A stretch of DNA of 64,000 nucleotides from Blastocatellia bacterium (GCA_963765495.1 CAVXWP010000009.1:448001-512000); one strand, 5' to 3'; counted from the first letter of the stretch, positions 1 through 64,000 are shown. The notes: a model not told the origin generated them from the letters alone. Program-made: numbers and translations.

Positions 1-2
1 AG

Positions 3-791
3 GCCATCCTCGCGCGGGGCTGCGCCAAATATTCGCGCAAGAATCTGGACGAGTTGACCGAGGTGGCAAAACGCTTTGGCGCGGGCGGCGTGGCCTGGAT
101 CAAACAGGCGGAAGAGGGCGAAATAACATCGTCGCTTGCGAAGGCGCTCGGAGAGGAAAAGGTCGCCGAGGTGTTTGCTCAGGCGGGAGGGGCGGCGGGC
201 GACCTTTTGCTTATAATCGCGGGCAAGCCGCCGGTCGTGGCAGCGTCGCTATATGCCGTTCGCACCGAGGTAGCCAACCGCGAAGGGCTTATCGATACGA
301 ACAAATACAATTTTCTCTGGATCACGGAATTTCCGATGTACGAATATGACGAGAAGGGGGATCGTCTGGCGGCGATGCATCATCCGTTTACAAGTCCGCT
401 CGATGAGGATATGGATAAACTGGAAACCGAGCCCGGGCGTGTGCGGGCAAAGGCTTATGACCTCGTTTTGAACGGCGTCGAGCTTGGCAGCGGCTCGATC
501 AGAATCCACATGCGCGAGTTACAGCGAAAGGTATTCAGCGTGATGGGGCTCGACGACGAGGAGGCGCGCTCGAAATTCGGTTTTCTTCTTGACGCATTCG
601 AGTACGGCACACCGCCACACGGGGGTTTCGCCTTTGGCTTCGACAGGCTTGTGATGCTGCTGGCGCATGAAAACTCTATACGCGAGGTCATCGCTTTTCC
701 AAAGACTACGAGCGCCACCGATTTGATGATAGACTCGCCCGGCCCGGTTTCCGACGAGCAATTGCGCGAGCTTCACATCAAAATCAGTTAG
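3..791 (+). CDS. aspS: Aspartate--tRNA ligase, C-terminal part (5' truncated by window edge)
   Basis: HHPFTSP, AYDLVLNGVELGSGSIRIH, PPHGGFAFGFDR and IREVIAFPKT motifs; frame is open back to base 3. Confidence 0.97.
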   Translation, partial: AILARGCAKYSRKNLDELTEVAKRFGAGGVAWIKQAEEGEITSSLAKALGEEKVAEVFAQAGGAAGDLLLIIAGKPPVVAASLYAVRTEVANREGLIDTNKYNFLWITEFPMYEYDEKGDRLAAMHHPFTSPLDEDMDKLETEPGRVRAKAYDLVLNGVELGSGSIRIHMRELQRKVFSVMGLDDEEARSKFGFLLDAFEYGTPPHGGFAFGFDRLVMLLAHENSIREVIAFPKTTSATDLMIDSPGPVSDEQLRELHIKIS

Positions 792-806
792 TTATAACAC
801 CAGATA

Positions 807-883
807 TGATGCGTGATGCGTGATGCGTGATTATCAGGCTGATTGCCGTTAAAAGGTAATTACCAAAATCACGCATCACGCAT
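807..883. repeat. Inverted heptamer tandem-repeat element, (TGATGCG)n...(ATCACGC)n family
   Basis: 3.5 x TGATGCG, spacer of about 36 nt, then 2 x ATCACGC. Confidence 0.9.
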
Positions 884-970
884 TTACTCCGCTTACTCTT
901 CTCTTGACCTTGAATCCGGTGAGCCTGCCTGCGGCGTAATTCCTGTGCCAATACAACAGACCAATAACAG

Positions 971-1717
971 ATGGAGGAAAACCCGATGAGCGAACCTCAA
1001 ACGCAGGTTTCCAGCCAGACTGAGCTACAGGAAACGTCAACCGAAAACCAGATGAAATCCTCGCGCAAAAACAGGAAAAGGCGCTGGATCATCGTCTCCC
1101 TGATCGCTGTGCTCCTGGCCTACTCCCTCATAGACCTGTTCGGCCCTCGATCAAAAAACCTGCGCGATTTCGACCCGAATGAAGTCGCCCGGCTTGAGAC
1201 GGCAATGTGGCGCTCTTATTACAACCGAGAGCGCCTGCGGCTTTTCAATCAACTCTCCGAGTTGATGAGAACCGAGTATGATCTGCCGTTTATCAGATCG
1301 AACGTAGTCGCGTATCAGGCTGCCAGAGCCGCTTTCGTGTTCAAAGACGGGCACAATCGCGATGAGTACGAAAAGGCGCTGCCCAACCTGATAAACTTTT
1401 ATACGGCCATTCGCAAGGTGAGCGATACGCCCTTTGACATTGATCGCGCGGCCCGTCTTGAGCTTGAATGGTGGATAGTGCATCGTGAGCGAAAGAACCA
1501 CACGGCAGGCGATCTCGACCGCGCGCTGGCAGACCTGGCGTCGGAGGTCTATCGTGTGCCTGCCGACCAGTTGATGGAGCACGCCCGCCTGCGAGCCGAA
1601 GCTATGACGATCCGCGATGATAAGGCCGAAGCCGGAGGCGTGAGCGAACAGGATTGGGCGAGGATTGATGAACTGCTCCATCAGTCGTGGAAATCGCTCT
1701 GGGAGGCCGTAAACTGA
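971..1717 (+). CDS. Hypothetical membrane-anchored helical protein
   Basis: 248-aa ORF; basic stretch plus one TM helix (WIIVSLIAVLLAYSLIDLF); internal duplicated ARLE..W motif; start may be 986. Confidence 0.75.
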   Translation: MEENPMSEPQTQVSSQTELQETSTENQMKSSRKNRKRRWIIVSLIAVLLAYSLIDLFGPRSKNLRDFDPNEVARLETAMWRSYYNRERLRLFNQLSELMRTEYDLPFIRSNVVAYQAARAAFVFKDGHNRDEYEKALPNLINFYTAIRKVSDTPFDIDRAARLELEWWIVHRERKNHTAGDLDRALADLASEVYRVPADQLMEHARLRAEAMTIRDDKAEAGGVSEQDWARIDELLHQSWKSLWEAVN

Positions 1718-1751
1718 CGGGCACAGATTCTTTAATGCTAAGCTGAATTTT

Positions 1752-2420
1752 ATGAATGAGAATTTTGAAGTTATAACATTCGATTGCTACGGGACGCTCA
1801 TAGACTGGGAGGGCGGCATCACAACCGCCTTTCAATGCGAAGCGGCCCGCGATGGGGTCGCGCTCGACGCCGGGCAAATAATCGCGGCGTACATGGCCGC
1901 AGAGCCGGAGGTTGAATCGAGCGGCTACCGATCTTATCGCGAGGTGCTTTGGGAAACGGCCCGGCGAGTGGCCGCGCAAATCGCGTGGCCTATCACACAG
2001 GACCGCGCTCGCTTTCTAGCCGAAAGCATCGCAGACTGGCGGCCCTTTCCTGATACAAACGCGGCGCTCGAACGCCTGGCCCGCCGTTTTCAACTTGGAA
2101 TACTTTCAAATGTGGATGACGATATGCTTGCCGCCACGCGAAAGCATTTCACGGTAGCGTTTGATCCCGTAGTGACGGCCCAGCAGGTCAAATCATACAA
2201 ACCCGGCTTCGCGCATTTCGAGGAGGCCCGCAAACGCATGGGTGAAAAGCGACACCTGCACGCGGCTCAAAGCTATTTTCACGATGTAGTTCCGTCGCGC
2301 AAGCTCGACATCCCTGTCGCGTGGGTCAATCGAAAAAATGAACTCATCCCCGAACAGGGGTTGCGGCCTGATTATGAAGTAAAGAATCTGGAGGAACTGG
2401 CCGACCTGCTTGGCGCGTGA
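1752..2420 (+). CDS. HAD-superfamily hydrolase (haloacid dehalogenase type II-like)
   Basis: FDCYGTLIDWE motif I, LSN motif II, SYKP motif III. Confidence 0.9.
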   Translation: MNENFEVITFDCYGTLIDWEGGITTAFQCEAARDGVALDAGQIIAAYMAAEPEVESSGYRSYREVLWETARRVAAQIAWPITQDRARFLAESIADWRPFPDTNAALERLARRFQLGILSNVDDDMLAATRKHFTVAFDPVVTAQQVKSYKPGFAHFEEARKRMGEKRHLHAAQSYFHDVVPSRKLDIPVAWVNRKNELIPEQGLRPDYEVKNLEELADLLGA

Positions 2421-2460
2421 GACTTCAATGAATCCGCTCCATCAAAATTGGGGGAGTAGA

Positions 2461-2562
2461 AATAGGCCGGGACGGACGCGGATCAGGCGGATTTTCGCGG
2501 ATCAGAGCATATTTGAGCTAATCCGTGTTGATCCGTCGCATCCGTCGAATCCGTGGCCTATT
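2461..2562. repeat. Inverted nonamer-periodic (CGGAT/ATCCG) palindromic element, copy 1
   Basis: AATAGGCC...GGCCTATT ends; CGGAT every 9-10 nt; about 49 nt near-identical to 6337-6385; between convergent genes. Confidence 0.85.
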
Positions 2563-2614
2563 GCTCTGTTCCCAACTATTCAAATCCATTTCCACCAGAA
2601 GCAGACGGATTGAT

Positions 2615-3094
2615 CTAATTCACGCGAGCGGATGCTTCGCGGATCGCATTGATCACCTCGTCGTCGCTCGGGCGAAATATCGGAAGCACCGACCGGCGAT
2701 AGCGAATGACCCCGTTCGGATCAATCACCACAACGGCTCGTTGCGAGCCCCCGAGCAAGGACTTCATGTCATAGAGCCCCGTCACTTCCCCGCTTTCGTC
2801 CGCAAGCAGCCTTTGAGGTAACCCGTGATGCTCGGCAAATTTCTTATGTGAATCCACCGAGCCTACCGAGACTGCCACTACCTCCGCGCCCGTATCTTCA
2901 TAATCCGTCCAGCGGTCGCGCATGCTGCACATCTGTTTTGTGCAAACGGGCGTTTCATCTCTCGGATAAAAGACCAGCGCCACGACTTTGCCGCGATTGG
3001 CGGAAAGTCGCCACCCGTTTCCTTCGTTGTCCTTCAGTTCAAAATCGGGTGCGAGACGGCCTACCTGAACGCCTTCAGACTCTGCTTTGCTCAT
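2615..3094 (-). CDS. bcp: Peroxiredoxin, Bcp/PrxQ type
   Basis: FYPRDETPVCTKQMC (PxxxTxxC with resolving Cys), APDFEL. Confidence 0.88.
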   Translation of the reverse strand: MSKAESEGVQVGRLAPDFELKDNEGNGWRLSANRGKVVALVFYPRDETPVCTKQMCSMRDRWTDYEDTGAEVVAVSVGSVDSHKKFAEHHGLPQRLLADESGEVTGLYDMKSLLGGSQRAVVVIDPNGVIRYRRSVLPIFRPSDDEVINAIREASARVN

Positions 3095-3103
3095 AATCTC
3101 TCC

Positions 3104-3667
3104 TCACTTTTTCCCTTCCGGCACATCGCTACTCTTCTTTTCTTCTTCTGTCGGCTTGCCCCTGTTTGCCGGCTGCGCGGGTTTCGGGTTTAGAAGCGCA
3201 ACGATGTCATCGTGTTTCTTGTCTTTTGCATAATCGGCAGCCGAGCGTCCGCCGTTGTCTCTTATCGTAGGATTGGCCCCGGCATCAAGCAGTATCTTCA
3301 CATTCTCGGCTTGGCCGTTGAGGGCCGCAGACATTAGCGCGGTAAAATTTCCCGGAGTCATCGCATTCACATCGGCCCCTTTCGTAATCAACATTTTTAC
3401 AACCTCCGGCTTCTCCATCCCGGCCGCCATAATCAATGGAGTTACACCGACATCGGTCTTCGCATTTACGTTGCCCCCGCTATCAATCGCCGCCTGAACG
3501 GCTGCCGGGTCGCCCTTTTGCACGGCCTGCATCAGCGGCGTACGACCTTGTGTGTCGCGCTGATTGGGGTCAATTTGCACGGTCTTATTGTTGTTTTCAG
3601 GGGTGCTTGTGCAACCCGCGAGCGTGATTGTCAACAACAAGAAAACGAGTGTTCGTGTGCTTATCAT
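3104..3667 (-). CDS. Ankyrin-repeat lipoprotein
   Basis: Lipobox LAGC; TPLMQA, TPLIMA, TALMSA and GADVNA ankyrin repeats. Confidence 0.9.
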   Translation of the reverse strand: MISTRTLVFLLLTITLAGCTSTPENNNKTVQIDPNQRDTQGRTPLMQAVQKGDPAAVQAAIDSGGNVNAKTDVGVTPLIMAAGMEKPEVVKMLITKGADVNAMTPGNFTALMSAALNGQAENVKILLDAGANPTIRDNGGRSAADYAKDKKHDDIVALLNPKPAQPANRGKPTEEEKKSSDVPEGKK

Positions 3668-3926
3668 GTCTTCTCCTAATCAATTTGATAAAAGTCATCA
3701 AGTGTTCGATCTGTATAACTCAATCGAGAGGGGTTCGACAAGTCGTGCCGGATATTCAAATACAGAGCCAATAAAGGTCGCAGCATTTTTCCTCTGCCGA
3801 GTCCTGTAAATCCTGTCCATCCCTGTTATAATGGCCGACCGCATCAGGCCCGATCTGCCAGGATCATTCGAAGTCTTACACCAGACAGAGGCGGCCTGTT
3901 CTTAAATCGCTTTTTAAGGAGACGGT

Positions 3927-5120
3927 ATGGACTTAAATCTCACACCCGAAGAGCAAAGCTTTCGTGATGAGTTTCGAGCCTGGCTCCAGGCAAATATTCC
4001 CGAAGAGTGGGAAGATTTCAACTCGCACGATCAAACGAGCGAAGCGCGGTTCAATTTCCTGCGCGCCTGGCAAAAGAAGATGTATGAAGCCGGGTGGGCC
4101 GGAATCAACTGGCCCAAAGAGTTTGGCGGGCGCGGCGCGTCCGTCATCCAGCAGGCCATCTTTATAGAGGAGATGGCTCGCGCACAATCGCCGCCTCTGA
4201 TAAATGTGCTGGGGCTGTCGTTGCTCGGGCCCACGCTGATCGCCTACGGCACAGAGGCGCAGAAAAAGAGATTTCTGGCAAACATCCTGAGCGCGGATGA
4301 GATATGGTGTCAGGGCTATTCCGAACCAAATGCCGGGTCTGACCTCGCATCGCTCAGGACCGAAGCGGTGCTCGACGGTGGCGACTTTATTGTCAACGGC
4401 CAGAAGACCTGGACCAGCTTTGGCCACTACGCCGACTGGTGCTTCGCCGTAGTCAGGACCGACCCCGACGCGCCAAAGCACAAGGGACTCACTTACATGC
4501 TGATCGACATGCACAGCCCCGGCGTACACGTGCGCCCGCTCAAGCAGATGACCGGCGAGAGCGAGTTCAACGAAGTCTATTTTGAGAACGTCCGCGTGCC
4601 TGTCGAAAACGTTGTGGGAAAGGTTAATGACGGTTGGAGCATTTCAATCGCCACGCTGATGTTTGAGCGAGGCACGCTCGGCGCGAGTTTGCAGATCACC
4701 TTCAAGCGGCAGATCGAGCGCCTTGTAGAACTCTCTCACAAAATAGAGCGCAACGGGCGGCCCGCAAGCTCAGACCCGTTAATCAGGCAAAAGCTCGCCC
4801 AGATTTACGCCGAGATTGAAATCTTCCGGCTAAACCAGATGCGCACGCTCACGCGCATGAGCAAATCGGGCGTGCCGGGGCCGGAAGGCTCTATCCAGAA
4901 GATATTCTGGAGCGAGATGAATCAGCGCATGCAACAGGTGGCTATGGAGTTGCTAGGCCCATACGGCCAGCTTACGGGCGAGAGCGAGTACGCTCTAAAC
5001 CACGGCCAGTGGGCGCACGCCTACCTGCGGTCGCGCGGTAACACCATAGAGGCGGGCACGTCTGAGATTCAGCGCAACATCATAGGCCATTTCGTGCTCG
5101 GCCTGCCAAAGAGCTATTAA
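3927..5120 (+). CDS. Acyl-CoA dehydrogenase (catalytic-type subunit)
   Basis: WCQGYSEPNAGSDLASL, GQKTWTS, TIEAGTSEIQRNII. Confidence 0.95.
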   Translation: MDLNLTPEEQSFRDEFRAWLQANIPEEWEDFNSHDQTSEARFNFLRAWQKKMYEAGWAGINWPKEFGGRGASVIQQAIFIEEMARAQSPPLINVLGLSLLGPTLIAYGTEAQKKRFLANILSADEIWCQGYSEPNAGSDLASLRTEAVLDGGDFIVNGQKTWTSFGHYADWCFAVVRTDPDAPKHKGLTYMLIDMHSPGVHVRPLKQMTGESEFNEVYFENVRVPVENVVGKVNDGWSISIATLMFERGTLGASLQITFKRQIERLVELSHKIERNGRPASSDPLIRQKLAQIYAEIEIFRLNQMRTLTRMSKSGVPGPEGSIQKIFWSEMNQRMQQVAMELLGPYGQLTGESEYALNHGQWAHAYLRSRGNTIEAGTSEIQRNIIGHFVLGLPKSY

Positions 5121-5142
5121 GCCACGAGAGCGAGGAGATGAT

Positions 5143-6306
5143 ATGGATTTCGATCTTTCGGAGACTCAGCAACTATTCAAGCGTTCAGCCAGAGAGCTTT
5201 TCGTTCAGGAATGCCCGCCTGCCCGCGTCCGCGAGATGATAGAAAACGGCGAACCTTATTCGGACGAACTATGGGAGAAGCTTGTCGAGCAGGGCTGGAC
5301 CGGGTTGATCTTCCCAGAAGAGGCCGGAGGGCTTGAACTCGGCATGGTCGAGATGGCCGTTGCATTTGAAGAGATGGGAAGAGCCCTGGTGCCGGGCGCG
5401 TTTCTCTCTACGGTGGCGCTTGCCGGATCGCTTCTGCACCGCGCCGGATCAGGCGAGCAGCGCGAAAGGTATCTGAACACCATCTGCGACGGGCGGATCA
5501 AAGCCACGGTTGCGCTGCTTGAAGAGAGCACCCGGTGGGACTCAGACGGCGTGGCTTTGAAAGCTACATCGGCAGGCGAGGGCTTCAAGCTCACGGGCAG
5601 GAAGCTTTTCGTATCCGATGCAGCCGCAGCCGATTTCATCATCACAGCCGCGCGCGCGGGTCAGGAACTACTGCTTGCCGTAGTCGCTCGCACAGCATCG
5701 GGGGTGAGCGTCAGCGAGATGCCTTCGATGGATGGCACGCGCAAGCTTTACGAGGTGACTTACGCGGATGTCGAGATAGCCGGTTCGGATGTTCTGGCGA
5801 CGGGAGAGGGGGCGCGCGAGGCGCTACACCACGCGCTCGATGTAGCTACGCTGGCGCTCACGGCCGAGATGGTTGGCGGCATGCAGCGTGTGCTTGAAGC
5901 CACGGTCGAATACGCAAAGACCAGAAAGCAATTCGGCAAACCCATAGGGCAGTTTCAGGCCGTCCAGCACCACTGCGCCAACATCCTGTTGATGACAGAA
6001 AGCGCGCGTTCGGCCGTTTACTACGCCGCGTGGGTTATGGGCAACGACCCGAAACAGGCCCCCCTGGCCGTTTCCGTGGCAAAGACTTATGCGAGCGACG
6101 CATACCGCGAGGCCGGAAACCTGGGCATTCAGGTGCATGGCGGGATAGGTTTTACCTGGGAAGACGACATCCATTTTTACTATAAGCGGGCCAAGGCGAG
6201 CGAGCTTATGTTTGGCGATGCAAATTTCCACCGCGAGCGCATAGCGAGTATGATCGTGGATCGAAAAGGCGAGCCGTCAAAAGCCGTGGGCGAAGCCGCC
6301 GATTAA
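5143..6306 (+). CDS. Acyl-CoA dehydrogenase (partner subunit)
   Basis: RKQFGKPIGQFQAVQH, QVHGGIGFTWE; lacks the SEPxAGSD motif. Confidence 0.93.
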   Translation: MDFDLSETQQLFKRSARELFVQECPPARVREMIENGEPYSDELWEKLVEQGWTGLIFPEEAGGLELGMVEMAVAFEEMGRALVPGAFLSTVALAGSLLHRAGSGEQRERYLNTICDGRIKATVALLEESTRWDSDGVALKATSAGEGFKLTGRKLFVSDAAAADFIITAARAGQELLLAVVARTASGVSVSEMPSMDGTRKLYEVTYADVEIAGSDVLATGEGAREALHHALDVATLALTAEMVGGMQRVLEATVEYAKTRKQFGKPIGQFQAVQHHCANILLMTESARSAVYYAAWVMGNDPKQAPLAVSVAKTYASDAYREAGNLGIQVHGGIGFTWEDDIHFYYKRAKASELMFGDANFHRERIASMIVDRKGEPSKAVGEAAD

Positions 6307-6336
6307 CCTGAACAGCCCGGATGAGCCGATTGAAAC

Positions 6337-6417
6337 AGGCCGGGACGGCCGCGGATCAGGCGGATTTTCGCGGATTAGACCATATCAAGTGCAGATCCGC
6401 GTCCGTCCCGGCCTATT
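6337..6417. repeat. Inverted nonamer-periodic palindromic element, copy 2
   Basis: AGGCCGGGACGG..GCGGATC / GATCCGCGTCCGTCCCGGCCT arms; between convergent genes. Confidence 0.85.
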
Positions 6418-6466
6418 CCTACTTAGAAATATTCTCGCTTGTTCCAACCATTCGCGGCGGATAAGT

Positions 6467-6880
6467 TCAGGCGGCTTGATCGGTGTTGCGCGCATTGTTT
6501 TTGATAAACTCGATTATCTCTTCCATCTTTGCGCCGGGGGTGAATATCTCTGTTACGCCCAGTTCTTTCAGTCGCGGGATGTCTTCATCGGGGATGATAC
6601 CGCCTCCGAATATGATTACGTCATCAAGACCCGCATCGCGCGCAAGCTCGACCACTCGCGGAAATAATGTCATGTGCGCGCCCGACAGTATTGATAATCC
6701 TATCGCGGCCACGTCTTCCTGAACCGCAGCGTTGACTACCTGTTCGGGCGTCTGCCTGAGTCCGGTGTAGATGACTTCCATTCCGGCATCGCGCAACGCC
6801 CGCGCAATGACTTTGACTCCCCGGTCGTGCCCGTCAAGTCCCGGCTTTGCAAGCAATACTCTTATTCTCTCTTCAACCAT
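6467..6880 (-). CDS. Acyl-CoA mutase small subunit, cobalamin-binding (IcmB-like)
   Basis: [10 protein letters not shown] (DxHxxG), SILSGAH, GGGIIP. Confidence 0.95.
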
Positions 6881-6912
6881 AATTATTCACTGATCGGCTC
6901 TCTGATTTATCT

Positions 6913-8595
6913 TCAAAACATAGGTTCGCGGTACTCGCCATAGACGGGGCGGAGCGCGTCACACATCTCGCCAAGCGTCGCGTAAGCGCGCGCGCAATCG
7001 AGGAGTAAAGGCATGGCGTTTGCCCCTGCGCGAGCGCACTCGGTCAGCGCCTTGAGGTTGGCTTCCACAAGCGCGTTGTCGCGGTTGGCGCGCAGTTGAC
7101 TGAGTCTCTGGCTCTGGAGTTCGGCTACAGATTCGTCTATCTGCAAGAGAGGTATTTCGGCAGGCTCCTCTTTCATCAGGTAGTCGTTGACGCCGACGAT
7201 GATCTTGTCTTTCGACTCTACGGCAAGCTGATACTGATAGCTGGCCTCCTGAAGTTCGCGCTGTGGGAACCCCGCGTCAACGGCTTCGATCATTCCGCCG
7301 AAATCGTCTATCTTGCGGAAGTAATCGAACGCGCCTTCTTCCATTTCGCGTGTGAGTTTTTCTATAAAGTAAGAACCGCCCAGCGGGTCAATCGTATTCG
7401 TAACACCCGATTCGTGAGCGATGATCTGCTGAGTGCGCAGGGCGATAAGCGCCGCCTCGTCCGAAGGCAGCGCGAGCGCTTCGTCGTAAGCGTCGGTGTG
7501 AAGCGATTGAGTGCCGCCGAGCACGCCCGCAAGCGCCTGTATCGCCACCCGCACGATGTTGTTTAGCGGCTGCTGCGCGGTAAGCGATACGCCCGCCGTC
7601 TGAGTGTGAAATCTGAGGGTCCACGAGCGAGGATTTTGCGCGCCGAAGCGATCACGCATCACCCTGTACCAGATGCGGCGGGCCGCGCGGTACTTGGCTA
7701 TCTCTTCGAAGAAGTCGTTATGCGAATTGAAGAAGAAGCTCAGACGCGGCGCGAAATCATCTACATCCATCCCGTGATTGACCGCGTACTGAACGTACTC
7801 GATCCCGTCGCGCAAGGTGAAGGCGAGTTCTTGCAGGGCGGTCGAACCGGCCTCCCGGATGTGATAGCCGGAGATCGAAACGGGATTGAAGCGCGGGACC
7901 TCTTTGGTGCAGAACTCTATCGTATCGACGATGAGTTGCATCGCGGGTCGCGGCGGATATATCCATTCCTTTTGAGCTATGTACTCTTTGAGTATGTCGT
8001 TTTGGAGCGTGCCGCCTACGTTTTTCCAGTCAGCGCCCTGCTTTTCGGCCACGGCCAGAAACATCGCAAATATCATAGAAGCCGGGGCGTTGATGGTCAT
8101 CGAGGTAGTGACCTGATCGAGCGGGATGCCGTCGAAGAGCACTTCCATATCGGCGAGGCTCGAAATCGCAACGCCGCATTTTCCCACCTCACCTTCGCTG
8201 AAGGGATGGTCGGAGTCATAGCCCATCAGAGTCGGGAGATCGAAGGCTACGGAGAGGCCGGTCTGCCCGTGTTCGAGGAGGTACTTGAACCGTTTGTTTG
8301 TATCAAAGGCGGACCCGAAGCCCGCAAACTGTCGCATGGTCCAGAGCTTTCCGCGATAGCCCGTCGCGTGAATGCCGCGCGTGTAGGGCGGCTCGCCCGG
8401 AAAGCCCGACTCGGTTTCGTAATCGAAATCCGGCAGATCGTTTGGAGTGTAGAGCCGCTCGATTGGCTTGAGCGATACGGTTGTAAAGGTCTGTTTGCTT
8501 TCAGGTAAACGCTTGAGGGTCGGATTGAGCGTCTGCTCTTCCCATTCGCTTTCGGCTTCCTGCAATCGGTTTGTAATGTCGGTTGTGCTCATCAA
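6913..8595 (-). CDS. B12-dependent acyl-CoA mutase large subunit, isobutyryl-CoA mutase-like (IcmA)
   Basis: MCM fold motifs; WTMRQFAGF (Phe) and KEYIAQKEW (Gln) specificity residues. Confidence 0.9.
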
Positions 8596-8669
8596 ACTCT
8601 CCTCGGGATAAATATCAAAGCATACGTCATATAGATAATATCGGACATGTATGAACGAAGGTAAATTTG

Positions 8670-8699
8670 ATGATAGTTGACCGCCGATGAGAGTGTCAA
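8670..8699 (-). promoter_or_regulatory. Putative sigma70 promoter of the mutase operon
   Basis: TTGACA-18 nt-TATCAT on the minus strand, within an inverted repeat TAGTTGAC..GTCAACTA. Confidence 0.5.
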
Positions 8700-8913
8700 C
8701 TACGGGCCTTCTTGTGAAAAAAGCGCGGTTGCAGAAAATGAGGCCTCGATTTCATCTATGTAAGATGGACGGTATAGTGACCCGATACGCTGGCAATTGA
8801 AAATCGAGATTTCAAATGATAAGCTGTGCCGGACAGTAACCGGCCAGTTCTCGCAAAAAATATACCCGTCACTGGTTCAGGTCTCGTCGCCCGGAAAGAT
8901 GCACGGAGGCCAG

Positions 8914-11460
8914 ATGAGTCTAGCACACGACTCAAAAATAGGTTCATACAGGGTGCTTGCCGAGCTTGGAGCAGGCGGTATGGGCGAAGTATATCTGGCC
9001 GAAGACACACGGCTCGGACGCCGGGTGGCGCTCAAAGTCCTCTCGGCTAATTTCACAAAGAACAAAGACCGTGTTCAGCGTTTTCAACAGGAGGCTCGCT
9101 CCGCTTCGGCGCTCAATCACCCGAATATCATCACGATATATGAGATCGGGCAGGAAGGCCCCATACATTTCATCGCCACCGAATTGATAGACGGAGAGAC
9201 GCTTCGCCGCCACATATCGCGCGACCGTCTCTCGTGCCGCGAAGTGCTCGACATAGCCCTACAGGTAGCCAACGCGCTCGCAGCGGCGCATTCGACGCGA
9301 ATAGTGCACCGCGACATCAAGCCTGAAAACATCATGCTTCGCCCCGACGGCTACGTCAAAGTTCTCGATTTCGGACTGGCCAAACTGACGGCTTCTCCAA
9401 ACGATTCGGTACCCGTAGACCCGGATGCGGTGACGGCCATTGAGGCGAACGTGCCTCAAAAACGTATGGTCGAAACCGACCCCGGGACGGTGCTTGGAAC
9501 CGTCACCTACATGTCGCCCGAACAGGCGCGAGGCCAGCCCATCGATCTGCGGACCGATATATTCAGCCTAGGCGTGGTCATTTATGAAATGGTCGCAGGA
9601 AGGGTTCCATTCGAAGGCACATCCGTAAGCGATGTGATCGTTTCGATACTTGGAAGCCGCCCGTTGCCGCTCGCCCGTTATTCGCTGAACGTCCCAGACG
9701 AGCTTGAGCGCATAGTTAGCAAGGCGCTCGCAAAAGACAGGGAAGAGCGGTATCAGACTATAAAAGACCTCCTGATCGATCTTAAGAAGCTCAAGCAGCG
9801 GATCGAGATCGAAGAAGAACTGGAATTCTCTTCGCGCACCTATCAGGACCGCGAGACGGTAAGCATATCGAGCGCCAGCCCCGCTTCGGGCTCACGTTCC
9901 GGCTCAACCTCGGATGCCTCCTCAGGCTCAGGCGCTAAACAGGCATTCGCAGCGATGCCGAGCGTACCCGCAATAAGGACTTCATCGAGCGCCGAATACC
10001 TTATCACCGAAATCAAACGCCACAAGCGGGGCGCGATGATTACGGTCTTTCTTATCGCGGTGGCAATAGCCTCGCTTGCCTATTTCACAAGAGACAGCGG
10101 CAAGATCAACTCGCTTGCCGTCATGCCTTTCTCGAATGTGAGCGAGGATCAAAGCACAAAAGATCTGGGCAATTTACTGGCCCAGCGCATCATAAACACT
10201 CTTTCGCAGATGCCCGAACTCAAGGTGCAGTCCTTTCGCGCCGTGGCGCAGTTCAACAACCCGGAGACAGACCCGCAAACCGTAGGCACAAAGCTTGGCG
10301 TGCGCGCCGTTCTCGTAGGCAATTTCGTCAAGCGCGACCGCGACGACGGTCTCTTTATCAACCTTGAGCTTGTGGATGCGCGCGATAACAGCCAGATATG
10401 GGGCAAACAGTATGACAGAAAATTCGCCGACCTGCGCCGCGTTCAGGAAGAGATTCTGGCCGATGTATCGGCACGGCTCGGGCTGAAGATGAGCGAAGAA
10501 GAGAAGCGCGAGCGCGAGGCCGAACAGCTTTATCAGGAAGCGCGCAATTACTGGGAGAAGCGGACTGCGGACGGGCTGAAAAAGGCAATAGCTTCGTTTG
10601 AGCGCGCGATTGAAATACAACCGAATTACGCAGCGGCTTATGCGGGGCTGGCCGATTGCTACAATATGCTTGGAGTCTACGGCGCGCTCGCGCCCCTGGA
10701 AACTTTTCCGAAAGCGAGAGAGGCGGCCGAAAGGGCTCTGAGCATCGACTCGAAACTTGCCGAAGCCCACACCTCGCTTGCTTTCGTCATGTTTAGAGAA
10801 GAGTGGAAATGGGACGAGGCCGAAAACGAATTCGAGCAGGCCATCCGTCTCAACCCCGATTATCCGCAAGCGCATCAGTGGTACGCAAACTACCTGTCGG
10901 CCGTGGGTCGCCATCGCGAAGCCGAACAGGAGACGCGCCGCGTTCAGGAGCTTGATCCTACTTCACTCATCTTAAACGCGCATTTCGGATTTATATATTT
11001 CTGCGCCCATCGCTATGATGATGTTATAACGCTCAGCCAGAAGACGCTCGATCTGGACCCGAATTTCTTTGCGGCCCGGCGCTATCTGGGTCTTGCCTAC
11101 ACGCAAAAGAAGATGTACGACAAGGCCATCAACGAATATCAAAAAGCGCTTCAGGCATCAGGAAACTCGGCGCTAATCAAGGCCGAACTCGCGCAGGCGC
11201 TTGCATCGGGCGGCAAGAGGCAAGAGGCCGAAACCATCCTCGAAGAGTTGAAACAGCTCTCCTCTCAGCGTTACATTTCGCCCTATAACATAGCGTTGAT
11301 CTACGTGGCGCTTGGAGAGAAAGAACAGGCTTTCGAGTGGCTTGAGAAAGCCTTTGAAATGCGGGCCGATTTCCTCGTCTATATCAAAGTGGACCCCCGG
11401 CTCGATGCGCTCCACACCGACGCAAGATTCGACAACCTTGTGCGGCGGATAGGTCTGTGA
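8914..11460 (+). CDS. Hanks-type Ser/Thr protein kinase with TM helix, TolB-like domain and TPR repeats
   Basis: LGAGGMGEVY, VALK, HRDIKPEN, DFGLAK, YMSPEQ; SLAVMPF; TPRs; start chosen after GGAGG (ORF track begins 8797). Confidence 0.95.
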   Translation: MSLAHDSKIGSYRVLAELGAGGMGEVYLAEDTRLGRRVALKVLSANFTKNKDRVQRFQQEARSASALNHPNIITIYEIGQEGPIHFIATELIDGETLRRHISRDRLSCREVLDIALQVANALAAAHSTRIVHRDIKPENIMLRPDGYVKVLDFGLAKLTASPNDSVPVDPDAVTAIEANVPQKRMVETDPGTVLGTVTYMSPEQARGQPIDLRTDIFSLGVVIYEMVAGRVPFEGTSVSDVIVSILGSRPLPLARYSLNVPDELERIVSKALAKDREERYQTIKDLLIDLKKLKQRIEIEEELEFSSRTYQDRETVSISSASPASGSRSGSTSDASSGSGAKQAFAAMPSVPAIRTSSSAEYLITEIKRHKRGAMITVFLIAVAIASLAYFTRDSGKINSLAVMPFSNVSEDQSTKDLGNLLAQRIINTLSQMPELKVQSFRAVAQFNNPETDPQTVGTKLGVRAVLVGNFVKRDRDDGLFINLELVDARDNSQIWGKQYDRKFADLRRVQEEILADVSARLGLKMSEEEKREREAEQLYQEARNYWEKRTADGLKKAIASFERAIEIQPNYAAAYAGLADCYNMLGVYGALAPLETFPKAREAAERALSIDSKLAEAHTSLAFVMFREEWKWDEAENEFEQAIRLNPDYPQAHQWYANYLSAVGRHREAEQETRRVQELDPTSLILNAHFGFIYFCAHRYDDVITLSQKTLDLDPNFFAARRYLGLAYTQKKMYDKAINEYQKALQASGNSALIKAELAQALASGGKRQEAETILEELKQLSSQRYISPYNIALIYVALGEKEQAFEWLEKAFEMRADFLVYIKVDPRLDALHTDARFDNLVRRIGL

Positions 11461-11585
11461 TGCGTGAAGCGCGATGCGTGATGCGTGATTTTCAGCCGCG
11501 TGGCTATCACAGGTCAATTGCAAATCTCACGAATCACGCTTCACGAATCACGCTTCACGCATCACGCTTCACGCATCACGCATCA
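11458..11585. repeat. Inverted heptamer tandem-repeat element (CGTGATG family)
   Basis: TGATGCG-type units, spacer, then about 8 TCACGC-type units; overlaps the stop codons of both convergent genes. Confidence 0.9.
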
Positions 11586-12148
11586 GCCGCTATATTTTCG
11601 CGTCCGTATCTGAGCACTTTAGCCATCCAGATCAATTCCTTCAGAAACTTATCAATGCGTTTGATGTATGCCTCATCCAGCAGATTTCCGTTCTCGTCGA
11701 AGAGGTTTTGAGCCTGGGGGAAATTCCCATCCCAGAATATATTGACAAGGCCGAGTTCTCTCATAACGGGAAGCAGGCTCTCGATAACGCGAGTACCGCC
11801 AAAGCTTCCGGCCGATACGCCGCATATTCCTACGGCCTTGTGAATGTACTCTTTCAAATTCGTATCGAGAGCGTGTTTGAGCATTCCCGGATAGCCGTGA
11901 TTGTACTCCGGCGCGACTATGATGAGCGCGTCCGCCCGGTCAACGGTCGCAGAAAACCACGAATCCTTTATCGCCTCCCCCGCGTCGGTGATCGGCAGAT
12001 TGAGATTGCGGATATCTACCAGCTCGGTCTCTACGCCCACACGTTTAGTTGTTTCGCCCAACACAAAACGGGCTACGTTTTCCGACATACGCCCCTGTCT
12101 GGTAGTGCCCAGAATAACTGGGATAAAAAGCGGCCTGTCTGTACTCAT
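11576..12148 (-). CDS. NADPH-dependent FMN reductase
   Basis: ILGTTRQGRMS, APEYNHGYPGMLKHALD, SAGSFGG. Confidence 0.92.
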   Translation of the reverse strand: MSTDRPLFIPVILGTTRQGRMSENVARFVLGETTKRVGVETELVDIRNLNLPITDAGEAIKDSWFSATVDRADALIIVAPEYNHGYPGMLKHALDTNLKEYIHKAVGICGVSAGSFGGTRVIESLLPVMRELGLVNIFWDGNFPQAQNLFDENGNLLDEAYIKRIDKFLKELIWMAKVLRYGRENIAADA

Positions 12149-12159
12149 ACTCTCTCCTC

Positions 12160-13671
12160 TCACTTGATATTCAGCACCGAATTCAGCCCGCCGTGACTGT
12201 CAGGTTCTTTCAAACCGTTGCCGGGGTCTTCGATCCATATCTGATTATTGATGACGAATTTGTACGCATAACGACCGGGCGGCGGGACTTCGATCTCTGC
12301 TCGCCAGACCCCTTTCCTGTCCTTAATAAACGGCGCGCGGGCCGGGTCCCAACCATTGAACTCCCCGGCTAGCGACACGCTTTCCAGCCGCTCTCCATCG
12401 GGATAAAAAAATACCAGCCGGTCGCCTTCGATCAATGGCGGTCGGAAATAATTTTCGTCCAGCGGTCTCTGATACTGAGTCGCCATCTCGACTGCGCGCC
12501 TCGCCTTCAACACGCCATAGCCCTGCCACATCAATGGCGCTCCGGCAATACGGCTCGCCGTCGAGATCAGGATGCGCTTTATCGCGGCAGGCGAAAGCGT
12601 GGGATTCGCCTCAAGCATCTGCGCGATTACGGAAGAGACTATCGGCGCGGCAAACGAAGTCCCGTCAACGTGCTGGTAATGCGCAGCCACTATTTTGTGC
12701 GCCTTGATCGCATCTTCGATATGAGCGCGAATCTTCTGCGCGCTCTCTCCGGTGAGCGACTTAGGCAATCGGGCTACCTTCCATGCCTCGCACGCCGCGC
12801 GGCTCAACCGGGCATCGGGGTCGCCCTCGGCCCGGGCGAGACTTGCCAGCACGTAATCAGGCTCGACGGCAAGCTGCGAGAGCGCCTCGGCCCTTTCGTA
12901 ATCCTCCGTGTCGGGCAGAATAGGGGCGGCTATCCAGATGGCGGGCGCTATGATTTCCGGTTTTACCACGCCGTCGGCTGTCGGGCCAAAGCTCGAACAG
13001 TAAACACCAAAGCCTTCTTCTTCCAACTGATTCTTGTCATCGTAGCCGCCCACGGTTATCACCGAAGGCGAATTCGCAGGAGCAGTGGTGTTGTGCATAG
13101 GCGTACAGCCTTTGTTGCCCGCAGCCGCAACTGTGACTATGCCGAGTTTTATGGCCTCTTCGGCAGCGCGGTCGGCGATGCTTTCAGCCGAAGGGAGATC
13201 ATCATCGCCGCCAAGCGATATGTTCATTATGCGAATATCGTAACGGTCTTTGTTTTCGATCACCCACCTTATGCCGCGCGCGATCTGATCTTCGGTGATA
13301 CGACCGTCCGCGCCTACCTTGACCAGCACTACCTGCGCGTCGGAGGCAATCCCGCTATAGAGACCATCCGCCAGATGTCCGTTGCCCGCCGCGACCACTG
13401 ATGTCATCGTGCCGTGCCAGTCCCAGGGTTTGGGCGAGCCGTACTCGTCAAGCACAGCGCGGTGGCCCGATATGTCTTTAAAGGCGATGATGCGGTTTTC
13501 AGGCTCGGTCAAATCGGGATGCGGGTAGAAACCCGAATCGAGAAAGGCTATGGTCACGCCCTTGCCCGTAAGATGAGCAGGGGCTTCTAGCCTGACCGGC
13601 GTAGGTATTACGCCAAAACGGTTTTGAGCGTGCGAGTGATTATGCGAGGCTGGGTGTCCGGCTTTCGTCAT
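12160..13671 (-). CDS. S8 (AprX-like) serine peptidase with C-terminal CBM48/AMPK glycogen-binding-like domain
   Basis: FLDSG, WHGT, AAAGN, GTSFAAP triad; C-terminal VSLAGEFNGW...GRYAYKFVIN..WIEDPGN. Confidence 0.9.
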   Translation of the reverse strand: MTKAGHPASHNHSHAQNRFGVIPTPVRLEAPAHLTGKGVTIAFLDSGFYPHPDLTEPENRIIAFKDISGHRAVLDEYGSPKPWDWHGTMTSVVAAGNGHLADGLYSGIASDAQVVLVKVGADGRITEDQIARGIRWVIENKDRYDIRIMNISLGGDDDLPSAESIADRAAEEAIKLGIVTVAAAGNKGCTPMHNTTAPANSPSVITVGGYDDKNQLEEEGFGVYCSSFGPTADGVVKPEIIAPAIWIAAPILPDTEDYERAEALSQLAVEPDYVLASLARAEGDPDARLSRAACEAWKVARLPKSLTGESAQKIRAHIEDAIKAHKIVAAHYQHVDGTSFAAPIVSSVIAQMLEANPTLSPAAIKRILISTASRIAGAPLMWQGYGVLKARRAVEMATQYQRPLDENYFRPPLIEGDRLVFFYPDGERLESVSLAGEFNGWDPARAPFIKDRKGVWRAEIEVPPPGRYAYKFVINNQIWIEDPGNGLKEPDSHGGLNSVLNIK

Positions 13672-14042
13672 TGTAAACTCCTACCCGTTAAGGTTTAAAG
13701 ATTCGCCGAGGGTGCTCACTACTATAAACAGAAATCAGGGCAGGCCATCATACCATTTTCTTGCGGGATTTCAGAAGCAGGTTTGCCCTGCTTTGCGTCT
13801 CCGCGTCTTTGCGAGCGACTATAGCAGTTTTCACTTGAATGTAGTCTGTCGGGGCCAGATGTGACACTCTCTCTTTAGCGCCTTGAGCAATCGGCTGAAT
13901 CGAGAGCCGCTGCGCGATTTCTTTATGTGGTTTAATGAAAAATTGAGCCGACCATTGTCGGCCTTTGCTGATTTGGTGGGTTGGTAATCAATTCCAGTTC
14001 ACGCCAGGCGTTTGAGAAGGCAAGTCCGGTGCGGTTGCCATT

Positions 14043-15287
14043 TCAAGCAGGCTTGTGTGTCAATCCTCTCCGAAAAACAGTTTCGAATATGGGCGAGGTC
14101 ATCAAAGTAGTCACGACCGCCATCAAAACCAGGATTGTGAATAGCGTCGGAGTTATCATTCCGCGTTCCAGCCCTATGTTTAGAATTATCAACTCCATCA
14201 GTCCGCGAGAGTTCATCAAGGCCCCAATTGCCAGCGCTTCACGGTTGGGCTCGCCGCTCAATCTGGCTGCGAGCCAACATGCTATTCCCTTACCCAAACA
14301 AGAACCCAGCAATAATATGAGCGCCACATACCAGAGAGAGATCGAATCAAGCAGACCTATGCTAGTGTTCAGACCCGAATAAATGAAAAACAGCGGCAGC
14401 AAAAAATTGACCGTCAACGGCTCAAGCTTACGCTGGATTTCAAGGGCAAAGTCTCCGCGCGGCATGTTCACGCCCAGAATGAATGCGCCAAAGATGGCAT
14501 AGATGCCTATAGTGTCAGTGAGCCACGCCCCGAACATTAGAAGTATAAGCACGGTTGAGAAGACCGCTCCGCTTATTTCTTCGCGGCTCCTGGCCCTCTC
14601 TTCCAGTCTTTTGAAGAGCGGTCTGCCAATCAGATAGACCCCGGCGGCGTAGAGCAAGCCGCCACCAATCGCCCATATCGCGATCGACGCGTCGCTGTTA
14701 AAGCTTGCAAGCACTATCGCAAGGATGCACCAGGCGGCTACATCGTTCAACGAACCGGCAGCCAGCGCCAGGGTGCCCAGAGAGGTTCCCGCCAATCCGC
14801 ATTCGTGAATTATCCGGGCCAGCATGGGAAAGGCTGTAATTGACATCGCTGCCCCGATAAATAACATGGATTCCCAGAGGGTAACCTGCTTTGTAAAGTA
14901 TCTCGAGTCTTCAAAAAGAAAAACTGCTGTCAGGCTGCCAAGCGCAAAAGGCATCGCGATCCCTGCCAGCGATACGGCAACGGCACTCCGCAATCGACTT
15001 CTGATCAGGCCTACCTCAAACTCAAGACCGATCAGGAACATGTAAAGCACCAGACCAAGCTGGCTGACGGCATATATGATGCTCATAAACGATTTCGGGA
15101 AAAGGTAGTTCTGAGCATCAGGGATTATCAGGCCCAGAAGCGACGGCCCCATCATTACTCCTGCAATCATTTCGCCCACAACCTGTGGCTGGCCTACCTT
15201 TCGCGCTAAAAAACCCACGATCCGGCACGTTGCCAGTATGAATGCCAACTGTAAAAAGAAATGCGCTGAGATTTGAAAATTGGACAT
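14043..15287 (-). CDS. Cation:proton antiporter (CPA2/KefB-like)
   Basis: GQPQVVGEMIAG, SITAFPMLARI, LMNSRGLMELI; many TM helices. Confidence 0.93.
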   Translation of the reverse strand: MSNFQISAHFFLQLAFILATCRIVGFLARKVGQPQVVGEMIAGVMMGPSLLGLIIPDAQNYLFPKSFMSIIYAVSQLGLVLYMFLIGLEFEVGLIRSRLRSAVAVSLAGIAMPFALGSLTAVFLFEDSRYFTKQVTLWESMLFIGAAMSITAFPMLARIIHECGLAGTSLGTLALAAGSLNDVAAWCILAIVLASFNSDASIAIWAIGGGLLYAAGVYLIGRPLFKRLEERARSREEISGAVFSTVLILLMFGAWLTDTIGIYAIFGAFILGVNMPRGDFALEIQRKLEPLTVNFLLPLFFIYSGLNTSIGLLDSISLWYVALILLLGSCLGKGIACWLAARLSGEPNREALAIGALMNSRGLMELIILNIGLERGMITPTLFTILVLMAVVTTLMTSPIFETVFRRGLTHKPA

Positions 15288-15341
15288 TTTCCCCTCTGAT
15301 GAGCCCCGGTAATCTAATAAGACTATTTATTGCCCCTCGCG

Positions 15342-15512
15342 ACTATAGCGGTTTTCAGATGAATGTAGCCTGTAATGGCAATTGACCGATGATCTGCTTT
15401 GCACACGGCGGCCAATGATAGTCATCGCCCAAAAGGTGATCCGGGCAACCACAATAAAATGTATTCATTCGGGTTGCCCCTACAGCTAAACACATTCTCA
15501 AATCGCTATAGT
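15342..15512. mobile_element. MITE-like element with ACTATAGCG termini containing a GTAG-type REP-like hairpin
   Basis: ACTATAGCGGTTT...AAATCGCTATAGT imperfect TIR; internal GGGCAACC..GGTTGCCCCTAC (15443-15483). Confidence 0.6.
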
Positions 15513-15543
15513 TCTTGCAAAGACGCAGAGATACAAAGCAAGC

Positions 15544-16407
15544 CTAGCCGGCCATGTGGGTAAGCGCGGCGCTCATCTGCCAGAGCCTCGCGGCAGCTTC
15601 CCGGTCATAAGACCCCGATGAGGATGAGGTCTCCTTCTTATCCATAAAATACTTTCCGGTCACGTCCTCGACCTCAGGGGATGAGGCGAGATAGATGCTC
15701 GTCTCGGCTCCCGTTTCCGGGCTTGTAAGGAGAGGCTTCACAAGCCATGCGAGCGGGCGCGCAAGCAAAGGAAAGAACCCGTTCATCAGATTTGTCCCCA
15801 CCACGCCCGGATGAAGACAGTTGGCCGTAACCCCGGTGCCTTCCAGGTGCCGGGCCAGTTCGTATGTGAAGAGCACGTTTTCAAGCTTCGACTGGCTGTA
15901 AGCCTCGGTCGCGCCGTAATGCTTTTCGCCCTGAATGTTGTCGAAATCGAGGCTCCGGCTGTGAATCTTTGAAGAGACAGTGACGATACGCGACGGAGCC
16001 GCAGCCTTCAGGTTGTCGAGCAGCAGGTTCGTCAGCAGGAAAGGACCGAGGTGATTTACAGCAAAAGTCGTTTCAATTCCATCCGCAGTAAGCGTGCGTT
16101 CGCGCAGGATGACACCGGCATTGTTGACCAGCACATCCAACCGGTCATTGCGGTCCTTAAAATCCTGAGCCAGGCGATGTATGGATTCCTGCGAGGCGAG
16201 ATCGGCTATCATCAAATCCACAGCCTTGTTTCCGCTTTCAGATATAATGTCGGCCCTCGCCTCTTCGCCTTTGCTCTGATTTCGGCAGATCATGATGACG
16301 GACGCGCCCAGCGCGGCCAGCCCGTGCGCGGTGGCTTTGCCTATCCCGGTATTGGCTCCGGTCACCATGCAGATTTTTCCGCTCATATCACTGTTGGGTT
16401 GTTTCAT
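15544..16407 (-). CDS. SDR oxidoreductase (retinol dehydrogenase-like)
   Basis: TGANTGIG, NNAG, YSQSK, LHPGVV. Confidence 0.95.
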   Translation of the reverse strand: MKQPNSDMSGKICMVTGANTGIGKATAHGLAALGASVIMICRNQSKGEEARADIISESGNKAVDLMIADLASQESIHRLAQDFKDRNDRLDVLVNNAGVILRERTLTADGIETTFAVNHLGPFLLTNLLLDNLKAAAPSRIVTVSSKIHSRSLDFDNIQGEKHYGATEAYSQSKLENVLFTYELARHLEGTGVTANCLHPGVVGTNLMNGFFPLLARPLAWLVKPLLTSPETGAETSIYLASSPEVEDVTGKYFMDKKETSSSSGSYDREAAARLWQMSAALTHMAG

Positions 16408-16465
16408 TTTTTGGTTCCTCGCTCAACGGCGCGGCCCGTTTTCAAACCTTCTGATCAATTGCAAC

Positions 16466-18256
16466 TTACTGCCCTTTGCGCTCCTGGCGCAAGTGCTTCT
16501 TTTTGGATAAATCCTTTTTGCGATAAATGATAAAGCGGCCTGTCGAGCCAATATTCTTATATTCCTTCATGAGTTCGCGCAAATCTGAAAACTTCTGGAT
16601 GTCGAGATCGGCGTTGAAAAACCCAAGTTCGTCTATGATATATTTCGGGCGGGTCTGTTCAAGGTCGCTGAGAAGTTCAGCCCGCGCCCGACTTGTCTGG
16701 TCTTCATCGAGCACAACCGAATAATCGCTAAAATAATGAACATCGGCCGGGACTCCCGTCAACGGCTGCGAGCTAAGGTACCTGGAGGCGGGCAACAGCC
16801 CTGACCAGTAATATAGTTCGGGTCTGTAGCCCCACACGAAAAGATAATCCTCCGATGAACGGGGCGGGCGGGTGCGGGGACCATCGGCGCGTATATCTTC
16901 CAGCCCACGAAGGTCTGCCGACTCAGCGCCCTCCGGCAACTCCCTCACAAGCGCGGCCGCCATGCGTTCTTCCCGCTTCAGTCTCTCGTGAAACCACTGC
17001 TTTGTCTCTTCGCTCCTTGTGCCGCGAACCCAATCCGTCGCAAGCGTAATTGTCCTCCCATGAAATCGCTCCAGTGTAAATAAGAATCCGAGGATGAGCA
17101 ACGCCACTGCCCCGATGCGAATAGCGCGACTGCGCGCTCTCAACTTGGAAATTATTGCCGTTAAACCTCGCGCACCTATCAGGCACAGGACAGGCATTAT
17201 ATCTAAAAAGTAATGGCCGAAAAATCTGCCGCCGACAGACAGACCGGCATAAGAGACTGCAAACCATATCAGCATCGTCACATCGGAGGCGAATATGCGA
17301 CCAGTTTCAGAGCCGTCCGCCCCCTGTTTTCGATTCTTTATGGTAATCGCAACGATAAAAAGGAGAGCGACGAGCAAGGTGTTGTTGAACAGAAAATAAT
17401 TCATGCTCTGAGTCAGGGCAGGCCAAACAGCCTTCCACAGAGGGTAATAATCGGCATAGCGTCGGCCCCAATCCCACACATACAGCCAGTAAGCCGTAAG
17501 CGAGTGTATCCAGGCAATGTATGCCAGAAACGGAAGCGAGCCGACAGCCGTGCCCGCAAGCGCGAAAACAAATAACAGCAGCGATTCTTTAAGCGCGTGC
17601 CTCTGCGTATCGTTATCAAACCATCTTCTTGCTGCGATCAAAAGGATCGCGAAAAATATGAGAGCGAATACGCCCTTTGGATTTACCTGAAAGGCAACGC
17701 CCACAAGCGCCCCCCCGATAAAGGCCGTCCGTCGCGACAGACAAACACGTGACCGGGCGAGCAGAAAGGCCGCCGCCGTGTTAGGCAGGGTCATCAGAAA
17801 ATCCGTATTTAGCCCCTGCACGTGCCCCGTGGTGTAGGTCGTGCTGAAGACCGCAAACATCGCGGCTGCAAGCAATCCCGTCCGCCTGTCATAAAGCCAT
17901 CTTCCAAACATATAGAGCGCCCATGAGACGGCTACCGAATAGAGAACCGTAAACAGGCGTATGGTGAGTATATGCGCGCCGAAGAGTTTGAAAAGCAGCG
18001 CGTACAAGAGCGCCGCTGCGGGCGGCTTGTCGAAATAGATTTCGCGGTAGAGCGCATGGCCGCGCAGGATCTCTTCGGCTGCCGTAAACCATAACCCGTC
18101 ATCCTGATACAGATGCCCCGCGTAAAAGATGCGCAGCAGAAAGCTTGTTGCCGCAACGGCTATGAATACCCTCAGAACCAGCGCCCGCGCAAAATATTTA
18201 CGCCACGACGCCTGACCGCCCGCTAAGATCGGCTTTGGGAAAAAATGCGTGTTCAA
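16466..18256 (-). CDS. GT-C membrane glycosyltransferase (ArnT/PMT-2-like)
   Basis: QDDGLW, LYREIYFDKPP, multiple TM helices, FFGHYF. Confidence 0.8.
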   Translation of the reverse strand: MNTHFFPKPILAGGQASWRKYFARALVLRVFIAVAATSFLLRIFYAGHLYQDDGLWFTAAEEILRGHALYREIYFDKPPAAALLYALLFKLFGAHILTIRLFTVLYSVAVSWALYMFGRWLYDRRTGLLAAAMFAVFSTTYTTGHVQGLNTDFLMTLPNTAAAFLLARSRVCLSRRTAFIGGALVGVAFQVNPKGVFALIFFAILLIAARRWFDNDTQRHALKESLLLFVFALAGTAVGSLPFLAYIAWIHSLTAYWLYVWDWGRRYADYYPLWKAVWPALTQSMNYFLFNNTLLVALLFIVAITIKNRKQGADGSETGRIFASDVTMLIWFAVSYAGLSVGGRFFGHYFLDIMPVLCLIGARGLTAIISKLRARSRAIRIGAVALLILGFLFTLERFHGRTITLATDWVRGTRSEETKQWFHERLKREERMAAALVRELPEGAESADLRGLEDIRADGPRTRPPRSSEDYLFVWGYRPELYYWSGLLPASRYLSSQPLTGVPADVHYFSDYSVVLDEDQTSRARAELLSDLEQTRPKYIIDELGFFNADLDIQKFSDLRELMKEYKNIGSTGRFIIYRKKDLSKKKHLRQERKGQ

Positions 18257-18258
18257 GA

Positions 18259-19137
18259 TTAGACTGCTGAATTGAGACTCACAGGGACGAGCACGGGACC
18301 GGGGCCAGGGGTGTGAACGCCAAGCGCCAGATCAAGTTCATCCGCAAGGTTCGCGCCCGTTTGGGCAAGCGACCGAAAGTCAAACAATCTGGGGTCAAGC
18401 AGATGCGAAGGCGTGGTATTGCCTAATGCGGAGAGCATTGAATTTCGCACCATTGGTATTTCGAATTGAAGCTCTTCGATCAACCGCTTGACGCGTTTGC
18501 GCTTGAGGTCTTCCTGCGACCCGCAGAGATCGCAGGGGATGATTGGAAATTCTTGTGTCTCAGCAAAAGCGGCAATATCGGATTCCCAGCAGTAGGCCAT
18601 CGGGCGAATTATCATATTGCGCCCGTCGTCGCTTCTGAGAGCGGGCGGCATGGCCTTGAGCGAGCCGCTGAAAAAAAGGTTGAGCAAAAAGGTCTCTAAA
18701 ATATCGTCCGCGTGGTGGCCGAGCGCGATCTTTGTGCAGCGTTCTTCAACCGCCGTGTTGTATAAAATGCCCCGGCGCAATCTGGAGCACAGCGCACACG
18801 TAGTAGCGCCTTCGGGCACTTTGGCCTTCACTATCGAATAGGTATCGCGCTCGATTATTCGAAAGGGGACACCTGTTTTCTCCAGATATTCGGGCAGGAC
18901 ATTTTCGGGGAAACCAGGCTGCTTTTGATCGAGGTTCACAGCAAGCAGATCAAAGCGCACAGGCGCTCGTCGCTGCAAATCGAGTAGCAATGTAAGTAGC
19001 GTGTAGCTGTCCTTGCCGCCACTCAAGCATACCATTACCCTGTCGCCATCTTTGATCATATTGAAATCTTCGATGGCCTTACCTGTAGCTCGCAGCAACC
19101 TCTGCTTTAGTTTAGATTGTTCAATCTTCTTAGTCAT
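18259..19137 (-). CDS. ttcA: tRNA 2-thiocytidine(32) synthetase
   Basis: SGGKDS PP-loop, [24 protein letters not shown]; start at MTKK. Confidence 0.96.
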
Positions 19138-19282
19138 CGCTAGAACAAGGATAGTAGCATATAGAAAAGACAGGTGACCACTATTCGAGTTCGCTCCCTT
19201 CAAGAGCAAGAGCAGCGATGCTAGGATTATTTGAATGCTTTGTAAACACTATGGAATCAGCGTAGATCGAAGGAGATAAAGC

Positions 19283-19591
19283 GTGAGACGTAAGCCGCCA
19301 CAAGCCATTTGGGGAGGAACGAGAGAAGGAGCGGGTCGCAAGCCGCTTGGAGAGAAAAAGAGGGTCCATCGCTCTGTCACGATCGACCCCGATGTGTATG
19401 AACCTCTAAAGCTTGACGTGGAGAGCCTGCAAGCGCAGAAATTGAAGGCGAAAGCTTCTGATGTACTAAATTGTCGCCTCCGCAGGGACTACAGACGTAA
19501 ACCAGACCACCTGATTTCAGAAGACTTAGAAGAGGCGAACCGCGCAAAGCTACAGGCTCTCGACAAGCCCACTCGCCGGGCAGCGAAATAG
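19283..19591 (+). CDS. Small basic putative DNA-binding protein (RHH-like)
   Basis: WGGTREGAGRKP followed by RVHRSVTIDPDVY strand-helix; AAGGAG RBS. Confidence 0.6.
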   Translation: MRRKPPQAIWGGTREGAGRKPLGEKKRVHRSVTIDPDVYEPLKLDVESLQAQKLKAKASDVLNCRLRRDYRRKPDHLISEDLEEANRAKLQALDKPTRRAAK

Positions 19592-19644
19592 CTGATGAGG
19601 CAAAGGACAGAGTTGAGCCGACGCTTCGCTGACGGGCAGTTTAT

Positions 19645-19938
19645 TTATGGTTTGACGGCTCTTTTAACCGCCCTCTTTGTGCCTCGACCTACGTGCCTTC
19701 CAGCGTGGCCCAGATGCTTGCCAAAATGCTTGCCGCCGCGAATGAGGCGACCGCGACGGATGTTGTGGCCGAGGCTCTTACCGGCCTTGCCCACCTCCTT
19801 GCCACCTTCTTTCATCTGGCCTCCGACGGTGGGCTTGCCCGGTGTGGTGTCCTTCTGGGCAAATGCAGTGGGCGTCGCTAAAGTGAAGATGACAATTGCT
19901 GCTATTGCCAGGACGGATTGCATCAACTTGAGCTTCAT
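19645..19938 (-). CDS. Small secreted basic Gly/Lys/His-rich protein
   Basis: AAAGGA RBS; signal peptide ending AFA; GK/GH/GR periodic repeats. Confidence 0.7.
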   Translation of the reverse strand: MKLKLMQSVLAIAAIVIFTLATPTAFAQKDTTPGKPTVGGQMKEGGKEVGKAGKSLGHNIRRGRLIRGGKHFGKHLGHAGRHVGRGTKRAVKRAVKP

Positions 19939-20118
19939 ATTCTTTCCTTTATCAAGAGATATTTCTTTCAATTCTTCCTCCTTGGAATTAGCGTGTGAAT
20001 CTTTTTTTCCGAGTCCATTCATTTTCATTTTACTCTCCATTCGTGATGACGATTTGAATACGACCGTCGCAACAAAGTTAATCTCATTACGGAGACCCTC
20101 CTGCTTCGGGAGATTCCC

Positions 20119-20688
20119 TTATTCCTGGTTGTGCATCTTTAACATTTCGTCGAGATGCTTGAGCACATCAGCACAATCCGCTGCAATCTGTTTCGAGCTC
20201 AGCGTGTAGTTCTCAACGTCTTTCTCAAGAGTGCGAATTGCCTCCTTGAGTTTGGAGTCGCGCATATCCATGTCTCCCATTCCTGACATCCTGGAAGGAC
20301 TGCCCGGGCTCATCGTTTTCACATGTTCCTGATGATGCGACCGCGCCTCATCGAAACTCCGGCTGATCTCAGAAACGGCGGCGCGAGCAAAATCGGCGCT
20401 AAGCTGATTCCCGCCTTGCGCCTGCTCATTCAGGGCCTTTGCAAAGGTTTGGACGTTTTGCAAGAAAGCCATTGTCAGAACGTGGTGTGGCTCATTCATC
20501 ATGGCGGACATATCCACCTTCAGTATGCCATTATGCAACCACTCCTGTCCCTTCTTGCCGGTCTGGGCGGATGCCGTCTGGTCGGCATTCTGATGCCGAG
20601 TTTTGTTTTGTGCAAACGCAGTCATCCCGCCAAAAACCATCAGCGCGATGACCGCAAGAACTATTCTGCAAAGATTCTTTTTCATCAT
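20119..20688 (-). CDS. Secreted His/Met-rich helical protein (possible metal binder)
   Basis: Signal peptide ending AFA; MMNEPHH, HHQEH, MSGMGDMDM; GGGAG RBS. Confidence 0.7.
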   Translation of the reverse strand: MMKKNLCRIVLAVIALMVFGGMTAFAQNKTRHQNADQTASAQTGKKGQEWLHNGILKVDMSAMMNEPHHVLTMAFLQNVQTFAKALNEQAQGGNQLSADFARAAVSEISRSFDEARSHHQEHVKTMSPGSPSRMSGMGDMDMRDSKLKEAIRTLEKDVENYTLSSKQIAADCADVLKHLDEMLKMHNQE

Positions 20689-20809
20689 TGTCTCCCTGAC
20701 GACCGGGCCAAAGCCAGAAACCCGGCTGTGATCAAAAACTTAATTCCTCTGAATTTCGCTCCCCGGAAAGATGCCCGGCCATCGTCGTAATACGCAAAGC
20801 TTCGAGGGT

Positions 20810-21040
20810 TCATGGGTAAAGGGCTTTTCTTACCCGCGCTTCAATGCTTCTCATTTCCGTTATGGTCGTCTCCGGCGCCTCCACATATTGATTGCAGAAC
20901 TGATGCCGCCACTCTCGTCGCACCGCCGCCATATGACTCCAACCGTAGCTTTCTCTCGGGCTGCCGGATGCATCCGTCACGTGGGTAGACGGCGAGGCCG
21001 TGCTAACGACGACTCTATGTTGATTCATGTTTTTTCTCAT
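20810..21040 (-). CDS. Hypothetical small protein (uncertain)
   Basis: AAAGGAAG RBS before ATG; no recognisable motif. Confidence 0.3.
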   Translation of the reverse strand: MRKNMNQHRVVVSTASPSTHVTDASGSPRESYGWSHMAAVRREWRHQFCNQYVEAPETTITEMRSIEARVRKALYP

Positions 21041-21373
21041 AACTTCCTTTCAATCCAGATAATCCAGCAGTAACCCTCCCCACAGATCCGTAGCCCGCTC
21101 GTCCTTGCCTTGCATTCATTGTCCGCCGCTGGCGGCACTTTGCCTCGATGACCGTTGCTCACTTTTTGAATCGAGCGATCCGGGCGACTGATCCCGCTAT
21201 ACCGTGAATCGGGCAGCCGCATCATCAGGTTGGACATGGTGGTAGCGAGATGACGAGATCAGATGTGGCGAGGGTTCGCTCTGCGGTTGGGGGACCATGC
21301 GCCGGCATTCGGAACCGGCATCTGGGCTTTCCCAGCGGTCCGCATTCAAGAATGGGCGGTTTGCGTGATCGCG

Positions 21374-21523
21374 CTAGATCGCCCTTCGGCGACCGCTGAT
21401 CAGGTTGAAGACCAATACGATTGCCGCCACAACTAGCAACAGGTGGATCAGCCCGCCGCCGATGTGGGCGATCATTCCCAGCATCCACAGAATAAGAAGA
21501 ATAACGATAATTGTCCAAATCAT
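21374..21523 (-). CDS. lmo0937-family small membrane protein (49 aa, absent from ORF track)
   Basis: Hand translation MIWTIIVILLILWMLGMIAHIGGGLIHLLLVVAAIVLVFNLISGRRRAI; GGAGG RBS. Confidence 0.92.
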   Translation of the reverse strand: MIWTIIVILLILWMLGMIAHIGGGLIHLLLVVAAIVLVFNLISGRRRAI

Positions 21524-21634
21524 AACTCACCTCCATGCCCGGTCTTCTTCCTATATTCACGGTGTCGGGTGCCCGAGCAGTTTAACTCGACTTCCGATTA
21601 CTATTTAATGATACGCCTCGCCAGTTTGGGTTTC

Positions 21635-21650
21635 AGTGCATTAAAGAACA
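21635..21650 (-). promoter_or_regulatory. Crp-family operator-like site 1 (lmo0937 promoter)
   Basis: TGTTC-TTTAAT-GCACT on minus strand, 21 nt before TATCAT (21613-21608). Confidence 0.55.
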
Positions 21651-21838
21651 TATTAACGAATGACCGACAGAAGAACGTTGGGAGCAAAAACGACCCGATC
21701 CAGGTAAGTGCCGAGATGCTTTTTTATAATGAGCAAGCGCTCGGCGTCTGCCCAACCGGCATAGCCAGTCATTCGGCATTTATGCTGAATCTTTTGGAGC
21801 CGGTCGCCTGCGCCAGTAACCGGCGATAATTCAGGTAC

Positions 21839-21854
21839 TGTCCTGTATTGAACA
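21839..21854 (+). promoter_or_regulatory. Crp-family operator-like site 2 (crp paralogue 1 promoter)
   Basis: TGTCC-TGTATT-GAACA, 21 nt before TAAACT (21876-21881). Confidence 0.7.
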
Positions 21855-21945
21855 GAGGTCATTCTATTTTGGGCGTAAACTGTTATTGTGGAGAGATAAA
21901 TGGCGATTCTTATCTGAGAATCGCTAGAAACGAAAATGAATAAGA

Positions 21946-22626
21946 ATGATTGAACATAATCCTGATACGATTCTATTCAAAGAACAGATGCGCGGCTCAT
22001 TGCAACGCGAGACCAGGAATTCCAGCGCGATCAAAATTGCCAAACACAGCAATGTCTACACGGTCGGCGAGGCAATCGAGATGGTCTACTTCATCGAAAG
22101 CGGCAAGGTCAAACTCGTCATGATCTCGTCTGAGGGCAAGGAGTGCTTGCTGGCTATCCACGGCGCGGGGGATATTTTCGGTGAGCTGTGCCTGTCGGGA
22201 CTAAAGGGCCGGCTCGAAACCGCGAGCGCCATGGAAGAGACGGTTTTGAAACAGGTTCCCTGCGGCAGATTCCTTGGGCGGTTAGCCACGGACTCGTTGC
22301 TGGAAGGCTTTATCAAGTACCTGACAGTGCGCGTGGCGGATCAGCAGGAAGTCATCGCAAATCTCGTGACGGTCGATAGCGAACAACGGCTTGGACAGAC
22401 GCTTTTGCAAATCGCCAGAAAGCTGGGCAAAAAAGACCCGCGCAGCATTCGCATTGACCTGAAGATTTCACACGAAGAACTGGCCTCGATGATCGGCACG
22501 ACGCGTCCGCGAATCAGCGTGTTCATGCAGAGGTTTCGCAACCTCGGCCTCATTGAGATGAGCGCAGAGCGCCATCTCATCATCAAGGAACATAAGCTTG
22601 TGGCTTACCTCGCTTCCATCGCCTAG
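21946..22626 (+). CDS. Crp/Fnr-family transcriptional regulator, paralogue 1
   Basis: YFIESGKVKL, GDIFGELCL, HTH SHEELASMIGTTRPRIS. Confidence 0.95.
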   Translation: MIEHNPDTILFKEQMRGSLQRETRNSSAIKIAKHSNVYTVGEAIEMVYFIESGKVKLVMISSEGKECLLAIHGAGDIFGELCLSGLKGRLETASAMEETVLKQVPCGRFLGRLATDSLLEGFIKYLTVRVADQQEVIANLVTVDSEQRLGQTLLQIARKLGKKDPRSIRIDLKISHEELASMIGTTRPRISVFMQRFRNLGLIEMSAERHLIIKEHKLVAYLASIA

Positions 22627-22733
22627 CCGCCTAATCCAGACATCAGTAGCAGTATCGAACTGCGCGGGAACCGCAATCAGGGCATCGTGACTCTTTACCA
22701 TGCAATATAGAATAGTTGCGAGCGGCGGTTCGC

Positions 22734-23147
22734 CTACAGAATAAACTTCTCGATGGTCTCTTCCATCACGTCGAGGTCAAACGGTTTGTTGATGAAGGCT
22801 TGCGCTCCCGACTCAATCCCTACTGTCAAATCGGTTGGATAAGCGTATGCCGACAGGAAAACGATTGGCGTGCGAGCATCGAACGTGCGAATCTGCTTAC
22901 ACATCTCAACGCCGAGACCGTCGGGATACCAGCCGCCAAGGATCAGCAAGTCAAAGCCGCCTCTCTTGGTTAAGGGCATGGTTTCGGCTAAGGAGTTCGT
23001 CGTTGTCACTTTGTAGCCGCACAGGTCAAGCCAGTAGGCCATCATTTCGCGGGTATCATCATGGTAATCAGCGCACAAGATATGCTTGCGCCTCTTAACA
23101 GATAAATCCGAAGCCTTGTTGTTCGCCGCGAAAACCGTTTTGCTCAT
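22734..23147 (-). CDS. Stand-alone receiver-domain protein lacking the phospho-Asp
   Basis: REC fold (ILCAD, FDLLIL-G, FLSA, KPFD); GAGGGGG RBS at MSKTV. Confidence 0.85.
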   Translation of the reverse strand: MSKTVFAANNKASDLSVKRRKHILCADYHDDTREMMAYWLDLCGYKVTTTNSLAETMPLTKRGGFDLLILGGWYPDGLGVEMCKQIRTFDARTPIVFLSAYAYPTDLTVGIESGAQAFINKPFDLDVMEETIEKFIL

Positions 23148-23299
23148 ATCAGCCCCCTCATAATAATCCGAATTGACTGAGTATCGGTTACAAAAGTGAG
23201 TGAGGAAATCTATTTGCCCTTGCTTGTGTTTCACTTATGTAGACTGCTCAAATATTCCTGAAGCCAGGTAGGATAATATCTGCCAATTTCAAAGCGATC

Positions 23300-23315
23300 T
23301 GTTCAATACAGTACA
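23300..23315 (-). promoter_or_regulatory. Crp-family operator-like site 3 (receiver gene promoter)
   Basis: TGTTC-AATACA-GTACA (plus strand), 21 nt from minus-strand TATTAT (23278-23273). Confidence 0.7.
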
Positions 23316-23382
23316 GGGCGCAAAATAAATTCGAAGCATCCGGCGAATTGCCGCCTGGGAAGGCCCGCGCCGCGCGGCAAAA

Positions 23383-23787
23383 TTACAGGCGAGGGATCGG
23401 AGGGTTTTGACCCGCCACCGAACTTACTACCTTTATTTCCGGGTTCGTGTCAGCGGCAAAACTGGATATGGCTTCCGACTCCGAGTCAAACGTCTCGAAG
23501 ACGGTTATCAGCTTTGTGATTATCAGCAATTGATTCAGGCGCTTGCTGAGATTGAGCAACTTCATATGTCCGCTCACCTGTTGCATCTGCGTATAGCTAG
23601 CGATGAGTTCGCCAAGCCCGCTGCTGTCCATATAGTTCACTTTCGCCAGATTGATGAGCAGTCTGCGGCCTCCACTCGTGATGATGGTCTCAACATGGTG
23701 TTTGAAATCGGCATGCGCTCCCAAGGAAAAATTGCCGTCGAGATCAAGCACAGTTATATCGTTTAGCTTACGTTCCTGGATTTTCAT
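23383..23787 (-). CDS. STAS-domain anti-sigma factor antagonist
   Basis: VNYMDSSGLGEL phospho-Ser motif; ITVFETFDSESEAI. Confidence 0.93.
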   Translation of the reverse strand: MKIQERKLNDITVLDLDGNFSLGAHADFKHHVETIITSGGRRLLINLAKVNYMDSSGLGELIASYTQMQQVSGHMKLLNLSKRLNQLLIITKLITVFETFDSESEAISSFAADTNPEIKVVSSVAGQNPPIPRL

Positions 23788-23921
23788 GTCTATTCCTTCC
23801 CATTTCTTAAAAAGGCGAACTGTGAGGATTCAGGTGGACTGGATGATTCCAGAGAAGCTGAAGAAGAGAGCAATCCCGACTCAGTTCTCAGCCATTGTAT
23901 CACCAGAGAAGAGACCAGGTC

Positions 23922-23937
23922 TGTTCTATATTAGACG
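23922..23937 (-). promoter_or_regulatory. Crp-family operator-like site 4 (STAS gene promoter)
   Basis: TGTTC-TATATT-AGACG (plus strand), 22 nt from minus-strand TACAAT (23899-23894). Confidence 0.7.
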
Positions 23938-24432
23938 ATTACCAGAATCATTCGAGGGTGAGTATGGGGCCGGGGCAACAGGTCCGGGCGATTGATCTCC
24001 TTAATCCAGCGGGCAACAGCGACCGTCTCCGTTGCCACTTCGGCGGCGCCCGCATCCCTTTGTCAGAACTCTCACTTGCTTCGGCCCTCAACACTCAGGG
24101 CAAACTATTTTTCGGTATCGCTGATTACCATTCTGCGCCTGCTCGGCCCGCGGCTGCGGTCTCGATTTGCGCCTGATTCATCGCGTCGCGATCGGTCGCC
24201 GCTTGCTCGTTTGCGTGGTTGGCTTCTTTCTGCGCGCGGTCGGCTTCACTCTGAGCTTGATCTGCGTGCGGCCGTTTCTGTGCTTGACATCGGCCTTCCC
24301 TATGGCTCGTGGGGCGATGGCAGAACCCACCATGTTGATCGCGGTGCTGTCAAGTCTACGCAGACCCGGCTCCACTGAGCAGCCAGGAGCAGTGGAGCCG
24401 GGCACTTGTTAAAGACACCATCGTTTCAGTCT

Positions 24433-25368
24433 TTAGCGGAGCGGCTGCAAATTTAGAATCTGCGACAAGATAGCGCCAAGGATGCTATACCTGCCACGAG
24501 AATAACTGCCATATTGATGGCGGCTGGCGTAGCCATCTTCATAACCACGCTGGAAGCCCTCACGGAAGTAGTAGTTATAATCGTCCTGGCCTATGTAATA
24601 ACCATTATAGCCGTAGTTGGCGTCCTGATAGGCATACGACTCTGTGTAGTTGGAATTCCAGTGGTCCTGCCGGTCTGCCCGTCCAGCATTGTAGCCTTCC
24701 TGATAGCCGTTATTGACGGCTTGCCGGAGCAAATTCGCGCCGTATTGGTTTGTCTCGTAGTAGCTGCCGCCGCGATTGTAACGATAATTCGGCGCCGTGT
24801 AGAAGTACGGATCTCGGCTGTAGTTATGATTGCGATCATTCTGGATGCGCAATTGCTGCTGGCGCAGGCGCTGTAGGTACTGTTGCTGGTAACGGTACTG
24901 TGCCGTGCGCTTTTGTTCACGTAGCCGCGCGTTATGCTGCTGGGAGTCGCGCCGCTGCTCTTCCAGATGTTGACGGTACTGCGTCAGACGCTGCTGTTGC
25001 TGCTCAATGAGTTGCTGCTGACGCTGTTGTGGGAGACGCTCGCGCTGTTGTTGCGTTTCCTGTCTTTGCCGTTGATCTGTCTGTTGTCGTTGCCGTTTTT
25101 GCTGTTGCTGCTTTTCCTGCTGAACTTGCTGTTGTTGTTGGACTTGCGGCTGTGGGGGGTGCTGTTGCTCTTGCTTCGGTTGCTGTTGCTGCTTTTGGAC
25201 TTGCTGCTTTTTTTGTTTCCTCTCTTTTTTTTGCTGCTGTTTTTCGTCCTGCTTTTGTTGTTCTTGCTGTGGTTGTTGCCTGGCGTTTGCCGGTATGCTC
25301 ATTCCCACAAGCGACACCGCGCTGATTGCAACCACCGCAATCGTCCAGTTCAAGATTTTACTTTTCAT
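24433..25368 (-). CDS. Secreted Gln-rich low-complexity protein with Tyr/Gly/Asn-rich C-domain
   Basis: Signal peptide ending ANA; long poly-Q region; GYQEGY and GYEDGY repeats. Confidence 0.85.
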   Translation of the reverse strand: MKSKILNWTIAVVAISAVSLVGMSIPANARQQPQQEQQKQDEKQQQKKERKQKKQQVQKQQQQPKQEQQHPPQPQVQQQQQVQQEKQQQQKRQRQQTDQRQRQETQQQRERLPQQRQQQLIEQQQQRLTQYRQHLEEQRRDSQQHNARLREQKRTAQYRYQQQYLQRLRQQQLRIQNDRNHNYSRDPYFYTAPNYRYNRGGSYYETNQYGANLLRQAVNNGYQEGYNAGRADRQDHWNSNYTESYAYQDANYGYNGYYIGQDDYNYYFREGFQRGYEDGYASRHQYGSYSRGRYSILGAILSQILNLQPLR

Positions 25369-25495
25369 TGCATGCCTCTCTTAATGTTGCGGGCGCTCTA
25401 AATCGAGATTTATCGAGGCTTGAAGCGATGCGCCGCGAGCTTCAGCCCGTGAATTCAATCCATGATTAGTATAGGCCCGCTAGCATAAGGGGTGC

Positions 25496-25511
25496 TGTTC
25501 AGTATTAGACA
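25496..25511 (-). promoter_or_regulatory. Crp-family operator-like site 5 (Gln-rich gene promoter)
   Basis: TGTTC-AGTATT-AGACA (plus strand), 22 nt from minus-strand TATACT (25473-25468). Confidence 0.72.
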
Positions 25512-25697
25512 ATGGCCAATGTTGCCGGTCATCTTCGCCGTTAGCCCGCCCCATTCGGAGGTCTTGGCGTCGGCGCCCGGTTATCGCGGCCAGCTAATGA
25601 GCACGCAGGAGAACTGATGGCGATTCGATAAGTCTTGCTATATGATGAGTAGGCGCGCTGTCCTTGGCAATCAGAGGCATCGACAGGATAGTAGCCT

Positions 25698-26378
25698 ATG
25701 ATTCAACAGACTCCTCAGACGGACCTCTTCATAGAACAATTGCGCGTTTCCTTGCGGCGCGAGACCCGAGCCTCGCGCTCCATTAAGATCGCAAGGCATG
25801 AAAACGTTTACACCTGTGGAGCACAAGGCGAGACTATCTACTTCATTGAGCGCGGCCAGATAAAACTCGTCATGGTCTCGCCCGAAGGTAGAGAGTGCAT
25901 CTTTGCCGTCCACGGGGATGGCGAGATTTTCGGCGAGTTGAGCCTGTCAGGGTTAGGCGAACGCATTGAAACCGCCACGGCCATGGAAGATACCGATTTG
26001 AAAGCCATCCCTGCTTCTAAATTCTTTGCGCTGTTAGGGAGCAACTCGCTGCTTGAGGGATTTGTCCGCTACCTCGCCGTGCGCATTGCAGAACAACAGC
26101 AGGTTATAGCTCATCTGGTGACGGTGGATAGCGAACAGCGCCTGGGAAAAACCCTGTTACAACTGGCTCACACCCTCGGCACACAAGGCCCTGAAAGCCT
26201 GCGCATCGAATACAAGATCACACACGAGGAACTGTCAGAGATGGTCGGGACAACGCGGCCCCGGGTCAGCGTCTTTATGGAGCGATTTCGCAACCTCGGG
26301 CTGATTGAGAGTGGCACCGAGCACTTCCTCATCATCAATGAAAAGAAACTCATTGCTTATCTGGCTCATATCGCCTAG
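25698..26378 (+). CDS. Crp/Fnr-family transcriptional regulator, paralogue 2
   Basis: Same length (226 aa) and collinear with paralogue 1; THEELSEMVGTTRPRVS. Confidence 0.95.
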   Translation: MIQQTPQTDLFIEQLRVSLRRETRASRSIKIARHENVYTCGAQGETIYFIERGQIKLVMVSPEGRECIFAVHGDGEIFGELSLSGLGERIETATAMEDTDLKAIPASKFFALLGSNSLLEGFVRYLAVRIAEQQQVIAHLVTVDSEQRLGKTLLQLAHTLGTQGPESLRIEYKITHEELSEMVGTTRPRVSVFMERFRNLGLIESGTEHFLIINEKKLIAYLAHIA

Positions 26379-26448
26379 TTCTGTTGTTTAGTCCGCTGAC
26401 CGCCGATCAATCATTCCTATAAGCATTCGCCAATTATCTTCACCAGAT

Positions 26449-26464
26449 TGTTTAATATTGGACA
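26449..26464 (+). promoter_or_regulatory. Crp-family operator-like site 6 (csbD-cupin promoter)
   Basis: TGTTT-AATATT-GGACA, 21 nt before TACTAT (26486-26491). Confidence 0.7.
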
Positions 26465-26655
26465 GAACCCACTTCGCGGTTGGCCTACTATCTAAAGGGG
26501 AAGGACTCGGTGGGCAAGCGGTTTTTCAACACATCGAATGTTATCTGCCCCGGAATGCTATGGCCGCCTCCCGAGCCGCTCCGACATGCGCAATCTTTAA
26601 GATATCCGGTCAATCCCAACAACCAGAGGTTGGCAATCACCTGGAGGAGAGAGGT

Positions 26656-26868
26656 ATGAGGAACAGGCAGGAGATCAAAGGCAAAGGCAAACAAATTGCG
26701 GGCGCAATCAAGGATAAGGTCGGGAGATTGATCAATGACTCTGACCTCGCAGCCGAAGGTAGAGCCGAGCGCCGCAAAGGGCAAATACAGCAGAAAGTAG
26801 GGGAAACCCGCCGGAAAGCCGGTGACGTGTGGGAAAAGGTGGGCAACGCCATTTCCGGCAAACGATAG
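26656..26868 (+). CDS. csbD: CsbD-family general stress protein
   Basis: IKGKGKQIAGAIKDKVGRLINDSDLAAEG..KGQIQQKVG; GAGG RBS. Confidence 0.9.
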   Translation: MRNRQEIKGKGKQIAGAIKDKVGRLINDSDLAAEGRAERRKGQIQQKVGETRRKAGDVWEKVGNAISGKR

Positions 26869-26904
26869 CCTGGACGCCGGGGCATAAGGAAGGGAGAAAA
26901 GAAA

Positions 26905-27333
26905 ATGACTACACCGCAGAGGAAGGTCGCTCAAGAGAAGCAAGGCCGCACCGGTCACGAATCGCTGACAGGACACCTGACCGCACCGCTAATGGACTTC
27001 AATCTGCCGAACGAGATCACGCAACTCCATGCAGAGGAGGCGTGGCTGCGAACGGGCAGGAACTCGAAGACTCTGGTGAAGCAGCCTGATTTCAGGATCG
27101 TGCTGATCGCGTTGCAAAAGGGCGGTCACCTTGAAGAGCACAGTGCTGATGCGAGAATTTCGATATATACGCTGAGCGGGCTTGTGAAGCTACAATTGCC
27201 CGAGCAGACAGTTGAGCTGCCGGATGGTCATCTGCTCGTGCTCGACCGCGCGCTTGAGCACGACCTGGAGGCGCTCGAAGAGAGCGCAATCCTGCTGACC
27301 ATTTCCTGGCCGCATTCCGCAGAGATTGCGTGA
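26905..27333 (+). CDS. Cupin-domain protein
   Basis: RIVLIALQKGGHLEEHSA...LEHDLEALEESAILLTI. Confidence 0.85.
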   Translation: MTTPQRKVAQEKQGRTGHESLTGHLTAPLMDFNLPNEITQLHAEEAWLRTGRNSKTLVKQPDFRIVLIALQKGGHLEEHSADARISIYTLSGLVKLQLPEQTVELPDGHLLVLDRALEHDLEALEESAILLTISWPHSAEIA

Positions 27334-27644
27334 TCAATTTCTGCGACGCCATCGAGTTAGAACTCCAATCGAGAACAGCGAAGTCGGACAAATCATGCTC
27401 TTCCTAAAAGGGTGGGGAGATAAGAACGAGCGGGTGATACCCCTGCACGGCTCCAAGATACGCCGGGATAAGAAAGGCTATCGCGAGCAACACAAAACGG
27501 AATGAGAATAAACTGCCTCCAAGAATGAGCGTGTTTCTGTTATTCAGGAACGGGATATTGAAATGCCTGCGCCGAGAAAAACGCCCAGAGTTCCCACAGG
27601 GACATTGAAAGAGAAGGCTTTATTGGCTGATCGAGGTAAGAGAC

Positions 27645-28592
27645 TCAGGGGTAACGTACAGGCGGCGGGCCGGACCTGGGCAGGGCAATCGATTCAGTCT
27701 CATCGGGCACGGGAGCGAATCGGCCTGACTTCCAATCCTCTTTCGCCTGCTCGATGCGCTCATTGGAACTCGATACGAAGTTCCACCAGATGTGGCGCGG
27801 CCCCTCCATTGGCTCGCCCCCGAGCAGCATTACACGGGCGGGAGATGATCCTGTGGCGCGCAACGAAATATCCGCACCCGGCTTGAAGATTAAAAGCTGG
27901 CCCTCGCCAAAGATGTGATCATCTGTTGTGAGAGTGACCGCTCCTTCGACGACATAGGCGGCCCGCTCTTCAAAGTCTGTGGGCAGGGGAAGCTGTGCGC
28001 TGCTATCGAGTATTACATCTGCATAAAACATATCCGAGAGAGTCTCCACCGATGAGTGCGCGCCGTAGAGAGAGCCTGTGATGAGGCGCACTCGTTTGCC
28101 TTCGCCTTCTATGATCGGCAAATCATTCGCCCCGTAATGAGCAAAGGCGGGCTCGGTTTCCTCGTCTCGCAGAGGAAGCGCAACCCAGGACTGTATGCCA
28201 AAGAGTTTTGAGCCGGTTTGCCGCAACTCCTGCGGCGTGCGTTCCGAATGGGCAATGCCGCGACCGGCAGTCATCCAATTGACCTCGCCGGGGCGGATCG
28301 GCTGCACAGTGCCGAGGCTGTCGCGGTGCAATAGCTCGCCTTCGAAAAGATATGTCACAGTCGCAAGCCCTATGTGTGGGTGCGGCAATACGTCCAACCC
28401 TGTGTTTGCCCGTAGCACCTCGGGGCCCATCTGATCCAGAAAGATAAATGGCCCGACCATTCGCCGTTTCGCCGAAGGCAGCGCACGCCGGACCTTGAAG
28501 CCGCCTACAAGATCGCGCGTGCGTGTGACGACGATCGTTTCAAGCGAGACGAGGTCTGGGCCGGACTGCTCTCGCGTGTGGTCCGAGTTCAT
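27645..28592 (-). CDS. Pirin-family protein
   Basis: [34 protein letters not shown]. Confidence 0.95.
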
Positions 28593-28626
28593 AAGCCCCT
28601 CCCGTACCGGCAACCTCTTAAGCTTT

Positions 28627-29541
28627 TTATTCTACTGACCGATGCTTTAAAAACGTGTTCTCCTGAAGTTCTTCGAATGCCTGCCGAAGCTGCTCTTGCG
28701 TATTCATGACAATCGGCCCATACCAGGCTACCGGCTCTTCCAGCGGCTGGCCCGAAACCAGAAGAAATCTTATGCCCTCGTCTCCGGCCTGCACGATCAC
28801 CTCGTCGCCCCGATCAAAGAGCACGAGCGAGCGATCAGCGGCCTCAGACGGAGGCGTGGTATCCAACCATCCGACCGGCTCGGTCGGCACAGCAAGAGGA
28901 CCGGAGGCGTTACAGAATTTGCCTGCCCCGGCGAATACGTATGCCAGCGCGTGGCGCGAGGTCTCGACGGGAAGCGTCTTTCGCTTACCCGGTGGGACCG
29001 ACACATCCAGATAGATCGGATCGGCTGCGATGCCGTCGACGGGCCCCTTCGTTCCCCAGAAGCTTCCGCACACGATTCGCGCCTGCGTTCCATCATCATC
29101 GGTCACAACGGGGATGTCGGGAGCCTTTACTTCCTGGTAACGAGGCGCTGTCATTTTCAGCGCCGCAGGCAGATTGGCCCACAACTGAAAACCGTGCATG
29201 CGCCCCGCCGGGTCTCCTTTTGGCATCTCCTGGTGGATGATGCCGCTGCCCGCCGTCATCCACTGAACGTCCCCGGCCCCAATCGAGCCGCTGTTGCCCA
29301 TGCTGTCGCCGTGCTCGACTGTGCCCGCCAGCACATAGGTAATCGTCTCAATTCCCCTGTGAGGGTGCCAGGGAAAGCCCGCAAGGTAATCTTCTGGAAT
29401 GTCGTTGCGGAAGTCGTCGAGCAGCAGAAAGGGATCGAAGTCAGAAGTGTTGCCGAAACCGAAGGCGCGATGCAGCCGGACGCCCGCGCCTTCGAGCGCA
29501 GGCTTGGACTTGCTGAGTCGCTTTACTGGTCGAATAGACAT
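28627..29541 (-). CDS. Pirin-family protein
   Basis: [32 protein letters not shown]. Confidence 0.95.
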
Positions 29542-29754
29542 CGTTGATCTCCAATCAACCCTGCCAGCGCCCCTTCCGGCGCTCGGCAGGTTATGTTCTA
29601 ACGTAATGCCGCCAGTCACTCTTCAGGTCGTCACCTGCGGTTAAGAAAGAGCCGCCGGTTATTGCCTGCTCGTGCCTGGCCTCGCCCGGGAAGATTAATT
29701 ATAAAGGAGTTCTTAGCCTCTTTGCACCAATCAGATGTGAGCCCTTTCTGAGGT

Positions 29755-30534
29755 TTAACCATTTACCCACACGCGCATCTCGATCAGTTCGGCCGGGCCA
29801 AATTGTGTTACAAACGCCACATCGGCGGCGTCCCGGCCGTAGGCGATTGCGATACGCCCCCCACGAGGCTGATCCTGAGTGGCATCGAATGTATACCACC
29901 TGCCCGCTATAAAAGCTTCAAACCACGCGTGCAAATCCATAGGCTTGAGCCTGTGCAAATATCCGACAACCATCCGGGCGGGGATGTTCAGGCTGCGACA
30001 TAAGGCCATCCCCAGGTGCGTAAAGTCCCGGCACACGCCCGCCCTTTTCTCGACTATAGTGCGAGCGGATGTCGTGGCATCGCTTGTGCCGTAGCGATAT
30101 TCGATATTCGAGTGAATCCAGTTCTGTATCGCCGCTACCTGATCGTATCCCGGCAGGGCTCCCTCTGTAAGCCGTCGCGCCATATCGCCAAGCAGATCGG
30201 ATTCCGAGTAACGGCTGGGCAAAAGAAACTGGAGGACATTGTCGGGCAACTCCTGAACGGGTGTGAAGGGCGCACCCGGTTCCACGTCAATCTCTTCGGA
30301 TGTCTCGACAGTGGCGCTTGCGGAAATCTCGAAGCGACCCGCAGGCGCTTCGATCCTCTGACACAGATTCCCAAAGCTATCAACATATTCCACAACAGGC
30401 GCGGTCTGCGATAAGGTGTAACGCTCTTCGGCTACCCACTGAGCGCTGCCGCTGCGAGGTCTGAGCATCAGTACAAGCAATGATGACTCAGACACTTCAA
30501 ACACTATTTCACAACCTACATCCAGACGCATCAT
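29755..30534 (-). CDS. Transglutaminase-like protein
   Basis: GVCRDFTH, DLHAWFE, FDAT, GRDAADV. Confidence 0.93.
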   Translation of the reverse strand: MMRLDVGCEIVFEVSESSLLVLMLRPRSGSAQWVAEERYTLSQTAPVVEYVDSFGNLCQRIEAPAGRFEISASATVETSEEIDVEPGAPFTPVQELPDNVLQFLLPSRYSESDLLGDMARRLTEGALPGYDQVAAIQNWIHSNIEYRYGTSDATTSARTIVEKRAGVCRDFTHLGMALCRSLNIPARMVVGYLHRLKPMDLHAWFEAFIAGRWYTFDATQDQPRGGRIAIAYGRDAADVAFVTQFGPAELIEMRVWVNG

Positions 30535-30568
30535 CTACTCCAATTCGCCTCGTCCCGTATCTGTAACA

Positions 30569-30687
30569 GTGATACGTGATACGTGATGCGTGATTTATAG
30601 GAAGGTAGCATAAAAACGCTGACTGCCTGACAGGTCCGGTCACGAATCACGCATCACAAATCACGTATCACGGATGACGCATCACGC
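30569..30687. repeat. Inverted heptamer tandem-repeat element (CGTGATG family)
   Basis: 4 GTGATRC units, spacer, about 7 TCACG-type units. Confidence 0.88.
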
Positions 30688-30707
30688 AAGATTCAGGCAA
30701 GCTAAAC

Positions 30708-31523
30708 TCAGATCACATCCACCTTTACATCCACTTCCATTCGTTCCTTGGAATTTCCCTTATAGATGCCTCGGGTCGGCGGCACATCGGCATAATCGCG
30801 CCCGATGGCCATCCGCACATACTTGGCGGTCTGTTTGCGATTGTGAGTCGGGTCGAGCGACACCCATCCTTCGCCCGATATAAACACGTCTACCCAGGCG
30901 TGCGTGGCGGAATGCCCGTTCTCCTGCGCGGAGGGACTGTTCAGATAGCCGCTGACATACCTCGCCGGCAAGCCCGCGCTGCGACAGGCCGCTATCATCA
31001 CGTGCGAATAGTCCTGACAGACGCCGCGCCCTATCCGCAGAGCCTCATCGGCCTTCGTCTTTACGTCGGTCGCGCCGCGCTCATACTTGATTGCGGCGTG
31101 CACCTTCTCCATCAACCTCGTAACCCTGTTGATCAAATCGTCCCCGCTTTCGCACGACCCGGCCAGTTCGGCAAAGACCTCGCCCTTTGGCGCATAGATT
31201 GAAGGCGACAGAAAATCGTACTGATCGAGAGGCGATAGCTCTTTCTGTTCATCTGTAAAACTTTCCGCCGTGTAAACTTCGCTCCGCGCCGTCACCTTCA
31301 ACTCTCCGTGCGGTTGCAGCACATCGAAGTAATGGACTTCATTGTTGTAGCGGTCTCTGTATCTGGTTACTTCGCCGCGCGGTTCGGTCGCCAGATTAAA
31401 GTACATGCGGCGTTGACCGGCATTATCCATCGGCGCAAGCCGCATCTCGGTGTAAGCCTCGCTGATCGGCTTATCGTAGAAAAAAACGGTCGTGTGTTCG
31501 ATGCGTAGTTTCATAGTTCTCAC
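30708..31523 (-). CDS. Transglutaminase-like protein with Bact_transglu_N domain
   Basis: RIEHTT..Y, GVCQDYSH, THAWVD, LDPT, GRDYADV. Confidence 0.94.
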   Translation of the reverse strand: MRTMKLRIEHTTVFFYDKPISEAYTEMRLAPMDNAGQRRMYFNLATEPRGEVTRYRDRYNNEVHYFDVLQPHGELKVTARSEVYTAESFTDEQKELSPLDQYDFLSPSIYAPKGEVFAELAGSCESGDDLINRVTRLMEKVHAAIKYERGATDVKTKADEALRIGRGVCQDYSHVMIAACRSAGLPARYVSGYLNSPSAQENGHSATHAWVDVFISGEGWVSLDPTHNRKQTAKYVRMAIGRDYADVPPTRGIYKGNSKERMEVDVKVDVI

Positions 31524-31535
31524 AAATGTCGGGAA

Positions 31536-32576
31536 TCAATAAATAAATGGCTGTTCCGTGGCAGCGCCGCTTTCGAGCGTCTGCTGTTGCTGCGCCTGTT
31601 GCGGGTGCAGTTCCGGCAAAATTATCTGCGTGCTGAAGTAGGTGTGCGTCACATCGGCGGCGGCGCGGTTGATGCGGATTATGAGTTGATCGAGATAGGA
31701 GTGCAGCTTTTCGTCGAGTATTTCACGCACATCAAGATACTCAAGTTCGGCGACCATCTGCCCGAGCGTGCGTTGAGGATGGCTCAATGCCTGAAGATGC
31801 TTCGCCGCTTCGTCTATCCCCGAAATAGCGTTTATGGCTTGCAGACTGCGGTTCAAACAGTAAGCCACGGCGCGCGGGAACTCGCGATTGAGCAGCAGGT
31901 ATTCGATTATCAATGGAGACTGTATCTGTGAAGCGTTTGCTTTGCGAAAAGGCTCGAAGGCACTGCACGATTTTAACAGCGCCATCAATTGCAGAGGCGC
32001 GTCTTCGGATGATTCCGAAAGGCGGCTGATAGCCTGATACTTGGTGTCGAGTATGCGTACGGTCTTTTCGGCGCGCTCCAGATGCTTGGCGAGTTGAATA
32101 AACTGATACGCCTCGCCGTGTGTCATCGTCTCGTTTGTGATCCCCTGAAATGCGTGCGAACCGTCGCGAATCTCGCCAAAAAATTCGAGCGGCGCGCGCG
32201 ATATGGCCGCGCGGTTGGCCTCTTTCGTCGCAAAATAGAGGCGGTTCAGGTACTCCCACATCTCCTTGCTGATCTGCTCGCGAACGCTGCGGGCGTTCTC
32301 GCGCGCAAGCGTTATGCACCACACAACGGCATTCGGGTTGTGCTGATTCCAGAGTATGAAATCGATCACGTTTGCGGCGTTGTAGGCATCATAATGCTGA
32401 TTGAACAAAGGCTCGTCGCCGGTAATCGCGATCAAGGGCCGCCAGCCCTGCTCGCTGTCCATCTGGCGGGCATCGAGCAGAGTGTAAAAGTTTACCGCCA
32501 GCACCCGCGTCATGTCCTCTGCCCGCTCGATGTAGCGGGACATCCAGTAAAGCGAATTTGCAACACGTGAAAGCAT
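31536..32576 (-). CDS. Alpha-E domain protein (DUF403)
   Basis: [40 protein letters not shown]. Confidence 0.95.
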
Positions 32577-32600
32577 AGAAAATCCGATCAACGATTTAAC

Positions 32601-34067
32601 TTAATGGCTCAACACCCAGGTGTCTTTGCTGCCGCCGCCCTGCGAAGAATTGACTACGAGTGAGCCCGAGCGCAAGGCGACTCTCGTCAGCCCACCGGCT
32701 ACGATTGTTATCTTCTCACCATTGAGTATGTAGGGGCGAAGATCAATGTGGCAGCCGCGCAATTCTCCTTCTATGTATGTCGGATGTCGGCTCAGGGAGA
32801 TGGTCGGTTGCGCGATGAAATTTCGCGGATTGGCTCTGACCTTTTCAGCATACTCCTCGCGCTCGGCCTTACTCGAATGCGGGCCTACAAGCATGCCGTA
32901 GCCGCCGCTTTCGTTCACCGCCTTCAAAACCAGCTTCTCCATATTGGCGAGCATATAGGCGCGCTGCTTGTCGTCGCTCGCAAGATAGGTAGGCACATTG
33001 TTTAGTATAGGCTCCTCGCCCAGATAGTAACGAATCATCTCCGGCACGTATGCGTAAACGGCCTTGTCGTCTGCCACGCCTGTGCCTATGGCGTTTGCGA
33101 GCGTGACCTTTCCCCGGCGATAGGCATTCAACAACCCGGCCACACCGAGCGCGCTGTCGCTGCGAAACGCCATAGGGTCGAGGAAGTCATCATCCACGCG
33201 GCGATAGATTACATCGACCCGCTTGAGCCCTCGGGTCGTGCGGGTGTAGACGTTATCGTTGTGGCAGATCAGGTCGCGGCCTTCGACTATTTCGATCCCC
33301 ATCTGCCGCGCCAAAAACGAATGCTCGAAGTAGGCCGAGTTATAGATGCCCGGCGTCAGCAACACTACGTTCGGATCATAGGCTTCGCGCGGCGCGACCG
33401 AGCAGAGCATGTTGAGCAATTCCTGCGGATAATGATCTATCGGCATCACGCCGTAGCGCTCGAACAGGCGCGGGAAACATCGCTTCATCGCCTGCCGGTT
33501 TTCCAGCATGTAGCTTACGCCCGAAGGCGAGCGAAGATTGTCTTCGAGGACGTAATAGTTGCCGTCGTGATCGCGAATCAAATCCGTGCCTATGATGTGG
33601 GCATAGACGTTGCGCGGCACATCAATGCCGATCATCTCGCGGCGGTAATGCTTTGCGCCAAAGACGAGTTCGGGCGGGATGCGACGGTCTTTTATTATGC
33701 GCTGGTCGTGATATACATCGTGCAGAAAATGGTTGAGCGCCGTTATGCGCTGGGTGAGCCCCCGCTCGAGCATCTCCCATTCATCGTGCGAGATGATGCG
33801 CGGAATCAGATCGAATGGAAAGATTCGCTCTATCCCCGCGTCTTCGTTGTAAACGGTGAAGGTGATCCCTTGATAGAGAAACGAAATATCGGCGGCGCGA
33901 CAGCGCTCATCCAGATCACTGGTGCTCAAGGAAGAGAGGCGATCATAAAGGACGCGGTAATGCGGGCGCGGCTCGCCTGAGTTTGAAAACATCTCATCGA
34001 AAAAATTGCCCAGGTTATAATTACGGCTCAGAACCGGTGTATCCGATTCCATCTTTGTGTCAGACAT
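32601..34067 (-). CDS. Circularly permuted type 2 ATP-grasp protein
   Basis: [46 protein letters not shown]. Confidence 0.96.
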
Positions 34068-34235
34068 GGCGATTGCTTGTGGAAAAAGGACCTGGCTGGT
34101 TCCTTCTCAAATCCCCTTAAGAAAATACCATTCCCTTATCGAAAGAGAATGGGAAGCATCCATAGCCTTGCTTCTGGTGTTCTAAATTCGGTTGAGAGCG
34201 ATTGAGCTAATGAAAAATCTACGCAAATCAGCGAC

Positions 34236-34264
34236 AGTATAAAGGCCCATCGGGAATGAGTCAA
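34236..34264 (-). promoter_or_regulatory. Putative sigma70 promoter of the ATP-grasp operon
   Basis: TTGACT-17 nt-TATACT on the minus strand. Confidence 0.55.
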
Positions 34265-34287
34265 ACTTTTGTAGGAGATCAGAAATA

Positions 34288-34353
34288 GCCACAGAGCCAC
34301 AGAGTCACAGAGAAAAGCTTACAAAAAATCTCTGTGGCTCTGTGGTCTGTGGC
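34288..34353. repeat. Inverted octamer (GCCACAGA) element, copy 1
   Basis: 3 x GYCACAGA...3 x TCTGTGG; homologous to the reverse complement of 49293-49353. Confidence 0.85.
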
Positions 34354-34372
34354 AAATTTTTTCCTTCCGATT

Positions 34373-35473
34373 TCACTGGCGGCGGGCGGGAACCCAGTCG
34401 GGTTCAAAGCGCGTTCCCAGCACCAGTCGCACAAACAGGCCATAACTGGCAATGCCCGCCTGCACGCGATTGGCCTTGAGAAAACGGTCATACATCTCCG
34501 ATTGCATGCGGCTCGCCTGTTGGTTCAGCCCCCTGCTCACCCGCTCGCTTATAGCGCGAAGATCGGCTATGACCTGAGGCGCGAGTTGGAGAGGCGCATC
34601 AGTCGTATTTTCCTCCTCGCTCCGGCGCGGCAGATACATATAAAGCGCCAGCCATCCCGAATACCTCACCGCCGCCGATTCGGATCGCAGACATGAGAGC
34701 AAGGCGACAAAATTGGCCTCGCCTTCATCGGCAAACCCCGCCAGATGCCCCCATTCGTGTGCCAGCGTGAACGGCTTTTCAATCGGCAACAACTCGGCGT
34801 TGAGTATGACCTCAAGCCCAAACGGATTGGTGAAGCCTTCGATTCCAGTAGTCTTGAAATAGGGGTTGAGAATCGAAGTCTTGGCAACCCCGGGAGTGAT
34901 GCCGCTTCTGTCTCCGAGATCGACGACTACCCTGTTGAACGACGCGGCAAGCATTCTCCGCATCTCTTCATCAGAGGGCCAGTCGCCTGCCCTTACCTCC
35001 CCCGAAATCGCGTTGAGATTTTCGATTGTCGTTCTTCTCAGCAGGCCCAGCGCTTCCACGCTCAGGCGCTGGTTGTCGTATTCGAGTTTTCCGACAAGCG
35101 GCTCGCGCAGATAATTGAGCCCCCACAGAATCTCAAAGAGCAGAAAGATTGCCGCCGTCAGCACGAGGGTGTGAAAAAAGAGCAGCGGCAGGGCTCTCAA
35201 GCGTCTCCCCTTCCCTGCTTTTCTGATGCGATATGACCACCAGACGGGCGCAGCAATCAACACGGCAACAAGCAGAACATCGCCCAGCGCAAACGGTAGC
35301 AGGTTTGTAAAAGACGTAAGCAAGGGCTGCAAAGTAAGATAAAAACCGTTTGTGTAAAAGCGCTCGACCCACGCCCGGGGAAGCGGGATAAAAGCCAGCA
35401 GCAGCGCGGCAATGATTGTGAAAAGACCGAGCCACACGCGAGCGGAAAGGTTTTGCCTCAAAAATAAACGCAT
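34373..35473 (-). CDS. DUF3810-family membrane zincin-like protein
   Basis: WVERFY, WGLNY.R, GFTNPF..E, HEWGH.AGFADEGEANF. Confidence 0.88.
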   Translation of the reverse strand: MRLFLRQNLSARVWLGLFTIIAALLLAFIPLPRAWVERFYTNGFYLTLQPLLTSFTNLLPFALGDVLLVAVLIAAPVWWSYRIRKAGKGRRLRALPLLFFHTLVLTAAIFLLFEILWGLNYLREPLVGKLEYDNQRLSVEALGLLRRTTIENLNAISGEVRAGDWPSDEEMRRMLAASFNRVVVDLGDRSGITPGVAKTSILNPYFKTTGIEGFTNPFGLEVILNAELLPIEKPFTLAHEWGHLAGFADEGEANFVALLSCLRSESAAVRYSGWLALYMYLPRRSEEENTTDAPLQLAPQVIADLRAISERVSRGLNQQASRMQSEMYDRFLKANRVQAGIASYGLFVRLVLGTRFEPDWVPARRQ

Positions 35474-35530
35474 GATGAAATTGCGCTCTTTTGACAGGTT
35501 TGCAGGGTTATCATCTTTTGAAATTCTTTC

Positions 35531-35562
35531 AAAAAAAGGCAAGGAGCCTGCGCCCCTTGCCT
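35531..35562 (-). terminator. Rho-independent terminator after the metallothionein gene
   Basis: AGGCAAGG..CCTTGCCT hairpin followed by a run of 7 T on the minus strand. Confidence 0.75.
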
Positions 35563-35586
35563 CATTTGCTCGCCTGAATCCAAAAC

Positions 35587-35742
35587 CTAGAGCTGGCTGG
35601 AACAGCCGGGATGACCGCAATCACAGGCAAGCTCTACCGAATCGCCCGCCGTTTCACAATAAGGGCTGCAATAGCTGCCGTCTTCGGGCTGCGCGCAATT
35701 ACAGCTTACGTGCGAGCAGTTTTCTCTCTCTTCGTCTGCCAT
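35587..35742 (-). CDS. Bacterial metallothionein (51 aa, absent from ORF track)
   Basis: Hand translation MADEERENCSHVSCNCAQPEDGSYCSPYCETAGDSVELACDCGHPGCSSQL; AAGGAG RBS; own terminator. Confidence 0.9.
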   Translation of the reverse strand: MADEERENCSHVSCNCAQPEDGSYCSPYCETAGDSVELACDCGHPGCSSQL

Positions 35743-35834
35743 CTGATACTCCTTACCAAAAAATAAGAGCGTCCGCAGATAAATCTATTCTATCAAGTTT
35801 CTCTCGATCTCGCTTCCCTCGTTGATTTGACGGA

Positions 35835-37277
35835 TCAAATATTTTCTTCCGTCAGATTGCCTGCGCGATGGAGTTTCATCGAAAGCGATATGATGGGATC
35901 GTCGAGCTTGCCCGCCATCACGACTACGCCTTCGCCACGCGCGGCAAGCCCCCGCTTGAGCAATATCTGATCGGCCTCTGCCAGAAGCGATTTTTTTTCA
36001 ACAGGGTTGGCCCGAAGCATGTATGGCTCGACACCCCAGGTTACGGCCAATTGCGCGTAGCTCTGTTTGCGAGTCGTAAAGGCGATGATTCGCTGGCGCG
36101 GACGGAGCGCAGCCATGCGGCGTGCCATGTGCCCGCTCTCAGATATGACTACGATCAGACGGCAATCAATCTCTTCGGCGGCAAAGGCGGCGGCCTTGGC
36201 AATGGCCCGGCCATAAGAGCCGTGTCGCAATTTAAAAATCGTCTGCCTTATAGCGGCGTTGTTTGTGAACCCTATCTCCTCGGTAGTGCAAATGATCTCG
36301 TCCATTATCCGAATCGTCTCAACCGGGAACCGACCTACAGCAGTTTCGCCCGACAGCATCACCGCGTCCGACCCGTCGAGCACAGCATTCGACACATCGG
36401 AGGCTTCGGCGCGAGTCGGCCTCGGATTTTCGATCATCGACTGTAGCATCTGAGTCGCGGTGATAATGGTCTTTTCGGCAAGCAGCGCATCGGAGATTAT
36501 CTTTTTTTGCAGAACGGGCACGCGGGCGGTCGAAGTCTCTACGGCCAGGTCGCCACGCGCTACCATCACGCCGTCGGCAACATCGAGGATATTTTGGAGG
36601 TCATCGACGGCTTCGGGTTTTTCTATCTTCGCTATCAGCCGAGCCGAACCGCCAAACTCCTTTATCAATTCGCGCGTGCGGCGGCAATCTTCGGCTCGCC
36701 GGACAAAGGATTGAGCCACTATGTCTATGCCGCGCTCGATTCCGAATTTCAAATCGACGATATCTTTTTCAGTGGTGGAAGGGATCGAGATTTGAGCGCC
36801 GGGCAGATTTATACCCTTGCGCTCGCCGAGCACTCCGCCGTGAATGACTCTGGCTCGGACGTCGGTGTCGGTGGTGTCGATAACCTTAAGCTCAAGTTCG
36901 CCGTCGCTGATGAGTATTCGGTCGCCGGGTTTGACTTCGCTTGCAAGCAACGGATAGTTGGCAGAAAAGCGGGCCGCATCGCCTTCGATATCTTCGCTTG
37001 TGATTGATACCTGAGCGCCTTCTTTGAGCACCACTTCTGTATTTCGCAGACGCCCGGTACGAATCTTCGGGCCTGAAAGGTCCAGCATTACAGCCACGTC
37101 TTTATCGAGTTCGGCTGCAACTTTGCGGATGCGATCTATGACAAGGCCGTGATGCTCGCGCTCTCCGTGCGACATATTGATGCGCGCCACATCCATCCCC
37201 GTCGTCATGAGCGCACGCAACAACTCTTCGGATTCCGACGCCGGACCAATAGTTGCAACTATCTTCGCTTTTCGCAT
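35835..37277 (-). CDS. pyk: Pyruvate kinase
   Basis: KIVATIGPAS, IAKIEK, VMVARGDL, ATQMLQSM..NPRPTRAE. Confidence 0.98.
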   Translation of the reverse strand: MRKAKIVATIGPASESEELLRALMTTGMDVARINMSHGEREHHGLVIDRIRKVAAELDKDVAVMLDLSGPKIRTGRLRNTEVVLKEGAQVSITSEDIEGDAARFSANYPLLASEVKPGDRILISDGELELKVIDTTDTDVRARVIHGGVLGERKGINLPGAQISIPSTTEKDIVDLKFGIERGIDIVAQSFVRRAEDCRRTRELIKEFGGSARLIAKIEKPEAVDDLQNILDVADGVMVARGDLAVETSTARVPVLQKKIISDALLAEKTIITATQMLQSMIENPRPTRAEASDVSNAVLDGSDAVMLSGETAVGRFPVETIRIMDEIICTTEEIGFTNNAAIRQTIFKLRHGSYGRAIAKAAAFAAEEIDCRLIVVISESGHMARRMAALRPRQRIIAFTTRKQSYAQLAVTWGVEPYMLRANPVEKKSLLAEADQILLKRGLAARGEGVVVMAGKLDDPIISLSMKLHRAGNLTEENI

Positions 37278-37295
37278 AAACCTCCCACACTTTCA

Positions 37296-37402
37296 AGTTT
37301 TGAGTTTTGAGTTTTGAGTTTTGAATTGAGGGAGAGTTTTGAAAATGCCGGTACCGTGCTCAGGTCTCAGGATTCAAAACTCAAAACTCAAAACTCAAAA
37401 CT
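37296..37402. repeat. Inverted heptamer element (AGTTTTG)4...(CAAAACT)4
   Basis: Read directly from sequence; spacer about 50 nt. Confidence 0.9.
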
Positions 37403-37405
37403 TAT

Positions 37406-38023
37406 TCAGGGTTGGGCGAGCGCGCTGTTGACTGCCTCATCGAGCACGCGGGCATGCGAATCCGTGTAGCCGATCAGGTGTTTTACGAGTTTTCCGTCGC
37501 GCCCGAAAACGAGCGTTTGCGGGATAGTGTCGTCTTCGCGACCGAGATAATCGAGAAACATTTGATCTGAGGCCATGCCGATTGTGTAATCGATATTGTA
37601 CCGGTCCCTGAAGCGGCGAATGGCATCGGGCGTGGACCTTCCCCGGTCGTCTATATGCAGACCGACCACTTCGAGCCCGCGAGCGCGATTCTGGTCGGCG
37701 ATTCTTACGAGTTGAGGGATTTCTTCTCTACAGGGCGGGCACCACGTAGCCCAGAAGTCGAGCACTACAACCTTGCCGCGATAATTCGACAGATTTATCG
37801 TCGCGCCGTCCATCGTCGGTATGCTGAAATCGCTAACGACGGTCGTAGTCGTATCTGACACGGGCGTGCCCGGCAGCGCAACTCTCGAATCCGTCTTCAC
37901 ATCCACGTGACCGAAAAAAAACACATAGCCTATCGTTGCAACAAGCACGGCGACCACGGCGGTTGCAAGTATGCGACCCGGCGTCCACATCGTCTCATCA
38001 GAGGTGGCATTATCGTCTGCCAT
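37406..38023 (-). CDS. TlpA-family thiol:disulfide oxidoreductase, membrane-anchored
   Basis: VVVLDFWATWCPPCREEIP; N-terminal TM helix. Confidence 0.93.
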   Translation of the reverse strand: MADDNATSDETMWTPGRILATAVVAVLVATIGYVFFFGHVDVKTDSRVALPGTPVSDTTTTVVSDFSIPTMDGATINLSNYRGKVVVLDFWATWCPPCREEIPQLVRIADQNRARGLEVVGLHIDDRGRSTPDAIRRFRDRYNIDYTIGMASDQMFLDYLGREDDTIPQTLVFGRDGKLVKHLIGYTDSHARVLDEAVNSALAQP

Positions 38024-38064
38024 CTATTACCTCCATCCTAATGCTCTTTCAAGCCAATGCTCTT

Positions 38065-38238
38065 TCAAGTTTCGGGCTGATTCTCTGCAATCTCATCAAC
38101 ATCGGTCAAAGGTAACGAGACATGATAGTCTTCCGATGCCCAGTTGCCGAGATCAATGATGCGACATCTTTCAGAGCAAAACGGGCGATCAGGGTTGTCT
38201 TTCCACTCAGTCGCTTTTCCGCATATAGGGCACTTCAT
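38065..38238 (-). CDS. yacG: DNA gyrase inhibitor YacG (57 aa, absent from ORF track)
   Basis: Hand translation MKCPICGK...RPFCSERCRIIDLGNWASEDY; GAGG RBS. Confidence 0.93.
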   Translation of the reverse strand: MKCPICGKATEWKDNPDRPFCSERCRIIDLGNWASEDYHVSLPLTDVDEIAENQPET

Positions 38239-38400
38239 TAGATTTAATACCTCTCTGTTTTCTTTGTCGCTGTTAAGATCAATGATACTACGAATGAAGG
38301 CGAGTCCGCACCAGCCGAGGGCTCAAGAGAGCGGAATGGCGAAAGTCGCCTGATTCATTTCTGAGGCGCGTTGACGTATAATGCAGCGTGGCCGGTTGGT

Positions 38401-38481
38401 ATCTGGACTCCCGAAGTTCTGGTCTCTGATATAGAAATGCCCGGCGAAGATGGCTATGGCTTTATCAGTCGATTGCGGGCC
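38401..38481 (+). pseudogene. Fragment of a receiver domain
   Basis: WTPEVLVSDIEMPGEDGYGFISRLR without the rest of the domain. Confidence 0.6.
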
Positions 38482-38513
38482 TCGCGCTCACTTGAACCTG
38501 CGGCCAGTCTAAA

Positions 38514-38548
38514 AATCACGAATCACGAATCACGAATCACGAATCACG
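38514..38548. repeat. (AATCACG)5, single arm of the CGTGATG family
   Basis: Five perfect units next to the S9 peptidase stop codon. Confidence 0.9.
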
Positions 38549-38551
38549 CCT

Positions 38552-41143
38552 TCATTCCAGATTCTTTTCAAACAATTTGTAGATGCGTTTGTATTCGTCG
38601 GCCCAGCTTGTCGGCTCGATGAAGCCATGATCTTCCACCGGGTAGACGGCCAGTTCCCAGTTCTCCTTGCGAAGCTCGATCAACCTCTGCGCGAGGCGCA
38701 CGCTGTCCTGGAAATGAACGTTTGTGTCTACCATGCCGTGACAGATCAGAAGCGCCCCCTTCAACCCTTCGGCAAAATATATCGGCGAGGATTGTTTGTA
38801 GGCTTCGGGGTCTTCCTGCGGCTCATTGAGTATATTTGTCGTGTATGGGTGATTATAGTGCGCCCAATCGGTAACGGGTCTGAGCGCCGCACCTGCGGCA
38901 AAGACATCGGGGGTCGTAAACATCGCCATCAGGGTAATGAATCCGCCGTAGCTGCCGCCATAGATTCCTATCCGTTTCGAATCGACACCGTACTCGCTCA
39001 CAAGCCATCGAGCCGCGTCTACCTGGTCGTCCAGGTCTTTGCCGCCCATGTGACGATAGATGCCCGTTCGCCAGTCGCGCCCGTACCCGGCAGATGCCCG
39101 GTAATCGGCATCCAGCACAAGATAGCCATGCTCCATCAGGTAATGATGAAACATATATTCGCGCGAGTAGCTTGACCACCAGCGATGGACGTTTTGCAGA
39201 TAGCCCGCGCCGTGCACGAAGATCACGGCCGGGCCTCCGCGTTTGAAATTCTTTGGCTTGTAGAGGCGGGCATAAACCGTGGCCCCGTCGCGCGCGGCGA
39301 ATGTAACTATGGGAGGGTCTATCCAATCATAGTTCCAGAAATCGGGCGCGGGTGATGAGGTCACTTTTATGCGGTCGGCCCCCGGGCGGTTATCCTGAAT
39401 AAAGAGTTCGGGCGGGCGGTTGCTGTATGAATAAATGACCGCAAGGCTGTGTTCGTCGGGCGAGACAAATGCGCGGTTGTTGCCGGGATTGGATGTGATT
39501 TTTACGGGCGTGCCGCCTTCGGCGGGCATCACGTAAAAGTGTCGCTCGCCGGGCGAGACTTCGCTCGTTGTGAGAAAGAATTTTGTCTTGTCATCCGACA
39601 GATCCGCGTCTGTGACCTCCCACCTGCCCGATGTGAGCGGTTGGGAATCGCCTCCGTCAAAGGCTACGGTGTAGAGGTGCGAATAGCCCGTGCGTTCGGA
39701 TTGAAAATATATATGGCGGTCGTCTTTCATCCATCCGAGGGTGAACGAACCGGGGCCGTCTATCCACGCGTCGTCGTGATCGCTTGCGATGACGCGAGTC
39801 TTGCCCGTTTCAGGGTCGAGCGCGAGTATCCAGCGGTCCTTGTTGTCGGCAGAGCGTGCAAGTAAGACCGCTTTCGTTCCATCTTCGGACCAGAGAGGTC
39901 GGAACAATCTCACATCACGCTCGCGCTGCTCGGCCTTGCGCGCCGCCTGATTCGTCTCTTCCTCGCTCTGTTTTTCCTCGGCCTGACTGGTTGTTTGACT
40001 CTGAGTCTGTTCACCCTCGTTCCTCTCGACACGCTCGGCAGTAGCCTTCTCGGTCCTGGCCAGCGTACGGGGAGCAACCTCTTTCTGGCCGTGATCCACC
40101 CATTTGACTTCGCCCGTCTGAACGCTGATGATCGCAAGGCGGCTGCGCGATTGTCTTTCGCCCGCGTTGGTCCGGCCCGGAATCTCTTCGGTGTAGGCCG
40201 ACTCTGTAACGTAATTTGGGACCTCGGTATTTTTCGCGCCTTCGGGCCGTTCGATCACAGTTGCGATGACGCGATTCTGACCGGGCGCGAGTTGCAGGCT
40301 GACGACCTGCTGACGCGACTGGAGTTGAAAGGGCTTGCGCGGGTTTTCGAGTTTGCGCTTCTCTTCGTCCTGCTCGCGTTTTTCGGCTCGGCGTTTGACC
40401 GCATCAATCAGTTCGCGCTCTTCCTTCTTAAGGTATTCCTGACTCTCGGTGCCGCGCTTTTCTTTAGAGCCGCCCGCTTCCTGTTGAGCGGGCGAACCCG
40501 CCGCGCGAATGTCGGTCATCTGAACGAGCGACCCCGTATCGAGCGACATCACAAAAAGATTATTCGAACGAGTGAAATAGATATGGCGCTGGTCAGAGGT
40601 GAAATGCGCGTCGGATTCCACATCAGTCGTATCGGTGATCTGCCGTCGCTGCATAGCCTGATTGTCATAGACGAATACGTCTCCATCATCAACATAGACA
40701 GTCAGTCTCTTATCCCGCGACGGCTCGCCCGAGTTTGGAGGCGCATTTCTGGCCTCTTCCCGGGTGAGCTTTTTCAGATTCGTTCCGTCGCGGTTCACGA
40801 CATATGTGTCGAAATCCGCGCTCCTCGGATCGCCCGCCTGCTTCCATTCGAAATAGATGCGACTGCTATCGGGCGACCAGCGAACGGCGCGTGGTTCATA
40901 ACCCACGAGTTCCGGCCCTCGCATTATATTGTCGATGGTCAGATCGAATTGCTTGCCGGAAGAGTCCGCGCCCTTTTGCGCAGCTGTCTCCTTTTGCGCA
41001 GCTGCCTCCTTTTGCGCAGTTGCCGTCTTTTTCGCGGCTGTCGCTTTTTGCGCGGCAAAGGCTGTCGGGATTTGTCCCACTGCCAAAACGGCAATAAATA
41101 GAAGCAGGACCGGGTGTCTGGTTGAAGACGTGCGATCTTTCAT
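38552..41143 (-). CDS. S9-family prolyl oligopeptidase / DPP-IV-like exported peptidase
   Basis: Signal peptide; beta-propeller; GGSYGG, DTNVH, EDHGF. Confidence 0.94.
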   Translation of the reverse strand: MKDRTSSTRHPVLLLFIAVLAVGQIPTAFAAQKATAAKKTATAQKEAAAQKETAAQKGADSSGKQFDLTIDNIMRGPELVGYEPRAVRWSPDSSRIYFEWKQAGDPRSADFDTYVVNRDGTNLKKLTREEARNAPPNSGEPSRDKRLTVYVDDGDVFVYDNQAMQRRQITDTTDVESDAHFTSDQRHIYFTRSNNLFVMSLDTGSLVQMTDIRAAGSPAQQEAGGSKEKRGTESQEYLKKEERELIDAVKRRAEKREQDEEKRKLENPRKPFQLQSRQQVVSLQLAPGQNRVIATVIERPEGAKNTEVPNYVTESAYTEEIPGRTNAGERQSRSRLAIISVQTGEVKWVDHGQKEVAPRTLARTEKATAERVERNEGEQTQSQTTSQAEEKQSEEETNQAARKAEQRERDVRLFRPLWSEDGTKAVLLARSADNKDRWILALDPETGKTRVIASDHDDAWIDGPGSFTLGWMKDDRHIYFQSERTGYSHLYTVAFDGGDSQPLTSGRWEVTDADLSDDKTKFFLTTSEVSPGERHFYVMPAEGGTPVKITSNPGNNRAFVSPDEHSLAVIYSYSNRPPELFIQDNRPGADRIKVTSSPAPDFWNYDWIDPPIVTFAARDGATVYARLYKPKNFKRGGPAVIFVHGAGYLQNVHRWWSSYSREYMFHHYLMEHGYLVLDADYRASAGYGRDWRTGIYRHMGGKDLDDQVDAARWLVSEYGVDSKRIGIYGGSYGGFITLMAMFTTPDVFAAGAALRPVTDWAHYNHPYTTNILNEPQEDPEAYKQSSPIYFAEGLKGALLICHGMVDTNVHFQDSVRLAQRLIELRKENWELAVYPVEDHGFIEPTSWADEYKRIYKLFEKNLE
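40972..41056. repeat. 18-bp coding tandem repeat (about 4.7 units)
   Basis: CCTTTTGCGCAGCTG.. units encoding AQKxxA after the signal peptide. Confidence 0.8.
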
Positions 41144-41178
41144 CGATCCTCCGAATTGGGTTGTCGGATAAAAAGATA

Positions 41179-41228
41179 AACGCCGAATGACAGGTACGGT
41201 ATAATATCCGTTTTTATCATTCGGCGTT
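41179..41228. other. Intergenic hairpin
   Basis: AACGCCGAATGA / TCATTCGGCGTT 12-bp inverted repeat between transporter and peptidase. Confidence 0.6.
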
Positions 41229-41263
41229 CACGGGTCAATTCATGCAAATAAGAGTTCTTGAGG

Positions 41264-42670
41264 TCAAACCCCCGGCATAGCCTTCTTGAGCGGTTTCAAT
41301 AAGAAGAACAAGACCACTGCCATAAAGAGCGCGCAAAGACCGAGAATGGCGAAGAAGCTCGAATGCAGCCATCGGTCCCAGTATATGCCGATCATAGTGA
41401 GCTTGTTGCCGAGGGCAGTTGCTACGAACCAGCCTCCCATCAGCAGGCCGCGCATACGCAGAGGGGCTACTTTTGAAACCAGCGAAAGCCCCATCGGAGA
41501 CAGCATCAACTCTCCGAGAGTCACAACTGCGTATGAGGCAATAAGCCAGACAGGCGACACTTTGAAAGCATAAGGATCGGCCCCGGTAACGCTTGCCTCG
41601 CCAATCTTCGCAGCGAAATAGAGAATAAAGAAACTCAATCCCGTAAGCGTCATGCCCATGGCCATCTTGGTAGGAGTTGAGGGTTCAAGCCCTCGCTTGT
41701 CGAGCCATTTCCAGAACCACACCAATGGAAAAGTGAGAGTGACGACCCAGAAGGGATTGATCGCATTTGAGATAGTGCCCGACACACTCCATTCCGTGTT
41801 CTTATCGGCCCAATAAGTCAGCGTCGATCCGTTCTGGTGAAATACCATCCAGAAAACGATGACGATCAAAAATATCACACAAAGCGCGGCGATGCGTTTC
41901 CACTCGGGTACGGTCTCCATGAGGTTTTGCCGCGCCAGGGCTTCCTCCTGATGACGGCTTACGCCTTTTGGCGGCGCGTCGACGGCCACCGCAGCTTCGT
42001 CGGTTATTTGACCAGCAGGTTGCTGGTTGAGCGGCTTTTCGGTCGTATCTTCGACATACTTCTTAAATTTCCAGAGAATACCGACCGAAATCAACATTCC
42101 GAACGCGGCCACGGCGAATGCAGGATGGTTGCCCCACTTCTGCTTGATTATCTCCATTATGATGGGGGCAATAAACGCGCCTATGTTGATGCCCATGTAA
42201 AATATGTTGTAAGCGCGATCTTTCAGGTGGCTTCCTTCCGAATATAGATTGCCGACCATTGTGGAGACATTTGGCTTGAAGAGACCGTTTCCGATGACCA
42301 GGCAAGTCAAAGCCGCGTAAACTGCCGTCAGCGACCGGAAAGATAGCAAGAGATGCCCCGCCATAAAGAAAACTCCGCCTATCATCACAGCCCGGCGATA
42401 GCCCAGTTTTTTATCGGCCAGCCAGCCGCCTACCAGAGGGCTCGCGTAAACAAACATCAGGTAATTGGCATACAGGGCCGTTGCCTGTTCGGAAGTCCAT
42501 CCAAATCCCTCGCGGGGATCTTGCAGGTAGAGCGTAAATAGCGCCAGCATGGAATAAAAGCTGAAGCGCTCCCACATCTCTGTGGCGAAAAGGACGTAAA
42601 GCCCCTTGGGATGCTTTTGCTCTATCTGACTTCCAGAAACGACGTTTTTATCAACGGTTTTAGCTCCCAT
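41264..42670 (-). CDS. POT/PTR-family proton-dependent oligopeptide transporter
   Basis: EMWERFSFY, GNGLFKPN, FYMGINIG, GELMLSPMGLS. Confidence 0.96.
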   Translation of the reverse strand: MGAKTVDKNVVSGSQIEQKHPKGLYVLFATEMWERFSFYSMLALFTLYLQDPREGFGWTSEQATALYANYLMFVYASPLVGGWLADKKLGYRRAVMIGGVFFMAGHLLLSFRSLTAVYAALTCLVIGNGLFKPNVSTMVGNLYSEGSHLKDRAYNIFYMGINIGAFIAPIIMEIIKQKWGNHPAFAVAAFGMLISVGILWKFKKYVEDTTEKPLNQQPAGQITDEAAVAVDAPPKGVSRHQEEALARQNLMETVPEWKRIAALCVIFLIVIVFWMVFHQNGSTLTYWADKNTEWSVSGTISNAINPFWVVTLTFPLVWFWKWLDKRGLEPSTPTKMAMGMTLTGLSFFILYFAAKIGEASVTGADPYAFKVSPVWLIASYAVVTLGELMLSPMGLSLVSKVAPLRMRGLLMGGWFVATALGNKLTMIGIYWDRWLHSSFFAILGLCALFMAVVLFFLLKPLKKAMPGV

Positions 42671-42928
42671 AATCTTAGCTGGTCCTCAATTTGAATTTAG
42701 CTGCGGAAAGGCGAACTGACTCCACTGGCACGGGTCGCGGCAGACACATCCCTGGAAAAAATTCCTTGCCGCGTAGCTTCTAAAGGCAGTTCGAGAAACT
42801 TGATTGTAACCTCTCAATCGGGCGAGCAGCAACCGATTCAAAGACAATTAGATAAACAACCCGATTGAAGACCGCTTGGCAAGCCTCGCCTCTGAGGATA
42901 GACTGAGCGCATCAGTCTTGATAACACT

Positions 42929-43801
42929 ATGGTTGAGTGGGATACAAACGGAAGACATTTTTATATACGCGAGGTCGAAGGAGAGGCCGAATTTCACGCC
43001 GTTGAAGAGCTTCAAAAAGAGGTGTGGAGCTTTAGCGATCTCGACATAGTACCTATGGCCACGATGATTGCGACACAGTGGGCCGGCGGCATGTTGCTGT
43101 GCGCCTTCGAAGGCGAAACGATGATAGGTTTTGTTTACGGTTTCCCGGCACACGAACACGGGCATCTCTCCATCCATTCGCATATGCTCGCGGTCAAGCC
43201 TGATTATCGCAACCTGCAAGCAGGATTTAAGCTCAAACTAGCCCAGCGCGAGTACGCGATTGAAAAGGGTTTGAGCGAAATCACATGGACGTTCGACCCG
43301 CTTCAGAGCCTGAATGCGCATTTGAACTTTGGCAAGCTCGGCGTCATAGCTCGCCGCTATATAGTGAATTTTTACGGCGAGGCGACATCGAGCCCCTTAC
43401 ACCAGGACTTCGGCACAGACCGGCTCTGGGTGAACTGGCCGATTGCAGACGACCGCGTGCAAAAACGTGTAAGTTACTATGACCGTGGGGTGCAGGCGAA
43501 AAACCTCGACCCTCATATCAAGCCGCATGTAATCGACTCTGCGGTTTTGCTGTTGCGCTCCGAAGACGGGCAACCACACCTCGCTGACCTCAACTCCCCT
43601 CTATCCGGTAATCAATCTCTGATTGAAATCCCCCATCAGATCAATTCCCTCAAACAAACCGACCCTGATGCCGCAATCGAATGGCGTAAAGCGACCCGCG
43701 CTGCTTTTCTCGCAGCGCTCAACGCCGGTTTCTATGTCAAAGATTTCTTTCAGATAAATGAAAAGCCGACCTCACGATGGCTTTACTCCCTGATTCGTTG
43801 A
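42929..43801 (+). CDS. GNAT-family N-acyltransferase
   Basis: HSHMLAV, LKLAQRE, WTFDPLQSLNAHLNF.KLG, TDRL.V.W. Confidence 0.88.
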   Translation: MVEWDTNGRHFYIREVEGEAEFHAVEELQKEVWSFSDLDIVPMATMIATQWAGGMLLCAFEGETMIGFVYGFPAHEHGHLSIHSHMLAVKPDYRNLQAGFKLKLAQREYAIEKGLSEITWTFDPLQSLNAHLNFGKLGVIARRYIVNFYGEATSSPLHQDFGTDRLWVNWPIADDRVQKRVSYYDRGVQAKNLDPHIKPHVIDSAVLLLRSEDGQPHLADLNSPLSGNQSLIEIPHQINSLKQTDPDAAIEWRKATRAAFLAALNAGFYVKDFFQINEKPTSRWLYSLIR

Positions 43802-44233
43802 ATTTTAATCGCCCGGGAACTCATCTCTCACTTCCAAGATTTTCCATTCGGAACCTACAATCGCTTTAACAAAAATTACACTACAGGCTAACATTGAAGT
43901 TAATTTTCTTTTTGGATAATTTATGATATTTATGCACTTACAGACACAAAACGAAACGCATAGGATCTGCGAATGTCCATTTTCGCACATTTATAAAGAT
44001 ATGGGCAAACTGTTTTGTAACGATATTATTTCTAGTCTCTGACAAGTTTACGAAGCGTGGCATTCGCCTTGCGATTATATATACGGTTGCCTGTTTTTGT
44101 GCTTCCGAATGAATCGAAAGGAAGCACTCCAGGCAATAATTGGGAAGATGGCGCACTAAAAGACTACGCTATCTGGATTGAGAAAGCGGCTTATTGGAGC
44201 CAGAAGAGCATTTATTGAACTAGGAGAAAGCGA

Positions 44234-45022
44234 ATGAAAAGCACAGTAGGGATATTCGAATCGCGCTCGGATGCGCAACACGCGGTCGAGCAAATGAGGT
44301 CTATCGGCATAGCTCGGGACAGAATCGATCTTTTGACTCCCCAGGTTACCGAAAAGCAGGTCAGGGCTGTGCCAACTACTGAAACCGAGCAATCAGGAAT
44401 GGGAGCCGTTTTAGGCGGCGTTGTTGGCGGAGCAATAGGCGCGGCAGGAGGTCTAAGCCTGGGGGCGGCGGCAGCCAGCCTGTTTGTGCCGGGCGTTGGT
44501 CCTATCATAGCCACAGGACTTATTGGCGCTGCCTTATTTGGAACAGGTGGCGCAATCGGCGGCGCGGCGGCGGGCGCGGCCCTTGAAGATGATATGGCTA
44601 AAGGATTGCCGAAGGACGAGCTATACCTCTACGAGGATGCGCTCAGACAGGGGCATTCCGTTGTGATAGCGATTGCAGAGGATGAGGAACAGGCTGTGGC
44701 AGCGCGCAAAATCATGGAACAGGCTGGAGCCGAAAGCCTGGACGCGGCGCGCGAGGACTGGTGGCTTGGCCTCAGGGATGTCGAAAACGAGCACTATTCC
44801 GAGCAGGGAGGAGACTTCGCAACCGACGAGCCGCATTATCGTCGCGGATTCGAGGCATCCCTGCACCCGGAAAGGCGCGAGTTACCTTATGATGAGGCAG
44901 TTGGTTATCTGGTTGAGTGCTATGGAGATGAATGTCGAGAGAAAGCCTTTCGCATAGGATATGATCGCGGTCAGGCTTACAACAGGCAACTGAAAGAAAA
45001 GCACGATCAGAAGACTAAGTGA
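44234..45022 (+). CDS. General-stress-like protein with glycine-zipper membrane region
   Basis: TVGIFES..DA..AV, GxxxG repeats, PGVGPI, YEDALRQG. Confidence 0.75.
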   Translation: MKSTVGIFESRSDAQHAVEQMRSIGIARDRIDLLTPQVTEKQVRAVPTTETEQSGMGAVLGGVVGGAIGAAGGLSLGAAAASLFVPGVGPIIATGLIGAALFGTGGAIGGAAAGAALEDDMAKGLPKDELYLYEDALRQGHSVVIAIAEDEEQAVAARKIMEQAGAESLDAAREDWWLGLRDVENEHYSEQGGDFATDEPHYRRGFEASLHPERRELPYDEAVGYLVECYGDECREKAFRIGYDRGQAYNRQLKEKHDQKTK

Positions 45023-45252
45023 AACAATCGCGCGCGAAACGCGAGTCAGCGCCGCTCTATGCCGATGAAGGCAAAGAATTAGAGACCGGCTGGGATGTCG
45101 CTTTATTGCGGTTTTCATCGGTGTAGACGGCATTGATTCGTCTTTGAATATGATCTTGCATTAATGTGCTCGGATTCTTCACTTTGACTGCAACCCGGTG
45201 CGCGCAATAAAATATCTTCCTGGAAATCGCTTGCCTCGGCGATGTTTAATTA

Positions 45253-46476
45253 ATGCGAATTTCTATTTTCATATTCATAACCTTCATGTTTGCGCCGATT
45301 GATATCTGTCTGGCGCAGACAACTACGCCATCTTCACCTCAGTCTGCGCAGGAAACCGCAAGCGCAAAACCCGCACAAAGCGGCATACAAAGGGAAGCTA
45401 CCCCTGCCGAAGCCGGCGCAACATCCAGTTCACCAATGGCGCTTCCATTCAAGAACTCATGGCACTATCTGACCGACAATGCGTCTATGCTTAAACCCAC
45501 ACTCGATGGTTCGAGCATATACCTTCCTCTCGCGGAGGGGCGCGTCATATGCCTTGATCGAAAATCGGGAGCGATGCTTTGGTCCAGCGAGCCTGGAGGA
45601 GAGATCTCTGCGCCGGTTGTTGCGGGTGAAAAGGTAATCTATGTAGCTACGAGCAAGACGGCTGAGGACGGGTCGGAAGCGGGCGCATCGTTGCGAGCTC
45701 TGGATAAGACAACCGGCCTGACCGTCTGGGCGCGCGATTATTCAAGACCCTACACATCGCCGCTTGAGATTGGCGCTGACAGGATTTATGCGGGTAGCGC
45801 GGACGGAGCCTTTTATGCTCTGAGCGCAGAAACCGGAGAGATAATCTGGAAAGTAGAGACACAGGATGTGGTGCGCGGGCGGGCGCTATTGACCGAGGGG
45901 GCTATCTATTTTGGCAGTGATGACGGGGCATTGCGCGGCGTGGATGCGAAAAGCGGGCGCGAGATATGGAAGTTTCAGACGGGAGGCAAGATCAGGGGAC
46001 GCCCTGCAATCGGCGAGAACGAAATATATTTCGGGTCAGGCGACGGCTATCTGTACGCGGTCGACCTGAATACTCGAAAGCTGCGATGGCGTTCGCGTAC
46101 AGGAGCAGCGATAGAGGCTTCGCCCGTGCTGACGGGCGACCGCGTGCTTGTGGCTTCGTTTGATAATTTCATTTACGCGCTCGCGCTATCGAGCGGGGAT
46201 CGAATATGGAAACGCAGACTCGATAATCGCATCACGGCCGACCCGATAGTCGAGGGCGATGCTACAATGATCGCTCCCTTGCGTGGAAATCATGTGGCCG
46301 TCTTTCTCACCTCCGACGGGCGGCGTGTGAATTATTATAAGCTGGATCGCGGGGCGGAAATCGTAGCCGATCCCATCTTTTCCGATGATACGCTTGTGCT
46401 TGCCACTGATAAGGGAATCGTTGTCGCAGTCTCTACTCAGCCCACTCAAAGCCCCGCAAACTCGATTGATAAATGA
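45253..46476 (+). CDS. Exported PQQ-like beta-propeller protein (BamB-like)
   Basis: Repeated GS.DG..YA.D..TG...W motifs; signal peptide. Confidence 0.88.
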   Translation: MRISIFIFITFMFAPIDICLAQTTTPSSPQSAQETASAKPAQSGIQREATPAEAGATSSSPMALPFKNSWHYLTDNASMLKPTLDGSSIYLPLAEGRVICLDRKSGAMLWSSEPGGEISAPVVAGEKVIYVATSKTAEDGSEAGASLRALDKTTGLTVWARDYSRPYTSPLEIGADRIYAGSADGAFYALSAETGEIIWKVETQDVVRGRALLTEGAIYFGSDDGALRGVDAKSGREIWKFQTGGKIRGRPAIGENEIYFGSGDGYLYAVDLNTRKLRWRSRTGAAIEASPVLTGDRVLVASFDNFIYALALSSGDRIWKRRLDNRITADPIVEGDATMIAPLRGNHVAVFLTSDGRRVNYYKLDRGAEIVADPIFSDDTLVLATDKGIVVAVSTQPTQSPANSIDK

Positions 46477-46961
46477 GAAGCGGGTTGCGCTGAAGGCAAA
46501 GCCGCCGCAGCGTAGAAGACACACTCCTGCCGTGTTTTTACAATCTTCCTTTGACGCTGCGGCGACGGTATCGGAACAAGCGGGGGGCTTTGTCCGATAG
46601 GGGCGGGGGGCAATACGGGGGGGGGGGCGAATTCAGTTAAAACTTGTATAGAATAAGGTTCAATTCACAGAGACTTATCAAATTCATTCTTAACGATCTT
46701 TACTATAACAATTGCCGTTCCATAACCAGGCTTGAACCTGTCAAAGTCAGTTCGGCCTTTACTGACAGCTTTTATCATTGCCATTCTGATGGAAAACGGT
46801 TTCAAGCGAAAGCGATTTCAATCACATTGAAAGAATTGTTGCGCCTGAAAAATGTTAGATTGACCGAATGTCGGCTTAACCGCGATCCGTTGTAGCTGGT
46901 AAGTCACTCTCTACCAATATCTCGTAGTAGTAAGAATCTGCGCTCATCTCTCCGGCTTTCA

Positions 46962-48188
46962 CTATTTGGCAGCAGCGCCTCTCACTATTTGGCACAATCG
47001 CTCAACACCTTCGATGATTTTTTCGGGCGATTCTTTTGAGAACGCCAGGCGCAGGGTGTTGGCTCCGCTCTCGTCAACGAAGAAGGGCTGGCCCGGCACA
47101 TATGCCACTCCGTGCTCGATAGCAGAAGGCAGCAGCCGGGTCGCATCCAGCCTTCCGGTCAATTTCATCAAGATGAAGAAACCTCCGAGAGGTTGGGTCC
47201 ATTTTGAATCTGTGGGGGCAAAGCGTTCGAGTGCGCCAAGCATAGCTCGGCAACGCGTCTGGTAAAATGCTCGCAACTCGGGCAATCGTCGTTCGACCAA
47301 TCCCGAACGCAGGGCTTCGATGACTATAGCCTGATCAAGCACACTCGAAGAAAGGTCGGCCCCTTCTTTGGCGAGTTCGACCTTGTCGGCAATTGGTTTT
47401 GGTGCTCGCAACCACGCGGTACGAAGGCCGGGAGCCAGCACTTTTGAAAAGCTGCTAAGGTAGACGACGCGCGATGGTCGCAGGGCGGCAAGCGGCTTGA
47501 AACGGTCAGCCTCCGGGGTAAAATAGAGCTCAAAGTAAGGATCATCTTCTATAATGAGAAGGTCATACTCGTCTGCTACTTCGATCAATTGCGCGCGTCG
47601 ATCTGAGGTGAGGGTCACGCCCGAGGGGTTTTGAAAATTCGGGATCGTATAGATGCACTTTATCCTGCGTCCGGCGGCGCGCAAGCGATCAATCTGCTCT
47701 TTGAGATCGCTTATGATTATCCCGCTTTCATCCTGGCGCACGCCTACGAGTTCAGCCTGTGCATTATGAAGAGCTACCGTCCCGCCTATGTAACTGGGAA
47801 GCTCTACAAGCGCCACATCGCCGGGATCAATGAGTACGCGAGAGATCAGGTCCAGCCCCTGCTGCGAGCCCGTAGTCATTACAACCTCTTCCGTGGTTAC
47901 TCCCTCAATCCCCCGCTCAAGCATAGTCTTTACGACCGCTTCGACCAGCTTGCTTTGTCCTCGCGTAGGCCCGTACTGAAGGGCGAACCTTCCGCGCTCG
48001 CTTATGACACGCGATGCAATTTCGGCCAGTTCTTCAACGGGAAAAGTCTCGGCGCTTGGCGCACCGGCCGCGAGCGAAATCACATCGCTACGGCCAAGCA
48101 ATTGAGTCAGCTTTCTGATGGCATTCGGACGCATGGTTCGTCCAGTGGTCGAGAATAGATTTTCGTATCCCGGTTCGGTTTCAATCAT
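46962..48188 (-). CDS. PLP-dependent class I aminotransferase (LysN/2-aminoadipate transaminase-like)
   Basis: TTGSQQGLDL, IPNFQNPSG, EDDPY, SFSKVLAPGLR. Confidence 0.93.
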   Translation of the reverse strand: MIETEPGYENLFSTTGRTMRPNAIRKLTQLLGRSDVISLAAGAPSAETFPVEELAEIASRVISERGRFALQYGPTRGQSKLVEAVVKTMLERGIEGVTTEEVVMTTGSQQGLDLISRVLIDPGDVALVELPSYIGGTVALHNAQAELVGVRQDESGIIISDLKEQIDRLRAAGRRIKCIYTIPNFQNPSGVTLTSDRRAQLIEVADEYDLLIIEDDPYFELYFTPEADRFKPLAALRPSRVVYLSSFSKVLAPGLRTAWLRAPKPIADKVELAKEGADLSSSVLDQAIVIEALRSGLVERRLPELRAFYQTRCRAMLGALERFAPTDSKWTQPLGGFFILMKLTGRLDATRLLPSAIEHGVAYVPGQPFFVDESGANTLRLAFSKESPEKIIEGVERLCQIVRGAAAK

Positions 48189-48202
48189 AAGGAGGCCGCC
48201 AT

Positions 48203-48760
48203 TTATTTTTTATCCGAAGCAGTTGTAAATACCAGTTCCACATCAAGTTTAGGTTGAACCGGATCATTCGATTTAATAGTCACTTTCTTGGTGTGTTCTC
48301 CGGGAGCGATGCCCGTGTTGACCTTGACTTTGATTGTGCCCGCCTTACCAGGCGGGAGGACTTTCGGGAAGTCCACGGTGGTGCATCCTCAGCTAGGTTC
48401 GACGGCTTCTATCTTGAGTTTCTTAGTGCCGTTATTTTTCACCACGAACGTACGCGTAAGCTCCTTATTCTGCGGCTGTTTGCCAAATTCGAGCCGTTTG
48501 ACCGGGACTACCAGTTTAGGGCCATCTTTCTCGCCGGCCCCGGTCGATGTCGCAGCCTCCGGCTGAACTTCGGGCGCTGCCGCTTCGGATGAGCCTGTAT
48601 CTGATGTGGCCTGCGGCGTGCCGTTTTCCGTCACTATAGGCTGTGACGGCCCGGCATTGGTATTAGCCGTATCCGAGCCTTCGGGTGGTTTACTGCACGC
48701 AGCAGCCAGGGCTGCCGCCAAGATTAGCATCAGGTAAAAAGGTCTAATTCGTTTTATCAT
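48203..48760 (-). CDS. DUF1573-domain lipoprotein with in-frame UGA, putative selenoprotein (185 aa)
   Basis: Lipobox AAAC; F..KN.G...L.I..V.PS-[TGA 48391-48389]-GCTT...LPPGK.G.I.V...SNDP; frame continues 61 codons to TAA. Confidence 0.85.
48339..48374 (-). promoter_or_regulatory. Candidate bacterial SECIS hairpins
   Basis: GGACUU-CCCGA-AAGUCC, then CCCGCCU-GGUA-AGGCGGG, just 3' of the UGA. Confidence 0.5.
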
Positions 48761-48806
48761 CGCAGGAATAATTTAGCATGGAATAGCCGCGCAATAGAAC
48801 GGCGAA

Positions 48807-49184
48807 TCACTCGCTTTCAGAAAGCGTGACGACGGTGGCACCCCAGCCCCCTGCATCCACAGGCGCGTCGCGGAACTCGGCTACATAGGGAGTGCGCGCA
48901 AGAATAGAGCGCACGATTTCACGTTGGACGCCCACGCCCTTGCCATGAATTATTCGCACCCAGCGTATGCGGCGGCGGCGCGCTTCTTCCAGGTAATCTT
49001 CGACAACAGCGCGCACCTGTCGCGGCGGAATCGAGTGCAGATCAATTACGTCACGAAACTCAACGAGCACAGGATCGGGGAAAGGATTGAGCGGATCAAA
49101 CGCCTCGTCATCCTCCAACTCATTTCGCTGCTCGTTTTCGAACCGGTTTCTGCGCAGCGCCCTCAGCAAGCGACCAAAGATCAT
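48807..49184 (-). CDS. Smr/MutS2-domain protein
   Basis: IDLH, VRIIHGKGVG, GGWGATVV. Confidence 0.92.
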   Translation of the reverse strand: MIFGRLLRALRRNRFENEQRNELEDDEAFDPLNPFPDPVLVEFRDVIDLHSIPPRQVRAVVEDYLEEARRRRIRWVRIIHGKGVGVQREIVRSILARTPYVAEFRDAPVDAGGWGATVVTLSESE

Positions 49185-49292
49185 ATTGAGATCATATTTA
49201 TGTTCCTGAAATGATTCAACCGCGCGGTGGTTCCGGGTCGGGGAAGAGATTAGAGAGAGCAGAGAGTATCTGTTCAGAAAGGGAGAAAATTT

Positions 49293-49353
49293 GCCACAGA
49301 GACACAAAGACACAGAGAAATTTTATAATCTTTTCTCTGTGACTCTGTGGCTA
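49293..49353. repeat. Inverted octamer element, copy 2
   Basis: GCCACAGA-GACACAAA-GACACAGA...CTCTGTGACTCTGTGGC. Confidence 0.85.
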
Positions 49354-49426
49354 CTGCTGGACTCTTACCGCAGAGAAGCATTCTTGATACTGCTCGTTTT
49401 CGGTGTTCCACTGCGCCGGGATATTC

Positions 49427-49840
49427 TTATCTGGGTTTATTCTCTGCCGCCTGAAGCGTTCTCATATTTGAGTTCTCTTCTTCAGAATTCACCTTTATCA
49501 CGACATCGCCCGGGCGAACCAGCCCGAGGTTTTGTCTTGCGATTGATTCAATAAAGCGCGGGTTGGTCTTCAGTAATTTGACCTCGTTGGCCAACCTCTC
49601 GGTTTCGATCTTCAGGTCTTCGACCCGTTGCGCGGCAGCTTGATTCTTACTTATGGCCGCCTCGATCTCTTCGCCCGTGCGCCAGTAGGCGGATACGCAA
49701 AGAGCAGCGGCGCTCAGAATTATCATAGCAATCAAACCATCTATTAGACGGTGAGAATTGACTTTCTGTTTCATGATGTGGCTCACCCTTGTGGATGAGT
49801 TTAATTGATTGACCAGTAATGTATTAACCGCTTGACTCAC
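49427..49840 (-). CDS. Septum formation initiator (FtsB/DivIC family)
   Basis: TM helix plus coiled coil, IESIARQNLGLVRPGD; GTG start after GGAGG. Confidence 0.88.
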   Translation of the reverse strand: MSQAVNTLLVNQLNSSTRVSHIMKQKVNSHRLIDGLIAMIILSAAALCVSAYWRTGEEIEAAISKNQAAAQRVEDLKIETERLANEVKLLKTNPRFIESIARQNLGLVRPGDVVIKVNSEEENSNMRTLQAAENKPR

Positions 49841-49878
49841 CTGACACCTCCAAACTTGATCGCCAGCAACCACGGCCC

Positions 49879-49887
49879 TTATCCACA
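49879..49887 (+). promoter_or_regulatory. DnaA box
   Basis: Perfect TTATCCACA; near-matches at 49790-49798 and 50157-50165. Confidence 0.5.
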
Positions 49888-50363
49888 CCCGGGTCCGCAG
49901 AGACAAGTGCGCTCATCAGCGAAATTTACCCGCTAATCTGTATGATGTTTTATTTCTTGATTAACTATTTAGCCTTTGAAGGCAAGAGCGATACTAAGTT
50001 TGTTTGAACCTGTTTTTCTCTTCTTAAGTGGACGTCAAGACTCCTGTGGGGGACAGGCTTGCTGACAGGTTGGGACTTTACCACCTTTCGCCTGGCAGTG
50101 CAACACTTTTTTTTTGAATATTTCAAAGCGGCAAGTTGACGTTCTACTTTAACAGTTTATTCACGCTCTCGATCTTCTGAAACTGCGAGGCCAGACGACC
50201 GATTGCAAATGAATGGTTGGGAACCGGCTCCGCTTTGGATCAGATATGATCTTGCGGATACGGTCTCTTATTGCGAGCCGACCTTAAAATCATTATGCTT
50301 TGTGACTGCCGAGCGATACGGCTCAAAATCGGATGGTTTAAAAACATTTGGAGGTACATACTT

Positions 50364-51317
50364 TTGCCTGATTATGTCAGTTCGACTGTCGAGCACATAA
50401 AGGGTGAGATAAGCAAGGCCATAGTCGGCCAGGACCAGGTAATAGAACAGGTTTTGATCGCGCTGTTGACCGAGGGACACGCCCTGATCGAAGGCGTACC
50501 GGGGACGGCCAAGACGCTGCTGGTAAAGGTGCTCGCCAGAGTGATTGGGGCGGATTTCGGGCGCATCCAGTTTACCCCTGATCTTATGCCCGCCGATGTG
50601 ACGGGGACAAATATATTCAACATGTCCACCTCGACCTTTACCTTGAGGCAGGGGCCCCTGTTTACCGACCTCTTGCTTGCCGACGAGATCAACCGCACTC
50701 CGCCAAAGACTCAGGCGGCGCTGCTCGAAGCCATGGAAGAACGGCAGGTCACAATTGACGGCGATCTGCACAAGCTGTCGCCGATGTTCACCGTGCTCGC
50801 CACTCAAAACCCGATTGAATATGAAGGCACTTATCCGCTGCCCGAGGCTCAGTTGGACCGATTCATTTTGAAGATACTGGTCAGCTATCCAAACGCCGAA
50901 GAGGAGTTGCGGGTGGTCTCGAACTGGAATCAGGGGTTTAATGCGCGCCGTCTGGAAGACCTCGACCTGCGCCCCCTGTCCGATCCAGCGGCCATTCTGG
51001 AATGCCGCTCGCTCGTGCGGCGCATTACGGTAGAGGAAGGCATCCAGCGATACATAGTCTCAATCGTTCGGGGCACTCGCGAAGCCATAAATATCTCGTG
51101 GGGCGCAAGCCCGCGCGCAGCCGTAGCCTTGCTGCTCTGTTCCAAGGCGCTTGCGGCCATTCGTGGCCGCGATTTCGTCACACCAGACGATGTGAAAGAG
51201 GTAACCCGTCCCGTGCTGCGCCACCGAATAATCCTGCGCTCAGAGGCTGAGATCGAAGGCACTTCGGCCGATCAGGTTCTCGACGAGGTGACGGCAGGGA
51301 TAGAGGTGCCGAGATGA
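50364..51317 (+). CDS. MoxR-family AAA+ ATPase
   Basis: [38 protein letters not shown]; TTG start after GGAGG. Confidence 0.96.
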
Positions 51318-51424
51318 TTCGTGATGCGTGATGCGTGACTTTCAGGAAGTCCACAGGTTTAAGACAACTTGCAAGCCTGCTTGCGTCACGAATCACGAAT
51401 CACAAATCACTGAGCGCATCACGT
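51315..51424. repeat. Inverted heptamer element (CGTGATG family)
   Basis: Begins on the MoxR TGA; ends directly before the NUDIX ATG. Confidence 0.88.
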
Positions 51425-51919
51425 ATGAACAAGGAACCGATTCCGGCGGCGGCTGTCGCATTTGTCAGAGACACGGAGCGCGGCATAGAAGTCTATCTGA
51501 GTCGCCGCCCGATGCATTTTCGATATTATCCCGGCGCATTCGTCTTTCCCGGCGGACGGCGCGATCTGGAGGACCGCGACCTGAAGGCCACGGCCTGCCG
51601 CGAAGTGAAAGAAGAGATCGGAATGGATATTGATCCCGAAAAGCTCGTGCCTCTAAGAGATATAAACACAAGCGCGCACGCCGGTCCCGTCTATCACATG
51701 CTGACTTTCGCATATCCGGTCGAGATGGAATTTAAAACCTCGATCAACCGCGACGAGATCGAAGAAGAGATATGGGCTACCCCTAAAGAGGCATTGACTC
51801 ACCTTGATCTGCCTTACCAGATTCGGGCCGCCGTCCACACGATTTCGAGCTTTCCGAGCGTAGCCGAGTTGTTAGAGGCTCTATCGTCGGGCAGCATTGA
51901 CGAGGATTACTGGTTTTGA
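51425..51919 (+). CDS. NUDIX hydrolase
   Basis: VFPGG..D..D...[13 protein letters not shown] Nudix box. Confidence 0.9.
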
Positions 51920-53235
51920 ATTTTGTCTTCACAACAAAGTTTTTCGTGCTGCTGGCTGTCGGGCTTGCTCTGCTCTCCGTCGGCTGGTTGAACCACGACG
52001 CGCTATATATAACGATCCTCTATGATCTGGCATTGATTGGGGTCACGGTCGCGGATTATCTGATTTCGGAAAAGGCGCGCGATTTCCGCGTCGAGCGGGA
52101 TATGGAAGAGCGATTTGCGATGGGCGCTGAAAATCAGGTATCGGTCAAGATCACAAATCGCGCGCGGCGGCGTGTCACTTTTATTATCAAGGATGAGTAC
52201 CCGTCTCAGATGGAGTTGACGGACCCACGCGAGGTGCGTTTGACCGTTCCACCGGGTCGGGCGCGCACGTGGCGCTACAATTTGCTTCCGACCGCGCGAG
52301 GCAGCTACGGTTTCGGCAAGACGGGGCTTCGGTTTCGCACGCGCATGGGGCTCTTGTGGCGGCAATTGAATTACGCTACCTCGCGGGAGGTAAAGGTCTA
52401 TCCCGACATCCGCGAAGCAAAAAAGAACGAGCTTTACGCGCACCGCAATCGCCAGATAAATCCGGGGCTTAGAAGAATGCGTCTGCGCGGGCAGGGGCGC
52501 GAGTTTGAGTCCCTGCGCGATTTCGTCATAGGCGATGAGATACGCCATATCTCCTGGGGGGCGACGGCTCGCCGGGGCAAGCTCATTACCCGGCAGTACA
52601 CCATCGAGCGCAGCCAGAACATAGTAGTGTTGCTCGACACAGGCCGATTGATGACGGCGCGTATAGGAAAGCTTTCAAAACTCGACCACGCCATCAACGC
52701 TACGCTCTCAATCGCCTACGTAGCGGCGACAGGAGGTGACAACATAGGGCTTGTAGCCTTTTCGCGGCGCGTCATCAGCTACCTGCCACCGCATCGCGGG
52801 CGAGATCAGGTCAATCGCTTGATGGAATCGCTTTACAACATCGAGCCTCAGATGATCGAGCCGAGTTATGCCCGCGCATTCAATTTTTTCAGCGCGAACT
52901 GGCACCGCCGCTCGCTGGTCATCATATTGACCGACCTCGTAGACCGAGATGCATCAGCCGAACTGCTCGCGCACACATCCAAGCTCGTACCCCGTCATCT
53001 TCCTCTGATCGTTACAATAGGCGATACGGATTTGCGAGAGATGGTCCGCTCTGCGCCCGCCAAGGCTGCCGATGTCTATCGCCAGAGCGTTGCCGAAGAG
53101 ATATTGCGTCAGCGCGAAGAGGCTCTTTCACGCATACGACGGGCGGGCGGACTTGCGCTCGACGTACCTGCGCACCATCTCTCGCTAGAACTGGTCAACA
53201 AGTATCTGGAAGTGAAAGAACGAGGACTGCTTTGA
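51916..53235 (+). CDS. DUF58 domain protein
   Basis: [32 protein letters not shown]. Confidence 0.93.
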
Positions 53236-53364
53236 GGGATGAGGGATGAGGGATGAGGGATGAACCGGACTCTCAGGGATTGTCTTGATAACATGCGAAC
53301 TGCTTTTTACCGAATACTCGCACCACAGTCCGGTTCATCCCTCATCCCTCATCCCTCATCCCTC
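53234..53364. repeat. Perfect 38-bp inverted repeat built from (GAGGGAT)4
   Basis: Arms 53234-53271 and 53327-53364, 55-nt spacer; overlaps both convergent stop codons. Confidence 0.92.
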
Positions 53365-54299
53365 CGAAGGTCTGGTTTCAGGAAATAAGCTGTCAAGAAA
53401 ATCGCGCTAACAGCGGAGACAGAAAATTTATATACGGGCGAGATGTGAGCGGGCGAGATAAAGCCTTCTATCAATCCGGCGATCAGCAGCATAGGGATGC
53501 AGCCAAGTATCAGCTTTATCGCAAGGCTTCCGTTTGTGACCAGTGCGTCTATGCGCCGAAGATCGCCCGGCATGAGTAAGGCTTTGCCTATGAGCAGACC
53601 CGCGCCTCCCGCAATAAAGATGGCCGATAACTCGATGACGCCATGACCTGTGACGAAGATGGGAATCTCCCAGAAGCGGTACTTGAAACACAACCCCATA
53701 ATGAGTCCGAAAGACAAACCGTTAGAAGCCAACACCAGAACAGTTACAATCCCTACGAATATACCTCCGGCGAAAGCCAGGAAGGTGACATATATGTTGT
53801 TGGTTTGAATCACCGATGACGCGAGCGGGTTGGCCTTGTTGACCTCTTCGGTCCAGTTCTCGTGCGCGATGATGGCTTGCTTCTGCTGCGGAGCCACGCG
53901 GTCGGCGAAGTTTTCATCAAGGTAGCTTACGCCGAAACCGAACACCGCCGGAGCCAAAAAGATGAGAAACGATACGAGCGTATAGCGAAAGGTTTGCCTG
54001 AAAACGGCGGGCAATTCGTAACGGAAAAAAGAGAGAAACACGCCAAACCCCGAAGATTCGCTGCGATAGATCGCGCCGTGCGCTCGCGCTACGAGGTGGT
54101 TCAGATAGTTGACCAGTCGCTGATCGCGCACCTCTTCGCGGGCGATTGCCAGATCGGCCGCCGTGCGGCGATAGAGGCGGCCAAACTCGCGCACCTCTTC
54201 CCCGTTAAGATTTCTCAAGCGATAGCGGCTTGCGCGAGCCGTCAACTCTTCGAGCCGCTTCCACTTTTCCAGCCTCGATCCGAGAAAATCTTTTAGCAT
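53349..54299 (-). CDS. Stage II sporulation protein M (DUF95) family membrane protein
   Basis: LYRRTAADLA, YLNHLVARAH, HGVIEL, AGLIEGFISP. Confidence 0.92.
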   Translation of the reverse strand: MLKDFLGSRLEKWKRLEELTARASRYRLRNLNGEEVREFGRLYRRTAADLAIAREEVRDQRLVNYLNHLVARAHGAIYRSESSGFGVFLSFFRYELPAVFRQTFRYTLVSFLIFLAPAVFGFGVSYLDENFADRVAPQQKQAIIAHENWTEEVNKANPLASSVIQTNNIYVTFLAFAGGIFVGIVTVLVLASNGLSFGLIMGLCFKYRFWEIPIFVTGHGVIELSAIFIAGGAGLLIGKALLMPGDLRRIDALVTNGSLAIKLILGCIPMLLIAGLIEGFISPAHISPVYKFSVSAVSAIFLTAYFLKPDLRRDEG

Positions 54300-54362
54300 C
54301 CTACCCCCGATGAGCTAGGTTAACACGGACGCGTCGAAACTGCTACAATTTGAAATCTCGAT

Positions 54363-55349
54363 ATGCCTTTTTCATCGCTGGTTGGAAACGAAAGAATAAA
54401 GAAGCTGCTTTGTCGCGCCGTGGCCGAGGGACGCACGACTCAGGGCTTGATTATGGCCGGGCCGCGCGGGGTGGGAAAATATCGCTTCGCTCTGGCGCTC
54501 GCGCAGGCGGTCAACTGCCTCCGTCCTGTCGAAGGTGATGCCTGCGGAAAGTGTCTGTCATGTATAAAGATGGCCGCAGGCGAACTGACAGATGTGCAAA
54601 CTATAAAACGCGACGAAAAAAGACAGGCCATCGTAGTCAAACAGATGCGCGAGATGTCGAGCGAGGTGCAGTTTCGCCCTTATGAGGCTCGTCGCCGCGT
54701 TTATATCATTGACGAAGCGGAGAGGTTAAATGATACTGCGGCCACCTCTATTCTCAAGACGCTCGAAGAACCTCCAGATACTTCGTTGATCATTCTGATC
54801 ACGTCGAAGCCCTACGCGCTGCTTGAAACCATAAGGTCACGCTGTCAGATGTTGAGCTTCGGCCCGCTCACATCATCTGAGCTTGAATCTTATTTGAAGG
54901 CAAATTTCAAACGGCCCGTCGAAGAGATTCGCCTGCTTGCCAGGCTTGCGCGTGGCAGCATCGGCCACGCTCTTGAAATAGACCTGGGCGAGTATCGCAA
55001 GAAACGCGGCTCGATGATGGAGATCATCGAAGCGCTGGCAATATCGCGCGATGCCATAAAACTTATGGATGCGGCAGAGCATCTGGGCCGCAAGCTGGAA
55101 CGCCCCGAGTTTGAAAATCACATCGATGTGCTGATGGTCCTGCTGACCGACCTCTTTCATTTGAAGCTTGGCGAGCCGATAGATTCACTCACCAACGCCG
55201 ATATGGGCTCCAGATTGGAACGGGCGGCGGAGGCGGCTACGCTAGATCAAATAATGGATTGGATCGGGCGAATCGAGGTGGTATTGCAGGGAATGAATCG
55301 CAACGTCAATCGCCAGCTTGCGATGGAGGCCGCCTTGATTGCCGTATAG
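54363..55349 (+). CDS. holB: DNA polymerase III subunit delta'
   Basis: GPRGVGK, CxxCxxC zinc module, LKTLEEPP, TIRSRCQ. Confidence 0.93.
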   Translation: MPFSSLVGNERIKKLLCRAVAEGRTTQGLIMAGPRGVGKYRFALALAQAVNCLRPVEGDACGKCLSCIKMAAGELTDVQTIKRDEKRQAIVVKQMREMSSEVQFRPYEARRRVYIIDEAERLNDTAATSILKTLEEPPDTSLIILITSKPYALLETIRSRCQMLSFGPLTSSELESYLKANFKRPVEEIRLLARLARGSIGHALEIDLGEYRKKRGSMMEIIEALAISRDAIKLMDAAEHLGRKLERPEFENHIDVLMVLLTDLFHLKLGEPIDSLTNADMGSRLERAAEAATLDQIMDWIGRIEVVLQGMNRNVNRQLAMEAALIAV

Positions 55350-55415
55350 ACTGTTTTTCCGCGTGGATGCAGGAGCGCTCCTACAGGCTGCATTCATTTG
55401 AGAACCGATATAACC

Positions 55416-56312
55416 CTATCCATTCAGACTCTCACGTTCTTTCATGAGAATCGCCGTCGGAGGCGCGTGATCGTGACGACTCCATCGCTCAAGCATGCCT
55501 CGTCTTAGAAATTCCGCCTTGGCTCTGAGCGTTATGTCGCTTTGCAGGCGCGGCTCAAACCGATGGTCATAAACATAGGCTTTCACGCGAACTACCATGA
55601 AAGGCCCGTCCTGAAAACGATCCTGCAACAGCACTACCACAGGCTTGGACAAAAGGATGTAAGGCGAGCTATAAGCCGCTTCATAGCCTATTTCCATCAC
55701 CTCATCGGGAGGCGTATCGTGCGGCAAAAACAGGTCGGTCACGACCTGACAATCGGGCACTCCGGAATTCGCGTTCCACGCCTTGCCGCTCAGTATGTCG
55801 CTGTTCGGGATCGTCACGCGAGTGTCGTCAGGCGTAGTCAGCTTGGTGCTTCGCAAACCGATGTGATCAATCTCGCCGTAAGCATCCCCGATCTTTACCC
55901 GGTCGCCAAGCTGATAGGGGCGGTCCACGAGGATGACAAGCCCGCCTATCAGATTCTTGATCAGGTCTTGCGCGCCCAGACCGAGTGCGATGCCTACGGA
56001 GGCCAGCACCGCGAGCAACGTATCGCGCGAAGGCGAGAATATCGAGAGGACTATCACGGTCCCGATTATCCACAGCAGAAATCTGAACGCGGGCATGAGA
56101 AGTTTGAAGAAGAACCGGGCGCGTGGAGCGCGTCGGCTCAGAGCCCCGAGCGTAGCATCGGTGAACCGCACAAGCAGGTATATGGCTGCCATCACAAGAA
56201 TGGAGTAAAAAATTCTTGCGGTTGAAAACCTCTCAAGTATCTGAATGGGCGATTCGATGTCGGGTTGAAAGGCGGGTAAGATTAAGAGAAATTTGATAGC
56301 TGTCATATTCAT
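55416..56312 (-). CDS. MscS-family mechanosensitive channel
   Basis: [35 protein letters not shown]. Confidence 0.94.
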
Positions 56313-56393
56313 CCTCGTGCGCCCGACAACAAGAGCCTAGCTCCCTGTTCTGCCGGTCAGCGCAAAACAACGGCGGAGTTCGTTCCCAACCAT

Positions 56394-59219
56394 TCACATC
56401 AAATTGCGACGATAGAGCGCCTCTTTGACGACCCGCATAGCCTCGGGGCGCACTCGAAAGCCGGGCCGTCCGGGATCATTTTCTATGATCTCGCGCGCCA
56501 GCAACTCATCGATCTGAGCACGGCTGGCGGCAACGCTCTTCTGAAATACGGTCGCGTGCTCTTCGGGCGTGAGACTGCCGTGTTGGAGTATCGCTACAAG
56601 AGCGAACAGATCCGACAGATCGAGTGCGGCTATAACGGACGCGAGGTCCGAGGCAATGAGCGGTTTCATGTAGAGCACGCCCGCCTCTACAGTTTCAATA
56701 TGGCTCAACCAGATGTTGAAGGCCGTTCGAAAGACGCCGGCCGACTCTTTCTCAAGGGTGTCGAAAAAGATCGCCTCCGAATCGGCCTGGCCACGAAGCC
56801 TCCCGTTGAGCCTGTTGAGCAGGTTGCGCGCCTCGGGCGGCGAGGAAAAATGCAGTCGCAAACCCGAAAGGTTATGACGCAGCAGGATTGCCTCGCGCAA
56901 AGCATCACGGCTGACCGTGGCAGCATTTATTCGATGTGAAAAACTGCCGCCTAAAGCAACCGCCGCGTTCAAAAATCTGAAAGCCACCTGATTGACGGCC
57001 AGAACCCAGAGCGTGGATGAACAGCTAGCCGTGATCAATCTCTGGAGTGATCGAATTGCCATGTAATGACCTACCTGACGCAGAAAAGTACGTTCAAGTT
57101 CTTCGAGTATTATCACGCGACGACGTTCTGAGAGAAAACCTTCCAGCCGCGCCGGGTCATCAAGGTTCATCAGATTGGCCAGAAAAACGCGCAGTTCCGA
57201 TTCGCCCGGGAGCCGATCATGAAACTCTCCCCGGATTACCTCCATGCCTTCCAGAGACCGCTTCAGCGCGCAATTTATAAGGCTGGTCTTTCCGCTCCCG
57301 CGCTCTCCCACGATGATGATACCGGCCGGGCGACCCGCTTCCCAAAATGAGCGCGCCTGCGCGATGGCATCCATTTCCTGCTCGCGTCCGATGAGAAATC
57401 GCGGGTCTTCGAGCGCCTCGAATCTGAACAGCCGGCGGTATATCGCGGGCAATTCTTTGGAAGCGAGATCGGCGGAAAATTCCTGCGGCAGAAACGGCCT
57501 GATTATTATCTCTACTTTGCCCGCGCGCGGAGCCGACCTCCAGCCAATGTAGACGAGGAAGTGAAGCATCATCTTTTCGACAGCGCCGGGCAGGTTTTCG
57601 AATAGCCTCGTCAACACGGAACGAGCGCGGCGGCTGACCAGCACGGAGGCCCTCCCCATTCCCTGTTGAGCAAGATGGGTGAAGACGCCCAATTTGTGAC
57701 GACCGAGGACGAGTCGATTTTCAAGAAAGACCGAGGCCAGCGCCCGGGTCATCCTCCGGTCTGCGACAGGCTGCCAGTCGCGCATTTCGCCCGTTTCAAA
57801 TTCCAGAAGCGACAGAGCGTTTTCAAGCGATTCCTGAACGACTCGCGGATCGAAATCCTCTTCGATTCCTGCGGCCTCCTGTCCAAACGCGACCACTTCG
57901 CGCGCCCGCTCTATCTGTTCGACTATCCTCCGATGCTCGGATTCGACTTTCTTGAGCGCATTTGTTATCTCCCTCTGTCCATCTCTCAGGTATGCATCGT
58001 GGAAGGTCACCTTCGGGTCAAGCATCCGCATCCCGGCGCGACGGCGAGGAAAAGAGGTGAGCCTCGCCGGTATCTCGTAGGATTGATGAAAAATTTCGAG
58101 TTGCTTCCTGAGCCGGGCTTCCATATCAGACATCCTGCTCGGCAGGGGGACGACATCTGTCCTCGGTGCCGGAGAACCTTCCTCTGCGTTGCCTTTGATG
58201 CGCCCGCGCAGCCAGGTGATCGCCTCATCGAGTTCTGAGAGCAAACTGCTGCGTTCCAGACTCAGGCTCTCAAGCCCGCGCCTGAATATCTCAAGGGTCT
58301 GGTTCTCGGCGCGTTCAAGCGATATTTCCAGCCGGAGTTCAGTCTCTATGGCTCTCAGTTGCTCGGCGCGGTGAGTGACGAAGGCGGCGCGTTTGCGTGC
58401 CGGGTCGGGAGTTGTTCTTCTACGACTCCATATCACGTCGGAGAGCAATCGTGTTGCCAGGCGCTCGATAATGCTTTCCTGCCATTTTCTCCATCCGGCC
58501 AGGGCGCTTGCGGTCTGCCTCTTCAACGATTGAATTAATGTTTTTGCCGCCTCCCTTCGCGCCTCTATATCCTGCTCCGACAGGGTGTAACCGTTGACGG
58601 ATGAATCCAGAATCTCGCGCTCCATCTCCCAGGGTGTCTTCAACTGGTGGATGGCCTGCGCGAGAGCCAGAAAATACTGCGCTTCCAAGTCCAATCGCAA
58701 TCGAGCGAGCCGCCGTAACTCGTCGGCTATGACGGACTGAAGCGCGAGGGCGCGACCCTTACGCCGAAAGCGCGCAACCCGTAGCCTAACCCCGCCTTCT
58801 ACATGTCCGCCCAGAAGTTCAAGCGCCTGAATCCCATCCGTCTCGACGGTCTCCGGCAGAGAATTGATCAGATCATCCAGGCTCCGATCATAGGTCTCTA
58901 TGGCTCTTAACGCCCCTTTGTAAGGCCGGGTGCGGTCCCATTGCCTGACAGGTTCGATGAGAAGAGTTGAAGCGAGTTGCTGGCGCGCACGCTGAAACTG
59001 GTCGAGTTCTTCCGGGCTCGTTTTTTCTGCCGCGAGTCTGTTTACCTGATCGAGATGGCCGTCAAGAATGGTCTCAAGATCGCGCCAGGAGGCCTCCAGT
59101 TCGGCAAACAAACGGTCGTTGGATAAGCCCAACCGCTCAAGAACCCTGGCCCAGTTGTTTGCAAACTCGGAGTCTATCCCTAAAATTGGAGCGTGTTTAA
59201 TCATACTGGAAAGGCACAA
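56394..59219 (-). CDS. Large helical protein with C-terminal P-loop ATPase domain
   Basis: Walker A GERGSGKT, Walker B-like VIILEELE; IGREQE upstream; start uncertain. Confidence 0.8.
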   Translation of the reverse strand: MCLSSMIKHAPILGIDSEFANNWARVLERLGLSNDRLFAELEASWRDLETILDGHLDQVNRLAAEKTSPEELDQFQRARQQLASTLLIEPVRQWDRTRPYKGALRAIETYDRSLDDLINSLPETVETDGIQALELLGGHVEGGVRLRVARFRRKGRALALQSVIADELRRLARLRLDLEAQYFLALAQAIHQLKTPWEMEREILDSSVNGYTLSEQDIEARREAAKTLIQSLKRQTASALAGWRKWQESIIERLATRLLSDVIWSRRRTTPDPARKRAAFVTHRAEQLRAIETELRLEISLERAENQTLEIFRRGLESLSLERSSLLSELDEAITWLRGRIKGNAEEGSPAPRTDVVPLPSRMSDMEARLRKQLEIFHQSYEIPARLTSFPRRRAGMRMLDPKVTFHDAYLRDGQREITNALKKVESEHRRIVEQIERAREVVAFGQEAAGIEEDFDPRVVQESLENALSLLEFETGEMRDWQPVADRRMTRALASVFLENRLVLGRHKLGVFTHLAQQGMGRASVLVSRRARSVLTRLFENLPGAVEKMMLHFLVYIGWRSAPRAGKVEIIIRPFLPQEFSADLASKELPAIYRRLFRFEALEDPRFLIGREQEMDAIAQARSFWEAGRPAGIIIVGERGSGKTSLINCALKRSLEGMEVIRGEFHDRLPGESELRVFLANLMNLDDPARLEGFLSERRRVIILEELERTFLRQVGHYMAIRSLQRLITASCSSTLWVLAVNQVAFRFLNAAVALGGSFSHRINAATVSRDALREAILLRHNLSGLRLHFSSPPEARNLLNRLNGRLRGQADSEAIFFDTLEKESAGVFRTAFNIWLSHIETVEAGVLYMKPLIASDLASVIAALDLSDLFALVAILQHGSLTPEEHATVFQKSVAASRAQIDELLAREIIENDPGRPGFRVRPEAMRVVKEALYRRNLM

Positions 59220-59244
59220 TGCCGCTTACGTTTATTAATCTTTA

Positions 59245-59628
59245 TTACATCACGCGGTCTGTTTGAGTTGCCGATTTATCGGATGTGTAAACCTGAGGAG
59301 GCTGCTGTTTTAATTTCCCTTCGATCAGCATCCTGCCCCAATCGCACATGGCATGTATGACGGGCTTCAGGCTTTCGCCTAAAGGTGTCAGCGAATACTC
59401 AACCCTCGGCGGCACCTCCGGGTAGACCTCGCGATGAACGAGGCCGTCTTTTTCCATCTCGCGCAACTGCTGGGTGAGCATCTTCTGTGTGATATCCTTC
59501 ATTGCGCGCTGCAACTCGGAGAAGCGTTTTATGTCGTCGGACAGGTGGTAAAGGATCAGTATTTTCCAGCGTCCTCCGATAAGATTCAGAGTCGCTTCGG
59601 CAGGACATCTCGATTCTCTGCGTTTCAT
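59245..59628 (-). CDS. HxlR-family winged-helix regulator
   Basis: [31 protein letters not shown]. Confidence 0.94.
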
Positions 59629-59641
59629 ATAAATCCTCCTC

Positions 59642-59677
59642 AGTATCCTGGAGGATACTATAGCACTCAAAAGTGCC
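59642..59677. promoter_or_regulatory. Palindromes in the divergent hxlR promoter (candidate operators)
   Basis: AGTATCCT-GG-AGGATACT and GCACT-CAAA-AGTGC. Confidence 0.45.
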
Positions 59678-59763
59678 TTCTTCCCACAGACTAAGCGCCG
59701 TGTTATACCAGATAACTGTGATGGAAAAAATATCAGTCTCGGACGCAAAGAAAGGATTATGAA

Positions 59764-60624
59764 ATGGCAGGTAAAATTTTAGTCACAGGCGCGACGGGCA
59801 AAGTCGGCAGCCAGGTAACAGAACAACTAGCCGCAAACAAGGCGCAGGTCCGCGCAACGGTTCGGCCCACAAGCAATCTTGATTCGCTCAGGCGAGTCGG
59901 GGCCGAGTCTATAGTCGTCGATCTGGCAAAGGCGGAGACGCTCGGCCCGGCTTTTGAGGGTGTAGAAAAGATATTTCTCGCCACGCCGGTCGTTCCAAAC
60001 GATGTAGAAATCACCGAAGGTTTGATAGCAGAAGCAAAGCGGGCGGGCGTCAAGCACGTAGTTCGGCTGTCGGTGACGGGTGTTGATGCGGAGCCGGGGA
60101 TGATTTTTACTCGAAAGCACCGTGAAATCGAAAAGATCATAAAAGAATCCGGCATCCCCTTCACTTTCGTGCGCCCAACTTTTTTCATGCAGAATTTTCT
60201 GGAGCTTCCCACGATCAAGAGCCAGGGTGCATTTTTTCAGCCGACGGGAGACGGCAAAGCGAGTTATGTCGATACGCGCGACATCGCAGCCGTGGCCACA
60301 GCCGCGCTCACCGAAGACGGGCACGAAGGCAAGTCTTATGAAGTTACCGGCCCCGAAGCGCTCTCGGCGTACGATGTGGCGGAGATTCTCTCATCGGTCA
60401 CGGGCAGGAAAATCACTTTCGTTGATGCTTCCGAAGAAGATACCCGCGCAGGTCTGAAAGCCGGAGGCGTGCCCGACTGGCTGGTCGAGGCATTGCTGGA
60501 ATTGAACCGATGGCAACGAGATGGTTTTGCAGAGGCCGTGTTGCCCGGAGTTGAGCAGGCGACCGGAAGAATGCCGATCTCGTTTGAGCAGTTTGTCAGA
60601 GACCATATCGAAGCTTTCAAATGA
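59764..60624 (+). CDS. NmrA-like atypical SDR oxidoreductase
   Basis: [23 protein letters not shown]. Confidence 0.92.
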
Positions 60625-60695
60625 AACTCGCCACACTCAGGCATAAAGCTGTAAGCTTGTCTTGAAGACTATTTTTTCTGAATGGAGAACAGGCG

Positions 60696-61706
60696 ATGAA
60701 AGCTATTGAAATTCGGGGCGGGTTCGGGCTGGAGAACCTGACGATCACCGAACGGCCTGAACCTGAGCCCGGCCCCGGGCAGGTGCTCATCAAGGTGCAG
60801 GCGACCTCGCTGAATTATCGAGACCTGATGACAGTCGAGGGCACATACAACCCAAAGCAGAAGCTCCCGCTCATCCCGCTTTCGGATGGAGCCGGCGAAG
60901 TAGTGGCCGTCGGAGAAGGCGTCACGCGAGTCAAAACGGGCGACCGGGTGGCAGGCATCTTCTCGCAGAAATGGCTTTCGGGCGAGCCTGCGCGCGATAA
61001 GCTGAGGTCTTCGCTTGGCGGCCCTTACGACGGCATGCTGGTCGAGTACAAAGTGCTGAACGAAGCGGGTGTTGTCCACATACCCGATCACCTGAGCTAT
61101 GAAGAAGCGGCCACTCTCCCCTGCGCAGGCGTGACGGCCTGGAACGCTATCATCACTCAAGGCGGAGTGAAGGCGGGCAGCACCGTACTCGTGCAGGGCA
61201 CGGGAGGCGTTTCGCTATTTGCTCTCCAATTTGCCTCGATGGTCGGGGCCAGGGTCATCGTTACTTCGAGCAGCGATGAAAAGCTTGAGCGCGCGCTAAG
61301 GCTTGGCGCAACCGACGGCATCAACTACAAAACCACGCCGGATTGGGATAAGCGGGCGCGGGAACTGACCGGCGGCACTGGCGTTGACCACATCGTTGAA
61401 GTAGGCGGCGCGGGGACGCTTGCCAGATCGCTGAACGCGGTTCGCATCGGAGGCCACATAAGCATGATCGGAGTGCTTGCGGGCACTACAACAGACCTGA
61501 GCGTAATACCCATCCTGATGTACAACATCCGTATTCAAGGCATTATGGTCGGTAACCGTGACATGTTTGAGGATATGAACCGCGCAATCGCGCTTCACCA
61601 GATGAAGCCTGTAGTCGATAAGGTCTTCCCGTTTGAGCAAACGCGCGAAGCCCTCGAATACATGGCCAGCGGCGCTCACTTCGGCAAAATCTGCATACGG
61701 CTTTGA
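60696..61706 (+). CDS. MDR-family NAD(P)-dependent alcohol dehydrogenase-like protein
   Basis: SLNYRD, PLSDGAGEV, GTGGVS, HFGKI. Confidence 0.93.
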   Translation: MKAIEIRGGFGLENLTITERPEPEPGPGQVLIKVQATSLNYRDLMTVEGTYNPKQKLPLIPLSDGAGEVVAVGEGVTRVKTGDRVAGIFSQKWLSGEPARDKLRSSLGGPYDGMLVEYKVLNEAGVVHIPDHLSYEEAATLPCAGVTAWNAIITQGGVKAGSTVLVQGTGGVSLFALQFASMVGARVIVTSSSDEKLERALRLGATDGINYKTTPDWDKRARELTGGTGVDHIVEVGGAGTLARSLNAVRIGGHISMIGVLAGTTTDLSVIPILMYNIRIQGIMVGNRDMFEDMNRAIALHQMKPVVDKVFPFEQTREALEYMASGAHFGKICIRL

Positions 61707-61767
61707 CCAGGTTTGAGCTACACTATGTCGCCTCCCGTCCGGCGAGAGGCTACACAGGAGAAATGAC

Positions 61768-62736
61768 ATGAGAGCGATTCGAGTTCACGAGTTCGGCGAT
61801 GCGGACGTATTGCGATTGGAGGAGGTTCCTGACCCGCAGCCGGGCGAAAACCAGGTGGTATTGCGAGTCCACGCAATCGGAGTAAATCCGGTTGACACAT
61901 ATATTCGCGCAGGAAGACACGTCGTAAAACCTGCGCTGCCCTACACTCCCGGCATGGACGCGGCGGGCGTGGTCGAATCAATCGGCGAAGGCGTTACGCG
62001 CGTGAAGGTCGGCGACCGGGTCTATGTCGGAGGTACGATCAGCGGCGCTTATGCCGAAAAGGCATTGTGCAAAGGGTCGCAGGTACATCCGCTGCCGGAG
62101 CGGGTCTCTCTTACCGAAGGCGCAGGAATCAATGTGCCTTATGCAACGGCTTATCGCGCGCTCTTTTGTCGCGGGGAAGCCCGGCCCGGCGAGACCGTTC
62201 TGGTGCACGGAGCGAGCGGAGGCGTGGGCACAGCGTCGGTGCAACTGGCGCGAGCCCGGGGGATGAGGGTCATCGGAACCGGCGGCACAGATGAAGGGCG
62301 AAAGCTTGTGGCGGAACAGGGAGCCGATCACGTGCTCGATCATCACGCGCCTGATTTTACGGATCAGATCGTGGGGTTGACCGGCGGGCGCGGAGTAGAT
62401 TTGATCCTGGAGATGCTCGCCAACGTCAACCTCAACAAAGACCTGACGATGATCGTTCCAAAGGGGCGCGTGGTTGTGATAGGCAGTCGCGGCTCGATAG
62501 AAATAGACCCGCGATTTATGATGACCCGTGATAGCAGTATTCTTGGCATGTCGCTTATGAACGCCTCCGAGAGCGAGCTTGCGAGCATTCACGCGGCGCT
62601 CTTCGCCGGTCTGGAAAACGGCTCTTTGCGACCGATAGTCGGCAAAGAATTTCCTTTTGAAGAAGCACAGCAGGCGCATAAGGCCGTACTGGAGCCCGGC
62701 GCTTACGGCAAGATAGTTCTAAGAATTGATGCGTGA
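61768..62736 (+). CDS. qor: NADPH:quinone reductase (zeta-crystallin-like)
   Basis: GVNPVDTYIRAG, PYTPGMD, HGASGGVG. Confidence 0.9.
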   Translation: MRAIRVHEFGDADVLRLEEVPDPQPGENQVVLRVHAIGVNPVDTYIRAGRHVVKPALPYTPGMDAAGVVESIGEGVTRVKVGDRVYVGGTISGAYAEKALCKGSQVHPLPERVSLTEGAGINVPYATAYRALFCRGEARPGETVLVHGASGGVGTASVQLARARGMRVIGTGGTDEGRKLVAEQGADHVLDHHAPDFTDQIVGLTGGRGVDLILEMLANVNLNKDLTMIVPKGRVVVIGSRGSIEIDPRFMMTRDSSILGMSLMNASESELASIHAALFAGLENGSLRPIVGKEFPFEEAQQAHKAVLEPGAYGKIVLRIDA

Positions 62737-62837
62737 TGGCGTGAAGCGTGATGCGTGATTATCAGCTTGATGGCTGTCTATAGGTTCATTACTTATTTCA
62801 CGAATCACGCTTCACGCTTCACGTTTCACGCTTCACG
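62727..62837. repeat. Inverted heptamer element (CGTGATG family)
   Basis: Overlaps the qor stop codon; spacer homologous to that at 807-883. Confidence 0.88.
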
Positions 62838-62861
62838 TGCTGTATTGAGGTGAGAGCGTAG

Positions 62862-63986
62862 ATGGCAAATTTGCTGATCATTACAGGGTTCGCCGCCATT
62901 CTCGTAGTCGTATGGGATGCCTTCGAGACCATAGTTCTGCCTCGGCGTGTGGCGCGCAGGTTCAGGTTGACGAGGGCATTCTACCGCGCCACGTGGGTTC
63001 CGGCCTCGGCAGTGGCGCGCCGAATGCCCGGAGGGAAACGCCGCGAAAGGTATCTCGGAGTATTTGGTCCTCTCTCGCTGATAATGCTGCTTGTATTCTG
63101 GGCGCTGGGGTTGATCTTCGGATTCACGCTCATCCACTGGGCATCGGGCACTCCGCTAAACATTGCCGATCATGATGCGACCTTTGGGACCTATTTCTAT
63201 CTGAGCGGGACGACATTTTTTACGCTCGGATTTGGCGACATAACCCCGGTAAACTCTTTTGGGCGGATGCTGGCTGTCTGTGAATCGGGGACGGGGTTCG
63301 GGCTATTGGCCATCGTAATCGGCTATCTGCCGGTAATGTATCAGGCTTTTTCGCGGCGCGAGGTCAACATCTCTATGCTGGATGCAAGGGCCGGTTCGCC
63401 GCCGAGCGCGTTTGAATTGCTGCGCAGGCACAATCACGACGGCGGGATGGAGGACCTCGATCTATTGTTGCGCGACTGGGAACGGTGGGCAGCCGAATTG
63501 CTTGAAAGCCATCTTTCATATCCGGTGCTCTGTTTTTTCCGCTCACAGCACGATAATCAATCGTGGCTCGCGGCCCTGACGACCATCCTCGACACAAGCG
63601 CGCTTGTCATTGCCGGAATTGACGGAAAATCGGCCCGGCAGGCGCAATTGACCTTTGCTATGGCGCGTCACGCCGTAGTCGATCTGGCCCAAATATTCAA
63701 CACGCCGCCGTGCGAGTATCCGTTTGATCGCCTGCCCGCGTCTGAGTTTAACAGCCTGCAAAGGAATATGCTTGCAAACAATATAGCGCTGGATGACGGC
63801 GATATGGTCGAAAAGAACCTGGCCGAGATTCGGAAAAAGTATGAGCCTTATGTAAAGGCGCTTGCCGATTACCTGCTTTTATCGCTCCCGCCCTGGAGCA
63901 CCGAAACAGAGGTAGACAACTGGCAAAAAAGCGCCTGGGATCGTATTACGGGAAGCCTCGCTTCTGCCGCCGGGTCGCGGGACTGA
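62862..63986 (+). CDS. Potassium channel family protein (Ion_trans_2) with long C-terminal domain
   Basis: TTFFTLGFGD selectivity filter flanked by TM helices. Confidence 0.88.
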   Translation: MANLLIITGFAAILVVVWDAFETIVLPRRVARRFRLTRAFYRATWVPASAVARRMPGGKRRERYLGVFGPLSLIMLLVFWALGLIFGFTLIHWASGTPLNIADHDATFGTYFYLSGTTFFTLGFGDITPVNSFGRMLAVCESGTGFGLLAIVIGYLPVMYQAFSRREVNISMLDARAGSPPSAFELLRRHNHDGGMEDLDLLLRDWERWAAELLESHLSYPVLCFFRSQHDNQSWLAALTTILDTSALVIAGIDGKSARQAQLTFAMARHAVVDLAQIFNTPPCEYPFDRLPASEFNSLQRNMLANNIALDDGDMVEKNLAEIRKKYEPYVKALADYLLLSLPPWSTETEVDNWQKSAWDRITGSLASAAGSRD

Positions 63987-64000
63987 ATTCGGCAAGAGAT

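What the first reader, a model, noticed from the sequence alone, without database searches (positions are those of the whole stretch)
21374..27333. Self-contained Crp-family regulon with an unfamiliar operator TGTYY-N6-RNACA in class II geometry
Seen: six related 16-bp imperfect palindromes at 21635, 21839, 23300, 23922, 25496 and 26449 (e.g. TGTCC-TGTATT-GAACA, TGTTC-AGTATT-AGACA). Each is 21-22 nt upstream of a TAnnnT hexamer (TATCAT, TAAACT, TATTAT, TACAAT, TATACT, TACTAT) pointing at a gene: lmo0937, crp-1 itself, the pseudo-receiver, the STAS protein, the Gln-rich protein and csbD-cupin. Established: 5-6-5 symmetry centred near -41.5 is class II CRP activation, but E. coli CRP binds TGTGA-N6-TCACA. 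csbD and STAS genes are usually tied to alternative sigma factors. Inference: a general-stress module switched by an autoactivating Crp pair with its own DNA specificity; I do not recognise it as described.
Basis: partly seen in the sequence, partly recalled or inferred. Interest (0 to 1): 0.88.

Follow-up and report, generated by a model that had tools for sequence, protein, structure and literature searches.

The report
Crp-type stress regulon in Blastocatellia
A soil acidobacterium carries a small set of stress-type genes whose promoters all hold the same 16-base palindrome in place of the usual -35 box, most likely the docking site of its own Crp-like regulators; this is a new example of a textbook way of switching genes on.

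Summary
All six palindromes sit 21-22 nt upstream of a TAnnnT hexamer that points at a gene. Genome-wide, 10 of the 11 such site-plus-hexamer combinations lie in two islands, each next to a crp paralogue.

The architecture is conserved in other genera of the same uncultured Blastocatellia family. I found 135 promoter-type sites beside crp orthologues, with a consensus of TGTyCAATATTGrACA. The hexamer lies at exactly 21 nt in 109 of 303 site-orientations, against about 3 at other offsets.

A model built only from this genome's 11 promoters finds at least 2 matches in 15 of 15 relatives that have the Crp orthologue, and in 2 of 25 without it.

The regulators share an invariant recognition helix, TTRPR[IV]S. 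It lacks the Glu of E. coli CRP and is closest to CooA (RQTVSV) and Clr (RPKVNR), which also bind TGTY-type sites.

Best reading: a Crp/Fnr subfamily with no published description found, acting as a class II activator of small stress-type genes. crp1 is autoregulated and crp2 is not. The effector is unknown.

Binding, transcription start sites and the signal are all inferred. This is a new member of a known kind and of moderate interest.

The parts
21374..21526 (-). DUF5670 / lmo0937-family small membrane protein gene (target)
   Evidence: Pfam PF18919 E 5.5e-15; NCBIfam NF033488
21608..21613 (-). -10 hexamer TATCAT of the DUF5670 promoter
   Evidence: 21 nt after the site; also listed as a second hexamer
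21635..21650 (-). Operator 1, the weakest (16.9 bits): TGTTCTTTAATGCACT in promoter orientation
   Evidence: R1 22.1 bits. Orthologous DUF5670 promoters in other genomes carry stronger sites.
21839..21854 (+). Operator 2, upstream of crp1 (TGTCCTGTATTGAACA): the autoregulatory site
   Evidence: 23.7 bits. 22 of 31 Crp1-type orthologues have such a site.
21876..21881 (+). -10 hexamer TAAACT of the crp1 promoter
   Evidence: 21 nt after the site
21946..22626 (+). crp1: Crp/Fnr-family regulator, 226 aa, recognition helix TTRPRISVF
   Evidence: PF00027 plus PF13545. Reaches no NCBIfam equivalog cut-off. PDB comparisons.
22734..23150 (-). Single-domain receiver with Gly at the phospho-acceptor position (pseudo-receiver)
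   Evidence: PF00072. Alignment of 13 orthologues shows G/A/D/E at that column.
23273..23278 (-). -10 hexamer TATTAT of the receiver promoter
   Evidence: 21 nt after the site
23300..23315 (-). Operator 3 (TGTACTGTATTGAACA in promoter orientation)
   Evidence: 22.6 bits
23383..23787 (-). STAS / anti-sigma-antagonist-like protein that keeps the DSSGLG motif
   Evidence: PF01740; TIGR00377; alignment
23822..23893 (-). Conserved 5' leader of the STAS mRNA, starting right after the -10 (side finding)
   Evidence: no Rfam match
23894..23899 (-). -10 hexamer TACAAT of the STAS promoter
   Evidence: 22 nt after the site
23922..23937 (-). Operator 4 (CGTCTAATATAGAACA in promoter orientation)
   Evidence: 20.3 bits
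24433..25368 (-). Gln-rich secreted protein of unknown family (target)
   Evidence: ORF; no Pfam match; homologues behind sites in 5 loci
25468..25473 (-). -10 hexamer TATACT of the Gln-rich gene promoter
   Evidence: 22 nt after the site
25496..25511 (-). Operator 5 (TGTCTAATACTGAACA in promoter orientation)
   Evidence: 22.7 bits
25664..25692 (+). Candidate sigma-70-type promoter of crp2 (TTGGCA-17-GATAGT), ending 5 nt before the ATG
   Evidence: Consensus scan only (8 found against 4.6 expected in the region). A hint, not evidence.
25698..26378 (+). crp2: paralogue 64% identical to crp1, same recognition helix (TTRPRVSVF), no operator upstream
26449..26464 (+). Operator 6 (TGTTTAATATTGGACA)
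   Evidence: 22.4 bits
26486..26491 (+). -10 hexamer TACTAT of the csbD-cupin promoter
   Evidence: 21 nt after the site
26656..26868 (+). csbD-like gene
   Evidence: PF05532 E 2.5e-13
26905..27333 (+). Cupin-like gene 37 nt after csbD, probably in the same operon
   Evidence: PF07883 E 0.0017, below the curated cut-off. Homologue behind a site in one other locus (s094).

Best explanation
The window holds one of two islands of a small regulon. It is controlled by a subfamily of Crp/Fnr transcription factors, found in an uncultured family of Blastocatellia (Acidobacteriota), for which no published description was found.

The proposed mechanism is as follows. A Crp dimer binds the 16-bp palindrome TGTyCAATATTGrACA. 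The palindrome is centred 41.5 (or 42.5) bp upstream of the inferred start site and takes the place of the -35 hexamer. Only G-33 and A-32 of a -35 box remain. From there the dimer recruits the housekeeping RNA polymerase, which is class II activation. A T-rich block (TATTyT) 6 bp upstream of the palindrome is probably where the alpha C-terminal domain docks.

The targets are small stress-type genes: CsbD, DUF5670, a GlsB/YmgE-like membrane protein on C4, STAS, a receiver, and a Gln-rich secreted protein. In relatives they also include a CarD-like protein, RRM proteins, GroES and dodecin.

crp1 is itself driven by such a promoter, which gives positive feedback. crp2 has the same recognition helix but no operator, and may be the constitutively made primer.

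The effector is unknown and probably not cAMP bound in the canonical way.

Shown: the sequence architecture, its conservation, and its co-occurrence with the regulator. Inferred: binding, activation, start sites, the signal and the physiological role.
For: 1. Six promoters in the window align without gaps apart from a 1-nt spacer difference.

2. Genome-wide, 10 of the 11 site-plus-hexamer hits lie in two islands, each holding a crp paralogue. The four C4 hits were not used to train the matrix.

3. In DNA flanking crp orthologues from other genomes (750,104 bases, some loci overlapping) there are 135 promoter-type sites. Spacing is 21 nt in 109, 22 nt in 22, 23 nt in 3 and 20 nt in 1. Over 303 site-orientations, TAnnnT occurs 109 times at offset 21, against about 3 at most other offsets between 0 and 49.

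4. The distal half-site is not a selection artefact. Choosing sites only by the proximal half plus the -10 gave 60 sites, 59 of them with G and T at positions 2-3 of the unselected half. The control, with the hexamer demanded at 30 nt, gave 7 sites and no such signal. This argues for a dimeric binder.

5. A sequence-only model of G000's 11 promoters found at least 2 matches in 15 of 15 relatives with a Crp orthologue (E <= 1e-55), and in 2 of 25 without one. At E <= 0.01 the figures are 12 of 15 against 1 of 25.

6. The Crp proteins are the only ones with a DNA-binding domain among the annotated proteins of the island. They are also the most conserved neighbour, present in 45 of 47 loci, and no cyclase or kinase is among the clusters shared by at least 5 loci.

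7. The recognition helix TTRPR[IV]S.FM is invariant or nearly so in 42 to 58 orthologues. It lacks the Glu that reads the fourth base of TGTGA in CRP (PMC10187061, passages). This fits the degenerate Y at that position.

8. A natural promoter swap. Of 25 copies of one conserved 5' leader, 20 lie behind TTGACA(T)-N17/18-TAnnnT, 4 lie behind the palindrome at the same distance from the -10, and 1 lies behind neither (counted by eye). The palindrome therefore stands where a -35 box stands in housekeeping promoters of the same clade.

9. Autoregulation: 22 of 31 Crp1-type orthologues (at least 74% identity) have a site plus hexamer, centred 79-142 nt before the ATG.
Against: - There are no transcription start-site, expression or binding data. 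No RNA run was listed.
- The -10 assignment, and hence the -41.5 position, is inferred from sequence.
- The matrix and model were trained on the very sites under test. Relatives are kin, so counts across them overstate independence.
- Three genomes with the orthologue have only weak matches (best E 0.016, 0.115, 0.011). One genome without a detected orthologue (G021, 760 contigs) has a match at E 0.0018.
- 9 of 31 Crp1-type orthologues, 25 of the 27 more distant ones, and crp2 lack a detectable auto-site.
- A site overlapping the -35 region could in principle repress.
- Which paralogue binds cannot be told, since their helices are the same.
- The 'stress' role rests on family names from other phyla.
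Confidence: 0.75

Rival explanations
1. The palindrome is bound by the Crp paralogues, but they act as repressors that occlude the -35 region. The genes would be switched on when Crp leaves the DNA.
For: The site spans about -49 to -34 and so overlaps where sigma region 4 binds. Crp/Fnr proteins can repress; PMC545781 (passages) predicts repression for some HcpR sites.
Against: These promoters lack a -35 box: only G-33 (102 of 109) and A-32 (61 of 109) remain. Housekeeping-type promoters of the same clade have a clear TTGACA, in 20 of 25 leader copies. The spacing to the -10 is fixed to 21 nt in 109 of 135 sites. That is a face-of-the-helix constraint typical of class II activators and is not needed for occlusion.
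Confidence: 0.08
2. Another transcription factor, encoded elsewhere or unrecognised, binds the palindrome. The Crp genes would be merely co-inherited members of the regulon.
For: No binding data exist. crp1 is itself a target, so its linkage to the sites could be that of a target rather than a regulator.
Against: TGT-N10-ACA with 16-bp dyad symmetry is the Crp/Fnr operator format. The motif tracks the orthologue across relatives, 15 of 15 against 2 of 25. The helix change E to P matches the loss of G at position 4 (PMC10187061). No other protein with a DNA-binding domain was seen among the conserved neighbours, except a second, different Crp-type protein in 7 of 47 loci.
Confidence: 0.08
3. 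The proximal half-site plus the hexamer is the -35/-10 pair of an alternative (ECF-type) sigma factor, as expected for csbD and STAS genes.
For: GAAC-like -35 and CGTA-like -10 elements recall ECF promoters (recalled, not from a call). G is enriched at -15 and -13 before the hexamer.
Against: About 20 nt separate the AAC from the CGT, longer than the 16-17 nt of ECF promoters (recalled). The distal half-site, which a sigma factor does not need, is conserved in 59 of 60 sites chosen without reference to it.
Confidence: 0.03
4. The sites are chance matches or remnants of a repeated or mobile element.
For: The sites are short and AT-rich, and lie in intergenic DNA.
Against: Shuffle controls gave 0 of 100. 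The flanks are not alike beyond the promoter elements. The sites are conserved upstream of orthologous genes in other genera.
Confidence: 0.01

Closest known systems
E. coli CRP (CAP) at class II promoters
   Same: Two-domain protein with a cNMP-binding-like barrel and a Crp-type HTH. Binds a 16-bp dyad TGT-N10-ACA. Site centre inferred at -41.5, replacing the -35 box. An A/T-rich block lies just upstream, where the alpha C-terminal domain binds at class II promoters (mechanism from established knowledge and PMC10127613 passages).
   Different: Recognition helix is RPR[IV]SV, not RETVGR. The operator core is TGTyCAATATTGrACA, with a strongly conserved centre, not TGTGA-N6-TCACA. The phosphate-binding cassette reads R-L-E-T-A rather than R-S-A, and Gln-Gln stands where relatives have Thr-Asn or Thr-Ser. 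NCBIfam CRP scores are 53 and 62 bits against a cut-off of 266.
CooA, the CO-sensing Crp/Fnr activator (Carboxydothermus hydrogenoformans CooA-1, PDB 2fmy/2hkx)
   Same: Nearest solved DNA-binding domain (E 8.5e-12). Its helix RQTVSV against RPRISV here. Its operator TGTCGGCnnGCCGACA also starts TGTC (PMC545781, passages).
   Different: The sensor domain is not CooA-like. CooA lacks the GEL segment, and its CTH (with the heme-ligand His, as recalled) aligns with C-L-S here. There are no coo genes among the targets. The operator centre is AT-rich here and GC-rich in CooA.
Clr of Sinorhizobium meliloti (PDB 7pza)
   Same: Pro at the second position of the recognition helix (RPKVNR) and a basic residue at the third. 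Its operator HGTYHC-N4-GRWACA has the same degenerate Y at position 4 and a conserved inner C/G pair read by the basic residue. It activates from positions like class I and II (PMC10187061 section 14; PMC10127613 passages).
   Different: Clr binds cAMP and cGMP through Thr-Thr; here that pair is Gln-Gln. The conserved inner pair is at positions 5/12 here and 6/11 in Clr. Overall similarity is lower than to GlxR (E 4.9e-13 against 8e-20). The shared Pro may be convergent.
Stress-linked or cAMP-independent Crp homologues: SdrP (Thermus), DdrI (Deinococcus), Cmr (Mycobacterium), CrpPg (Porphyromonas)
   Same: These are Crp-family regulators tied to stress or stationary phase rather than catabolite control. 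Some act without cAMP (search listings and abstracts only; SdrP biology recalled).
   Different: SdrP binds AWTGTRA-N6-TYACAWT, a CRP-like site (abstract of PMC8465061). None is reported with this operator or this gene set. No orthology was shown here.

Membership tests
[quoted passage not shown] | N-terminal cNMP-binding-type beta-barrel domain | tested here: met
   PF00027 E 2.1e-13 (crp1) and 5.4e-16 (crp2), both above the curated cut-off
[quoted passage not shown] | C-terminal Crp-type helix-turn-helix | tested here: met
   PF13545 E 4.6e-14 and 8.1e-14; aligned with GlxR and CooA over the whole domain
[quoted passage not shown] | Operator is an inverted repeat of the TGT-N10-ACA format | tested here: met
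   Profile of 109 promoters. The distal half is conserved in 59 of 60 sites chosen without it. Binding itself was not tested.
cAMP receptor protein proper (E. coli CRP type) | Recognition helix R-E-x-x-x-R reading TGTGA | tested here: not met
   The helix is R-P-R-[IV]-S-V. The operator has Y, not G, at position 4. Only 4 classical TGTGA-N6-TCACA sites occur in the genome.
cAMP receptor protein proper (E. coli CRP type) | Canonical cAMP contacts: Glu and Arg-Ser/Thr of the phosphate cassette, and Thr/Ser on the C-helix | tested here: inconclusive
   Glu80 and Arg89 are invariant. The next residues are Leu-Glu instead of Ser/Thr-Ala. Gln133-Gln134 (invariant) align with Thr-Asn of GlxR. Ligand binding is not testable here.
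cAMP receptor protein proper (E. coli CRP type) | Reaches the NCBIfam equivalog score | tested here: not met
   NF008732: 53.3 and 62.3 bits against a cut-off of 266
FNR | N-terminal cysteine cluster for the Fe-S centre | tested here: not met
   There is no Cys before residue 67 in crp1 or crp2. NF008365 scores 52 and 50 bits against a cut-off of 228.
CooA | Heme-ligand His in the sensor domain and coo genes as targets | tested here: not met
   The CTH of CooA-1 aligns with C-L-S (the ligand identity is recalled). No CO-dehydrogenase genes were seen among targets or neighbours.
Class II activator-dependent promoter | Activator site centred near -41.5 relative to the start site, overlapping or replacing the -35 box | tested here: inconclusive
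   Met by sequence geometry. The site centre lies 29.5 bp before the first base of the -10, and the 21-nt spacing holds in 109 of 135 sites. Start sites are not mapped, and no RNA run was listed.
Sigma-B / partner-switching general stress module | STAS antagonist working with an anti-sigma kinase and an alternative sigma-dependent promoter | tested here: not met
   The STAS protein with DSSGLG is present. No kinase or sigma gene is among the conserved neighbours. The promoters have a dyad operator rather than a sigma-type -35.

The most novel reading that the evidence does not exclude
In this lineage of uncultured soil Acidobacteria, a two-tier circuit of Crp paralogues is the master switch of a dormancy or general-stress programme, taking the role that alternative sigma factors (sigma-B, RpoS, EcfG) play elsewhere.

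In this reading a constitutively made, possibly leaderless Crp2 primes the circuit. An autoregulated Crp1 amplifies it. A co-duplicated receiver with a drifting phospho-acceptor, and a STAS protein, act as modulators.

The circuit would sense not cAMP but another ligand or the redox state. The candidates for that role are the invariant pocket residues (Glu80, Arg89, Gln133, Gln134) and the invariant Cys67/His72.
Probability: 0.2. Interest if true: 0.65.

Novelty: new member of a known kind. Interest (0 to 1): 0.45.

Why it matters
Acidobacteria are among the most abundant soil bacteria, yet almost nothing is known about how they regulate genes. My literature searches found no description of any Crp regulon in the phylum.

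This finding gives a concrete, testable regulon:
- a defined operator;
- a precise promoter architecture, including what the housekeeping promoter of the clade looks like;
- a short list of conserved targets;
- a recognition-helix variant that adds to the known link between helix sequence and operator in the Crp/Fnr family.

It also suggests that csbD-type and STAS-type 'general stress' genes can be wired to an activator rather than to an alternative sigma factor. The mechanism itself is textbook, so the surprise for a specialist is moderate.

Tried and rejected
- Rfam: no family matched the island at E <= 1, nor the conserved leader in 10 further loci.
- RNA evidence: the look-up of sequencing runs listed no RNA holder. 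This is no evidence either way.
- Complex prediction with two copies of Crp1 plus the receiver, as alignments A4 and A5, returned 'no answer' with score 0.00. I draw nothing from it.
- The transcript-like stretch after the C4 site (L001 6850-7100) was not found in 40 relatives by BLAST, so I do not claim a conserved sRNA.
- Covariation in the 5' leader is weak: 1 compensatory pair among 13 predicted pairs. Its structure is therefore not supported, only its sequence conservation.
- The ECF-sigma reading was rejected on spacing and on the conserved distal half-site.
- The CooA and FNR readings were rejected on sensor residues.
- NCBIfam gave no equivalog. Homologues in the large protein collection carry only generic Crp/Fnr names.
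- Paper searches for an acidobacterial Crp regulon found nothing relevant. One search gave nothing closer.
- Supplementary tables of the Clr and CooA papers, which list individual sites, were not seen.
- Not used: structure prediction, fold search, the search of protein representatives, the protein-atlas search.

Full report
WHAT IS THERE

The window is contig C9:448001-512000 of a 7.3-Mb, 17-contig genome. Near-identical loci in public records are titled as uncultured Blastocatellia (Acidobacteriota) genomes. A few are labelled Clostridia or Heliomicrobium, probably wrongly.

Between 21.4 and 27.3 kb lie these genes:
- a DUF5670/lmo0937 gene;
- crp1;
- a single-domain receiver with Gly at the phospho-acceptor position;
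- a STAS gene that keeps the DSSGLG motif;
- a Gln-rich secreted protein;
- crp2;
- csbD followed by a cupin-like gene.

THE OBSERVATION

Written in the direction of the gene each one faces, the six sites align as a 16-mer, a 21- or 22-nt spacer, and TAnnnT.

It fits only 4 of the 6 sites exactly. A refined pattern gives 8 against 0.87 expected.

Genome-wide, TGTNCNNTATTNNACA occurs 6 times, 4 of them here. Using a matrix of the six sites, 85 site-orientations reach 14 bits and 11 of those have a hexamer 20-23 nt downstream. Ten of the 11 lie in this island or in a second one at C4:203.8-206.1 kb.

The C4 island was not used for training. It holds a third crp with one frameshift or stop, a second receiver with Ala at the acceptor position, a GlsB/YmgE-like membrane protein, and two further units. 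A model of all 11 promoters finds nothing else in the 64-kb window except the reverse readings of the same sites.

CONSERVATION

The Crp orthologue is present in 15 of 40 relatives at E <= 1e-55, often in two or three copies a few kb apart. DNA around these genes in other genera is dense with the same motif.

Over all fetched loci (750,104 bases, with some overlap between loci) I found 135 promoter-type sites after removing duplicates. The 109 with 21-nt spacing give the following profile, counting from the first base of the palindrome:
- TATTyT at -12 to -7;
- the palindrome TGTyCAATATTGrACA, with T8 and A9 each in 106 of 109;
- G in 102 of 109 and A or C directly after it;
- G-n-G before TAtnnT.

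With the hexamer placed at -12 to -7, the palindrome is centred at -41.5. The G and A that follow it fall on -33 and -32, the G and A of a TTGACA box at 17-nt spacing.

The spacing is sharp. Over 303 site-orientations the hexamer occurs 109 times at offset 21 and 22 times at offset 22, against about 3 at most of the other offsets tested.

Because the sites were picked with a palindromic matrix, I repeated the search using only the proximal half plus the hexamer. Of 60 sites found, 59 have G-T and 47 have T at the start of the unselected distal half. A control with the hexamer demanded at 30 nt gave 7 sites and no signal.

WHO BINDS

A sequence-only covariance model built from this genome's 11 promoters was run on 40 relatives. 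All 15 genomes with the orthologue have at least 2 matches (range 2 to 29). Of the 25 without it, 2 have two matches, both at E > 0.1, and 17 have none. At E <= 0.01 the split is 12 of 15 against 1 of 25. The exception is a 760-contig genome of a genus whose other member has the gene. These genomes are kin, so this is association, not statistics.

The Crp proteins are the only proteins with a DNA-binding domain among the annotated proteins of the island. They are the most conserved neighbour, present in 45 of 47 loci.

Their recognition helix, TTRPR[IV]S.FM, is invariant or nearly so in 42 aligned orthologues and in 58 unique sequences. Against GlxR it aligns as RPRISV to RETVNK. The Glu that reads the G of TGTG in CRP (PMC10187061, passages) is therefore replaced by Pro, which fits the Y at that position.

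The nearest solved DNA-binding domain is CooA-1, with helix RQTVSV (E 8.5e-12). Its operator, TGTCGGCnnGCCGACA, also begins TGTC (PMC545781, passages).

Clr of S. meliloti has RPKVNR and binds HGTYHC-N4-GRWACA. Its Lys reads the guanine opposite the inner C (PMC10187061 section 14; PMC10127613 passages). The Arg at the same place here may do the same for C5, but this is inference.

ACTIVATION RATHER THAN REPRESSION

One conserved 5' leader gives an internal control. Of the 25 copies examined in 19 genomes, 20 lie behind TTGACA (one of them TTGACT)-N17/18-TAnnnT. Four lie behind the palindrome at the same distance from the hexamer, including the STAS gene of the window. One lies behind neither (counted by eye).

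Housekeeping promoters of this clade therefore need a -35 box, and the palindrome stands exactly where that box would be. Together with the fixed spacing, this points to class II activation. Start sites are not mapped, and no RNA run was listed.

THE CIRCUIT

Among 31 unique orthologues at least 74% identical to Crp1, 22 have a site plus hexamer centred 79-142 nt before the ATG. Among the 27 more distant ones, 2 do. crp2 and its two close orthologues do not.

crp2 is 64% identical to crp1 and has the same helix. It has a TTGGCA-17-GATAGT match ending 5 nt before its ATG, from a consensus scan only.

TARGETS

Taking the longest ORF after each of the 135 sites (Pfam for representatives), the counts are:
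- crp: 24;
- receiver: 13;
- CarD-like protein: 12;
- DUF5670: 13 (9 of these were called through an overlapping longer frame, as in the window, and were not checked one by one);
- STAS: 6;
- Gln-rich protein: 5.

Smaller numbers are CsbD, GlsB-like, RRM protein, GroES, dodecin, Ysc84-domain and OmpA-family proteins.

The phospho-acceptor column of the receiver reads G, A, D or E in different genomes.

The 'stress' label comes from family names only.

THE EFFECTOR

Glu80 and Arg89 of the phosphate cassette are invariant. The cassette reads R-L-E-T-A rather than R-S/T-A, and the invariant Gln133-Gln134 align with Thr-Asn of GlxR. Cys67 and His72 are invariant. Cys82 is at 90% or more, but is Ser in Crp2.

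An invariant pocket argues for a ligand, but not for cAMP bound in the usual way. The sensor is not CooA-like and has no FNR cysteine cluster. No cyclase or kinase is among the conserved neighbours. The signal remains open.

COMPARISON AND NOVELTY

The proteins reach no NCBIfam equivalog cut-off. They carry only generic names in a collection where over 120 clusters are at least 77% identical to Crp1.

Searches of the held library found no account of a Crp regulon in Acidobacteria. Supplements were closed.

The mechanism is that of CRP at class II promoters, and the operator belongs with the TGTY-type sites of CooA and Clr. What is new is the subfamily, its AT-centred operator, its gene set and its paralogue wiring.

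I file it as a new member of a known kind, with interest 0.45.

Noticed in passing
window 23822-23893 (-); second copy G000:C4:202333-202398 (L103): A 5' leader of about 70 nt starts right after the -10. Its 45-nt core is 89-100% identical across genera. It was found in 19 of 41 genomes, including ones without the Crp orthologue. It lies ahead of genes for ~105-aa proteins of unknown family, RRM proteins, an Hsp20-like protein and STAS. There is no Rfam match. Two short hairpins are predicted, but only 1 compensatory pair supports them. It may be a translational control element.
   Followed up: partly
L001 (G000:C4:197000-213000), 6850-9140: A second island with five more promoters of the same type. 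It holds a third crp paralogue (73% identical to crp1) interrupted by a frameshift or one TGA, which is either a pseudogene or an assembly error.
   Followed up: partly
L001 6868-7100 (+): One operator plus hexamer is followed by no gene. Instead there is a stretch of about 175 nt with a long hairpin and a strong terminator-like hairpin plus T-run, and a tiny ORF with a run of prolines. This is a candidate small RNA. It was not found in 40 relatives by BLAST.
   Followed up: partly
window 24181-24405 (-): A 75-aa ORF has 35 residues that are 69% identical to residues 53-87 of a 507-aa OmpA-family target gene in a relative's island. It is probably a remnant of that gene.
   Followed up: partly
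window promoters and 109 aligned promoters, 7-12 nt upstream of each palindrome: A T-rich block, TATTyT, present in 69-82 of 109 per position. A similar block seems to lie about 8 bp closer to the -35 box in the housekeeping-type leader promoters (by eye). That is what an alpha-CTD docking site displaced by the activator would look like.
   Followed up: partly
window 22734-23150 (-) and orthologues: The phospho-acceptor column of the receiver reads G (window), A (C4 copy and one relative), D or E in other genomes. The protein seems to drift between phosphorylatable, mimic and dead forms. It is duplicated together with crp in both islands.
   Followed up: partly
window 25664-25700: crp2 may be a leaderless mRNA. 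A TTGGCA-17-GATAGT match ends 5 nt before its ATG.
   Followed up: no
G000:C17:70148, C7:847750, C11:24832: Isolated good palindromes with no -10, directly followed by runs of GGGGCC-like repeats. The C7 and C11 copies have identical flanks. Unexplained.
   Followed up: no
L036, L059, L062-L068, L082 (record titles): Records titled Clostridia, Heliomicrobium or Heliobacteriaceae encode Crp proteins 69-91% identical to this acidobacterial one, inside the same kind of island. The taxonomic labels of these bins look wrong.
   Followed up: no
loci around crp orthologues: A CarD-like protein (CarD_C plus RID domains) is a target in 12 loci and a neighbour in 16 of 47 loci, but it is not in this genome's two islands. 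It would be an RNA-polymerase-binding factor under Crp control.
   Followed up: partly

Follow-up and report, generated by a model that had tools for sequence, protein, structure and literature searches.

The window analysed here is a 64,000-nucleotide stretch of a Blastocatellia bacterium assembly (GCA_963765495.1, CAVXWP010000009.1:448001-512000), with positions counted from its first letter. Its minus strand carries, at 48203..48760, a gene of 185 codons closed by a TAA (48205..48203) and interrupted at codon 124 by an in-frame TGA (48389..48391, minus strand). With TGA translated as U, 48760..48203 reads ...LKIEAVEPS-U-GCTTVDFPKVLPPGKAGTIKVKVNTG...SNDPVQPKLDVELVFTTASDKK, 185 residues in all. 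Under translation table 11, the same frame gives an ORF of 123 aa (48760..48392) that ends in ...AVEPS and is stopped by the TGA (48391..48389), past which 61 further codons, GCTTVDFPKVLPPGKAGTIKVKVNTG...VFTTASDKK, run up to the TAA. The TGA coincides with the first Cys of the DUF1573 S-C-G-C-T motif, making it the first position of U-G-C; Cys-containing orthologues read S-C-G-C-T there. A sequence-only reading of this DNA had proposed both the read-through frame and the placement of the TGA on the first Cys of SCGCT, and all of its elements were recovered at these positions on the minus strand.

The gene is flanked on the same strand by two conserved neighbours. Downstream, after a gap of 14 nt, lies a class I/II aminotransferase gene (46962..48188, minus strand; Pfam PF00155), which is syntenic and has no evident functional link; upstream, after 46 nt, lies a gene for a Smr-domain protein (48807..49313, minus strand; Pfam PF01713), also syntenic. 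By tblastn, the aminotransferase gene adjoins the gene in 21 and the Smr gene in 16 of 22 orthologous loci, which comprise the window's own locus and 21 from 20 same-family relatives, one of them with two copies. Compared along its full length with Rfam at gathering thresholds, the window matched no family; a tRNA scan of it found none, and a promoter and terminator scan of positions 46800-50200 gave counts close to shuffle expectation, with nothing usable.

The predicted protein has three parts. Residues 1-22 (48695..48760, minus strand) form a signal peptide with a lipobox, L-A-A-A-C22-S, in which Ser occupies position +2; the lipobox Cys is present in all 18 orthologues whose sequence includes the N-terminus, 15 of them recognized by regular expression with the pattern [LVI][ASTVI][GAS]-C and 3 (L026, L029, and L030) by eye. 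Approximately residues 23-80 (48521..48694, minus strand) are a low-complexity linker rich in Pro, Ala, Ser, Thr, Asn, and Gln, as delimited in the alignment; across orthologues, this linker is 55 to 110 residues long, varies in both length and sequence, and is followed by one domain of about 100 residues. That domain, DUF1573, is Ig-like, spans residues 88-170 (48251..48499, minus strand), and extends across the TGA. It matches Pfam PF07610 with 72.6 bits over residues 88-170 (gathering cut-off, 26.1) and PF22544 (HYDIN/VesB Ig-like) with 47.9 bits. Positions invariant in an alignment of 16 sequences include U/C124, G125, C126, N109, G111, P132, K133, P137, G138, D166, and P167; His156 is common, not invariant.

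Residues 76-185 were modeled with AlphaFold2 from a 27-row alignment, giving seven strands at a mean pLDDT of 90.8. Counted by model residues, the strands spanning 40-47 and 51-55 are linked by a turn of three residues; Sec would occupy this turn, and Cys126 is the first residue of the strand after it. Foldseek matched the model to PapD/ASH-like Ig domains, with HYDIN, the C-terminal domains of VesB and VesC, and 2qsv, an uncharacterized Porphyromonas protein (TM score, 0.77), as the best matches; none of these is a known redox or metal protein. A single-sequence search of the PDB gave nothing meaningful, and a profile search of the PDB returned only HYDIN-type Ig repeats and 2qsv (E = 4.8e-4), with no solved redox or metal protein. 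The earlier description of the product as an exported, Ig-like lipoprotein agrees with both the 18 of 18 lipoboxes and the PapD/ASH-like beta-sandwich of the model. Among the best 150 library representatives, 79 contain at least one CxC, nearly always CGC; the giant multi-repeat proteins have no CxC.

The genome (7.3 Mb, 17 contigs, 97.9% complete) encodes the machinery for Sec decoding. A tRNA-Sec was found with 71.1 bits and the anticodon tca (ARAGORN), as were selA (566 bits), selB (374 bits, contig C8), and selD (386 bits), all of which exceed their curated cut-offs; the set selA/selB/selC/selD, proposed by the sequence-only reading as a check, is thus all present. TGA ends 1,526 of the 2,991 mechanical ORFs of at least 300 aa and is the commonest ordinary stop in the genome. 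TGA also terminates many of the orthologues, and on both counts a global reassignment of the codon is ruled out. The true stop is TGA in orthologous loci L024, L025, L027, L028, L030, L031, L034, L036, L041, and L042, where a recoded UGA and a terminating UGA would stand in the same mRNA, about 58 codons apart.

We searched 41 genomes, the window's own and 40 relatives, and obtained a match of some kind in 29, including all 24 of the same family. Strong hits were taken as orthologues, and weaker hits, which are paralogues, were left out. On this basis, the orthologue occurs in 20 of the 24 same-family genomes and in 0 of 5 from a sister family, and the orthologue group was found in only one family among the relatives searched. 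The codon for the first Cys of the motif is TGA in 20 of the 22 orthologous loci, which span many genera, and TGC (S-C-G-C-T) in 2. Ten further Cys forms from the protein library comprise 9 with CGC and 1 with CSC. Both genomes with a TGC form keep selA and tRNA-Sec, so the change between TGA and TGC is specific to the gene, and loss of Sec decoding in the Cys-form genomes is ruled out.

The stretch of 52 codons that follows the TGA has a mean dN of 0.222 and a mean dS of 1.256, with a median dN/dS of 0.184, values calculated from 166 of the 171 pairs among 19 Sec forms, with one short locus and the two Cys forms excluded. Judged from these substitution rates, the coding sequence after the TGA is under purifying selection, and in the alignment, no part of the protein is better conserved than the peptide that follows the TGA. 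A comparison of homologues for TGA or TGC at this site and for downstream coding had been suggested beforehand, and its outcome, 20 TGA, 2 TGC, and a dN/dS of about 0.18, fits the suggestion. A tree of 31 orthologues and 2 outgroups has 4 well-supported inner branches of 30; the best tree contains 9 changes between Sec and Cys, only 1 of which is forced by supported branches, and this poor resolution means that no direction of change can be claimed. In the same poorly resolved tree, Cys forms tend to have longer end branches than Sec forms (approximately 0.3-0.9 versus 0.02-0.3), with one Cys row of length 0. The longer Cys branches would fit a relaxed constraint once an overlapping selenocysteine insertion sequence (SECIS) element is dispensable.

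These comparisons make it highly probable (about 0.93) that the UGA is genuinely read as Sec and that the gene encodes a DUF1573 lipoprotein of the already known UxC kind. UGA codon 124 would be decoded as Sec by the genome's own SelA/SelB/SelD/tRNA-Sec system, directed by an RNA element in the coding sequence just downstream that consists of a 6-bp hairpin followed by a 7-bp hairpin, with the G-G-U-A loop of the latter as the likely SelB contact. The product would be an exported selenoprotein of 185 residues with a lipid anchor at Cys22, a flexible linker of about 55 residues, and a single DUF1573 domain of the PapD/ASH-like Ig type that presents Sec124-Gly-Cys126 in a turn between two strands. 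Alternatively, the TGA could be a true stop, resulting from pseudogene formation or an assembly error or terminating a 123-aa product, with a downstream 57-aa GTG ORF that is separate or untranslated. Standard gene calling does end at the TGA, as in library protein P0002, but truncation there would end the protein in the middle of a beta-sandwich domain, and homologues have Cys at the TGA position. The recurrence of TGA at this codon in 20 of 22 loci spread over many genera, the dN/dS of 0.18 beyond it, and the presence of both Sec machinery and covarying hairpins also stand against a true stop, a reading that is already contradicted by these comparative sequence data and that we consider extremely improbable. 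The sequence-only reading had favored Sec, naming a genome devoid of Sec machinery and a TGA unique to this assembly as grounds for abandoning that view; the machinery, the 20-to-2 distribution of TGA and TGC, the purifying selection, and the covarying hairpins all bear the Sec reading out.

The two hairpins follow the UGA closely. Hairpin 1 (48358..48374, minus strand) has 6 bp and the loop CCCGA; it begins 15 nt after the UGA, and its loop starts 21 nt after it, leaving 20 nt between. Hairpin 2 (48339..48356, minus strand) is a perfect 7-bp stem, CCCGCCU/AGGCGGG, with the loop GGUA (48349..48346), the first G of which is the 40th nt after the UGA. The distance from UGA to loop is accordingly 39 nt, or 38 nt if the closing U-A pair is open. 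Folded alone, hairpins 1 and 2 have energies of -5.4 and -13.7 kcal/mol, respectively. Both hairpins, including the perfect 7-bp stem with a GGUA loop 40 nt after the UGA, had been described from the sequence beforehand and are present; the accompanying remark that the second lies slightly beyond the usual SECIS spacing also holds, with 39 nt between UGA and loop against 16 to 37 nt in the consensus.

The structure tested covers the 60 nt after the UGA, with hairpin 1 in columns 18-23/29-34 and hairpin 2 in columns 36-42/47-53. Over this length, the alignment of the 20 Sec forms is gap-free; pairing holds in 96.4% of 247 cells, and changes on both sides occur in 4 of the 13 pairs. In 500 shuffles of the 20 Sec forms, none reached the observed percentage paired, number of pairs changed, number of cells changed, or covariation score. 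Slid controls of the same sequences were 26 to 60% paired, a comparison in which the tested structure is favored because it was read from the same sequences. Pair 38-51 illustrates the changes, being CG in 9, GC in 6, and AU in 3 of the 20 Sec forms. With 5 paralogues of the OS_HP2 type added (25 sequences), 95.5% of 312 cells are paired and 5 of 13 pairs have changed on both sides; pair 38-51 is then CG in 14, GC in 6, and AU in 3, and pair 39-50 is GC in 16, UA in 5, and AU in 1. In this larger set, 2 of the 6 pairs of hairpin 1 have changed on both sides, including a G-C to C-G change at its base. Hairpin 1 is paired in 98.6 to 99.1% of cells, and the loop residues G43 and G44 of hairpin 2 are invariant in all 25 sequences. 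RNAalifold independently predicts the same two hairpins. Most of the unpaired cells of one sequence, G007, are explained by a one-base register shift that keeps a 7-bp stem with a GGC loop. A measure of further pair types was not above shuffles, being reached by 431 of 500 for the 20 Sec forms and by 206 of 500 with the paralogues added. The hairpins overlap the conserved peptide FPKVL-PG-AG, and their conservation is partly at the protein level.

The window's own 63-nt fold is unremarkable (z = -1.52; 18 of 200 shuffles fold as well), so the weight of the RNA evidence comes from the comparison with relatives. The two Cys orthologues do not have these hairpins and fold into other structures of -8.8 and -15.3 kcal/mol, with z scores of +0.19 and +1.50. 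In Cys forms from the library, the peptide that follows the motif varies more, as in FPKTIAPGREKA and FPKVIAAGKSGA.

In the relevant passages of PMC13188914, the consensus bacterial SECIS model has a stem of 4 to 16 bp, a UGA-to-loop distance of 16 to 37 nt, an energy of at most -7.5 kcal/mol, and a required G within the first two loop positions; the distance range is said to hold for "most" elements. Hairpin 2 resembles this model in its location inside the coding sequence right after the UGA, its 7-bp stem, its 4-nt loop starting with G-G-U, and its energy of -13.7 kcal/mol, which is below the -7.5 limit. It differs in its spacing of 39 (or 38) nt and in that a second conserved hairpin occupies the gap. 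We infer that hairpin 2, rather than hairpin 1, binds SelB and that the folded hairpin 1 serves as a spacer that places hairpin 2 within reach. With hairpin 1 folded, the unpaired nt between the UGA and the base of hairpin 2 would number only 14 + 1; the rule from Escherichia coli is about 11 nt to a minimal SelB-binding stem.

The roles could be reversed, with hairpin 1 as the working SECIS and hairpin 2 as a second conserved element, such as a ribosome-pausing structure. The loop of hairpin 1, at 20 nt, lies at the canonical distance from the UGA, its stem is almost fully paired with compensatory changes, and five other TGA genes of this genome each have a single hairpin whose loop starts with G and lies 18 to 25 nt after the UGA (distances read from folds). 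The loop of hairpin 1, however, lacks a conserved G and in several orthologues is devoid of G (UCCAA, CCCCA, and UCCCA), whereas the published model wants G in the first two loop positions (in the passage of PMC13188914 on the model) and the loop of hairpin 2 starts with G-G in all 25 sequences. Hairpin 1 alone is also weak, at -5.4 kcal/mol against the -7.5 limit. We regard the reversed assignment as unlikely.

DUF1573 selenoproteins have been described before, a point that the sequence-only reading had left undecided. Two genes were reported as OS_HP2 from an Olavius symbiont metagenome by Zhang and Gladyshev in 2007 (PMC1976440), with no Cys homologue in that data set according to the relevant passage. 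In the GOS table of 2008 (PMC2398784), pfam07610 appears as UxC with 2 Sec and 354 Cys sequences, and the reviews PMC9312934 and PMC13188914 include, in their lists, a "DUF1573 domain-containing protein" with UGC. By its legend, the SECIS figure of PMC1976440 shows five of the six new families, with OS_HP2 absent, and the passages of that paper and related papers on this subject contain no printed description of an OS_HP2 SECIS. A full-text literature search for DUF1573 returned 4 papers, none of which deals with function. The gene is not new in kind, as DUF1573 selenoproteins with UxC or UGC have been in print since 2007; it is a new, mis-called branch of that family.

NCBIfam model NF041425, "OS_HP2 family (seleno)protein," has a curated cut-off of 100 bits, and the window protein scores 81.9 bits, below it. 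The window protein shares with OS_HP2 the Pfam domain and the Sec position, U124-G-C126 fitting the U-x-C motif at the place of the DUF1573 C-G-C. The two-hairpin element with a GGU loop and the same spacing recurs in 5 of 5 Acidobacteriota paralogues. The design is seen in both Sec paralogues of the window's own genome and in OS_HP2-type paralogues of four other Acidobacteriota genomes. Three Sec forms of the Thermodesulfobacteriota type also share the GGU-loop hairpin at the same spacing, with a less clear first hairpin. Unlike its paralogues, which are multidomain proteins of approximately 360 to 440 aa, the window protein is short, its lipobox and long disordered linker being followed by a single domain.

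One paralogue of the window's own genome, on contig C8 (L091:2289-3383, minus strand), is a bona fide OS_HP2 selenoprotein of 365 aa with U-G-C, 101.7 bits against NF041425, and a two-hairpin SECIS. The 30 relatives of it found in named genomes comprise 7 TGA forms, 21 Cys forms, and 2 without CxC; the 7 TGA forms belong to 4 Blastocatellia and 3 Thermodesulfobacteriota or "delta proteobacterium" metagenome-assembled genomes. A GGU-loop hairpin at the same spacing is possible in all 7. In the 3 of the Thermodesulfobacteriota type, this hairpin either has imperfections or differs from the minimum-energy fold of the full stretch, and the first hairpin is weaker. The second paralogue, on contig C2 (L092:1964-3184, minus strand), is more divergent, an exported protein of 407 aa with an in-frame TGA in ...SPV-U-C-SAVDF... 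and 41 bits against NF041425. Its Sec adjoins a Cys and does not form U-G-C, a long insertion interrupts the Ig-like domain, and DUF1573 scores 22.6 bits, below the 26.1 cut-off. Its two-hairpin element places a GGUC loop 42 nt after the UGA. Several relatives among the 41 genomes searched have comparable frames, each with one TGA. The contig C2 paralogue may be an uncatalogued variant.

The design is thus kept in two Acidobacteriota paralogue lineages, and the spacing of the GGU hairpin is found in Thermodesulfobacteriota-type sequences as well, which suggests one old Sec-plus-SECIS module inherited through the family. Tentatively, DUF1573 selenoprotein genes might have a two-part SECIS class of their own, in which a G-less spacer hairpin precedes a SelB-binding G-G-U hairpin 38 to 39 nt from the UGA and the folded spacer aids SelB reach; we would not call this proposal probable. 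If true, a two-part SECIS could account for the failure of SECIS-based searches and gene callers to detect these genes. A two-hairpin element with conserved spacing offers a clean natural test of the UGA-to-SECIS distance rule, and a conserved two-hairpin SECIS with a spacing beyond the consensus range is the only part of these results that might surprise a specialist.

Sec in place of one Cys of an exposed C-x-C argues for chemistry at the site and against a structural disulfide. C-x-C motifs active in thiol-disulfide chemistry include the CPC of Mia40, the CGC tail of Erv2, and CGC peptide mimics of protein disulfide isomerase, and the N-terminal domain of DsbD is an Ig-like extracytoplasmic redox domain. 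The window protein resembles these in having two redox-capable residues, with one residue between, exposed in a turn; it differs in that no sequence or fold match to any of them surfaced, and the comparison is one of analogy only. By this analogy, the protein could well be a tethered extracytoplasmic redox module in which U-x-C cycles between selenol/thiol and selenenylsulfide, a reading that we favor over metal binding at somewhat short of even odds. A selenolate and a thiolate two residues apart also make a good soft-metal site, and the exposed Sec-Gly-Cys might instead chelate Cu(I), Hg(II), Cd, or a similar metal in the cell envelope without redox chemistry. Against metal binding, the flanks of about 12 kb on each side are free of copper, mercury, and metal-transport genes, the conserved neighbours are the aminotransferase and the Smr protein, and the sole candidate for a third ligand nearby, His156, gives way to Lys or Arg in several orthologues; metal chelation is possible, and we hold it to be the less likely of the two. 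The neighbourhood gives no hint of a redox or metal pathway, being limited to housekeeping genes (aminotransferase, Smr, FtsB/DivIC-like, BamB-like, and MoxR).

The gene had been expected to be easily mis-annotated as truncated. The corresponding product in a public protein library, P0002, has 113 aa and ends at the TGA, and two relatives are likewise cut there. The 123-aa fragment, the 57-aa fragment, and a Cys-substituted read-through had no exact match in a collection of 15 billion proteins. A word search of sequencing runs listed no RNA run and matched only two DNA runs, with word shares of 0.09 and 0.06. Because members of this branch fall below the NCBIfam cut-off and are cut at the UGA, annotations of Blastocatellia-type soil Acidobacteria probably omit them or list them in truncated form, and selenoproteome counts for these bacteria are likely too low.

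The window's own genome contains at least 3 DUF1573 genes with a Sec codon. The five other TGA genes are one molybdopterin-oxidoreductase and four AhpC/TSA-type genes (C10:125024-126382, C17:52348-52719, C9:196968-197339, C1:836420-836797, and C1:123244-123582), each of which has a single hairpin after its one in-frame TGA. Added to the three DUF1573 genes, they point to a sizeable predicted selenoproteome in a Blastocatellia-type acidobacterium. Within the window, the surveyed stretch from 36 to 60 kb has a single redox-type gene, which encodes an AhpC/TSA or Redoxin thioredoxin-like protein (37409-38023, minus strand); it is a Cys form with no TGA and lies about 10 kb from the DUF1573 gene.
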